NCBI GenBank assembly: GCA_032718475.1 | Contig: JAUCBJ010000367.1 | Location: 27,922 to 91,921, forward strand | Reading direction: 5' to 3' | Source of the DNA: Nemertoderma westbladi | Lineage: Eukaryota; Animalia; Xenacoelomorpha | DNA: 64,000 nucleotides | In this document: piece after piece, positions 1 to 64,000 of the stretch | Numbering within the stretch: position 1 is the stretch's first letter | How the letters are laid out: each line of letters begins with the position of its first letter | Notes under the pieces: model-generated | Database searches by the model: none | The model's input: only the letters and a program-made list of their open reading frames with translations | Told to the model about the DNA's origin: nothing | Position numbers and translations under genes: made by a program

Positions 1-3000
1 ACTAGAGATACACTCGGGAATCAGAAGACGGGAGGTAGATATTCAACTAGAGATACACTCGGGAATCGGGAGATGGGAGGTAGATATTCAACTAGAGATA
101 CACTCGGGAATCGGGAGGTAGATATTCAACTAGAGATACACTCGGGAATCAGAAGACGGGAGGTAGATATTCAACTAGAGATACACTCGGGAATCAGGAG
201 ACGGGAGGTAGATATTCAACTAGAGATACACTCGGGAATCGGGAGGTAGATATTCAACTAGAGATACACTCGGGAATCAGAAGATGGGAGGTAGATATTC
301 AACTAGAGATACACTCGGGAATCGGGAGACGGGAGGTAGATATTCAACTAGAGATACACTCGGGAATCGGGAGATGGGAGGTAGATATTCAACTAGAGAT
401 ACACTCGGGAATCGGGAGACGGGAGGTAGATATTCAACTAGAGATACACTCGGGAATCGGGAGGTAGATATTCAACTAGAGATACACTCGGGAATCAGAA
501 GACGGGAGGTAGATATTCAACTAGAGATACACTCGGGAATCGGGAGACGGGAGGTAGATATTCAACTAGAGATACACTCGGGAATCAGAAGACGGGAGGT
601 AGATATTCAACTAGCGATACACTCGGGAATCGGGAGACGGGAGGTAGATATTCAACTAGAGATACACTCGGGAATCGGGAGGTAGATATTCAACTAGAGA
701 TACACTCGGGAATCAGAAGACGGGAGGTAGATATTCAACTAGAGATACACTCGGGAATCGGGAGATGGGAGGTAGATATTCAACTAGAGATACACTCGGG
801 AATCGGGAGGTAGATATTCAACTAGCGATACACTCGGGAATCGGGAGATGGGAGGTATATATTCAACTAGAGATACACTCGGGAATTGGGAGATGGGAGG
901 TAGATATTCAACTAGAGATACACTCGGGAATCGAGAGATGGGAGGTAGATATTCAACTAGAGATACACTCGGGAGATGGGAGGTAGATATTCAACTAGCG
1001 ATACACTCGGGAATCGGGAGATGGGAGGTATATATTCAACTAGAGATACACTCGGGAATCAGAAGACGGGAGGTAGATATTCAACTAGAGATACACTCGG
1101 GAATCGGGAGATGGGAGGTAGATATTCAACTAGAGATACACTCGGGAATCGGGAGATGGGAGGTAGATATTCAACTAGAGATACACTCGGGAATCGGGAG
1201 ACGGGAGGTAGATATTCAACTATAGATACACTCGGGAGATGGGAGGTAGATATTCAACTAGAGATACACTCGGGAATCGGGAGATGGGAGGTATATATTC
1301 AACTAGAGATACACTCGGGAATCAGAAGACGGGAGGTAGATATTCAACTAGAGATACACTCGGGAATCGGGAGATGGGAGGTATATATTCAACTAGAGAT
1401 ACACTCGGGAATCGGGAGACGGGAGGTAGATATTCAACTAGAGATACACTCGGGAGATGGGAGGTAGATATTCAACTAGAGATACACTCGGGAATCGGGA
1501 GATGGGAGGTAGATATTCAACTAGAGATACACTCGGGAGATGGGAGGTAGATATTCAACTAGAGATACACTCGGGAATCGGGAGACGGGAGGTAGATATT
1601 CAACTAGAGATACACTCGGGAGATGGGAGGTAGATATTCAACTAGAGATACACTCGGGAATCGGGAGATGGGAGGTATATATTCAACTAGAGATACACTC
1701 GGGAATCGGGAGATGGGAGGTAGATATTCAACTAGAGATACACTCGGGAGACGGGAGGTAGATATTTAACTAGAGATACACTCGGGAATCGGGAGATAGG
1801 AGGTAGATATTCAACTAGAGATACACTCGGGAATCGGGAGACGGGAGGTAGATATTCAACTAGAGATACACTCGGGAGATGGGAGGTAGATATTCAACTA
1901 GAGATACACTCGGGAATCGGGAGATGGGAGGTAGATATTCAACTAGAGATACACTCGGGAGATGGGAGGTAGATATTCAACTAGAGATACACTCGGGAAT
2001 CGGGAGACGGGAGGTAGATATTCAACTAGAGATACACTCGGGAGATGGGAGGTAGATATTCAACTAGAGATACACTCGGGAATCGGGAGATGGGAGGTAT
2101 ATATTCAACTAGAGATACACTCGGGAATCGGGAGATGGGAGGTAGATATTCAACTAGAGATACACTCGGGAGACGGGAGGTAGATATTTAACTAGAGATA
2201 CACTCGGGAATCGGGAGATAGGAGGTATATATTCAACTAGAGATACACTCGGGAGACGGGAGGTAGATATTTAACTAGAGATACACTCGGGAATCGGGAG
2301 ATGGGAGGTAGATATTCAACTAGAGATACACTCGGGAATCGGGAGATAGGAGGTATATATTCAACTAGAGATACACTCGGGAGACGGGAGGTAGATATTC
2401 AACTAGAGATACACTCGGGAATCGGGAGATAGGAGGTATATATTCAACTAGAGATACACTCGGGAGATGGGAGGTATATATTCAACTAGAGATACACTCG
2501 GGAGATGGGAGGTAGATATTCAACTAGAGATACACTCGGGAATCGGGAGATAGGAGGTAGATATTCAACTAGAGATACACTCGGGAATCGGGAGATGGGA
2601 GGTAGATATTCAACTAGAGATACACTCGGGAATCGGGAGGTAGATATTCAACTAGAGATACACTCGGGAATCGGGAGATGGGAGGTAGATATTCAACTAG
2701 AGATACACTCGGGAATCGGGAGAGGGGAGGTAGATATACAACTAGAGATACACTTCGGGAATCGGGAGATGGGAGGTAGATATTCAACTAGAGATACACT
2801 CGGGAATTGGGAGACGGGAGGTAGATATTCAACTAGAGATACACTCGGGAATCGGGAGGTAGATATTCAACTAGAGATACACTCGGGAGATGGGAGGTAG
2901 ATATACAACTAGAGATACACTCGGGAATCGGGAGATGGGAGGTAGATATTCAACTAGAGATACACTCGGGAATTGGGAGATGGGAGGTAGATATTCAACT

Positions 3001-6000
3001 AGAGATACACTCGGGAATCGGGAGATGGGAGGTAGATATACAACTAGAGATACACTCGGGAATCGGGAGATGGGAGGTAGATATTCAACTAGAGATACAC
3101 TCGGGAATTGGGAGACGGGAGGTAGATATTCAACTAGAGATACACTCGGGAATCGGGAGATGGGAGGTAGATATTCAACTAGAGATACAGTCCGGAATCG
3201 GGAGGTAGATATTCAACTAGAGATACAGTCGGGAATCGGGAGGTAGATATTCAACTAGAGATACACTCGGGAATCGGGAGGTAGATATTCAACTAGAGAT
3301 ACACTCGGGAATCGGGAGACGGGAGGTAGATATTCAACTAGAGATACACTCGGGAATCGGGAGATGGGAGGTAGATATTCAACTAGAGATACACTCGGGA
3401 GACGGGAGACGGGTGGTAGATATTCAACTAGAGATACACTCGGGAATCGGGAGATGGGAGGTAGATATTCAACTAGAGATACACTCGGGAGATGGGAGAC
3501 GGGAGGTAGATACTCAACTAGAGATACACTCGGGAATCGGGAGACGGGAGGTAGATATTCAACTAGAGATACACTCGGGAGATGGGAGGTGGGAGGTAGA
3601 TATTCAACTAGAGATACACTCGGGAATCAGAAGACGGGAGGTAGATATTCAACTAGAGATACACTCGGGAATCGGGAGATGGGAGGTAGATATTCAACTA
3701 GAGATACACTCGGGAATCGGGAGGTAGATATTCAACTAGAGATACACTCGGGAATCAGAAGACGGGAGGTAGATATTCAACTAGAGATACACTCGGGAAT
3801 CAGGAGACGGGAGGTAGATATTCAACTAGAGATACACTCGGGAATCGGGAGGTAGATATTCAACTAGAGATACACTCGGGAATCAGAAGATGGGAGGTAG
3901 ATATTCAACTAGAGATACACTCGGGAATCGGGAGACGGGAGGTAGATATTCAACTAGAGATACACTCGGGAATCGGGAGATGGGAGGTAGATATTCAACT
4001 AGAGATACACTCGGGAATCGGGAGACGGGAGGTAGATATTCAACTAGAGATACATTCGGGAATCGGGAGGTAGATATTCAACTAGAGATACACTCGGGAA
4101 TCAGAAGACGGGAGGTAGATATTCAACTAGAGATACACTCGGTAATCGGGAGACGGGAGGTAGATATTCAACTAGAGATACACTCGGGAATCAGAAGACG
4201 GGAGGTAGATATTCAACTAGCGATACACTCGGGAGACGGGAGGTAGATATTCAACTAGAGATACACTCGGGAATCGGGAGGTAGATATTCAACTAGAGAT
4301 ACACTCGGGAGACGGGAGATACACTCGGGAATCGGGAGATGGGAGGTAGATATTCAACTAGAGATGCACTCGGGAATCGGGAGGTAGATATTCAACTAGA
4401 GATACACTCGGGAGACGGGAGATGGGAGGTAGATATTCAACTAGAGATACACTCGGGAATCGGGAGATGGGGGGTAGATATTCAACTAGAGATACACTCG
4501 GGAATCGGGAGATGGGAGGTAGATATTCAACTAGAGATACACTCGGGAATCAGGAGACGGGAGGTAGATATTCAACTAGAGATACACTCAGGAATCGGGA
4601 GATGGGAGGTAGATATTCAACTAGACTCGGGATACACTCGGGAGACGGGAGGTAGATATTCAACTAGAGATACACTCGGGAATCGGGAGAAGGGAGGTAG
4701 ATATTCAACTAGAGATACACTCGGGAGATGGGAGGTAGATATTCAACTAGAGATACACTCGGGAATCGGGACACGGGAGGTAGATATTCAACTAGAGATA
4801 CACTCGGGAGACGGGAGATGGGAGGTAGATATTCAACTAGAGATACACTCGGAATCAGGAGACGGGAGGTAGATATTCAACTAGAGATACAGTCGGGAAT
4901 CGGGAGGTAGATATTCAACTAGAGATACACTCGGGAGACGGGAGATGGGAGGTAGATATTCAACTAGAGATACACTCGGGAATCGGGACACGGGAGGTAG
5001 ATATTCAACTAAAGATACACTCGGGAGACGGGAGGTAGATATTCAACTAGAGATACACTCGGGAATCGGGAGATGGGAGGTAGATATTCAACTAGAGATG
5101 CACTCGGGATACGGGAGGTAGATATTCAACTAGAGATACACTCGGGAGACGGGAGGTAGATATTCAACTAGAGGTACACTCGGGAGACGGGAGGTAGATA
5201 TTCAACTAGAGATACACTCGGGAATCGGGAGACGGGAGGTAGATATTCAACTAGAGATACAGTCGGGAATCGGGAGGTAGATATTCAACTAGAGATACAC
5301 TCGGGAATCGGGAGATGGGAGGTAGATATTCAACTAGAGATACACTCGGGAGACGGGAGATGGGAGGTAGATATTCAACTAGAGATACACTCGGGAGACG
5401 GGAGATGGGAGGTAGATATTCAACTAGAGATACACTCGGGACACGGGAGGTAGATATTCAACTAGAGATACACTCGGGAATCGGGAGATGGGAGGTAGAT
5501 ATTCAACTAGAGATACACTCGGGAGATGGGAGGTAGATATTCAACTAGAGATACAGTCGGGAGACGGGAGGTAGATATTCAACTAGAGATACACTCGGGA
5601 GATGGGAGGTAGATATTCAACTAGAGATACACTCGGGAATCGGGAGATGGGAGGTAGATATTCAACTAGAGATACACTCGGGAATCGGGAGATGGGAGGT
5701 AGATATTCAACTAGAGATACACTCGGGAGACGGGAGGTAGATATTCAACTAGAGATACACTCGGGAATCGGGAGACGGGAGGTAGATATTCAACTAGAGA
5801 TACACTCGGGAGACGGGAGGTAGATATTCAACTAGAGATACACTCGGGAATCGGGAGACGGGAGGTAGATATTCAACTAGAGATACACTCGGGAATCGGG
5901 AGATGGGAGGTAGATATTCAACTAGAGATACACTCGGGAATCGGGAGATGGGAGGTAGATATTCAACTAGAGATACAGTCCGGAATCGGGAGGTAGATAT

Positions 6001-9000
6001 TCAACTAGAGATACAGTCGGGAATCGGGAGGTATATATTCAACTAGAGATACACTCGGGAGATGGGAGGTATATATTCAACTAGAGATACACTCGGGAAT
6101 CAGAAGACGGGGGGTAGATATTCAACTAGAGATACACTCGGGAATCGGGAGATGGGAGGTATATATTCAACTAGAGATACACTCGGGAGATGGGAGGTAT
6201 ATATTCAACTAGAGATACACTCGGGAATCAGAAGACGGGGGGTAGATATTCAACTAGAGATACACTCGGGAATCGGGAGACGGGAGGTAGATATTCCACT
6301 AGAGATACACTCGGGAGATGGGAGGTATATATTCAACTAGAGATACACTCGGGAATCGGGAGATGGGAGGTATATATTCAACTAGAGATACACTCGGGAA
6401 TCGGGACACGGGAGGTAGATAATCAACTAGAGATACACTCGGGAATCGGGAGATGGGAGGTAGATATTCAACTAGAGATACACTCGGGAATCGGGAGATG
6501 GGAGGTAGATATTCAACTAGAGATACACTCGGGAGATGGGAGGTAGATATTCAACTAGAGATACAGTCCGGAATCGGGAGGTAGATATTCAACTAGAGAT
6601 ACAGTCGGGAATCGGGAGGTAGATATTCAACTAGAGATACACTCGGGAATCGGGAGGTAGATATTCAACTAGAGATACACTCGGGAATCGGGAGATGGGA
6701 GGTAGATATTCAACTAGAGATACACTCGGGAATCGGGAGATGGGAGGTAGATATTCAACTAGAGATACACTCGGGAATCGTGAGATGGGAGGTAGATATT
6801 CAACTAGAGATACACTCGGGAGACGGGAGGTCGATATTCAACTAGAGATACAGTCCGGAATCGGGCGGTAGATATTCAACTAGAGATACACTCGGGAGAT
6901 GGGAGGTCGATATTCAACTAGAGATACAGTCCGGAATCGGGAGGTAGATATTCAACTAGAGATACACTCGGGAGATGGGAGGTCGATATTCAACTAGAGA
7001 TACAGTCCGGAATCGGGAGGTAGATATTCAACTAGAGATACAGTCGGGAATCGGGAGGTAGATATTCAACTAGAGATACACTCGGGAATCGGGAGGTAGA
7101 TATTCAACTAGAGATACACTCGGGAATCGGGAGACGGGAGGTAGATATTCAACTAGAGATACACTCGGGAATCGGGAGATGGGAGGTAGATATTCAACTA
7201 GAGATACACTCGGGAGACGGGAGACTGGTGGTATATATTCAACTAGAGATACACTCGGGAATCGGGAGATGGGAGGTAGATATTCAACTAGAGATACACT
7301 CGGGAGATGGGAGACGGGAGGTAGATATTCAACTAGAGATACACTCGGGAATCGGGAGACGGGAGGTAGATATTCAACTAGAGATACACTCGGGAGATGG
7401 GAGGTGGGAGGTAGATATTCAACTAGAGATACACTCGGGAATCAGAAGACGGGAGGTAGATATTCAACTAGAGATACACTCGGGAATCGGGAGATGGGAG
7501 GTAGATATTCAACTAGAGATACACTCGGGAATCGGGAGGTAGATATTCAACTAGAGATACACTCGGGAATCAGAAGACGGGAGGTAGATATTCAACTAGA
7601 GATACACTCGGGAATCAGGAGACGGGAGGTAGATATTCAACTAGAGATACACTCGGGAATCGGGAGGTAGATATTCAACTAGAGATACACTCGGGAATCA
7701 GAAGATGGGAGGTAGATATTCAACTAGAGATACACTCGGGAATCGGGAGACGGGAGGTAGATATTCAACTAGAGATACACTCGGGAATCGGGAGATGGGA
7801 GGTAGATATTCAACTAGAGATACACTCGGGAATCGGGAGACGGGAGGTAGATATTCAACTAGAGATACACTCGGGAATCGGGAGGTAGATATTCAACTAG
7901 AGATACACTCGGGAATCAGAAGACGGGAGGTAGATATTCAACTAGAGATACACTCGGGAATCGGGAGACGGGAGGTAGATATTCAACTAGAGATACACTC
8001 GGGAATCAGAAGACGGGAGGTAGATATTCAACTAGCGATACACTCGGGAATCGGGAGACGGGAGGTAGATATTCAACTAGAGATACACTCGGGAATCGGG
8101 AGGTAGATATTCAACTAGAGATACACTCGGGAATCAGAAGACGGGAGGTAGATATTCAACTAGAGATACACTCGGGAATCGGGAGATGGGAGGTAGATAT
8201 TCAACTAGAGATACACTCGGGAATCGGGAGGTAGATATTCAACTAGCGATACACTCGGGAATCGGGAGATGGGAGGTATATATTCAACTAGAGATACACT
8301 CGGGAATTGGGAGATGGGAGGTAGATATTCAACTAGAGATACACTCGGGAATCGAGAGATGGGAGGTAGATATTCAACTAGAGATACACTCGGGAGATGG
8401 GAGGTAGATATTCAACTAGCGATACACTCGGGAATCGGGAGATGGGAGGTATATATTCAACTAGAGATACACTCGGGAATCAGAAGACGGGAGGTAGATA
8501 TTCAACTAGAGATACACTCGGGAATCGGGAGATGGGAGGTAGATATTCAACTAGAGATACACTCGGGAATCGGGAGATGGGAGGTAGATATTCAACTAGA
8601 GATACACTCGGGAATCGGGAGACGGGAGGTAGATATTCAACTATAGATACACTCGGGAGATGGGAGGTAGATATTCAACTAGAGATACACTCGGGAATCG
8701 GGAGATGGGAGGTATATATTCAACTAGAGATACACTCGGGAATCAGAAGACGGGAGGTAGATATTCAACTAGAGATACACTCGGGAATCGGGAGATGGGA
8801 GGTATATATTCAACTAGAGATACACTCGGGAATCGGGAGACGGGAGGTAGATATTCAACTAGAGATACACTCGGGAATCGGGAGATGGGAGGTAGATATT
8901 CAACTAGAGATACACTCGGGAGATGGGAGGTAGATATTCAACTAGAGATACAGTCCGGAATCGGGAGGTAGATATTCAACTAGAGATACAGTCGGGAATC

Positions 9001-12000
9001 GGGAGGTAGATATTCAACTAGAGATACACTCGGGAATCGGGAGGTAGATATTCAACTAGAGATACACTCGGGAATCGGGAGATGGGAGGTAGATATTCAA
9101 CTAGAGATACACTCGGGAATCGGGAGATGGGAGGTAGATATTCAACTAGAGATACACTCGGGAATCGTGAGATGGGAGGTAGATATTCAACTAGAGATAC
9201 ACTCGGGAGACGGGAGGTCGATATTCAACTAGAGATACAGTCCGGAATCGGGAGGTAGATATTCAACTAGAGATACACTCGGGAGATGGGAGGTCGATAT
9301 TCAACTAGAGATACAGTCCGGAATCGGGAGGTAGATATTCAACTAGAGATACACTCGGGAGATGGGAGGTCGATATTCAACTAGAGATACAGTCCGGAAT
9401 CGGGAGGTAGATATTCAACTAGAGATACAGTCGGGAATCGGGAGGTAGATATTCAACTAGAGATACACTCGGGAATCGGGAGGTAGATATTCAACTAGAG
9501 ATACACTCGGGAATCGGGAGACGGGAGGTAGATATTCAACTAGAGATACACTCGGGAATCGGGAGATGGGAGGTAGATATTCAACTAGAGATACACTCGG
9601 GAGACGGGAGACTGGTGGTATATATTCAACTAGAGATACACTCGGGAATCGGGAGATGGGAGGTAGATATTCAACTAGAGATACACTCGGGAGATGGGAG
9701 ACGGGAGGTAGATATTCAACTAGAGATACACTCGGGAATCGGGAGACGGGAGGTAGATATTCAACTAGAGATACACTCGGGAGATGGGAGGTGGGAGGTA
9801 GATATTCAACTAGAGATACACTCGGGAATCAGAAGACGGGAGGTAGATATTCAACTAGAGATACACTCGGGAATCGGGAGATGGGAGGTAGATATTCAAC
9901 TAGAGATACACTCGGGAATCGGGAGGTAGATATTCAACTAGAGATACACTCGGGAATCAGAAGACGGGAGGTAGATATTCAACTAGAGATACACTCGGGA
10001 ATCAGGAGACGGGAGGTAGATATTCAACTAGAGATACACTCGGGAATCTGGAGGTAGATATTCAACTAGAGATACACTCGGGAATCAGAAGATGGGAGGT
10101 AGATATTCAACTAGAGATACACTCGGGAATCGGGAGACGGGAGGTAGATATTCAACTAGAGATACACTCGGGAATCGGGAGATGGGAGGTAGATATTCAA
10201 CTAGAGATACACTCGGGAATCGGGAGACGGGAGGTAGATATTCAACTAGAGATACACTCGGGAATCGGGAGGTAGATATTCAACTAGAGATACACTCGGG
10301 AATCAGAAGACGGGAGGTAGATATTCAACTAGAGATACACTCGGGAATCGGGAGACGGGAGGTAGATATTCAACTAGAGATACACTCGGGAATCAGAAGA
10401 CGGGAGGTAGATATTCAACTAGCGATACACTCGGGAATCGGGAGACGGGAGGTAGATATTCAACTAGAGATACACTCGGGAATCGGGAGGTAGATATTCA
10501 ACTAGAGATACACTCGGGAATCAGAAGACGGGAGGTAGATATTCAACTAGAGATACACTCGGGAATCGGGAGATGGGAGGTAGATATTCAACTAGAGATA
10601 CACTCGGGAATCGGGAGGTAGATATTCAACTAGCGATACACTCGGGAATCGGGAGATGGGAGGTATATATTCAACTAGAGATACACTCGGGAATTGGGAG
10701 ATGGGAGGTAGATATTCAACTAGAGATACACTCGGGAATCGAGAGATGGGAGGTAGATATTCAACTAGAGATACACTCGGGAGATGGGAGGTAGATATTC
10801 AACTAGCGATACACTCGGGAATCGGGAGATGGGAGGTATATATTCAACTAGAGATACACTCGGGAATCAGAAGACGGGAGGTAGATATTCAACTAGAGAT
10901 ACACTCGGGAATCGGGAGATGGGAGGTAGATATTCAACTAGAGATACACTCGGGAATCGGGAGATGGGAGGTAGATATTCAACTAGAGATACACTCGGGA
11001 ATCGGGAGATGGGAGGTAGATATTCAACTAGAGATACACTCGGGAATCGGGAGATGGGAGGTAGATATTCAACTAGAGATACACTCGGGAATTGGGAGAA
11101 GGGAGGTAGATATTCAACTAGAGATGCACTCGGGAATTGGGAGAAGGGAGGTAGATATTCAACTAGAGATGCACTCGGGAGACGGGAGGTAGATATTCAA
11201 CTAGAGATACACTCGGGAATCGGGAGATGGGAGGTAGATATTCAACTAGACTCGGGATACACTCGGGAGACGGGAGGTAGATATTCAACTAGAGATACAC
11301 TCGGGAATCAGAAGACGGGAGGTAGATATTCAACTAGAGATACACTCGGGAATCGGGAGATGGGAGGTAGATATTCAACTAGAGATACACTCGGGAATCG
11401 GGAGATGGGAGATAGATATTCAACTAGACTCGGGATACACTCGGGAGACGGGAGGTAGATATTCAACTAGAGATACACTCGGGAATCGGGAGATGGGAGG
11501 TAGATATTCAACTAGAGATACACTCGGGAGACGGGAGACGGGAGGTAGATATTCAACTAGAGATACACTCGGGAATCGGGAGATGGGAGATAGATATTCA
11601 ACTAGACTCGGGATACACTCGGGAGACGGGAGGTATATATTCAACTAGAGATACACTCGGGAATTGGGAGAAGGGAGGTAGATATTCAACTAGAGATACA
11701 CTCGGGAATCGGGAGATGGGAGGTAGATATTCAACTAGAGATACACTCGGGAATCGGGAGATGGGAGGTAGATATTCAACTAGAGATACAGTCGGGAATC
11801 GGGAGGTAGATATTCAACTAGAGATACACTCGGGAATCGGGAGATGGGAGATAGATATTCAACTAGACTCGGGATACACTCGGGAGACGGGAGGTAGATA
11901 TTCAACTAGAGATACACTCGGGAATCGGGAGATGGGAGGTAGATATTCAACTAGAGATACACTCGGGAATCGGGAGATGGGAGGTAGATATTCAACTAGA

Positions 12001-15000
12001 GATACACTCGGGAATCGGGAGATGGGAGGTAGATATTCAACTAGAGATACACTCGGGAATCGGGAGATGGGAGGTAGATATTCAACTAGAGATACACTCG
12101 GGAATCGGGAGATGGGAGGTAGATATTCAACTAGAGATACACTCGGGAATTGGGAGAAGGGAGGTAGATATTCAACTAGAGATGCACTCGGGAATCGGGA
12201 GATGGGAGGTAGATATTCAACTAGAGATACACTCGGGAATTGGGAGATAGGAGGTAGATATTCAACTAGAGATACACTCGGGAATTGGGAGATGGGAGGT
12301 AGATATTCAACTAGAGATACACTCGGGAGACGGGAGGTAGATATTCAACTAGAGATACACTCGGGAATCGGGAGATGGGAGATAGATATTCAACTAGACT
12401 CGGGATACACTCGGGAGACGGGAGGTAGATATTCAACTAGAGATACACTCGGGAATCGGGAGATGGGAGGTAGATATTCAACTAGAGATACACTCGGGAG
12501 ACGGGAGGTAGATATTCAACTAGAGATACACTCGGGAATCGGGAGATGGGAGATAGATATTCAACTAGACTCGGGATACACTCGGGAGACGGGAGGTAGA
12601 TATTCAACTAGAGATACACTCGGGAATCGGGAGATGGGAGGTAGATATTCAACTAGAGATACACTCGGGAATCGGGAGATGGGAGGTAGATATTCAACTA
12701 GAGATACACTCGGGAATCGGGAGATGGGAGGTATATATTCAACTAGAGATACACTCGGGAGACGGGAGGTAGATATTCAACTAGAGATACACTCGGGAAT
12801 CGGGAGATGGGAGGTAGATATTCAACTAGAGATACACTCGGGAATCGGGAGATGGGAGGTAGATATTCAACTAGAGATACACTCGGGAATCGGGAGATGG
12901 GAGGTAGATATTCAACTAGAGATGCACTCGGGAGACGGGAGATGGGAGGTAGATATTCAACTAGAGATACACTCGGGAATCGGGAGATGGGAGATAGATA
13001 TTCAACTAGAGATACACTCGGGAATCGGGAGATGGGAGGTAGATATTCAACTAGAGATACACTCGGGAATCGGGAGATGGGAGGTAGATATTCAACTAGA
13101 GATACACTCGGGAATCGGGAGATGGGAGGTAGATATTCAACTAGAGATACACTCGGGAATCGGGAGATGGGAGGTAGATATTCAACTAGAGATACACTCG
13201 GGAATCGGGAGATGGGAGGTAGATATTCAACTAGAGATGCACTCGGGAGACGGGAGATGGGAGGTAGATATTCAACTAGAGATACACTCGGGAATCGGGA
13301 GATGGGAGATAGATATTCAACTAGACTCGGGATACACTCGGGAGACGGGAGGTAGATATTCAACTAGAGATACACTCGGGAATCGGGAGATGGGAGGTAG
13401 ATATTCAACTAGAGATACACTCGGGAGACGGGAGGTAGATATTCAACTAGAGATACACTCGGGAATCGGGAGATGGGAGATAGATATTCAACTAGACTCG
13501 GGATACACTCGGGAGACGGGAGGTAGATATTCAACTAGAGATACACTCGGGAATCGGGAGATGGGAGGTAGATATTCAACTAGAGATACACTCGGGAATC
13601 GGGAGATGGGAGGTAGATATTCAACTAGAGATACACTCGGGAATCGGGAGATGGGAGGTAGATATTCAACTAGAGATACACTCGGGAATCGGGAGATGGG
13701 AGGTAGATATTCAACTAGAGATACACTCGGGAATCGGGAGATGGGAGGTAGATATTCAACTAGAGATACACTCGGGAATCGGGAGATGGGAGGTAGATAT
13801 TCAACTAGAGATGCACTCGGGAGACGGGAGATGGGAGGTAGATATTCAACTAGAGATACACTCGGGAGACGGGAGATGGGAGGTAGATATTCAACTAGAG
13901 ATACACTCGGGAGACGGGAGACGGGAGGTAGATATTCAACTAGAGATACACTCGGGAATCGGGAGATGGGAGGTAGATATTCAACTAGAGATACACTCGG
14001 GAATCAGAAGACGGGAGGTAGATATTCAACTAGAGATACACTCGGGAATCGGGAGATGGGAGGTATATATTCAACTAGAGATACACTCGGGAATTGGGAG
14101 AAGGGAGGTAGATATTCAACTAGAGATGCACTCGGGAGACGGGAGGTAGATATTCAACTAGAGATACACTCGGGAGACGGGAGGTAGATATTCAACTAGA
14201 GATGCACTCGGGAGACGGGAGGTAGATATTCAACTAGAGATGCACTCGGGAGACGGGAGGTAGATATTCAACTAGAGATACACTCGGGAGACGGGAGGTA
14301 GATATTCAACTAGAGATGCACTCGGGAGACGGGAGGTAGATATTCAACTAGAGATACACTCGGGAATTGGGAGATGGGAGGTAGATATTCAACTAGAGAT
14401 ACACTCGGGAGATGGGAGGTAGATATTCAACTAGAGATACACTCGGGAGACGGGAGGTAGATATTCAACTAGAGATGCACTCGGGAGACGGGAGGTAGAT
14501 ATTCAACTAGAGATGCACTCGGGAGACGGGAGGTAGATATTCAACTAGAGATACACTCGGGAGACGGGAGGTAGATATTCAACTAGAGATGCACTCGGGA
14601 GACGGGAGGTAGATATTCAACTAGAGATACACTCGGGAATTGGGAGAAGGGAGGTAGATATTCAACTAGAGATGCACTCGGGAATCGGGAGATGGGAGGT
14701 AGATATTCAACTAGAGATACACTCGGGAATTGGGAGAAGGGAGGTAGATATTCAACTAGAGATGCACTCGGGAGACGGGAGGTAGATATTCAACTAGAGA
14801 TACACTCGGGAATCGGGAGATGGGAGGTAGATATTCAACTAGAGATACACTCGGGAATTGGGAGAAGGGAGGTAGATATTCAACTAGAGATGCACTCGGG
14901 AATCGGGAGATGGGAGGTAGATATTCAACTAGAGATACACTCGGGAATTGGGAGAAGGGAGGTAGATATTCAACTAGAGATACACTCGGGAGACGGGAGG

Positions 15001-18000
15001 TAGATATTCAACTAGAGATGCACTCGGGAGACGGGAGGTAGATATTCAACTAGAGATACACTCGGGAATCGGGAGATGGGAGGTAGATATTCAACTAGAG
15101 ATACACTCGGGAATTGGGAGAAGGGAGGTAGATATTCAACTAGAGATGCACTCGGGAGACGGGAGACGGGAGGTAGATATTCAACTAGAGATACACTCGG
15201 GAATCGGGAGATGGGAGGTAGATATTCAACTAGAGATACACTCGGGAATTGGGAGAAGGGAGGTAGATATTCAACTAGAGATACACTCGGGAGATGGGAG
15301 GTAGATATTCAACTAGAGATGCACTCGGGAATCGGGAGATGGGAGGTAGATATTCAACTAGAGATGCACTCGGGAATCGGGAGATGGGAGGTAGATATTC
15401 AACTAGAGATACACTCGGGAATTGGGAGAAGGGAGGTAGATATTCAACTAGAGATGCACTCGGGAGACGGGAGGTAGATATTCAACTAGAGATACACTCG
15501 GGAGACGGGAGGTAGATATTCAACTAGAGATACACTCGGGAATCGGGAGATGGGAGGTAGATATTCAACTAGAGATACACTCGGGAATTGGGAGAAGGGA
15601 GGTAGATATTCAACTAGAGATGCACTCGGGAGACGGGAGATGGGAGGTAGATATTCAACTAGAGATACACTCGGGAGATGGGAGGTAGATATTCAACTAG
15701 AGATACACTCGGGAATCGGGAGATGGGAGGTAGATATTCAACTAGAGATACACTCGGGAATTGGGAGATGGGAGGTAGATATTCAACTAGAGATACACTC
15801 GGGAGATGGGAGGTAGATATTCAACTAGAGATACACTCGGGAATCGGGAGATGGGAGGTAGATATTCAACTAGAGATACACTCGGGAATTGGGAGATGGG
15901 AGGTAGATATTCAACTAGAGATACACTCGGGAGATGGGAGGTAGATATTCAACTAGAGATGCACTCGGGAATCGGGAGATGGGAGGTAGATATTCAACTA
16001 GAGATACACTCGGGAATTGGGAGATGGGAGGTAGATATTCAACTAGAGATACACTCGGGAGATGGGAGGTAGATATTCAACTAGAGATGCACTCGGGAAT
16101 CGGGAGATGGGAGGTAGATATTCAACTAGAGATGCACTCGGGAATCGGGAGATGGGAGGTAGATATTCAACTAGAGATGCACTCGGGAGACGGGAGACGG
16201 GAGGTAGATATTCAACTAGAGATACACTCGGGAATCGGGAGATGGGAGGTAGATATTCAACTAGAGATACACTCGGGAATTGGGAGAAGGGAGGTAGATA
16301 TTCAACTAGAGATACACTCGGGAGATGGGAGGTAGATATTCAACTAGAGATGCACTCGGGAGATGGGAGGTAGATATTCAACTAGAGATGCACTCGGGAA
16401 TCGGGAGATGGGAGGTAGATATTCAACTAGAGATACACTCGGGAATCGGGAGATGGGAGGTATATATTCAACTAGAGATACACTCGGGAGACGGGAGACG
16501 GGAGGTAGATATTCAACTAGAGATACACTCGGGAATCGGGAGATGGGAGGTAGATATTCAACTAGAGATACACTCGGGAATTGGGAGAAGGGAGGTAGAT
16601 ATTCAACTAGAGATGCACTCGGGAATCGGGAGATGGGAGGTAGATATTCAACTAGAGATACACTCGGGAATTGGGAGAAGGGAGGTAGATATTCAACTAG
16701 AGATACACTCGGGAATTGGGAGACGGGAGGTAGATATTCAACTAGAGATACACTCGGGAATCAGGAGACGGGAGGTAGATATTCAACTAGAGATACACTC
16801 GGGAATTGGGAGAAGGGAGGTAGATATTCAACTAGAGATACACTCGGGAATCGGGAGGTAGATATTCAACTAGAGATACACTCGGGAATTGGGAGAAGGG
16901 AGGTAGATATTCAACTAGAGATGCACTCGGGAGACGGGAGATGGGAGGTAGATATTCAACTAGAGATACACTCGGGAGATGGGAGGTAGATATTCAACTA
17001 GAGATACACTCGGGAATCGGGAGATGGGAGGTAGATATTCAACTAGAGATGCACTCGGGAGACGGGAGATGGGAGGTAGATATTCAACTAGAGATACACT
17101 CGGGAGATGGGAGGTAGATATTCAACTAGAGATACACTCGGGAATTGGGAGAAGGGAGGTAGATATTCAACTAGAGATGCACTCGGGAGACGGGAGATGG
17201 GAGGTAGATATTCAACTAGAGATACACTCGGGAATCGGGAGATGGGAGGTAGATATTCAACTAGAGATGCACTCGGGAGACGGGAGATGGGAGGTAGATA
17301 TTCAACTAGAGATACACTCGGGAGATGGGAGGTAGATATTCAACTAGAGATACACTCGGGAATCGGGAGATGGGAGGTAGATATTCAACTAGAGATGCAC
17401 TCGGGAGACGGGAGATGGGAGGTAGATATTCAACTAGAGATACACTCGGGAGATGGGAGGTAGATATTCAACTAGAGATACACTCGGGAATTGGGAGAAG
17501 GGAGGTAGATATTCAACTAGAGATGCACTCGGGAGACGGGAGATGGGAGGTAGATATTCAACTAGAGATACACTCGGGAATCGGGAGATGGGAGGTAGAT
17601 ATTCAACTAGAGATGCACTCGGGAGACGGGAGATGGGAGGTAGATATTCAACTAGAGATACACTCGGGAGATGGGAGGTAGATATTCAACTAGAGATACA
17701 CTCGGGAATCGGGAGATGGGAGGTAGATATTCAACTAGAGATACACTCGGGAATCGGGAGATGGGAGGTAGATATTCAACTAGAGATACACTCGGGAATC
17801 GGGAGATGGGAGGTAGATATTCAACTAGAGATGCACTCGGGAGACGGGAGATGGGAGGTAGATATTCAACTAGAGATACACTCGGGAGATGGGAGGTAGA
17901 TATTCAACTAGAGATACACTCGGGAATCGGGAGATGGGAGGTAGATATTCAACTAGAGATACACTCGGGAATCGGGAGATGGGAGGTAGATATTCAACTA

Positions 18001-21000
18001 GAGATGCACTCGGGAGACGGGAGATGGGAGGTAGATATTCAACTAGAGATACACTCGGGAATCGGGAGATGGGAGGTAGATATTCAACTAGAGATACACT
18101 CGGGAATCGGGAGATGGGAGGTAGATATTCAACTAGAGATGCACTCGGGAGACGGGAGATGGGAGGTAGATATTCAACTAGAGATACACTCGGGAGATGG
18201 GAGGTAGATATTCAACTAGAGATACACTCGGGAATCGGGAGATGGGAGGTAGATATTCAACTAGAGATACACTCGGGAATCGGGAGATGGGAGGTAGATA
18301 TTCAACTAGAGATGCACTCGGGAGACGGGAGATGGGAGGTAGATATTCAACTAGAGATACACTCGGGAATCGGGAGATGGGAGGTAGATATTCAACTAGA
18401 GATACACTCGGGAATCGGGAGATGGGAGGTAGATATTCAACTAGAGATGCACTCGGGAGACGGGAGATGGGAGGTAGATATTCAACTAGAGATACACTCG
18501 GGAGACGGGAGATGGGAGGTAGATATTCAACTAGAGATACACTCGGGAGACGGGAGACGGGAGGTAGATATTCAACTAGAGATACACTCGGGAATCGGGA
18601 GATGGGAGGTAGATATTCAACTAGAGATACACTCGGGAATCAGAAGACGGGAGGTAGATATTCAACTAGAGATACACTCGGGAATCGGGAGATGGGAGGT
18701 ATATATTCAACTAGAGATACACTCGGGAATTGGGAGAAGGGAGGTAGATATTCAACTAGAGATGCACTCGGGAGACGGGAGGTAGATATTCAACTAGAGA
18801 TACACTCGGGAGATGGGAGGTAGATATTCAACTAGAGATGCACTCGGGAATTGGGAGAAGGGAGGTAGATATTCAACTAGAGATGCACTCGGGAGACGGG
18901 AGGTAGATATTCAACTAGAGATACACTCGGGAATTGGGAGACGGGAGGTAGATATTCAACTAGAGATACACTCGGGAGATGGGAGGTAGATATTCAACTA
19001 GAGATACACTCGGGAATTGGGAGAAGGGAGGTAGATATTCAACTAGAGATGCACTCGGGAGACGGGAGGTAGATATTCAACTAGAGATGCACTCGGGAAT
19101 TGGGAGAAGGGAGGTAGATATTCAACTAGAGATACACTCGGGAGATGGGAGGTAGATATTCAACTAGAGATACACTCGGGAATTGGGAGAAGGGAGGTAG
19201 ATATTCAACTAGAGATGCACTCGGGAATTGGGAGAAGGGAGGTAGATATTCAACTAGAGATGCACTCGGGAGACGGGAGGTAGATATTCAACTAGAGATG
19301 CACTCGGGAATTGGGAGAAGGGAGGTAGATATTCAACTAGAGATACACTCGGGAGATGGGAGGTAGATATTCAACTAGAGATACACTCGGGAATTGGGAG
19401 AAGGGAGGTAGATATTCAACTAGAGATGCACTCGGGAATTGGGAGAAGGGAGGTAGATATTCAACTAGAGATGCACTCGGGAATCGGGAGATGGGAGGTA
19501 GATATTCAACTAGAGATACACTCGGGAATTGGGAGACGGGAGGTAGATATTCAACTAGAGATACACTCAGGAGATGGGAGGTATATATTCAACTAGAGAT
19601 GCACTCGGGAATTGGGAGAAGGGAGGTAGATATTCAACTAGAGATACACTCGGGAGACGGGAGGTAGATATTCAACTAGAGATACACTCGGGAGATGGGA
19701 GGTAGATATTCAACTAGAGATGCACTCGGGAATTGGGAGAAGGGAGGTAGATATTCAACTAGAGATACACTCGGGAGACGGGAGGTAGATATTCAACTAG
19801 AGATGCACTCGGGAATTGGGAGAAGGGAGGTAGATATTCAACTAGAGATACACTCGGGAGACGGGAGATGGGAGGTAGATATTCAACTAGAGATACACTC
19901 GGGAGACGGGAGGTAGATATTCAACTAGAGATGCACTCGGGAATTGGGAGAAGGGAGGTAGATATTCAACTAGAGATACACTCGGGAGACGGGAGATGGG
20001 AGGTAGATATTCAACTAGAGATACACTCGGGAATTGGGAGAAGGGAGGTAGATATTCAACTAGAGATACACTCGGGAGACGGGAGATGGGAGGTAGATAT
20101 TCAACTAGAGATACACTCGGGAATCGGGAGAAGGGAGGTAGATATTCAACTAGAGATACACTCGGGAATTGGGAGAAGGGAGGTAGATATTCAACTAGAG
20201 ATGCACTCGGGAATTGGGAGAAGGGAGGTAGATATTCAACTAGAGATACACTCGGGAATCGGGAGACGGGAGGTAGATATTCAACTAGAGATGCACTCGG
20301 GAGACGGGAGGTATATATTCAAATAGAGATACACTCGGGAATCGGGAGATGGGAGGTAGATATTCAACTAGAGATACACTCGGGAATTGGGAGAAGGGAG
20401 GTAGATATTCAACTAGAGATGCACTCGGGAATCGGGAGATGGGAGGTAGATATTCAACTAGAGATACACTCGGGAATTGGGAGAAGGGAGGTAGATATTC
20501 AACTAGAGATGCACTCGGGAATTGGGAGAAGGGAGGTAGATATTCAACTAGAGATGCACTCGGGAGATGGGAGGTAGATATTCAACTAGAGATACACTCG
20601 GGAATTGGGAGAAGGGAGGTAGATATTCAACTAGAGATGCACTCGGGAATCGGGAGATGGGAGGTAGATATTCAACTAGAGATACACTCGGGAGATGGGA
20701 GGTAGATATTCAACTAGAGATACACTCGGGAATTGGGAGAAGGGAGGTAGATATTCAACTAGAGATACACTCGGGAGATGGGAGGTAGATATTCAACTAG
20801 ATATACACTCGGGAATCGGGAGATGGGAGGTAGATATTCAACTAGAGATACACTCGGGAATTGGGAGAAGGGAGGTAGATATTCAACTAGAGATGCACTC
20901 GGGAATTGGGAGAAGGGAGGTAGATATTCAACTAGAGATACACTCGGGAATCGGGAGATGGGAGGTAGATATTCAACTAGAGATACACTCGGGAATTGGG

Positions 21001-24000
21001 AGAAGGGAGGTAGATATTCAACTAGAGATGCACTCGGGAATCGGGAGATGGGAGGTAGATATTCAACTAGAGATACACTCGGGAATTGGGAGAAGGGAGG
21101 TAGATATTCAACTAGAGATACACTCGGGAATTGGGAGAAGGGAGGTAGATATTCAACTAGAGATGCACTCGGGAATCGGGAGATGGGAGGTAGATATTCA
21201 ACTAGAGATACACTCGGGAATTGGGAGAAGGGAGGTAGATATTCAACTAGAGATGCACTCGGGAATCGGGAGATGGGAGGTAGATATTCAACTAGAGATA
21301 CACTCGGGAATTGGGAGAAGGGAGGTAGATATTCAACTAGAGATGCACTCGGGAGACGGGAGGTAGATATTCAACTAGAGATACACTCGGGAATTGGGAG
21401 AAGGGAGGTAGATATTCAACTAGAGATGCACTCGGGAGACGGGAGGTAGATATTCAACTAGAGATACACTCGGGAATTGGGAGAAGGGAGGTAGATATTC
21501 AACTAGAGATGCACTCGGGAATCGGGAGATGGGAGGTAGATATTCAACTAGAGATACACTCGGGAATTGGGAGAAGGGAGGTAGATATTCAACTAGAGAT
21601 GCACTCGGGAATCGGGAGATGGGAGGTAGATATTCAACTAGAGATACACTCGGGAATCGGGAGACGGGAGGTAGATATTCAACTAGAGATGCACTCGGGA
21701 ATCGGGAGATGGGAGGTAGATATTCAACTAGAGATACACTCGGGAATCGGGAGATGGGAGGTAGATATTCAACTAGAGATACACTCGGGAATTGGGAGAA
21801 GGGAGGTAGATATTCAACTAGAGATACACTCGGGAATTGGGAGACGGGAGGTAGATATTCAACTAGAGATACACTCGGGAGATGGGAGGTAGATATTCAA
21901 CTAGAGATACACTCGGGAATCGGGAGATGGGAGGTAGATATTCAACTAGAGATACACTCGGGAATTGGGAGACGGGAGGTAGATATTCAACTAGAGATAC
22001 ACTCGGGAGATGGGAGGTAGATATTCAACTAGAGATACACTCGGGAATCGGGAGATGGGAGGTAGATATTCAACTAGAGATACACTCGGGAATTGGGAGA
22101 AGGGAGGTAGATATTCAACTAGAGATGCACTCGGGAGACGGGAGGTAGATATTCAACTAGAGATACACTCGGGAATCGGGAGATGGGAGGTAGATATTCA
22201 ACTAGAGATACACTCGGGAATCGGGAGACGGGAGGTAGATATTCAACTAGAGATACACTCGGGAATCGGGAGATGGGAGGTAGATATTCAACTAGAGATA
22301 CACTCGGGAATTGGGAGAAGGGAGGTAGATATTCAACTAGAGATGCACTCGGGAGACGGGAGGTAGATATTCAACTAGAGATACACTCGGGAATTGGGAG
22401 AAGGGAGGTAGATATTCAACTAGAGATGCACTCGGGAATCGGGAGATGGGAGGTAGATATTCAACTAGAGATACACTCGGGAATTGGGAGAAGGGAGGTA
22501 GATATTCAACTAGAGATACACTCGGGAATCGGGAGATGGGAGGTAGATATTCAACTAGAGATACACTCGGGAATTGGGAGAAGGGAGGTAGATATTCAAC
22601 TAGAGATACACTCGGGAATTGGGAGAAGGGAGGTAGATATTCAACTAGAGATGCACTCGGGAATTGGGAGAAGGGAGGTAGATATTCAACTAGAGATGCA
22701 CTCGGGAATCGGGAGATGGGAGGTAGATATTCAACTAGAGATACACTCGGGAATTGGGAGAAGGGAGGTAGATATTCAACTAGAGATACACTCGGGAATT
22801 GGGAGAAGGGAGGTAGATATTCAACTAGAGATGCACTCGGGAATCGGGAGATGGGAGGTAGATATTCAACTAGAGATACACTCGGGAATTGGGAGAAGGG
22901 AGGTAGATATTCAACTAGAGATACACTCGGGAATTGGGAGATGGGAGGTAGATATTCAACTAGAGATACACTCGGGAATCAGAAGACGGGAGGTAGATAT
23001 TCAACTAGAGATACACTCGGGAGACGGGAGACGGGAGGTAGATATTCAACTAGAGATACACTCGGGAATCGGGAGATGGGAGGTAGATATTCAACTAGAG
23101 ATACACTCGGGAATCAGAAGACGGGAGGTAGATATTCAACTAGAGATACACTCGGGAATCGGGAGATGGGAGGTATATATTCAACTAGAGATACACTCGG
23201 GAATTGGGAGAAGGGAGGTAGATATTCAACTAGAGATGCACTCGGGAGACGGGAGGTAGATATTCAACTAGAGATACACTCGGGAGATGGGAGGTAGATA
23301 TTCAACTAGAGATACACTCGGGAGATGGGAGGTAGATATTCAACTAGAGATACACTCGGGAATTGGGAGAAGGGAGGTAGATATTCAACTAGAGATGCAC
23401 TCGGGAATCGGGAGATGGGAGGTAGATATTCAACTAGAGATACACTCGGGAATCGGGAGATGGGAGGTAGATATTCAACTAGAGATACACTCGGGAGATG
23501 GGAGGTAGATATTCAACTAGAGATACACTCGGGAATTGGGAGAAGGGAGGTAGATATTCAACTAGAGATACACTCGGGAATCGGGAGATGGGGGGTAGAT
23601 ATTCAACTAGAGATACACTCGGGAATCGGGAGATGGGAGGTAGATATTCAACTAGAGATGCACTCGGGAATCGGGAGATGGGAGGTAGATATTCAACTAG
23701 AGATGCACTCGGGAGACGGGAGGTAGATATTCAACTAGAGATACACTCGGGAATCGGGAGAAGGGAGGTAGATATTCAACTAGAGATACACTCGGGAATC
23801 GGGAGAAGGGAGGTAGATATTCAACTAGAGATACACTCGGGAATCGGGAGATGGGAGGTAGATATTCAACTAGAGATACACTCGGGAATTGGGAGAAGGG
23901 AGGTAGATATTCAACTAGAGATGCACTCGGGAATCGGGAGATGGGAGGTAGATATTCAACTAGAGATGCACTCGGGAATCGGGAGATGGGAGGTAGATAT

Positions 24001-27000
24001 TCAACTAGAGATACACTCGGGAATTGGGAGAAGGGAGGTAGATATTCAACTAGAGATGCACTCGGGAATCGGGAGATGGGAGGTAGATATTCAACTAGAG
24101 ATGCACTCGGGAGACGGGAGGTAGATATTCAACTAGAGATGCACTCGGGAATCGGGAGATGGGAGGTAGATATTCAACTAGAGATGCACTCGGGAGACGG
24201 GAGGTAGATATTCAACTAGAGATACACTCGGGAATTGGGAGAAGGGAGGTAGATATTCAACTAGAGATGCACTCGGGAATCGGGAGATGGGAGGTAGATA
24301 TTCAACTAGAGATGCACTCGGGAATCGGGAGATGGGAGGTAGATATTCAACTAGAGATGCACTCGGGAGACGGGAGGTAGATATTCAACTAGAGATGCAC
24401 TCGGGAATCGGGAGATGGGAGGTAGATATTCAACTAGAGATGCACTCGGGAGACGGGAGATGGGAGGTAGATATTCAACTAGAGATGCACTCGGGAATCG
24501 GGAGATGGGAGGTAGATATTCAACTAGAGATACACTCGGGAATTGGGAGAAGGGAGGTAGATATTCAACTAGAGATGCACTCGGGAGACGGGAGATAGAT
24601 ATTCAACTAGAGATACACTCGGGAATTGGGAGAAGGGAGGTAGATATTCAACTAGAGATGCACTCGGGAGACGGGAGGTAGATATTCAACTAGAGATACA
24701 CTCGGGAATTGGGAGAAGGGAGGTAGATATTCAACTAGAGATACACTCGGGAATTGGGAGACGGGAGGTAGATATTCAACTAGAGATACACTCGGGAATC
24801 GGGAGATGGGAGGTAGATATTCAACTAGAGATGCACTCGGGAATCGGGAGATGGGAGGTAGATATTCAACTAGAGATGCACTCGGGAATCGGGAGATGGG
24901 AGGTAGATATTCAACTAGAGATGCACTCGGGAGACGGGAGGTAGATATTCAACTAGAGATGCACTCGGGAATCGGGAGATGGGAGGTAGATATTCAACTA
25001 GAGATGCACTCGGGAGACGGGAGATGGGAGGTAGATATTCAACTAGAGATGCACTCGGGAATCGGGAGATGGGAGGTAGATATTCAACTAGAGATGCACT
25101 CGGGAATCGGGAGATGGGAGGTAGATATTCAACTAGAGATGCACTCGGGAATCGGGAGATGGGAGGTAGATATTCAACTAGAGATGCACTCGGGAGACGG
25201 GAGGTAGATATTCAACTAGAGATGCACTCGGGAATCGGGAGATGGGAGGTAGATATTCAACTAGAGATGCACTCGGGAGACGGGAGATGGGAGGTAGATA
25301 TTCAACTAGAGATGCACTCGGGAATCGGGAGATGGGAGGTAGATATTCAACTAGAGATACACTCGGGAATTGGGAGAAGGGAGGTAGATATTCAACTAGA
25401 GATGCACTCGGGAGACGGGAGATAGATATTCAACTAGAGATGCACTCGGGAATCGGGAGATGGGAGGTAGATATTCAACTAGAGATGCACTCGGGAATCG
25501 GGAGATGGGAGGTAGATATTCAACTAGAGATGCACTCGGGAGACGGGAGATGGGAGGTAGATATTCAACTAGAGATGCACTCGGGAGACGGGAGATGGGA
25601 GGTAGATATTCAACTAGAGATGCACTCGGGAGACGGGAGATGGGAGGTAGATATTCAACTAGAGATGCACTCGGGAGACGGGAGATGGGAGGTAGATATT
25701 CAACTAGAGATGCACTCGGGAATCGGGAGATGGGAGGTAGATATTCAACTAGAGATGCACTCGGGAATCGGGAGATGGGAGGTAGATATTCAACTAGAGA
25801 TGCACTCGGGAATCGGGAGATGGGAGGTAGATATTCAACTAGAGATGCACTCGGGAGACGGGAGGTAGATATTCAACTAGAGATGCACTCGGGAATCGGG
25901 AGATGGGAGGTAGATATTCAACTAGAGATGCACTCGGGAGACGGGAGATGGGAGGTAGATATTCAACTAGAGATGCACTCGGGAATCGGGAGATGGGAGG
26001 TAGATATTCAACTAGAGATACACTCGGGAATTGGGAGAAGGGAGGTAGATATTCAACTAGAGATGCACTCGGGAGACGGGAGATAGATATTCAACTAGAG
26101 ATGCACTCGGGAATCGGGAGATGGGAGGTAGATATTCAACTAGAGATGCACTCGGGAATCGGGAGATGGGAGGTAGATATTCAACTAGAGATGCACTCGG
26201 GAATCGGGAGATGGGAGGTAGATATTCAACTAGAGATGCACTCGGGAGACGGGAGGTAGATATTCAACTAGAGATGCACTCGGGAATCGGGAGATGGGAG
26301 GTAGATATTCAACTAGAGATGCACTCGGGAGACGGGAGATGGGAGGTAGATATTCAACTAGAGATGCACTCGGGAATCGGGAGATGGGAGGTAGATATTC
26401 AACTAGAGATACACTCGGGAATTGGGAGAAGGGAGGTAGATATTCAACTAGAGATGCACTCGGGAGACGGGAGATAGATATTCAACTAGAGATACACTCG
26501 GGAATTGGGAGACGGGAGATAGATATTCAACTAGAGATACACTCGGGAATTGGGAGAAGGGAGGTAGATATTCAACTAGAGATACACTCGGGAATTGGGA
26601 GAAGGGAGGTAGATATTCAACTAGAGATGCACTCGGGAATCGGGAGATGGGAGGTAGATATTCAACTAGAGATACACTCGGGAATCGGAGATGGGAGGTA
26701 GATATTCAACTAGAGATACACTCGGGAATCGGGAGACGGGAGGTAGATATTCAACTAGAGATACACTCGGGAATCGGGAGATGGGAGGTAGATATTCAAC
26801 TAGAGATGCACTCGGGAATCGGGAGATGGGAGGTAGATATTCAATTAGAGATACACTCGGGAATCAGGAGATGGGAGGTAGATATTCAACTAGAGATACA
26901 CTCGGGAATTGGGAGAAGGGAGGTAGATATTCAACTAGAGATACACTCGGGAATTGGGAGAAGGGAGTAGATATTCAACTAGAGATACACTCGGGAATTG

Positions 27001-30000
27001 GGAGAAGGGAGGTAGATATTCAACTAGAGATGCACTCGGGAATCAGAAGACGGGAGGTAGATATTCAACTAGAGATACACTCGGGAATCGGGAGATGGGA
27101 GGTAGATATTCAACTAGAGATACACTCGGGAATCGGGAGATGGGAGGTAGATATTCAACTAGAGATACACTCGGGAACGGGGATGGGAGGTAGATATTCA
27201 ACTAGAGATACACTCGGGAATCGGGAGATGGGAGGTAGATATTCAACTAGAGATACACTCGGGAATCGGGAGAGGGGAGGTAGATATTCAACTAGAGATG
27301 CACTCGGGAATCGGGAGATGGGAGGTAGATATTCAACTAGAGATGCACTCGGGAACGGGAGATGGGAGGTAGATATTCAACTAGAGATACACTCGGGAAT
27401 CGGGAGATGGGAGGTAGATATTCAACTAGAGATACACTCGGGAATCGGGAGAGGGGAGGTAGATATTCAACTAGAGATACACTCGGGAATCGGGAGATGG
27501 GAGGTAGATATTCAACTAGAGATACACTCGGGAATCGGGAGAGGGAGGTAGATATTCAACTAGAGATACACTCGGGAATCGGGAGATGGGAGGTAGATAT
27601 TCAACTAGAGATACACTCGGGAATCGGGAGATGGGAGGTAGATATTCAACTAGAGATACACTCGGGAATCGGGAGATGGGAGGTAGATATTCAACTAGAG
27701 ATACACTCGGGAATTGGGAGATGGGAGGTAGATATTCAACTAGAGATACACTCGGGAATCGGGAGATGGGAGGTAGATATTCAACTAGAGATACACTCGG
27801 GAATCGGGAGATGGGAGGTAGATATTCAACTAGAGATACACTCGGGAATTGGGAGACGGGAGGTAGATATTCAACTAGAGATACACTCGGGAATCGGGAG
27901 ATGGGAGGTAGATATTCAACTAGAGATACACTCGGGAATCGGGAGATGGGAGGTAGATATTCAACTAGAGATACACTCGGAATGGGAGACGGGAGGTAGA
28001 TATTCAACTAGAGATACACTCGGGAGACGGGAGGTAGATATTCAACTAGAGATACACTCGGGAATCGGGAGATGGGAGGTAGATATTCAACTAGAGATAC
28101 ACTCGGGAATCGGGAGATGGGAGGTAGATATTCAACTAGAGATACACTCGGGAATCGGGAGATGGGAGGTAGATATTCAACTAGAGATACACTCGGGAAT
28201 GGAGACGGGAGGTAGATATTCAACTAGAGATACACTCGGGAATCGGGAGATGGGAGGTAGATATTCAACTAGAGATACACTCGGGAATCGGGAGATGGGA
28301 GGTAGATATTCAACTAGAGATACACTCGGGAGATGGGAGGTAGATATTCAACTAGAGATACACTCGGGAATCGGGAGATGGGAGGTATATATTCAACTAG
28401 CGATACACTCGGGAATCGGGAGATGGGAGATAGATATTCAACTAGAGATACACTCGGGAGAGGGAGGTAGATATTCAACTAGAGATACACTCGGGAGATG
28501 GGAGGTAGATATTCAACTAGAGATACACTCGGGAATCGGGAGATGGGAGGTAGATATTCAACTAGAGATACACTCGGGAATCGGGAGACGGGAGGTAGAT
28601 ATTCAACTAGAGATACACTCGGGAGATGGGAGGTAGATATTCAACTAGAGATACACTCGGGAATCGGGAGATGGGAGGTAGATATTCAACTAGAGATACA
28701 CTCGGGAATCGGGAGAGGGAGGTAGATATTCAACTAGAGATACACTCGGGAATCGGGAGATGGGAGGTAGATATTCAACTAGAGATACACTCGGGAATCG
28801 GGAGATGGGAGGTAGATATTCAACTAGAGATACACTCGGGAATCGGGAGACGGGAGGTAGATATTCAACTAGAGATACACTCGGGAATCAGAAGACGGGA
28901 GGTAGATATTCAACTAGAGATACACTCGGGAATCGGGAGATGGGAGGTAGATATTCAACTAGAGATACACTCGGGAATCGGGAGATGGGAGGTAGATATT
29001 CAACTAGAGATACACTCGGGAATAGGGAGATGGGAGGTATATATTCAACTAGCGATACACTCGGGAATCAGAAGACAGGAGGTAGATATTCAACTAGAGA
29101 TACACTCGGGAATCGGGAGGTAGATATTCAACTAGAGATACACTCGGGAATCGGGAGATGGGAGGTAGATATTCAACTAGAGATACACTCGGGAATCGGG
29201 AGATGGGAGGTAGATATTCAACTAGAGATACACTCGGGAGATGGGAGGTAGATATTCAACTAGAGATACACTCGGGAATCGGGAGATGGGAGGTATATAT
29301 TCAACTAGCGATACACTCGGGAATCGGGAGATGGGAGATAGATATTCAACTAGAGATACACTCGGGAATCGGGAGATGGGAGGTATATATTCAACTAGCG
29401 ATGCACTCGGGAATCGGGAGATGGGAGATAGATATTCAACTAGAGATACACTCGGGAATCGGGAGATGGGGAGGTAGATATTCAACTAGAGATACACTCG
29501 GGAATCGGGAGGTAGATATTCAACTAGAGATACACTCGGGAATCGGGAGATGGGAGGTAGATATTCAACTAGAGATACACTCGGGAGACGGGAGGTAGAT
29601 ATTCAACTAGAGATACACTCGGGAGACGGGAGATGGTAGGTAGATATTCAACTAGAGATACACTCGGGAGATGGGAGGTAGATATTCAACTAGAGATACA
29701 CTCGGGAATCGGGAGATGGGAGGTAGATATTCAACTAGAGATACACTCGGGAATCGGGAGGTAGATATTCAACTAGAGATACACTCGGGAATCGGGAGAT
29801 GGGAGGTAGATATTCAACTAGAGATACACTCGGGAATCGGGAGATGGGAGGTAGATATTCAACTAGAGATACACTCGGGAATCGGGAGATGGGAGGTAGA
29901 TATTCAACTAGAGATACACTCGGGAATCGGGAGATGGGAGGTAGATATTCAACTAGCGATACACTCGGGAGACGGGAGATGGGAGGTAGATATTCAACTA

Positions 30001-33000
30001 GAGATACACTCGGGAGACGGGAGGTAGATATTCAACTAGAGATACACTCGGGAGACGGGAGATGGTAGGTAGATATTCAACTAGAGATACACTCGGGAGA
30101 TGGGAGGTAGATATTCAACTAGAGATACACTCGGGAATCGGGAGGTAGATATTCAACTAGAGATACACTCGGGAGACGGGAGATGGGAGGTAGATATTCA
30201 ACTAGAGATACACTCGGGAGATGGGAGGTAGATATTCAACTAGAGATACACTCGGGAATCGGGAGGTAGATATTCAACTAGAGATACACTCGGGAATCGG
30301 GAGATGGGAGGTAGATATTCAACTAGAGATACACTCGGGAATCGGGAGATGGGAGGTAGATATTCAACTAGAGATACACTCGGGAGACGGGAGGTAGATA
30401 TTCAACTAGAGATACACTCGGGAGACGGGAGATGGGAGGTAGATATTCAACTAGAGATACACTCGGGAGATGGGAGGTAGATATTCAACTAGAGATACAC
30501 TCGGGAATCGGGAGGTAGATATTCAACTAGAGATACACTCGGGAATCGGGAGATGGGAGGTAGATATTCAACTAGAGATACACTCGGGAATCGGGAGATG
30601 GGAGGTAGATATTCAACTAGAGATACACTCGGGAATCGGGAGATGGGAGGTAGATATTCAACTAGAGATACACTCGGGAATCGGGAGATGGGAGGTAGAT
30701 ATTCAACTAGCGATACACTCGGGAGACGGGAGATGGGAGGTAGATATTCAACTAGAGATACACTCGGGAATCGGGAGATGGGAGGTAGATATTCAACTAG
30801 AGATACACTCGGGAGACGGGAGATGGGAGGTAGATATTCAACTAGAGATACACTCGGGAATCGGGAGATGGGAGGTAGATATTCAACTAGAGATACACTC
30901 GGGAATCAGGATATGGGAGGTAGATATTCAACTAGAGATACACTCGGGAATCAGGAGACGGGTTGTGGTAGATATTCAACTAGCGATACACTCGGGAGAC
31001 GGGAGATGGGAGGTAGATATTCAACTAGAGATACACTCGGGAATCGGGAGGTAGATATTCAACTAGAGATACACTCGGGAATCGGGAGATGGGAGGTAGA
31101 TATTCAACTAGAGATACACTCGGGAATCGGGAGACGGGAGGTAGATATTCAACTAGCGATACACTCGGGAGACGGGAGATGGGAGGTAGATATTCAACTA
31201 GAGATACAGTCGGGAGACGGGAGGTAGATATTCAACTAGAGATACACTCGGGAATCGGGAGATGGGAGGTAGATATTCAACTAGCGATACACTCGGGAAT
31301 CGGGAGATGGGAGGTAGATATTCAACTAGAGATACACTCGGGAATCGGGAGGTAGATATTCAACTAGAGATACACTCGGGAATCGGGAGGTAGATATTCA
31401 ACTAGAGATACACTCGGGAATCAGGAGACGGGAGGTAGATATTCAACTAGAGATACACTCGGGAATCAGGAGACGGGAGGTAGATATTCAACTAGAGATA
31501 CACTCGGGAATCAGAAGACGGGAGGTAGATATTCAACTAGAGATACACTCGGGAATCAGGAGATGGGAGGTAGATATTCAACTAGAGATACACTCGGGAA
31601 TCAGAAGACTGGAGGTAGATATTCAACTAGAGATACACTCGGGAATCAGGAGACGGGAGGTAGATATTCAACTAGAGATACACTCGGGAATCGGGAGATG
31701 GGAGGTAGATATTCAACTAGAGATACACTCGGGAGACGGGAGGTAGATATTCAACTAGCGATACACTCGGGAATCGGGAGATGGGAGGTAGATATTCAAC
31801 TAGAGATACACTCGGGAATCGGGAGATGGGAGGTAGATATTCAACTAGAGATACACTCGGGAATCGGGAGGTAGATATTCAACTAGAGATACACTCGGGA
31901 ATCGGGAGGTAGATATTCAACTAGAGATACACTCGGGAATCAGGAGACGGGAGGTAGATATTCAACTAGAGATACACTCGGGAATCAGGAGACGGGAGGT
32001 AGATATTCAACTAGAGATACACTCGGGAATCAGAAGACGGGAGGTAGATATTCAACTAGAGATACACTCGAGAATCAGGAGATGGGAGGTAGATATTCAA
32101 CTAGAGATACACTCGGGAATCAGAAGACGGGAGGTAGATATTCAACTAGAGATACACTCGGGAATCAGGAGACGGGAGGTAGATATTCAACTAGAGATAC
32201 ACTCGGGAATCGGGAGATGGGAGGTAGATATTCAACTAGAGATACACTCGGGAGACGGGAGGTAGATATTCAACTAGAGATACACTCGGGAATCGGGAGA
32301 TGGGAGGTAGATATTCAACTAGAGATACACTCGGGAATCGGGAGACGGGAGGTAGATATTCAACTAGAGATACACTCGGGAGATGGGAGGTAGATATTCA
32401 ACTAGAGATACACTCGGAAATCGGGAGACGGGAGGTAGATATTCAACTAGAGATACACTCGGGAATCGGGAGATGGGAGGTAGATATTCAACTAGAGATA
32501 CACTCGGGAGACGGGAGGTAGATATTCAACTAGCGATACACTCGGGAATCGGGAGATGGGAGGTAGATATTCAACTAGAGATACACTCGGGAATCAGAAG
32601 ACGGGAGGTAGATATTCAACTAGAGATACACTCGGGAGACGGGAGGTAGATATTCAACTAGAGATACACTCGGGAATCGGGAGACGGGAGGTAGATATTC
32701 AACTAGAGATACACTCGGGAATCGGGAGATGGGAGGTGGATATTCAACTAGAGATACACACGGGAATCGGGAGATGGGAGGTAGATATTCAACTAGCGAT
32801 ACACTCGGGAATCGGGAGATGGGAGGTAGATATTCAACTAGAGATACACTCGGGAGACGGGAGGTAGATATTCAACTAGCGATACACTCGGGAATCGGGA
32901 GATGGGAGGTAGATATTCAACTAGAGATACACTCGGGAATCAGAAGACGGGAGGTAGATATTCAACTAGAGATACACTCGGGAGACGGGAGGTAGATATT

Positions 33001-33159
33001 CAACTAGAGATACACTCGGAATCGGGAGACGGGAGGTAGATATTCAACTAGAGATACACTCGGGAATCGGGAGATGGGAGGTGGATATTCAACTAGAGAT
33101 ACACACGGGAATCGGGAGATGGGAGGTAGATATTCAACTAGAGATACACTCGGGAATCA
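1..33159. repeat. Satellite DNA array, 38/45-bp units (31-bp core GGGAGGTAGATATTCAACTAGAGATACACTC + one or two 7-bp modules); runs off the left edge of the window
   Basis: The core is directly visible repeating throughout. The 7-mers are GGGAATC, GGGAGAT, GGGAGAC, GGGAATT, GGGAGAA, AGAAGAC and AGGAGAC. The last unit ends ...ACACTCGGGAATCA at ~33159. Confidence 0.99.
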
Positions 33160-33199
33160 CATTAGTACGATTTCGACTCGACGAAATCTACTAACTTTC

Positions 33200-33765
33200 C
33201 ACCGCAGTTATTTTTCAACCATATGGTGATTTGTTGGTACTGTCGGAAAGCAGGCTATGCTAGGATTCCAAAAATGTAAAAACATTTGATTTTGGTTGGG
33301 AATAGCTGAGATAATGAGCGTTCAAAAATTACATGGTTTGATTGCGCGAGGGTATTTTATTCTATTTAAATAAATACACCATATTCTGGAACATTTTGAT
33401 GATGGATGAAAAGCTACGTAATAGTATGATTAAAGAGCTATTGCATTGTTGTCCAGCTACGTAATGGATAAACAAAAGGTGACGGTTCCATATAGTAATG
33501 TAATGTAATTGTTAGTACCTATTGTAACAAAGATGTATTGCATTGTTGCCAGTTACGTATTGGATAAACAAAATGTTCCAGAATATGAAGCATTTATTAA
33601 ATAGAATAAAATAGCCTAGCGCAGATATAAAACCATGCAACTTTTGAAATCTCATATCTCAGCTATTTTTCAACGAAATTCAGATTTACATATTTGGAAT
33701 ATCATCACAGCCAGCTTTCAAACAGGAACCAACAAACAGCAATAAGATAGACGAATAATTGTGAT
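33200..33765. mobile_element. Diverged foldback/MITE-like element with ~200-bp imperfect inverted arms
   Basis: Arm pairs read directly: AATAGCTGAGATA/TATCTCAGCTATT, TATTTTATTCTATTTAA/TTAAATAGAATAAAATA, CATATTCTGGAACATTTTG/CAAAATGTTCCAGAATATG. The exact termini are not resolved. Confidence 0.65.
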
Positions 33766-33987
33766 GGGACTGGTGCTATATCGCTGGAGACACATTTTCA
33801 AACTGGTTCACCCAGTAAGTGGTCGCGAAGTGAAACTATCTCTGTTACAAATTTCAGGCAATCTCATTAAAATTGTCATTGTCAGAAAAAGTGTCATTGT
33901 ATTACGATACTATATTTCGGGTATGGGTAAGGACCATTCCACGAACACGTCGTCAAAATGGCGATGTTCTGAAAGTCTTAATTTGAG

Positions 33988-33990
<3 letters not shown>

Positions 33991-34019
<29 letters not shown>

Positions 34020-34260
34020 GGGGGACTGGACGCAAAACCCGCCTTGGCGAATTAATATCCCGCTCCAATGTTAAAGTCTCAATTTATGGAAAGGAGCAGG
34101 TTACAGTGGATCGATATTTTAACCAAAACAATATACTAAACACAATAAAACAGGTTACAATTTTATTTTTGCTCGTAAACAGCTGTTATTTGTGTCCAAT
34201 TTCCCCTGGAGAGGAAGGAATTTGTATTGCGTCCAGTCCCCCCCCCCCCCCCCCCCCCCC
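33991..34260. mobile_element. Small inverted-repeat (MITE-like) unit bounded by poly-G and poly-C
   Basis: poly-G-GGGGACTGGACGCAA at the left end is the reverse complement of TTGCGTCCAGTCCCC-poly-C at the right end. Confidence 0.55.
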
Positions 34261-35122
34261 TTATCTGCTTAATTGATAACATTGTTTCTATTATGTTTCA
34301 TAATAGGGTTGGTGCGCGAAAAAATTGTTGGGCTAGAAACAATTGAATAAGGGGTAGCAAGGTGCCCTGAGTCGAGAGGCGGGTTGGTGTGTTTTTTTTT
34401 GTAAAAACACAAGGAAACGGTCGAAATGGCGGGTTTAAATACGAGCGGGAAGCCAATTTTGAAAACCGGCTGTGATTGGCTGCTACTAGTGCTTTTATTT
34501 TGGTTTCTATGGATAGAGATTTTCGATCGATTCAAATGCATATTAAATTTCAATCATTTTGCACGTGGCTTAGATCAATTGAAAGCGGGGAATCTTGCGC
34601 GTCTTTTGACACTAAAAATGAAATAAATTCACAAAGAGGAAGATTGTTAAAATGCTGTTCACAATTGCAAACTCGACAGTTTTCCTGCCGGGTAGGCAGC
34701 ACTTCCTTGCCTACCGGTCAGCGCTTGACTCAGCCCTATAAGCCTATTGCAGTATCTGAGTATTGCAGCTTTACTTCATTAAGTTGGGTTTACCAGCGAC
34801 ATTTTTTAATATTCAAGTGTAGCCTACAGCCACTTATTAGAGAAGTGTCTGTAACGTCCAACCATATAGAGAAGCACACAGAGCGTAACACACAGGGAGA
34901 AGTGCGACGCTGATTGGCTGAAACTTTACGGTGCTGTCAGGAAATTAGTACACGTTTATTTCGCGATACAATTCAGAATTAATTTTAGGCCTATTACGAT
35001 TATATCCTTATTTGGCTGTGTTATTTTTAAAAACCTCTTTGTGAGAAATAAGGGACATCCAACTTGGATTCGTCTAATATATAAATGTTGTAGGGCCATA
35101 TCATTTTATTTGACTGTTTGAT

Positions 35123-35146
35123 ACTAGAAAGCCAGCAAGCTGGCTA
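35123..35146 (-). mobile_element. Helitron-like 3' terminus (hairpin + CTAG)
   Basis: The minus strand reads AGCCAGC-TT-GCTGGCT-TT-CTAG|T. The identical motif recurs at ~61307. A hairpin followed by CTRR is the established Helitron 3' end. Confidence 0.5.
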
Positions 35147-35714
35147 TAAGAAGACCGTCTATAAGACAACAAAACCGAAAATCTAAAAGATAATCTAATC
35201 CCCAATCAAACATCAATCGCAATAAATATGTAAACCTCTTCCACCTTCCATGCAGCCTTGGATAAAGCAGAATTAATGCCATGACCAGTTCGGAGTTCTC
35301 AATAGACAACCCACCCCAACCAATGGATTTACTGAGACACACCGGCCAGCTTGCTACCTGTCTTCCCAGCTAGCCAGAGTTAAATAATTATACAACGTTG
35401 CTATGATACAGAGAAAATCCTTCCCTATTCGCTACCAGAGCTGGGGGAAGATCTTCTTTGTGCTGGGGGTAAGAGCGCGTAAGAAAAGGGGGAAGAGGGG
35501 GAAAGAAAACGGGTATGGATCTATAAATAGCATCCAATGGGACGCCTCTATTTTACTACCGTTCTATACGGTAAACATACAGCTGTCTACCTTATTGAGA
35601 AGTGGTAATACTACTTAATAGTTGCTAAACTTACCCCCACCCCCCACCCACCTATCATTACACACCTACTGTACTTAACCATACATACCCATTCCTACAT
35701 ACCTACTTACACAT

Positions 35715-37530
35715 TCCCTCCCACCCACCTAAGCACGTCGACTTAACTGCACCCACCCACCCACCTAAGCACACCTACTTAACCGCACCCACCTACCCAC
35801 CTAAGCACGTATACTTACCCGCACCCACCCACCTACCTAAGCACAACTACTTAACTGCACCCACCCACCCTCCTAAGCACGTTTACTTAACCGCACCCAC
35901 CCACCAACCTAAGCACGTCTAGTTAACCACACCCACCCACCCTCCGACCTAAGCACATCGACTTAACCGCACCCACCCACCTAAGCACTAAGCACACCTA
36001 CTTAACCGTACCCACCTACCCACCTAAGCACACCTACTTAACCGCACCCACCCACCCTCCTAAGCACGTCTACTTAACCGCACCCATCCATCTACAAAGC
36101 ACGACTACTTAACCACACCCACCCACACACCTAAGCACGTCTACTTACCCGCACCCACCCACCCACCTAAACACGTCTACTTAACCGCACCCACCCACCC
36201 ACCTAAGCACGTGTACTTAACCGCACCCACCCACCCACCTATGCACGTATACTTACCCACACCCACCCACCTACCTAAGCACACCTAGTTAACCGCGCCC
36301 ACCTAAGCACATCGACTTAACCACACCCACCCACACACCTAAGCACGTATACTTACCCGCACCCACCCACCTACCTAGTTAATCGCACCCACCTAAGCAT
36401 ATCGACTTAACCGCACCCACCCACCCACCCACCTAAGCACGTGTACTTAACCACATCCACCCACCCACCTAAGCACGAATACTTACCCCAACCCACCCAC
36501 CTACCTAAGCACACATAGTTAACCGCACCCACCTAAGCACGTCTACTTAACCACACCCACCCAACCACCTAAGCACGTATACTTACCCGCAACCACCCAC
36601 CTACCTAAGCACACCTAGTTAACCGCACCCACCTAAGCACATCGACTTAACCGCACCCACCCACCCACCTAAGCACGTGTACTTAACCGCACCCACCCAC
36701 CCACCTAAGCACGTGTACTTAACCACACACACCCACCAACCCACCTAAGCACATCGACTTAACGGCACCCACCCACCCACCTAAGCACACCTACTTAACC
36801 GCACGTGTACTTAACCGCAAACACCCACCCACCCACCTAAGCACATCGACTTAACCGCACCCACCCACCCACCTAAGCACACCTACTTAACCGCACCCAC
36901 CCACCCTCCTAAGCACGTCTACTTAACCGCACCCACCCACCCACCTAAGCACACCTACTTAACCGCACCCACCCACCTACATAAGAACGTCTACTTAACC
37001 GCACCCACCCACCCACCTAAGCACACCTACTTAACCGCACCCACCCACCCTCCTAAGCACGTCTACTTAACTGCACCAACCCTCCCTCCTAAGCACGTCT
37101 ACTTAACCGCACCCACCCACCCACCTAAGCACGTGTACTTAACCGGACCCACCCACCCACCTAAGCACGTGTACTTAACCACACCAACCCACCCACCCAC
37201 CTAAGCACATCGACTTAACGGCACCCACCCACCCACCTAAGCACACCTACTTAACCGCACGTGTACTTAACCGCAAACACCCACCCACCCACCTAAGGAC
37301 ATCGACTTAACCGCAAAGCACACCTACTTAACCGCACCCACCCACCCACCTAAGCAATTCTACTTAACCGCACGTGTACTTAACCACACCCACCCACACA
37401 CCAAGGCACGTCGACTTACCCGCACCCTCCCACCAACCTAAGCACGTCTACTTAACCGCACCCACACACCAAACTAAGCTAGCACGTCTACTGAACCGCA
37501 CCCAACCTCCCCTAACCCTACACACCTAAT
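35715..37530. repeat. C/A-rich minisatellite, ~35-bp unit ACTTAACCGCACCCACCCACCCACCTAAGCAC(GTGT/ACCT/ATCG)
   Basis: Tandem units are directly visible, with a variable number of internal ACCC subrepeats. Degenerate fringes extend to ~35630 and ~37620. Confidence 0.95.
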
Positions 37531-38454
37531 TACCCGCACTCACCTACCCCTACCCACCCTCCCTCCCTCCCACACCCTATTTACCCGCACCGACCGCCCG
37601 AATCTAACAAACACACCCACCCCTACTTTATCTACCTTATTCAGACTCCACGGCAAACATTCTCGGAGCAATCATGCCGTACCAGAAATTGGCAAAAACG
37701 GAATGCAGGGACAGTTTTCGCCAAAACCTTTTTTACAAGAACCATTTTTTGATAATCGTTTCCTATAAAATAATGCTAAGTATTTACATCCTAGAAGGGA
37801 CCTAGACATCCTTTACATCCTAGACACGGCGAATCGACCTGTGCTATTTTTATACACCAAGAGCTTAATTTTCCCCGCTTAAATAATTAATAACCGAAAT
37901 AATAACCCAAATAATCGATACATTTATTTGACAGCAAGAAGCCCTGACGGTCTTCTAATAAAAATACCATTGTTCTATTTGTATATCCCCTTGAGTTTTA
38001 ATAATCCTAACAATAGTTCCTGACAGAGCCCCCTCTGTAACCTCTGTAACCCTTGGTAACCTTACAGTACCCGAAATCATCCTAACATGATTAACAGCAT
38101 TAATTGATTGAAAATGAAAAGGCCATATGTCACCACCACCAGCGGCACCAAATGCATCGTTGGTTACATAAATGCACAAAACTTTAAAATATTTGATGCA
38201 CTTGGTCTTATATTCTTAAATTATTAAGAAGTTTTTTTTATAGAGACTACTGTATCTGTAATCAATATTTTGGCAATAGGCAAACTCTTAAATTCCACTA
38301 TTAGCTAGCTACAGTATAGTTACAGTACATAAGTATGTGTATAGGCGCTGTCGGTGTCCTAGGCAAAACTACCACCCACCCGCGCGGAATGCCCCCCCCC
38401 CCCCCCCCCCCCTCCCCCATAGACATAAGAACTGTATAATAATACTGTAGTAGG

Positions 38455-40055
38455 TCTAGCTATTATGGTATCACTGGTGATCTTTTAGCTTGGCTAACGG
38501 CTTTTTTATCGAACAGAACCCAACGAGTACTTGTTGGTAATTATTTTTCAGATGTGTGCTCAGTCCTTTCTGGGACTATCCAGGGGAGCGTGTTAGGACC
38601 TATAATATTTGTACTTTTTATCAATAATTTACCGGAGGTGCTAGGAACTTGCAAAAGTAAACTCTTTGCCGACGGTGAGTGGCAATTAACGGTTGCTGCC
38701 CATAAATGTACAGTAATATATATTGGTGCAAATAATAGTAAAACTAGTTATTTTTTAAATGGTAATTTACTTTTATCTGAAACTAATTGCAGAGACCTTG
38801 GGATTACCGTTTGTTCGGATCTCAAGTTCGATAAATATTGCCGAGAACAAGCCGTGAAATCTTTTAAAATAATTAATATGATTTTTCGTTGTTTTTATAC
38901 ATCCAACCAGAAAGCTCTGTTAACTGCATACAAATCGTATGTCAGACCTTTTGCTGGAATATTGTACGCCGATCTGATCTCCGTTCCAGAAAGGTAGCAT
39001 TGACCTCATTGAACGGGTGCAAAGGTACTTCACAAGAAGACTTTTTGCCCGATGTCATCTAGGTAATCACAATACTAGTTACTTGCAACGTTCAGAGTAC
39101 CTCAAGCTGCAACCTCTAGAAGTCCGACGATTAATCTTTGATCTGAAGATGGTATATTCAATTGAAAGACAGTTGATCGATCTTGATTTTGACTGTTTCT
39201 TTAAAATTGCTCCACGCTCTGGACTTATTATTATTATTATTAGTTTAATTCGGACAAGCCGACAATAAAATGTAAAATACTCATTAAAACACACAATAAA
39301 ACTTGCTAGACAGACGAGTAACCATATAAAAAATCAACACAACGTCGATACCAGAAATATAAGAGTGAATAAATGCAGAGTTATTGGATAGTAGCATCGT
39401 AATAGAGTGAACAGTAGCGTTTGCTTATGTCTGTAGTTCAATCCGGATCAGGTAAAAAAAAAAAAGGTGGGTACACTTTGCATCTTATGGTTGAAGGAAC
39501 TAGGCGATCCCAAAAAAATCCGTAATTCTCTGCCGCTTGTGAGCAAAAGGGATTGCGGTAGTACTAAAGCATCCTCTGACGAATTCAGCGTTCACTGTAT
39601 CCCTGGCGATTGCGCCGTTCTTACTTAGAGGTCACAGCCATAAACTGTTTACAAACTACTCTAGACTTCAAATAACAAAGTATTCTTTTTCAAACCGTGT
39701 GGTGCCCATATGGAATTCATTACCTGTAAATATTGTTGAGGCCCGTACCTTAGCAACTTTTACAAATAAACTACGTGAATTTGACCTATTAAAATTGTGC
39801 AACTTTAACAGATTTATGTAATTTTTTTAGGTACGTTTTTATTTAAATTATTTATTTACTCTTATTTTTACTTCAATATACATTTTAATTTGGAAAACCT
39901 TATTTATGTGTTGAACGCCCCGCGTACAATATTTTCGAGCCTCCTGTAAGTGCTGTTTGTAGCCTAGTTGGTCTTCTCCCTCATACTACTTGTAATTTTT
40001 AATTTGTGCATATTGTGCAATTTTAACCATTGGCTGAGCGAAATAATAATAATAA
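38455..40055 (+). mobile_element. 5'-truncated, decayed CR1-type non-LTR retrotransposon (3' half of RT, C-terminal domain, 3' UTR, (AAT)n tail)
   Basis: Translations include YGITGDLLAWLTAFLSNRTQRV, SGTIQGSVLGPIIFVLFINNL, LFAD (internal deletion follows), RDLGI, AYKSYVRP, ERVQRYFTRR and RGHSHKL...FSNRVVPIWNSLP. The stop is at ~39821 and the (AAT)n tail at 40042-40055. These are canonical CR1 ORF2 motifs, here with frameshifts. Confidence 0.9.
39228..39622 (-). mobile_element. ~395-bp antisense retro-insertion (SINE or LINE 3' fragment) inside the CR1 copy
   Basis: It is flanked by a direct repeat, ACTTA (39223-39227 and 39623-39627), and has a (TAA)n tail on the minus strand at the left end. 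Removing it restores the CR1 frame GGA CTT AGA GGT CAC (G-L-R-G-H). Confidence 0.8.
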
Positions 40056-42714
40056 CATATTAAATTCGAATGATTTCCAGAAACGGCAAATTCATATTCA
40101 TGTTTTATAAAAGTTTGCCACCGTAAATTAATATGCTAAGGTTTTATTCTAAAAATTACGTAAGTAGGGCAACATAATGTATAAATCGGTTGAATATAAA
40201 TGAACTTGTATATTTTATTTACCCTTTGTACCTCAATACACCTTATCTAATCTGCTCTATAGTGTATAAAGGGTTGTTTCAGACACAACGCCATATATCG
40301 TAACAAGAAGTGTAGGAAGATAATGCAGTTAGATAGCAATTATGGGTCATTATGCGTACAGTATGTCTTATGTAGAATGGGGCATCACTTTTTAGAAAAG
40401 CGCATTCCAAACAGAACGAAGGGGGAGGAAGTTTGGAATCCCTAATAGACTAATAATTATAGTCCAGGCTGTTATCATAGGCCTAAGATCATTGGTTTGT
40501 ATTTCGTTTAATTCAATGAATGAAATAGATTAGTTACCCGTAAATTATATTGTCAGTTTTATAAATAGTATTTTCTTTCGGGGGGGGGGGGGGGGGGGGT
40601 TGGTGTGTGGGCGGCGATTCTGGGGGATGGGGGGGGGGGGGGGGGGGGGGCAGAGTCTGATATATTTTAATCATTACCAATTGAGGTTCAGAGCAGTCTG
40701 GCTCTGGCAGTGTATTTCGAATGAATTTGTCCAGAGGGACTAAATCTGCTAGCAGATTCGGTCCGATGGGGACTAAATGTGGGCGATTGTTCGGGGGACT
40801 GAATCCGCTGTTACACCGGTGCACAATGATGAAAACACAAAGGCGACGAGCAATAACAGGAATTATTTTACTTATTGTTTTCGAATATCGCAAATTTGGA
40901 ATGGCATTTTTTCTCGTTTATGAGTGTTTCAGGCTGTGCTGTGGGTGTCGGTTATGAGTGTTTCAGGCTGTGCTGTGGGTGTCACATACAAATTTGCATT
41001 TATCTTTATCACTTAATCAATACTGCGTCAATTAATTTCCATTCCGATTTCTAATGTTTTAAGATCAAGTACAAGTCACTAAAAGTCACTAAAAGTCACT
41101 AAAAGTCACGATTTTTGCACTTTTAGACCATATTAAATGGCCGTTTAACCCACTTACTATATAGGCATAAAACGTTAAGCAAATTTTAAGGTTATAGTTT
41201 TAAATTAGTCCGAAATAAGCAATAAAGCATAAATACAGTATAACCACGATAAGAACACGAAATATCGATATTAACAATTTCCATATTTGCACAACATTTG
41301 CACTTATTTTTGCAATACGATATTTTCCAATGTTGTTTACTATTTAACAAAGTACGATCTATTCTGTATCGATTAGTAAAACTTTCAGGTCAAAAGGAAC
41401 AGTAAAACCGGAGTTACAAATGTTACAAATGAAATAAGTTACACAAAAATATTAAAATCATATTTATAAAGCACGCCATCTAGCGGTAATACAATACAGA
41501 TGAATAATTACTGAATTTTTTTGCAAAAACATATTTTCACGAATTTGGCTGCAACTTCGGTCACGCCAGTCCAAATTAAAAAAATATATATATTTACTTT
41601 GGGCTAATTCATTTTTCTATCGTTTGAGATTGATTACGTTTTCGGCCTCAAAAAAAAGTCGAAATGAGGGCCAAAATGTCGAAAAAACTTTCGGTCCTTA
41701 AAATTTATAACGTTAATAAATTATGTTAAGGGAAACGTATCTAAAGTTAATTCCTATTCCCGAATGCGGATAGCAAATTTCATGGGTAGTTTCACACCAA
41801 CATTCAAATCGAAACTCATCCAAATCAAAATCCCCATCTTTATAAGTAGAACGTTGATCAGTAATACAGTACAGGACGGCAAAGTGGAATATATCAAATG
41901 AAATAATAAAAGGAAGAGATATGCGTTTAACAACCTTTGCTGCTATTCCAACCACAAGAAGGAATTTTGATCGACTTCTACGTATATCGACTCAACTCTT
42001 CTCTTAACTTTATCGTATATGCCCAAATAAATGGCGGGTATGAATGAGGCCATGGTGTTAGGCGCAGCCGTTACCAACTCAAGTTTGGCTTTTAATCGAT
42101 TAGCCACATAGTGCGAATTCTGGAGAGCACTCAAATTAGAACCATCTGTGTTTGTTTGTTTAATGTTGTTTAATTCACACATGGTGACAATAAGTAAAAA
42201 CAGTTACTGCATAAAACATTATAAATAAAAACGACATAGATAGAGATAAGTTTAAGAGATGCACCAATATAAATTATGTGATTGCGATAACATTTGGTTT
42301 ACAGTTCGTAGATATACTTGGTGACAACAAGTAATACAATATAATTAATAATCATAGGAATTGCACAACACGGATGGCGATTCATGGTATCCGCAATTAA
42401 TTGCAAGGCTCTAAGAGAACGAGCGATGTGTGTCTCATAATCGTCAGGTAATGGAATGTTGAAGTAGTTCAGTATCAGGTTTCTCTTTGGTCTTTGTTTT
42501 AAATGTGGTGCCGCGCATATCAAACACTTCAGATATGAAGCTGGCATCCGTGATTGTTTTTGGGGAAGATTTGGTGGTATGAAAACGCCCTTACAGGTTC
42601 GTAATGTCGTATCTGTAGAAGATGAGCGACATCAGTTGTGGTACACTGTAACTTTTTCTAGCTAAATGATACAGTTCAGTGTTCAGATGGTGTTCACCAT
42701 CGGCTTTAGTTGAC

Positions 42715-42850
42715 CTTTAGTCCAAATTGGTGGTGTCTTTTCCCCATTCAGCATCCGGTTGCAAACATCCAATAATGGTCTGTTTAGCACTCCTGGTTTC
42801 CATACCTCCGCAGGGATTTCATCTAATCCACTCGCTTTATTATTGAACAT
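42715..42850 (-). pseudogene. Short fragment of non-LTR retrotransposon ORF2 (pre-RT region, RTE-like)
   Basis: NNKASGLDEIPAEVWKPGVLNRPLLDVCNRML...PPIWTKG resembles the conserved KAxGxDxIPAExxK...P..W motif upstream of LINE RT domains. Confidence 0.65.
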
Positions 42851-42984
42851 GCATTTCCAACCAAATTTGTTCAGAAGAAGTACGGAGAATCTTAGAGTAC
42901 AGGTAATCTTAACAAGTGTACAAAATGTCAACTCATTTCTGTCAAAATTGGCGGAGAAATAGCTTTCATGACCTACTACTGTAC

Positions 42985-43143
42985 ATGCAAAGTTTCAGGG
43001 TACTTTTAAAGGCTAGTTTTTTCACCGGTCAAAAAACACTAAATCTGCCACACACAAGTAAAATAGCCCACTTTGAATACACCATCTCAGCTAAGGAAAA
43101 TCTTTCTTAGCGAAAGTAGTTGATTTTCCTTAGCTTCGTGGAT
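42985..43143 (-). mobile_element. Partial copy (5' end) of Helentron/HINE-like non-autonomous element
   Basis: The sequence matches 44135-44279 and 60060-60217, including the GCTAAGGAAAATC...GATTTTCCTTAGC stem and the CTTCGTGGAT end. Confidence 0.6.
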
Positions 43144-43159
43144 TTCAAGTCAATATTTA

Positions 43160-44279
43160 CTAGAATGGCATTTCCTAAAGGAAATACAACCACAAAGCTA
43201 AGGAAAATTAAACAAAGGGCCACAATTTGGTTTGTTGCTTAGCCTAGTTTAGTAGCATTTGCCAATAAATAACTTCTATTCCTATATGGAAACTAGAGTT
43301 CTCTGGAATTCAGTCCAGATTGTGGTTCAGATAACACATACCAAGTTTCAGAAAATATTGTAGTTTATGTCCAAATTACCGCTTTTCTATCAAAATGCAT
43401 CTGTTTGCAGTGGTTGTCATGGAAACTGAAAAATAGAACAATGTAATTCGGATGCAGAATAAGTCATATAGTGGGAGTAGGTCTTGGTCCCAAGTCATTA
43501 TACTATTAACTTGTGCTTCAAATTATCATTTTATAAATTTTAACATCTGTTTAGTCTTGTTACTATGGTAACTGGATTGTGTAATTAACCTCGAACGGCT
43601 TGTATATGGACCTTATAGATGTGTTGCAAAACCCCAAATTTATATATATTACATTATTTTGCTACAAATAGAGTATTGAATTTAGATTTGAATGATATAG
43701 ACTTTAATAAACTACAGTTACCCTGGTAACTAGGTATTTCTGGAATGTTTTGAGTTTCATTAAAAGTTCCAACTAGTGGTCCAGTCCAGATAACACATAC
43801 CCAGTTTCATAAAATTGTATCATGAAGTCTATGTCCAAATGAGTAATTTTTGCATAAAAACATCTGTTTTCAGCGGTTGTCATGGTAACTGCAAAACAAA
43901 CAATGAAATTCGGACGCAGAATAAGTTATATAGTGGGGGTAGGGGTTGGTCCCAAGTCATAACACCTTAACCTTAAGCTTCAAATTATCATTTAAAAAAT
44001 GTTAACATCTGTTTAGCCAGGTTGCCTAGGTAACTGGATTTTCTATTTAACCTCAATCGGCTCTGCTATGGACCTTATAGTTGAGTTGAGAAACACCAGG
44101 TTTATATCTATTATAGTTTTCCTACAAATAGAGATACTTTTAAAGGCTAGTCTTTTCTGGAGTCAAAAAACACTAAATCTGCTCCATACAAGTATAAAAT
44201 AGCCCACTATGAATACACCATCTCAGCTAAGGAAAATCTTTCTTAGCGAAAGTAGTTGATTTTCCTTAGCTTCGTGGAT
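43160..44279 (-). mobile_element. Apparently complete ~1.1-kb Helentron/HINE (DINE-1-like architecture) non-autonomous rolling-circle element
   Basis: It has subterminal inverted repeats (CCACAAAGCTAAGGAAAAT / ATTTTCCTTAGCTTCGTGG), an extra short inverted repeat next to one subTIR, and a CATTTCCT-A-AAGGAAAT hairpin + CTAG at the other end. An internal ~460-bp diverged duplication is seen at 43398 vs 43861. Confidence 0.65.
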
Positions 44280-45101
44280 TATGACTTGGGACCAACCCCT
44301 ACCCCCACTATATAACTTTTCACTTTTTATATTTATAATAGGAGTGTCTTTAAAACGCCGTTCGATCGCCGCGATCGTTCGTTTTTATTAAATCCAGTAA
44401 ATATCCAACGAGAAAGTTTTACGATGCCAGTATTAAATTAAATTTGCTCACGCTTAAAATTATGAAACTTCCAAGAAGCTACGCGGTTAATACAGCTGAC
44501 GCCAATCATTTTAACCATGAGTAATATTCTGTGGAAATTCGGTCACCGGTCACGGTATGCCGGTCACACTAATCACCAGCGCAAAGCTGTTACCACTTTT
44601 GTCAAAGTTTTTCAAAAAAATAATTCTCACAGGACAATAGCGATTAAACCGGTTGAGTGGTTAAAATATACCCAATATCCCGATAGCCCATCATTCTATT
44701 ATAAATACACAGTAAAATACTTTATTTCATTATTTCATATTTTTCGCACATTGTTTTAGCGCAATATTATTGATTATTTTTACACTTAATATTTCACAAA
44801 ATTTGTTGATGGAATCTGTGAAACCATCACAACCAAAAATGATGCCATTAAAAATATATAATGCATCTGTTCTGAGTTTTATATATTCATAATTTAAAAT
44901 AATATATTCATATAAATTAATTATCATGAAGATAACCCATTATAGTAAAACGATGAGATAATACTATACACGTTCGTGGGGCCTTCGCGCAGCACGAGGC
45001 CCATTTATTAGATACAAATTAAAATTGAGCGACTGTATCACAAAATCAGGTTTTGAGAAATTTACCCACACCACCAATCAATCAAAGAAAGGGGGACAGT
45101 A

Positions 45102-46321
45102 TGTAAAAGCTTTTGTGGGATAACTGATTCGTTTGCCTTGCTGGCCAGTTCCCCCGCCCCGGTCGCTAGAATACTCTAAAAGGGATCTATAGCTAAAATA
45201 GTGCAAGCTACCAGCTTATTGGCTGATGTGCTGTACGAAGGTATCTGGGTTCCGTTCGATCGGCCAACCAGCTTAGGGAGGTTGCCTCAGCCCTGCTGTC
45301 CGTATCGGCCAATAGAATTTGAGTGGGCGTTGATTTTGACCTATCCCAGAGCTACTGAACTGAATTTCCTATCTGTATGCTCATCCTCTGTGTTGGACGG
45401 GAGCTTCGGGGAATAAGGGTAGTTGGTATCCTCGTATAGTCAGGTAGTCATATGATTCTTTATATGATTCTGTTGTTGTGTTCCCATTTTTCGCCAGACC
45501 ACCGGCTTTTGGGAAGAACTCTAGTAAAACTGCTTAAATTATCGAAAGTATAACTGTTATTCAATCAACCTACTGATCTAATTAACTCACTATTAATCAT
45601 ATAATTCTCCCGAACTTTACTTATTAATTATATTGTTTGTACTGTTATTTACCGTCAGTTATTAATTGCATCTATTTGTTGAGGAAATATTGCTCTTTGG
45701 AGAATACTGATAAATCACCCAAAATTCCCAATTTTCTTGATACACTACAGGTTAGAGAGACAGGATATACATAACAATTGCGATTTATAAAAAATGTGGT
45801 GTGTATTGAATCTAATGTTATTTAGCAGACCCTACATGAGTCAATTGCTGCTCTCTTTATGTGTGATCAAATTTACTGACGGTCGGCAGAATAGTGTGCA
45901 TGATTGTGATTGGTAACAAAGCATCTCCTAAAGAATGCGCCTTATACTTTAATCATAAGCAGTATCGTTGCGTTTAGTATAAGTCCTAGCTCTGTTTAAA
46001 TAGATAGAGCGCCACGTCCTAAAGGAACTGTTAATATTTTCCCGAAAGCCAATAATATCTGTCAGAAATTAATTATTAACGATCAATCGAATAATACAGT
46101 AGGTTTACACTGCAACCTTACACTGCAATAATAAAATTTAAGCATCCGAATTCAGCCTCCCGGGTGTATCCATCGGGTGAATGATCGCGCATGGGCTGGC
46201 TTCGGCTAATGTTTTGTTTATTAGCATAAAATATTGTCGTATGCTAAAGGTGTGTTAATTAACTAAAAGACATATAAATTTTGGCAGGTTAAACTGCTAA
46301 AGGTCTTCAAAAGCGCGAACA
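45102..46321 (+). repeat. 5' LTR (1220 bp)
   Basis: TGTAAAAGC...GCGCGAACA. It matches 56375-57593 except for about 5 substitutions and a 1-bp indel found by eye. Confidence 0.97.
46130..46135 (+). promoter_or_regulatory. Candidate LTR polyadenylation signal AATAAA (equivalent copy at ~57402-57407 in the 3' LTR)
   Basis: A canonical hexamer ~185 nt before the LTR end. Its use is inferred only. Confidence 0.4.
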
Positions 46322-46332
46322 ATAACAGTTAT
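46322..46332 (+). promoter_or_regulatory. PBS position: ATAACAGTTAT, not tRNA-type, complementary to LTR 45550-45560
   Basis: There is no TGG after the LTR. The reverse complement ATAACTGTTAT(T) is present in the LTR. Confidence 0.45.
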
Positions 46333-46389
46333 CGATCTTATTGCAGTAAGCAATAAGGTTGCAAAATACCGTAGTGACCGGTAAACCTG

Positions 46390-46518
46390 AACCGGTACTT
46401 CAGTAGGTCAGTAGGCCCAACTGCCAGAACCGGTACTGCTGTAGGTCCGTAGGTCCAACTGCCAGAACCGGTACTTCTGTAGGTCTGTAGGCCCAACTGT
46501 CCTAACCGGTACTGCTGT
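46390..46518. repeat. 38-bp tandem repeat (~3.4 copies) in the retrotransposon leader
   Basis: AACCGGTACT...GTAGGYCCAACTG units start at 46390, 46428, 46466 and 46504. Confidence 0.9.
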
Positions 46519-46674
46519 ATAAGTACATTAGTATTATTCGAATTTGATTATTGTATACCGGTAGGTCTTAGTATTTATCAGGGACGGCCGCCCTGGTTTT
46601 TATTGAGATTTTACTTATTTCTGTCGGTTTTATTTCCTAGTAAGTAAATATTGAGCTGAAGATGTGTAAGTCTG

Positions 46675-47262
46675 CTCAGATTGTTCAGATAATTGTAGGC
46701 TGAGCTGCTGTCTGACTGTTGTTGGGTTTGGAGAGATTACGGCGTGTGTAGAGTTTGTCTGATAAAGTGCCGTTAGTAAGTTGGGGCAGCCATATGCTGT
46801 AAGGTCAATCCCCTCTTAAAGAATAAGTCGTACTACCGTGTTAGAACGCATACTAACTAACTATTTCAGAATCTGCATATACTGTAGTTTATTTAGGCTT
46901 GATCGTAGTCTGCCAGCGTTTTAGCCTGTGTTTGTTTGTGTGGTCTGTTCAGGTACCGTAATAGTTATTACTCAGATATTTTGTAGGCTGGATTGTTGTC
47001 TAGCTATTATTAGGTCTGAAGAGATTGCTGTGTGTGTGGAGTTTGTCTGATAAAGTGCTGTTAGTAAGTTGGGGCAGCCATATGCTGTAAGGTCAATCCC
47101 CTCTTAAAGAATAAGTCGTACTACCGTGTTAGAACGCATACTAACTAACCATTTCAGAATCTACACGTACGGTAGTTTATTTAGGCTTGGTGGTAGTCTG
47201 CCAGCGTTTGGTTTGTATTTTGTTTGAGTATTCTGTACGGGTAGCGTAATATTTATTATTCA
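46675..47262. repeat. ~288-bp direct duplication in the retrotransposon leader
   Basis: GAGTTTGTCTGATAAAGTGC...AGAACGCATACTAACTAAC occurs at 46751 and 47039. The centre is near-identical and the edges are diverged. Confidence 0.9.
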
Positions 47263-48553
47263 GAGTTTATGCGATTATTCGCAACATTCATGTCCCCAAG
47301 TTTATCCCTACAGTAATTGTGCTTGTTATACATACCGTTATAGTTAAATTAACCCCGGTACTACACGGGCTGCTTGGCGTAGGACAAGACTGGTGACTTT
47401 GTGCTCTGGTCACTCCAGCAGATGCCGTGGTTCTTTTAACTGTTCAAGTATATTTAACTACTGATTATTTGTTATACCGGTACTTGTACCTAATTTAGGG
47501 TTTAGTGTACAGTGCTTTCCGAAGTAATTAGTGTGTAGGCAGTATATTTGTGTTGTAAAGTGGTTAATAGGCACGCTGGATCTGGTAGTCCGCGGTAATT
47601 AACTTCTAGGTAGGAACAATCCGTGATACATAACGTAGTACCTATAGCGATACGGTTATAGGTCGTCAGGCGGTGGTATTTTCCTATCTGGACAGTGCAA
47701 TATATTTACTACTACTTATTATTTCAAATACCGTAGTACCCTGTCTGTTGTAATAACCAGAAGATCTAACCCTTTGTTAGGCTGGTTTGTAGACTTCCTG
47801 TAAAATTACCCTAAAAATTCGTACGTAATATTTTTGTTGTGTTTAATTAGAGATTTAATCTCACCCGTATCGTAAGTAATTTGTAGTATTAAGTAACTTA
47901 GGTAAATTAGAATTATCAGTTTTAGTGTCAAATAAATAGCACTTCACTGAGAGCGCACAGCTTCTGTGTAGTGACCCCCCAGAAATAATAACATTTATTT
48001 CAAGTATTGACAAACCCATTTTAAACGGGTATATATCTATTATAAATCAACTCAAACGATTTATAAATAGTAGGCCTGCCATACAACAACTAGGTCTCAA
48101 TATCAGTTGGACTACTGCTTAAATAACGGTAATAAAGTAAGTTAAAGTAACCAAGTAACCCTAAAATAGTCAGAAATTCAATTATTCTAAAATAATTGAC
48201 ATACCGGTATTTACCATAGGCTTATTATATTTATTTCTATAAATTTGAGCTGAAATCATACCGGTACTCTGTAATTAATTCTAGTTCATAATTATACTTA
48301 TATATACTATCAGTGTAAGCTGTATACCGGTATTCACGATAGGCCTATTATATATTTATATATATCTGTGCTAAATTTATATACCGGTACTCTGTGACAA
48401 ACCTAGTTTACAATACTTATATATATTATAAGTGCATACCGGTATTCTAATATACTGCAATAAATTACCGGTACTAGGCCAGCGGTCATACTGAATTACT
48501 AGACTTGCTTTAACTGTAACTATAGCAGTAAGCATTCAACTGTATAGCTAAAC

Positions 48554-51500
48554 ATGTCTGACACTCAGCAAAACCTGTCAGACAGTCTAATAGATACAAC
48601 CATCCGAAAGGTCACCCCTCCAGTAGTATCAGACCCTAAGCTAATCCACCATAGGTCCATTATAGGTACTCGGGCCCAAGTCAAACGGAACCAGGAAGCA
48701 GCTGTCCCAAAGCAGCAACAGCCTAGTCAAGAAACTTGTTCCCAGCGATCCTATAGCTCCAGTAGTTCGGATACTGTCGAGCTGACCCCCGAACGCGGAT
48801 TGCAGATGGCGGCTACAGCTTACTCGGACCCTCTTCTCACCCTTCCTGCCGCAGTGCTAACCACTATATTGATTGCGGTGGAGGAACATCAAGCAGATTG
48901 GGCGAGGAATAAGAAAGCGACCCAAGATAATTATGCGGGATACGCCAGGGAAGAATTGATGTCTATTGTCGAGTCACAATGGAACTTTCCCGGACCTGGA
49001 CTCCCGTTAGATCTGTCCGAAGCTACTTGGGAGGATATACACCGGATGGGAGTGACTAAAGATACAATGGATCCAGCTGTTTGGAAGAGGTCGGCAGCAG
49101 GATATGTGCAAGGGTTCTTCGGCTCCTTAGAGCGGTTAGAAGAACAACTGTTTCGACAACCTCAAGGACCTCAAGAGCAGGAAGAGCTGCTTTATCAAGT
49201 ACGCGAAAGAACCCTACGTATTAGAATAATCCTATCAGCCTTTGAGGAAACTTCCAAAAGAAGACAGGACACGTCGCTGCAGGTTTCTGTTAAGACTTGG
49301 TTCCAGCGAGTAGGTCGCAAAGTGCAAGAAACGGACCAGTGGAAATCCCAGCTGTCTGAGAGACTAACTTCTGAAGACCCAACTGATGTCACCATTTCTC
49401 AAGCGGAAAGCGAAGAGACCCCCGAGAAACCGCGAACTAGAGACGCTATCGACATTTATCTGTCCGACTATCAGCGATTCCTAGGAGACGAAGAGTTGAG
49501 GAGACGGCTGTCTGGACTTTCCCCTAATAGTGAAGGAACCAAGCTTGTGTTGGACTCAATCGATGCCGAAATGTTAGCTGCAAACCAAGCTGAATTTGAT
49601 GAAAAACTCCGCCTCACTAGAGTCCGAGAAGAACAAGTAAAGAAAGAACGGATAGAGAAAAGAAAGGTAGCAGCAGCAGCGGCAGCTGAAGCAGAAGCAG
49701 AAAGAAAAGAAGCAGAAGCCGAAAGAAAAGCGGCAGAAGCAGAAGCCGAAAGAAAAGCGGCAGAAGCAGAAGCCGAAAGAAAAGCGGCAGAAGCAGAAGC
49801 CGAAAGAAAGGCGGCAGAAGCAGAAGCCGAAAGAAAGGCGGCAGAAGCAGAAGCCGAAAGAAAGGCGGCAGAAGCAGAAGCAGAAAGAAAAGCGGTGGAA
49901 GCAGAAAGAAAAGCAGCAGTGGCAGAAGCAGAACGGAGAGCGTCTGAGGAGACTATCCAACTGGAGTTGGAAAATCTGCAAGAGACGCAAGACAGTATAA
50001 ATAAACAGTTTACTGCTAATCAAATGCAGATGATGAGAAAATCTACTCCCAAGCGCCAGGGATACACATCCTCGGAGGAAGGCGAGACCACCGATCCTGA
50101 AGGCGGAGGAAATAGATCTCATCTAAGTAGGCGTAGAAAAACATCTTACCGTCGCAAATTGCCTGATTTGCCCCCAGCTGTTAGAAGACAGCTAGCTAGC
50201 ACAGACTTGAGTAGTATAGAACCTACAGCCCAAAGTATTAAGGTCAAAAGACTCCCTACAATAGTTGATGAGCCTGAAATAATTAGGCCTGTCGTTCCCA
50301 AAGTCACTTCTGTGTTAGAGACCCCTGTACTTCCAGAGCTTAACTCTAAATTCCCTTTACATAGTACTACACTGCCTGTACCCGGTGGAACAGTCCAAGA
50401 GAATATCCCTGTCCGGATAGCAGAGAGAGAAATCAAAGATTTGTCTCCCGTCGTCCCGCGTCAGCCCGCTACTATGTTGGCGACTCCCGCTTCGGCGGTT
50501 GAGTGGGTAGAAGAGGGACGGCGGGGGATGAATCTCCTGCTAGGACAGATGCAGGAGACTGTCCACCAACTTAAGGGAACAGTGAGGGAAGGTAGAGCAG
50601 AGTTGCAAGAAGTGCAGCAAAGTATCGCACTAGAACGCGATAAATTAGTCAATATACAAAAGGGCATACCAATACCCCCTGTAACATTGTGTCAACCTGT
50701 TAGGTCTGAAGTATTACATGCGCAAGGTGTGGAGCCTACACGCATCTATACTGCTAGTGAAGTTGAAACTCCTATAACAAACCCTATTAAGGGTGATTAT
50801 AGACCTGTTATTAATGATATTCCCTATAGACCTGATAATGATCCGAGAAATTTATATACCGATAATTCTATATTAAATAACACGATGGCCCAAGAAAGCT
50901 TTACGCGGCAGATGGCTAGAACAGAAGCCTGCCAAGCGGTCAAAGTGGGAGAGATCGTCAAATTCAATGGAGACGAAATGAAATGGTTACCTTTCAACGA
51001 ATATTACAAAGACAGCATACAGAACTCTGTGCTATCTAACGGAGAGAAACTTAGGTTCCTCATCAAGTGCTTGGAAGGACCTCCCAAGTTAATGGCGTTA
51101 AAGTTTATTGGACATCCAGAAGGATTAAGACAAGTTTGGGATACATTAAACATCAGGTATGGTAACAAGGACAACATAGCTAAGTATTTGTATGCGAAAT
51201 TAGTGGCCCCTCGACACTTCCTTAGTAGCGGGATTATAGAGTTTTCCGATGAGATTCAAGAGATCTGTAGACAATTGGACTGGTTAGGTAAGTCTCATGA
51301 ATATCAGAGTTCCATGGTTATTGGAGCCGTAGTCTCTACTTTACCAAAGGGTGGAGTATGTACACGCTGGGACAAGAAAGTGTTGTACATGAATGAACAA
51401 CAACGACGAAGTCCTACCATGGCTGACCTCATGTCCTTCTTAGATGGTGAGGTAAAACTACAACTCATCAAGCAGTCCAGAGAGAAAACATCGGAAAATA

Positions 51501-53227
51501 AGGTAAGTGAGAAACCCTCTTCTAGGAGAAGAGTAACACCTGTGTGTTACAATGACGACGGCGAAAGCCAAGCTTCTCAAGAAGAAGACAGCGGGAAAGA
51601 CACCGAACGATCTTACTATGTTGACAAAACCTCCAAAGACGTAAGTAAATACAAGTCTCGAACCAGTGACAGGAGAGAACAGGTAACAACAACTCCTCCT
51701 ACGTCTCCTAAGAGAATTCACGGAAGAAAGCCCGAAGAAAGAACGAGAGTGCAGAACGTTAACCAAGTTAAGGTGAGTAACATCAAACCAAAATGTGCGC
51801 TGTGCGACGGGCCCCACCGTTTGAGTGCGTGTGCTGAATTTCTAAAGAAATCCCTTGTAGACAGAAGTACAGTCCTGTGGAATAAGCGGTTATGCTATAA
51901 TTGCCTCAGATCAGGACACCAACGGCGAACCTGTTACTCCGACATAAAGTGTGCAAAGTGTGGCGCGAAACATCACATCTTGTTACACAGTGAGTTCGAA
52001 CGAGACAAACTGAGTCAGGTAAGTGAGCCCGAACTACATGTCCAATTCAGTGATGTAAACGACACTGATCAAGAATCTGAGATGGAAGGATTCTATACTG
52101 ACGAATTCTCCGACGCCAACGAATCCTGTTATCTAATCAATACCGCAGTGTATCGAGCACTTACTTACGAAAAGGACATCAACGATGAGTTTCCCCCAAC
52201 TACTTTCGCCAAACAACCATCTTGGAAAGCTCCAGCTTCCAACGTAGGAATCAGAGAATTTCCTGTAGTTCAAGTAAGAGTTCACGGTCTTAACAAAAGC
52301 TACATAGTGAACGCCCTCCTTGACTCCGGCAGCACAGGAACATTCATCGATCAAGAACTAGCCAAAGATATCTTTGGTGGACAACCCAAGTTCCGGACTA
52401 AATTGAATATGTCAGGAATTATGCAGGTTTGGAAATCTACCCTAACGGCAGATTACTATGTAGGTGTGTTGTCCACCCCCCAGGATAAGTTAGGAACACA
52501 AGGTATAAGGTCAGTAAAAATGGTGGCTATAAAGAACTTTGCTACTACTCAAGCAGAACCTTATAACTGGGACGAGGACGAGTGCATCCAACATCTTGAG
52601 ATACCTCGATTCCAAACCGATTATCCTGGAGTGCAAATCCTCATCGGCCAAAACGCGCATGAGGCGCTCGAGACATTGGAGAAACGGCCTGCTCAACCGC
52701 AGCCATTACAAACTTATGCGGTAAGAACTAGAGTAGGTTGGTACTTCACTGGCCCTTCCCGTAGAACTCTCAAAGAGAGATTACCTCAACAACAGGTATA
52801 CCAAGTAAAGGAATGGGAAGTGGAGAGCAGTGAGGTGGACGACCCAACTGAGGGAACACCATACTCCTCAGATAATGACGATATTAACTCCAATGTAGAT
52901 CAATGGAGACATCGCCCCGAGATGATTAATCTAGCCGACAGCGCTTCCAGAGGAGCAACTCCTCAAGAACGGATAGATACTCCCGGCTGGTTAAGTGGAC
53001 CCGACTCCCTAAGTAAAGAAGAAGATGAATGGCCTCCTCATCTTACCACGGCGAAGATTAGACAGGCCAAGGGAGTGGAGGAAGTAACACGACAGCCTAA
53101 TCGCCCAGCTGGTCATTTAGGTTTACTGGAAAGAGACCGAAAACTGTCTGGAAACCATGGAAGGCAAGATACTCTTCCTACGACCACTTCCCTAATTCGA
53201 CAAAGATCTAGGGACTCCATAACGTAA
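48554..53227 (+). CDS. gag: BEL/Pao Gag-protease polyprotein (1557 aa) with remnants of RNase H and integrase C-termini
   Basis: It contains a DUF1759-like capsid region (IVKFNGDEMKWLPF...EKLRFLIKCLEG), the BEL triple zinc knuckle (CALCDGPH....C, CYNCLRSGH....C, CAKCGAKHHILLH) and an aspartic protease (NALLDSGS at ~52322, with ILIG and RTRVGW). An RNase H tail follows (QWRH...NLADSASRG...WLSGP...EW). No RT catalytic motif or integrase HHCC/DDE is present. Confidence 0.92.
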   Translation: MSDTQQNLSDSLIDTTIRKVTPPVVSDPKLIHHRSIIGTRAQVKRNQEAAVPKQQQPSQETCSQRSYSSSSSDTVELTPERGLQMAATAYSDPLLTLPAAVLTTILIAVEEHQADWARNKKATQDNYAGYAREELMSIVESQWNFPGPGLPLDLSEATWEDIHRMGVTKDTMDPAVWKRSAAGYVQGFFGSLERLEEQLFRQPQGPQEQEELLYQVRERTLRIRIILSAFEETSKRRQDTSLQVSVKTWFQRVGRKVQETDQWKSQLSERLTSEDPTDVTISQAESEETPEKPRTRDAIDIYLSDYQRFLGDEELRRRLSGLSPNSEGTKLVLDSIDAEMLAANQAEFDEKLRLTRVREEQVKKERIEKRKVAAAAAAEAEAERKEAEAERKAAEAEAERKAAEAEAERKAAEAEAERKAAEAEAERKAAEAEAERKAAEAEAERKAVEAERKAAVAEAERRASEETIQLELENLQETQDSINKQFTANQMQMMRKSTPKRQGYTSSEEGETTDPEGGGNRSHLSRRRKTSYRRKLPDLPPAVRRQLASTDLSSIEPTAQSIKVKRLPTIVDEPEIIRPVVPKVTSVLETPVLPELNSKFPLHSTTLPVPGGTVQENIPVRIAEREIKDLSPVVPRQPATMLATPASAVEWVEEGRRGMNLLLGQMQETVHQLKGTVREGRAELQEVQQSIALERDKLVNIQKGIPIPPVTLCQPVRSEVLHAQGVEPTRIYTASEVETPITNPIKGDYRPVINDIPYRPDNDPRNLYTDNSILNNTMAQESFTRQMARTEACQAVKVGEIVKFNGDEMKWLPFNEYYKDSIQNSVLSNGEKLRFLIKCLEGPPKLMALKFIGHPEGLRQVWDTLNIRYGNKDNIAKYLYAKLVAPRHFLSSGIIEFSDEIQEICRQLDWLGKSHEYQSSMVIGAVVSTLPKGGVCTRWDKKVLYMNEQQRRSPTMADLMSFLDGEVKLQLIKQSREKTSENKVSEKPSSRRRVTPVCYNDDGESQASQEEDSGKDTERSYYVDKTSKDVSKYKSRTSDRREQVTTTPPTSPKRIHGRKPEERTRVQNVNQVKVSNIKPKCALCDGPHRLSACAEFLKKSLVDRSTVLWNKRLCYNCLRSGHQRRTCYSDIKCAKCGAKHHILLHSEFERDKLSQVSEPELHVQFSDVNDTDQESEMEGFYTDEFSDANESCYLINTAVYRALTYEKDINDEFPPTTFAKQPSWKAPASNVGIREFPVVQVRVHGLNKSYIVNALLDSGSTGTFIDQELAKDIFGGQPKFRTKLNMSGIMQVWKSTLTADYYVGVLSTPQDKLGTQGIRSVKMVAIKNFATTQAEPYNWDEDECIQHLEIPRFQTDYPGVQILIGQNAHEALETLEKRPAQPQPLQTYAVRTRVGWYFTGPSRRTLKERLPQQQVYQVKEWEVESSEVDDPTEGTPYSSDNDDINSNVDQWRHRPEMINLADSASRGATPQERIDTPGWLSGPDSLSKEEDEWPPHLTTAKIRQAKGVEEVTRQPNRPAGHLGLLERDRKLSGNHGRQDTLPTTTSLIRQRSRDSIT
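49680..49935 (+). repeat. 27-bp in-frame tandem repeat encoding (AAEAEAERK)n in Gag
   Basis: GCGGCAGAAGCAGAAGCCGAAAGAAAR units are directly visible, about 8-9 copies counting the degenerate ones. Confidence 0.95.
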
Positions 53228-53764
53228 TTATATATGGAGTGGGTGTATGTCTATATTATTTTATCTATTTTATTACATTTTATATGTAAATGTTATTATG
53301 TACGTTATTATAATCGTTTTTATTTAATTTTATTTAGTAAAATGTTATTTTAGAATATTTAGTAAATTAGTGCAATATATTAGTGTTTATTACGTACATA
53401 ATTACTATAATATATATTTAGTGCGACGGCGAGAAATGATTATTTTTCTCTTCCCTTACTGTCCGTATCATATTATAAATACGTGACTACAGTAAGATGA
53501 AATGTCCGTACTTCTTAAAGTACAATAAAGCCACTACTATATTTAAGTATTATTGGTAGGCAGAGTATTAGGAATGCAAAGTTCAGATCCTCGTGTCTCG
53601 GCTAAACCAAGCTCTGGGTAGACCTTGGAAACGACTTGCCTCTTCACACTGACATTGCTTCGTGCGATATTGCTCTTCTACCTTATAACAAATAATACAT
53701 ATAGTAGCGTGATGTCCCTCTAACAGTAGCGTAAATCGCAAATAAATCTGTTAAACTTTTTGAC

Positions 53765-54036
53765 CATCTGTAATTCTAGTCGATTAAGATATCGTGGCAC
53801 CCACCGATATACTTGAAAGACAAATTCTAGAATCAGTGGTTAACGTCCCCAGACAAGTTCTGGAATAAATCGGTGCCCATCCTAAATATTAATTTAATAT
53901 TTATTAAAATCTGTAAAATTCCGATCCTTTAAAATTTCTAGTCAATTAAAATATCGCAGTATTTACCGATATTCTTAGAAGGACTATTTTATAGAATTAA
54001 GGATCCTGAGTTCCCAGACATGCTCTGGAATAAAAT
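53765..54036. repeat. Diverged ~100-bp direct repeat pair in the post-gag spacer
   Basis: TTCTAGTCRATTAARATATCG...CCGATAT...CCCAGACA.G.TCTGGAATAAA occurs at ~53773 and ~53936. Confidence 0.75.
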
Positions 54037-54661
54037 TTGTGTCAATTTAACATCAAATAATAAAATTCACGGGAATAAATTTAAATTCATATTCAAATGA
54101 ATTTCATAAATTGTCATTTTTTGCAATTTATAACATTCCCAAAATTCCAGTAATTAATAGATCATGGGAGCGGAGATTCATATTGAGTGTATTAAAGTGC
54201 GAGAATCTCCAACATATAGTCAATAGCCGATAAAATTTATAAAATCATGCATAAAGAGGATATTGACAACTAAAGAATTACTATTAAATAACATCCCAGA
54301 TCTGTATGCATGAGAATTACCCTAATTCTACCGCTAGTTTTCCATAATGTCACCATGGCAACACCCATGCTAGAATTAGAAGCAAGTTAAAGGAACAATA
54401 AAAGGCTTGCCCCATTGCGTAGCCTAAGAGGATACATAGCGCACTATTAGTATCCAAGGATACATAGTAATAACGTGACATTCTGGAAGACACTGACTAA
54501 CGAACAAATGGCCTGCATGTGTGCAGTAAGTAATGATTGTATGGAATTTGTGCGTTTATAGGTGAATGTTACTACTAAAGTGTGTTTACAGTAGCTAATC
54601 GCAATTGTAAAGTAGCCCTAACTCTACCGAGATAACCTCAAGTGGATTCAAGCTTTTGGGA

Positions 54662-54804
54662 CGGACAGTGGTGGGACTTGTGCCGGTTATCGTTGTCGTG
54701 CTGTTGCTACATGTTGGCGTAAACACCGCGACAACGGTACATCGGCGCTGAGAAACCCACTGTCCGGGGGCAAAGACTAGTAGGCAGCGACGCCCGCTTG
54801 CCTA
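54662..54804 (+). other. Long imperfect RNA hairpin plus a second small hairpin upstream of the accessory ORF
   Basis: 54662-54671 pairs with 54757-54766 (10 bp perfect), 54680-54685 with 54743-54748, and 54689-54700 with 54727-54738 (G-U wobbles). A TAGGCA/TGCCTA hairpin sits at 54781-54804. Confidence 0.65.
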
Positions 54805-54846
54805 AATATTAACTCATACTGATATTAATAAACTCAGATAGCAGAT

Positions 54847-56296
54847 ATGACGGAATTGATAGAAGATGACCTTGGTATTAGAGAGCGATATACTCTACCT
54901 TTACAAGCGTTTGTGGATAGCTTGATACGCGGTGAAGCCGATCCGACTATTACGGAGGACGATGGTCGTTATATCGAACCGCCGATGTCCCAAGAGCAAC
55001 TTACGCGTGAATTGGACTATCGAAAATTAACCGCTCGCTATACGCATCGTAATGGTACGTATATGGACTTCCTAACTACCGGCCATCCTATCGATTTACA
55101 TGATACGGACGATGTATACACCGAAAGGGAAATGGTTCTATTTAAATATCATACCCAGCGGAGTCGTAACGATAAACCGAGAATAGATCACGAAAATTAT
55201 ATTCGTAACAGACTGGGAAGACGAACCAATATGCCTAGAATCTGAAGAGATTCAGCCTATCGCGCCCGGAACAATGACAACGATTACCTCCTAGAATGGT
55301 ATCAAGGTCCACAGTGTCTCACTGCGTACGATTATCGCCATGCCAACTATGTTTCTCGGCAACGTTGTCGGTTATGCGCATCGAGAGACCATGTTACGCC
55401 CATGGACACAAACGTCCGCTGTTCCTATTTCCACGAACAACCGACGATGGAAATTTATTGCGCGTATTACAGACTCAATAACTTGCACATTTTTGCGGTT
55501 TGCCCTCAATTTATGACTCAATGTCACCATTGTCAACTAAAGGGACGCGCCAGTTTCGATTGCCCTTTTTAGTCACGATTTGGAAAGCGTAGATGAAATG
55601 ATCACACTACGTTACATCAGAGCTTGGGAAGCGAACGCTGATTTACATTGTGATTCGCGCCATCGTTATTATCCTGGACGCGCTTACGAAGGAGTTTATG
55701 CGTTCCATCCTTATCTATTCGCTTCTGTCGAACAGAAATCACGCATATCAAGTTATGAACTACTGAAGCGCGTTGGAGAATGTATTTCAACCAAATATGT
55801 ACGCAAATTTCTCAGGAGCATTAATCCGAGTGACATCTATTCTTACAATTTAATAAACTTTATCCGTCAAGACCCTGCCTATGGAGACTTATTTGTCAAC
55901 TCACACCCCGAGTTACAGGAAGTATATCGACGGCCTTACGAGTACCGAGCCCGCGAACGCGAGTTGGAAAGAACCATTAAACCAAGGAAGTTTTTAACTG
56001 CCTATGGTCCACCCACGGCCCTCGTTCAGACCACTCGTAAAGGACCCGTAAGAGCGGCTGTCTTGAAACGAGCTCTCAAAGCCATTAGACCCCTCTCCCC
56101 GGACGTTGATGTCAATCAACCCGGTACTTCGACCGGCGGATATACCGATCGTAATCCCATACCTTCTGATGCAATCATATTGCACCCTTCACCCAAGAGT
56201 TATAGCCCTCCTCGTAAAGTGGCTCGCCCCAAAGAGAAAAGGACTCTTGCTAGCTTTAAAAAACTGCGTAAACGCCGTCCGCGCAAGAAAGACTAA
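54847..56296 (+). pseudogene. Disrupted accessory ORF (~480 codons) with Cys/His zinc-knuckle-like region and basic C-terminus
   Basis: ORF 54847-55245 continues in frame past the TGA to 55572 (CRLCASRDH..C, CAYYRLNNLHIFAVCP, CHHCQLKGRASFDC). Removing one T from the run at 55566-55570 joins it to ORF 55580-56296. Confidence 0.7.
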
Positions 56297-56366
56297 CTGT
56301 TTAGAGTATTTTTATATTTTAGAAACTGTGATTTTGTATATTTTATAGACTTAAATCCCATTTTCT

Positions 56367-56374
56367 GGGAGCGG
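56367..56374 (+). promoter_or_regulatory. Polypurine tract (GGGAGCGG)
   Basis: A short G-rich tract directly abuts the TG of the 3' LTR, the expected PPT position. Confidence 0.7.
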
Positions 56375-57593
56375 TGTAAAAGCTTTTGTGGGATAACTGA
56401 TTCGTTTGCCTTGCTGGCCAGTTCCCCCCCCCCGGTCGCTAGAATACTCTAAAAGGGATCTATAGCTAAAATAGTGCAAGCTACCAGCTTATTGGCTGAT
56501 GTGCTGTACGAAGGTATCTGGGTTCCGTTCGATCGGCCAACCAGCTTAGGGAGGTTGCCTCAGCCCTGCTGTCCGTATCGGCCAATAGAATTTGAGTGGG
56601 CATTGATTTTGACCTATCCCAGAGCTACTGAACTGAATTTCCTATCTGTATGCTCATCCTCTGTGTTGGACGGGAGCTTCGGGGAATAAGGGTAGTTGGT
56701 ATCCTCGTATAGTCAGGTAGTCATATGATTCTTTATATGATTCTGTTGTTGTGTTCCCATTTTTCGCCAGACCACCGGCTTTTGGGAAGAACTCTAGTAA
56801 AACTGCTTAAATTATCGAAAGTATAACTGTTATTCAATCAACCTACTGATCTAATTAACTCACTATTAATCATATAATTCTCCCGAACTTTACTTATTAA
56901 TTATATTGTTTGTACTGTTATTTACCGTCAGTTATTAATTGCATCTATTTGTTGAGGAAATATTGCTCTTTGGAGAATACTGATAAATCACCCAAAATTC
57001 CCAATTTTCTTGATACACTACAGGTTAGAGAGACAGGCTATACATAACAATTGCGATTTATATCAATGTGGTGTGTATTGAATCTAATGTTATTTAGCAG
57101 ACCCTACATGAGTCAATTGCTGCTCTCTTTATGTGTGATCAAATTTACTGACGGTCGGCAGAATAGTGTGCATGATTGTGATTGGTAACAAAGCATCTCC
57201 TAAAGAATGCGCCTTATACTTTAATCATAAGCAGTATCGTTGCGTTTAGTATAAGTCCTAGCTCTGTTTAAATAGATAGAGCGCCACGTCCTAAAGGAAC
57301 TGTTAATATTTTCCCGAAAGCCAATAATATCTGTCAGAAATTAATTATTAACGATCAATCGAATAATACAGTAGGTTTACACTGCAACCTTACACTGCAA
57401 TAATAAAATTTAAGCATCCGAATTCAGCCTCCCGGGTGTATCCATCGGGTGAATGATCGCGCATGGGCTGGCTTCGGCTAATGTTTTGTTTATTAGCATA
57501 AAATATTGTCGTATGCTAAAGGTGTGTTAATTAACTAAAAGACATATAAATTTTGGCAGGTTAAACTGCTAAAGGTCTTCAAAAGCGCGAACA
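56375..57593 (+). repeat. 3' LTR (1219 bp)
   Basis: A copy of 45102-46321, followed by the TSD CAGTA. Confidence 0.97.
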
Positions 57594-58924
57594 CAGTACG
57601 TGTTCACCCCCTTTAATCCCCCCCCCCCCCCCCCCCCCAACCTTCCCAACCACCAATACATAACCGGGACATCTACCACCCACGGAAGGGTAGCACGAAC
57701 TTATTTCCAATCGCACGTTAAATATGCAAAGCCAGGTGGTTTATAGGAATATAATAAACGCAGTACTCGTTTTCATTATAAGCCTCTTTGCGTTCGTCCT
57801 GTTTTGTATTTAAATATATTTCTTAAACGCAGGCTGACGATATTTATAATAATAATAACTAGGGATGCGATCAATATGTGAAGCCAGGTGGTTTATATAA
57901 TAATTTAGTCAACGAGGTACTCGTCTTCATTATACGCCTCGTTGCGCTCGTCGCTTGTCCTGTTTTGTCATAAAATATTTTTCCTAAACGCAGACTGACG
58001 ATCTTTATACAGTTATAACTATGCGAAGTTTCGAAACTGTGCGAGTAACTGTTGATACATCTATGTGGAGATGTGTGATATGTGGAGATGTGTGATACAA
58101 CGCCAACGCATCTTATGCCGATGTAGTAATATGGGTATTGAAATAATATTAAATCAATGTACACTCTTAAAGCTGCAGCGAAAAAATGTAGCTAATTTCC
58201 TAGGTTACATATAAAATAATAATATTATTTTTAAGAACATTAATTTTACTACTTTGCAAAAATTCAATTAAAAAATAACCAGACATATACATTGTGGAAT
58301 AAACTATTTCAGATAAGCCTACACAACAGCCATGCCATGGATGGTATTTATGTTATTATATCTGTCATTTACCTGAGATAGCAATACAACACTTATAGTA
58401 GAGTCAATACAGGAAGGATGTTGGGATGTTGGAATGCTGCCTGGGCTGGAATAGCAATACTGGTTGCCTATTACAATTTCTCTCTGGTTAGTCTACAGCC
58501 ACAACTCCAAGCTAGCTCCACACCAGCAGAGACATGACCAATAATCATTCCCAGCAACTAGCTGCTGCCTTACACACACATCCTTCCATCTTACCAGCAT
58601 GTTAGCCAATAAATGAGCAGTATTTAATGAGAATCAATTTTTTATGACGTTTTAATTACTTTAGATCAATTAAAGACACAATTAATAAAGCAAATCACTT
58701 GAACTAATTAAAAACTATAATAGAATGGGGTATGTGGATTACATCTGTATAATTTTTAATTATAATTATTTAAATCTTATACTGTAAAACAATTAATTTC
58801 CTTTAAAAGGCAGGTTGAAATGGTGTTTTTACCGTAATAACTTAATTAACTAATTAACTGCTATTATCTTAGCTTCTCGAAGGCCACAAGGAAATTCTAC
58901 TTGGAAAATTTCTAAACTTTTGCC

Positions 58925-59092
58925 AAACAACATGTGTACCAAGTTTGGATAGATTTCATCAAAGATTGGCCGAGTTATTAACGTTTAAAATTGAACACTG
59001 CAAAAAAAGCGACAGAACGACAGAACGACAGAACGACAGGTTGATTAATGGTACCACTACGCTAAGGCTCACTCACTTCGTGGCTCGCCCCA
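58925..59092. mobile_element. HINE/Helitron-like terminal segment (TGTACCAAGTTTG core, (GACAGAAC)n microsatellite, terminal hairpin-like GC-rich tract)
   Basis: The motif order resembles non-autonomous Helitron/DINE-1-like elements. The family assignment is inference. Confidence 0.4.
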
Positions 59093-59792
59093 CATACTCC
59101 TCCCAACACCACTGTCTGCCTAACTCTGCCAGACATCCCAAGTTAAAATTAATAGACCATGGAAGAATGTGGATTGTTGACATTTGATATTTTGGCAGAC
59201 AGTTCACTAGTGTAAGATTCACTAATGGTAAAACTAATAGCAGACAATTAGAAACACCCTCAGGGGTGCTGTTATTGAATAGATTTATTCACCTCTGTTT
59301 ATGTCTGCTGTATTACATTAGGAATATACTGGGTTCAATGGTGGTTGTTGTTTTATCCTAGTAGACTTATTGCTTATCTATCAGTTTAGTATTTTGTTAT
59401 TTAAAAAATAATGTGATTGATGTGTACTAATCCAAGCAGTAGACAATCTCGTGTTTGAATTTAACTTTACAACCCAGCCAAATGAATGTCCTGGACCGTA
59501 ATTGGTTGTATTCTAGCTTGTTGACCAGGGGAACTATCCAACCAGGGATTATCTTTTCTACCAGTTAGGCTAATAAAGATATTATAATAAAAAAATGTGA
59601 CTATGATATGAAAAACACACCATAGCACAAAAAGTATAAATGATGAAAAAAATATTTTGTAACCATCAGAAAGCCAATTAAATTCTAGGAAAAGTCAATG
59701 AATTTCATAATAATACATAAAAATCATCATCATGAATTTCTAAAAATAAAAAGTGTTGGGCAGATTCTCCCCAACCCCAGGTGGAATAGGGT

Positions 59793-60217
59793 TAACCTCA
59801 ATCGGCTCTGCTATGGACCTAATAGTTGTGTTGAGAAACCCCAAGTTTATATCTATTATGTAAAGATGATAAAAAAATAAAAAAAATGCCTACCACTTCA
59901 TCCGTTCGTTTTATATCTATTATAGTTTTCCTACAAATAGAGTTATAAATATTGACTTGAAATACATAGACTTTTTTATAACTCCGTTGCCATGGAAACC
60001 AGATTTTTCCTGGATGTGAGACCCAGCCCAAAAGATGCGCCTCGACGAGTAGTATATACATGCAAAATTTCAGGGTACTTTTAAAGGCTAGTTTTTTCGG
60101 AATCAAAAAACCCCAAATCTGCCCCATACAAGTAAAATAGCCCACTATGAATACACCATCTCAGCTAAGGAAAATCTTTCTTAGCGAAATTAGTTGATTT
60201 TCCTAAGCTTCGTGGAT
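59793..60217 (-). mobile_element. Partial copy of the 43160-44279 HINE-like family
   Basis: It shares AACCTCAATCGGCTCTGCTATGGACCT through GATTTTCCTAAGCTTCGTGGAT with that copy. Confidence 0.65.
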
Positions 60218-60221
60218 ACTA

Positions 60222-60872
60222 CTAGAAAGGCATTTCCTAAAGGAAATGCAACCACGAAGCTAAGGAAAATTAAACAAACGTTGACTCATCAGTTCATTGG
60301 TTTGCCTAGTTAAAAGTCATATGTCTTAATTCAACTCCCATTACCATGGTAACTGGACTTTTCTAGAACTGCTCAGTTTTAAATTAAGATCCAGTTTGTG
60401 GTTCCTGGTGACACAAATGGACTTCAATGAAGTTTCATTGAGTTGTAGATGTCAAAAATTAAGGATATATTTGTTAAAACATCTGTTTGCATTGGTTGTC
60501 ATGGAAACTAATAAATAGAAAAACGTAAATTGGATGCAGAATAAGTGATATAGTGAGGGTAGCGGTTGGTCCCAAGTCATAACACATTAACATTAGGCTT
60601 CAAATTAACATTTTATAAATTTTAACATATGTTCAGCCCGGTTGCCAAGGTAACTGGAATTTCTATTTAACCTCAATCGGCTCTGCTATGGACCTTATAG
60701 TTGAGTTGAGAAACCCCAAGTTTATATCTATTATAGTTTTCCTACAAATAGAGTTATAAATATTGACTTGAAATACATAGACTTATTTTGAAGTCCGTTG
60801 CCATGGAAACCAGATTTTTTCCTGGATATGAGACCCGGCCCAAAAGATGCGCCTCGACGAGTAGTATATACA
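60222..60872 (-). mobile_element. Further partial copy of the same HINE-like family, head-to-tail with the previous copy
   Basis: It begins CTAGAAAGGCATTTCCTAAAGGAAATGCAACCACGAAGCTAAGGAAAATT, as at 43160. The internal sequence matches 43860-44130 and 59900-60060. Confidence 0.65.
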
Positions 60873-61306
60873 GTATAGATGCGACCCGCCAAGCTGCTGC
60901 AAAGGCCCTAAATTTAGTGGGCCAGTTATTTCTCTTAGATACAGTAGAACCCCTGAAACAATAGGTCTAGCGCGTCGAAAGTACTTGTCTATAACTAAAA
61001 TTATATCCTCTTTCAGATGAGACAAATAAACATTTTATAGCTCCAGTAGTTTTCAAGATATAATATATAAGGAGTTCCTCGCACCATACCATTTCGGAAC
61101 CTTTCGGAATTGATAAAATTACACAAAATACATCACCCTTCAAAGACTTTGGTATAAACCATGAAACCATTATATGCTTTTTTGGTTTGTTGAATTCATT
61201 ACTAGTAATCGAAAGTAAGATTAGAAGCAAAATTGTAATTTTTTTTATCAATATATACTAAAAGAGCACCAAAAGTGCAAGTAGCACTTTTTTGAAACGT
61301 TTTAAA

Positions 61307-62910
61307 CTAGAAAGCCAGCAAGCTGGCTGGAAGGAGCCCGGGGGAAGAATCCTAGCCAAGACTATTACAAATGAACTATGTCAGTCAGCTGTAGGCCTAG
61401 TAAGTAGGCCTAAACTAAACAATTGTCTAAACTGTAAGGCGTGAGGCTAGTTGACTTTGTGGATCGTCCCACATAATAAAAAATTAAACTTTGCTACCAC
61501 TAACAAAAATATAATATGAAGCAGATAATTTCATTATCAAGCACGTTTACAAGATTTAAGATTACCGAATATTTATGAAAAAATGCCCATGATGCACAAC
61601 CAGGACACCGAGCGAGTGATGACCCTGTACCCACCATAGAACCACCCTATATTATAAATGAAGACTCCATTTTTCCATACGAATATTACAACACCGGCTG
61701 CTAAGGCAATCAACCAATGCTGCATTATAGAACAAAACTAACAATAGAAATGGGTAGCTATAGTTACTAAAACTAAAACACAAACAAAGCGCAAATATCC
61801 TAGCTGTTCCACCTTAGTGTCAGTAGTTAGTAAGATAATAATAGTGATAGCAGTTTCATTAAATTTTTTGAATAAATACAAATTATATAATATATTATAG
61901 AGCAAATGTATAAACAAAAACTCAACTAATATTATGAAAATTGAAAGTCTAAACAATATGAAACAAAATAATACATTATCAAAGACAAATTAAATTTTAG
62001 CATCACAACAACTATATCCAAGAAATTTAACAAAACCGCAAATCAGTCAAAGTGAAAAGGGGGACTGTTCCCCCCTTCAACCCCCCTTTCAATCAGCACC
62101 CCGTCCCAAAAGCAAAGCCGCACCCAGACCCAGTCCAGCAGAATAACCTATGGAGATAGATATTATGACAACACACCCGGTTCTTTTAAATATGTATGAT
62201 TTGAGTTTTATGCTCGCACCACTATTGAGTTTTATAATATTTGTAAGAAATGTTAAAACTTATCTTATGCCAATGTAGTAATGGTATTAAAATATAATTA
62301 AATTAATTTGCACTATTAATGCTTCAGCTAAAAAATGATGCTAATCCTATGTAATAAAAAAAATTCGAATATTATTTTTAAGAACATTCTACATATATCC
62401 TATACAAAATAATCAACCCAATGATTCGTGGAATAATAATATAATCCTACTGCAGTGGTATAATTTATTTTGTTTATTGACAACTCAACTATTTTCTGTC
62501 TATCCCTGAGAGCTGATAAAGGATGTGTAGACTCAGACAGCAGCAAGCAGCAGGAGGTGTATAGTCAAGAAATTCTGCCTTGATGGAATTCTATCTAAGG
62601 CAGCCCTTATCTCAACCATTACTACACAGCTATACACAGCAAGCTGCTGCAGCAGTTCAGGCAGGAGTTGTTACTTTACCATTGCTTTTATTTTCGCGAC
62701 AAAATAATTTCAAAAAAACGAATTATATCGAATATCACACATTGAATTGATCTGATATTTTACTTTGTATTTACTTGTAAAATTTCAACAAAATCGCCAG
62801 GCAGGAAGTGCCTGAACCTAGATAATTATCAGTCAGTCAGTCAGTCAGTCAGTGTAATATATCCTGAGATTTTTACAGTAAGTATCCCGCAGATTTTTAC
62901 AGTAAGTATC
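61307..62910 (-). mobile_element. Putative Helitron-like non-autonomous element (hairpin-CTAG end, (CAGT)n microsatellite near the other end)
   Basis: ACTAGAAAGCCAGCAAGCTGGCT is at 61306 and (CAGT)6 at ~62830. The internal segment 62260-62440 resembles 58110-58305. The right boundary is uncertain. Confidence 0.4.
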
Positions 62911-63831
62911 CCGCCTGTCGAGCGGGCTCCTAATTGGCCATACAGTTTGGCTACTGAGGTTTTAGAATGTGCTGATTTTATTGGGAAGGTTTATTCCTCT
63001 ACATCAAACATATCGAAGAGTTGTGTAATATAACAACATAGGCATATATTATGTTATATTAGTTATTTAGTCAGTTATTTGTGCCATTGGAGCACGAAAA
63101 AAACAAGTAGTGGAAATATGATAATGAAAAATCACCACGAAAACAAATGTATTTTATGACCATGTGGTTTTTTTGGGATGCTAATCACGAATATGACATT
63201 TGAAAATATCGCACCTTGTTGATTACGGCTTTTAAGGGCTTTTAAGGGAAGATGTCCAGATTAGATTAGGCCCCCGTGCCCGTGGCTGCCAGCCCGTGTA
63301 GAGAAAGGTGATAGTATAAATAGTCAAATAAATACAGGTAATGTAATAATGATAAGGCATTGATGCCTAACACAGTAACAGGGGGTACAGGAGTAACAGT
63401 TAGGGTTGCGACACATATGTTTAGCATGTATTTATATTTGTTTGTGTTTGTGTGTTTGTTGTTCTTCGATGACCCTAGGGGTCGAGAAGTATATTTTGGG
63501 CTAAATGTCCTGATTCTATATTTTTTATTGGGGATGTAAGACTCCTGTTCTTCCTTTAATTTAATGTAATATATACATACCAACCCCCTTTTAGTCAGTA
63601 TGTCGTTAACATCAATTATCATCTTATGAAAGTGGAGCACAATTCCGACATTACTGCAAATCTTAAAATCTTATATAAATTTTGTATTGTGTGTGTGCCC
63701 TAGCACTCTACCAGTTTTCCATTGGTAACTTATTTACTTACCATAGGCCTATAGGGTTCCTGTGTTCTGTGGTCTGACTTCTGTTTGGGCTAGATGGTAA
63801 CGGAGTTGATGGTGCGATTAATTTAGGTCAT

Positions 63832-63925
63832 TGGTGCATTATAGATAGGCTTGGCTAATTCCCTGTCCAGCTGACGAGATGTCGAGGATTAGCGCGTACT
63901 GGTCCCAGACACCGAAACGCAACCA
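63832..63925 (+). ncRNA. Degenerate type III hammerhead ribozyme
   Basis: The core is CTGACGA (63871-63877) and GAAA (63914-63917), with stem II G-a-TGTC...GACA-c-C. Stem I is ATAGATAGG/CCTGTCCAG and stem III is TGGTGCAT/ACGCAACCA, both with mismatches. Confidence 0.6.
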
Positions 63926-64000
63926 TATTTTTCACAAATTAAGTATTTTTGCCTCAGTCAAACCCCTTTCACGGTGACAAAATTGTCATATATTTTCTTA

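Follow-up and report, generated by a model that had tools for sequence, protein, structure and literature searches.

A non-autonomous BEL/Pao element with a complement of its own LTR at the primer-binding position, a candidate for self-primed reverse transcription

A 12.5-kb element of the BEL/Pao type, spanning positions 45102–57593 of the 64,000-nt window (the whole stretch of DNA analysed), has at its primer-binding position an exact complement of a segment inside its own LTR (Table 1). The complement is real and makes the element a good candidate for self-priming in what would be a third superfamily of LTR elements. Probably, with a probability that we put at roughly 0.7, the element primes reverse transcription with its own RNA, the enzymes being supplied in trans.

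Table 1. Coordinates of the element and of the features discussed in the text
Feature	Positions	Strand	Remark
Target-site duplication, left copy CAGTA	45097..45101	+	Adjoins 5′ LTR
5′ LTR, 1220 bp, TG..CA	45102..46321	+	99.5% identity to 3′ LTR
Candidate self-primer, LTR nt 449–459	45550..45560	+	Putative start site
Second complement of the site, shorter: 8 nt, or 9 when the last LTR base is included	45641..45649	+	
Third partial complement, 8 nt	46026..46033	+	To 46323–46330
Only AATAAA/ATTAAA of the LTR	46130..46135	+	Likely poly(A) signal
Primer-binding position, no TGG	46322..46332	+	Exact complement of 45550–45560
Predicted 12-bp hairpin	46333..46361	+	Stacked immediately after the site; the 40 nt that follow the LTR have −13.3 kcal/mol
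1559-codon frame	48548..53227	+	Long N-terminal extension, DUF1759 gag, zinc knuckles, protease, then post-RNase H remnant
Three short open frames, 137, 108 and 251 codons	54832..56296	+	Before 3′ LTR
Polypurine-tract position, TTCTGGGAGCGG	56363..56374	+	Resembles tracts of relatives
3′ LTR, 1219 bp	56375..57593	+	Second copy of the candidate primer at 56823–56833
Target-site duplication, right copy CAGTA	57594..57598	+	5 bp, same as left copy

The two LTRs of about 1.2 kb are 99.5% identical in a self-alignment, with 6 differences. Because they differ at only six positions, have TG..CA ends and are flanked by the CAGTA duplication, the insertion is young. The assignment to BEL/Pao made in a preliminary description of this DNA is upheld by the DUF1759 gag (PF03564, E 8e-12 in a domain search, in which the match to the protease was weak), by the protease itself, and by the homologues of the 1559-codon frame: all seven are BEL/Pao polyproteins, and all seven carry Peptidase_A17 (PF05380). 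When the interior was searched by tblastn with intact BEL/Pao polyproteins, RT, most of RNase H and integrase were absent, and a remnant of 50 residues from downstream of RNase H was found at 52886–53050. Thus, the element has gag and protease, TG..CA LTRs and a target-site duplication but not RT, RNase H and integrase in the BEL order; the preliminary description was silent on the absence of RT and integrase. Judged from its sequence, the element is a non-autonomous deletion derivative of BEL/Pao, recently inserted and coming from an animal. Its closest protein relative in the protein sets searched has an E value of 1.5e-29, and none reaches 1e-30; no relatives were found among viral contigs with two alignments, A2 and A3, or among metagenomes with the element's own protein as a query.

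Several repeats accompany the coding region. About nine 27-bp repeats at 49680–49935, within the long N-terminal extension of gag, encode KAAEAEAER. The 2.2-kb leader (46322–48553) contains 13 copies of ACCGGT against 0.43 expected, which we take to be Grainyhead-like sites, together with a 38-bp tandem repeat near 46386–46519 and a 290-bp duplication at 46685–47264. The three short frames before the 3′ LTR have no Pfam match above the cut-off, and the 251-aa frame is without a homologue; one of them is Cys/His-rich, one has a basic tail at its end, and their region is covered by contigs of the X1 run described below. They are possibly a decayed accessory gene. Outside the element, a dispersed and internally repeated sequence flanks it on both sides (42982–44280 and 59792–60872), and farther upstream the window holds a 45/38-bp satellite array of about 680 units (1–33500) and, after it, a C-rich stretch (34000–38000) in which the GC skew falls as low as −0.64.

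The 5′ LTR is followed by ATAACAGTTATCGAT. As the preliminary description had stated, there is no TGG, and a site for the 3′-end of a tRNA is absent. Counted from the first base outside the LTR, positions 46322–46332 match 45550–45560 over 11 nt at offset 0, and the last base of the LTR adds a twelfth pair; indeed, self-alignment reproduced the claim that 46321–46332 is the exact reverse complement of 45550–45561. A published screening rule for self-primers asks for at least 10 complementary bases starting 0–5 bp after the LTR (PMC6317226, in its available text), and the 11 nt at offset 0 fall within it. Shuffling of the LTR, which had been proposed as a check, argues that the self-complementarity is non-random: a match of at least 11 nt appeared in 32 of 20000 dinucleotide shuffles (0.0016), or at a frequency of 0.004 when the start of the site was allowed to move from −1 to +4. 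Markov estimates with the motif masked gave a chance of 0.003–0.008, and 5 of 10018 internal positions reached 11 nt, a count that includes the site itself; the chance was 0.035 (200 shuffles) when any GT-AG junction was also permitted. The 11-nt match is significant for a single element, and alone it would not survive a genome-wide scan. Its evidential weight is lowered further because the LTR holds three copies of the core ACTGTTA, which matches the OVO motif TAACNGT.

This repetition is the starting point of one rival explanation, in which the match is a by-product of a near-palindromic OVO- or Myb-like site repeated in the LTR and at its border, and some other primer is used. TAACNGT/ACNGTTA is present four times in the LTR against 0.65 expected, although two of the four are the motif itself read on both strands; the LTR motif and the site motif differ at the middle base only, and, once the 8-nt core is given, three further matching bases have a probability of about 0.03. 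The LTR motif also presumably resembles a Myb site. Binding of OVO to TAACNGT near start sites is described in the accessible part of one report (PMC11410370). However, a factor site explains neither a copy that starts exactly at the LTR end nor the missing tRNA site, the OVO motif was chosen after the site had been seen, and relatives keep the pairing with unrelated letters, so that we consider this explanation improbable.

The candidate self-primer is located at 37% of the LTR length, upstream of the sole poly(A) signal. Because the only such signal lies at 46130, the primer would stand at the start of an R region of about 600 nt. Its upstream neighbour is T, and transcription from 45550 would therefore have a pyrimidine-A start; a TATA box is absent 25–30 nt upstream of 45550. 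In folding predictions, the duplex has pair probabilities of 0.67–1.0 when the 5′-end is set at 45550 or 45541, and is absent from the fold when the 5′-end is 45500. The single-sequence fold consists of a central duplex, a U5 stem and a local hairpin, and both flanks are not paired with R. An extension of the pairing to ATCG across a 5-nt bulge, proposed in the preliminary description, has to be abandoned: it is feasible as an isolated duplex only (−13.6 versus −11.4 kcal/mol) and does not form in the full fold, because the hairpin at 46333–46361 occupies the bases needed.

The pairing might instead have been selected as a structural switch in the control of packaging, translation or splicing, or the primer might come from another site or from a spliced form of the LTR. 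The two other partial complements in the LTR would suit such a view, and so would a weak GT at 45556, which joined to the AG at 45749–45750 would produce a 10-nt complement at offset 1. Nevertheless, the second and third complements are 2.9 kcal/mol weaker than the 45550–45560 pairing; no strict GTRAG junction match exists in the LTR of the element, and no junction of at least 9 nt is anchored at offset 0. A splice-made primer in this LTR was accordingly rejected under the strict rules given below, the complement being contiguous. Since the pairing also occurs exactly where minus-strand priming must take place, with no other primer evident, we give these alternatives little credence beside self-priming from the 45550 motif.

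Copies of the element's own family were found as contigs in a single run, X1 (the kind of contig is our guess). For 46230–46400, the comparison covers the best 8 of 12 X1 contigs, 4 of which span the LTR end, and takes in differences away from the contig ends. Among these listed contigs, those spanning the LTR end have no difference at 46319–46329 and no TGG. Across the contigs listed, the first 8 nt of the site do not vary, while positions 9–12 are altered in three (depths 2.2 and 3.6, and one unlisted). One contig spanning the LTR end is unlike the LTR over 201 letters further upstream. As for the LTR motif, one contig (depth 5.2) agrees with it through the tenth base and then departs; site and motif are never on one contig among those listed. 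No GT-AG joint was present among the 12 X1 joints listed. The LTR itself contains at 45633–45663 an acceptor-like stretch ending with CAG at 45658, after which comes TTATT, as it does after ATAACTG in the candidate primer, and one X1 contig is replaced over 45560–45624 and rejoins before this stretch. Possibly, 45557–45658 is the relic of an intron, although a donor is absent.

The invariance of the first 8 nt would also be expected if the primer were some small RNA of the host, for instance a tRNA fragment (a 5′-half that ends near the anticodon), with the LTR match due to chance. Six bases of the site (46323–46328), with two G:U pairs in addition, could presumably form a duplex with the anticodon loop of tRNA-Asn(GUU); this pairing is, however, short and weaker than the 11-nt self match. 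Priming by half-tRNAs does occur in Copia lineages (PMC6317226, available text). Against a tRNA fragment, no tRNA genes were found within the window, and the sites of relatives track each element's own LTR, not a common tRNA. We therefore regard a primer of this kind as quite unlikely.

Distant relatives were surveyed in 88 BEL/Pao loci, fetched with an alignment of eight polyproteins and selected by one NFYVDDC-type RT motif. A repeat pair was found in 40 of the 88, with both copies running on in 20, the LTR start only in 12, and neither in 8. The 20 were reduced to 17 by removing L035 and L041 (duplicates of L036 and L043) and L082 (no LTR pair). Under a strict rule, which demands a GTRAG donor, a pyrimidine-rich YAG acceptor and a junction complement of at least 10 nt, a complement of 10–16 nt (11–15 nt in the strict count) is formed across a GT-AG intron in the LTR, starting 1–4 nt after the LTR end, in 10 of the 17 loci whose LTR end is usable. 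These ten matches represent about seven independent families. In controls, swapped LTR/site pairs gave 2 matches in 272, from the sister pair L013/L056, and shifted sites 0 in 510. The preliminary description had named relatives with a normal TGG site as evidence against self-priming; TGG is near the LTR end in only one relative (L025) and absent in the other 16 of the 17 distant loci.

The seven remaining loci are varied. L004 has a contiguous complement of 10 nt and no strict junction match, and junction matches with a weaker acceptor or donor are found in L085 (11 nt) and L025 (10 nt). L088 yields 12 nt once its LTR end is corrected by 6 nt, and L057 a 10-nt junction with a GTAAA donor, read by eye; both are counted as misses in the 10 of 17. 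No match of 10 nt was found in L024 and L053, whose LTR ends are doubtful. Among the 12 loci with undefined LTR ends, there are five junction matches of 11–14 nt and four contiguous matches of 10–11 nt. Of the latter, the 10-nt matches in L016 and L069 emerged from 94 and 42 candidate ends, respectively, and are taken as chance, and those in L052 and L074 carry the same caveat of many ends. Four of ten further stretches have LTR pairs: L120 shows 11 nt at offset 0, and the end of L119 is undefined; L113 (8 nt) and L122 (7 nt) have no complement of 10 nt.

In L013, L021, L023, L036, L043, L049, L056, L062, L080 and L081, the complement of the primer site is split by a canonical GT-AG intron of about 75–450 nt in the LTR, with 3–9 paired bases before the donor, and the same holds for L002, L014, L027, L044, L045, L085 and L120. 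This intron-split complement of the relatives is more novel than the 45102–57593 element itself. The loci L079–L088 and L113–L122 are BEL/Pao elements in contigs of bacterial metagenome-assembled genomes, several with both LTRs; they are likely contamination from host animals.

The paired stretch begins at 29–60% of the LTR in 19 relatives and precedes the poly(A) signal where one exists. In 13 of these 19, against a background of 0.19, a CA lies no more than 3 nt from the base at which pairing begins, as expected if transcription begins there, in a test that was chosen post hoc and on families that are mutually related. The element has TA at its candidate start, not the CA common among relatives. 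Relatives retain the pairing between site and LTR with unrelated letters, and L080 and L081 differ at three bases of the site and at three facing bases of the exon. Compensatory change, a further check suggested at the outset, is thus seen with different letters in distant relatives; it may also occur in the element's own family, where the two sites never share one of the listed X1 contigs.

In gag-protease trees, the branch of the element is long, and its identity to the sampled loci does not exceed 26%. A careful gag-protease tree (row P0134 left out) makes it sister to the sampled clade with support of 99/96, a placement that is unsure. The contiguous L004 is nested among intron-bearing families, a position that fits loss of the intron by copying of a spliced 3′ repeat. 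The element, by the letters of its LTR and site, has the contiguous, Tf1-like form of the complement. The pattern in the relatives therefore raises the prior for self-priming in BEL/Pao elements that lack TGG, but these relatives are not the element's family.

If the element behaves like Tf1, its transcription would start at or just before 45550, and the first 10–11 nt of the transcript would fold onto 46322–46332. RNase H from an autonomous partner would cut behind these 10–11 nt, and from the new 3′-end RT would then copy U5 and R. The primer of most relatives is split by the intron and would be present only after splicing. Of the self-priming originally proposed in the preliminary description, the pairing and the absence of a site for a tRNA 3′-end stand, now with relatives that pair in other letters; the ATCG extension and the restriction to Tf1/sushi do not.

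A broader proposal, which we rate at somewhat better than even odds, is that a large and old BEL/Pao branch of aquatic animals dropped tRNA priming and primes with its own 5′-end, as a third superfamily to do so. Most members would need the spliceosome and have a first exon of few bases, and the element would represent the intron-free state, either an ancestral Tf1-like stage or a reverse-transcribed spliced 3′ repeat. If this is true, only a spliced 5′ copy could prime, and replication would be tied to host splicing; tRNA-free priming would have arisen in a third LTR superfamily, against the tRNA-primed BEL/Pao of the ICTV; the RNase H of BEL elements would, like that of Tf1, cleave an RNA duplex; and many animal elements would be missed or mislabelled by annotation tools that require a tRNA site. 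The element offers a sharp test, having one predicted 5′-end (about 45550), one predicted primer and, unlike the relatives, no need for splicing.

To our knowledge, self-priming has been demonstrated for Tf1 only. In the available text of the sources, Tf1 anneals its first 11 bases to the site, after which base 11 is severed from base 12 by RNase H (PMC7175516), a Tf1 transcript without its first 11 bases cannot be reverse-transcribed (PMC5341516), and self-priming is described for Tf1/sushi (PMC4600332; bioRxiv 10.1101/2022.12.06.519325). The preliminary description had limited it to that group, a limit too narrow in that the Copia TAR lineage and Tcn1 are predicted self-primers as well (PMC6317226, available text). 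For BEL/Pao, no report of self-priming was found in the literature searched, as far as its accessible text goes, although Repbase Reports and subscription papers may contain one; the available parts of PMC8220671, PMC13524379, PMC3601003 and PMC6934838 make no mention of BEL priming, and the relevant terms are absent from PMC554778, PMC12440569 and PMC3118150.

According to the ICTV profile (PMC8742986), Belpaoviridae replicate from a tRNA primer, tRNA-Arg or tRNA-Gly, which binds to a site of 18 nt. They share with the element a DUF1759 gag, zinc knuckles, a protease and TG..CA LTRs of up to 1.2 kb (PMC8742986), whereas the element has no 18-nt site for the 3′-end of either tRNA, is without TGG like 16 of the 17 relatives, and at 12.5 kb is without RT and integrase. 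In fungal Copia elements of the GalEa type (Conserved Hairpin Site), a tRNA site is also absent and a palindromic LTR border is followed by a hairpin, as in the element; the available text reports no LTR complement there, while the LTR of the element holds an exact one (PMC5445492). The Copia TAR lineage (Houba, Osr-1) and Tcn1 are predicted by a sequence rule under which the element also falls (PMC6317226, available text); they belong to other superfamilies and other hosts, and their self-primers are likewise predictions. The closest likeness in priming is to Tf1/Tf2 of S. pombe, Tj1, Tosmo and Tf1/sushi, which, according to the accessible text, have an 11-nt LTR complement right after the CA of the LTR and no tRNA site (PMC7175516; PMC4600332; bioRxiv 10.1101/2022.12.06.519325). 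Tf1/sushi elements are Ty3/gypsy chromoviruses, whereas the element is non-autonomous and its proteins, gag and protease, are those of BEL/Pao and not of chromoviruses, with a putative start and a putative RNase H cleavage. In place of the three-duplex pretzel of Tf1, its predicted fold has a local hairpin after the site, and its R would be about 600 nt long.
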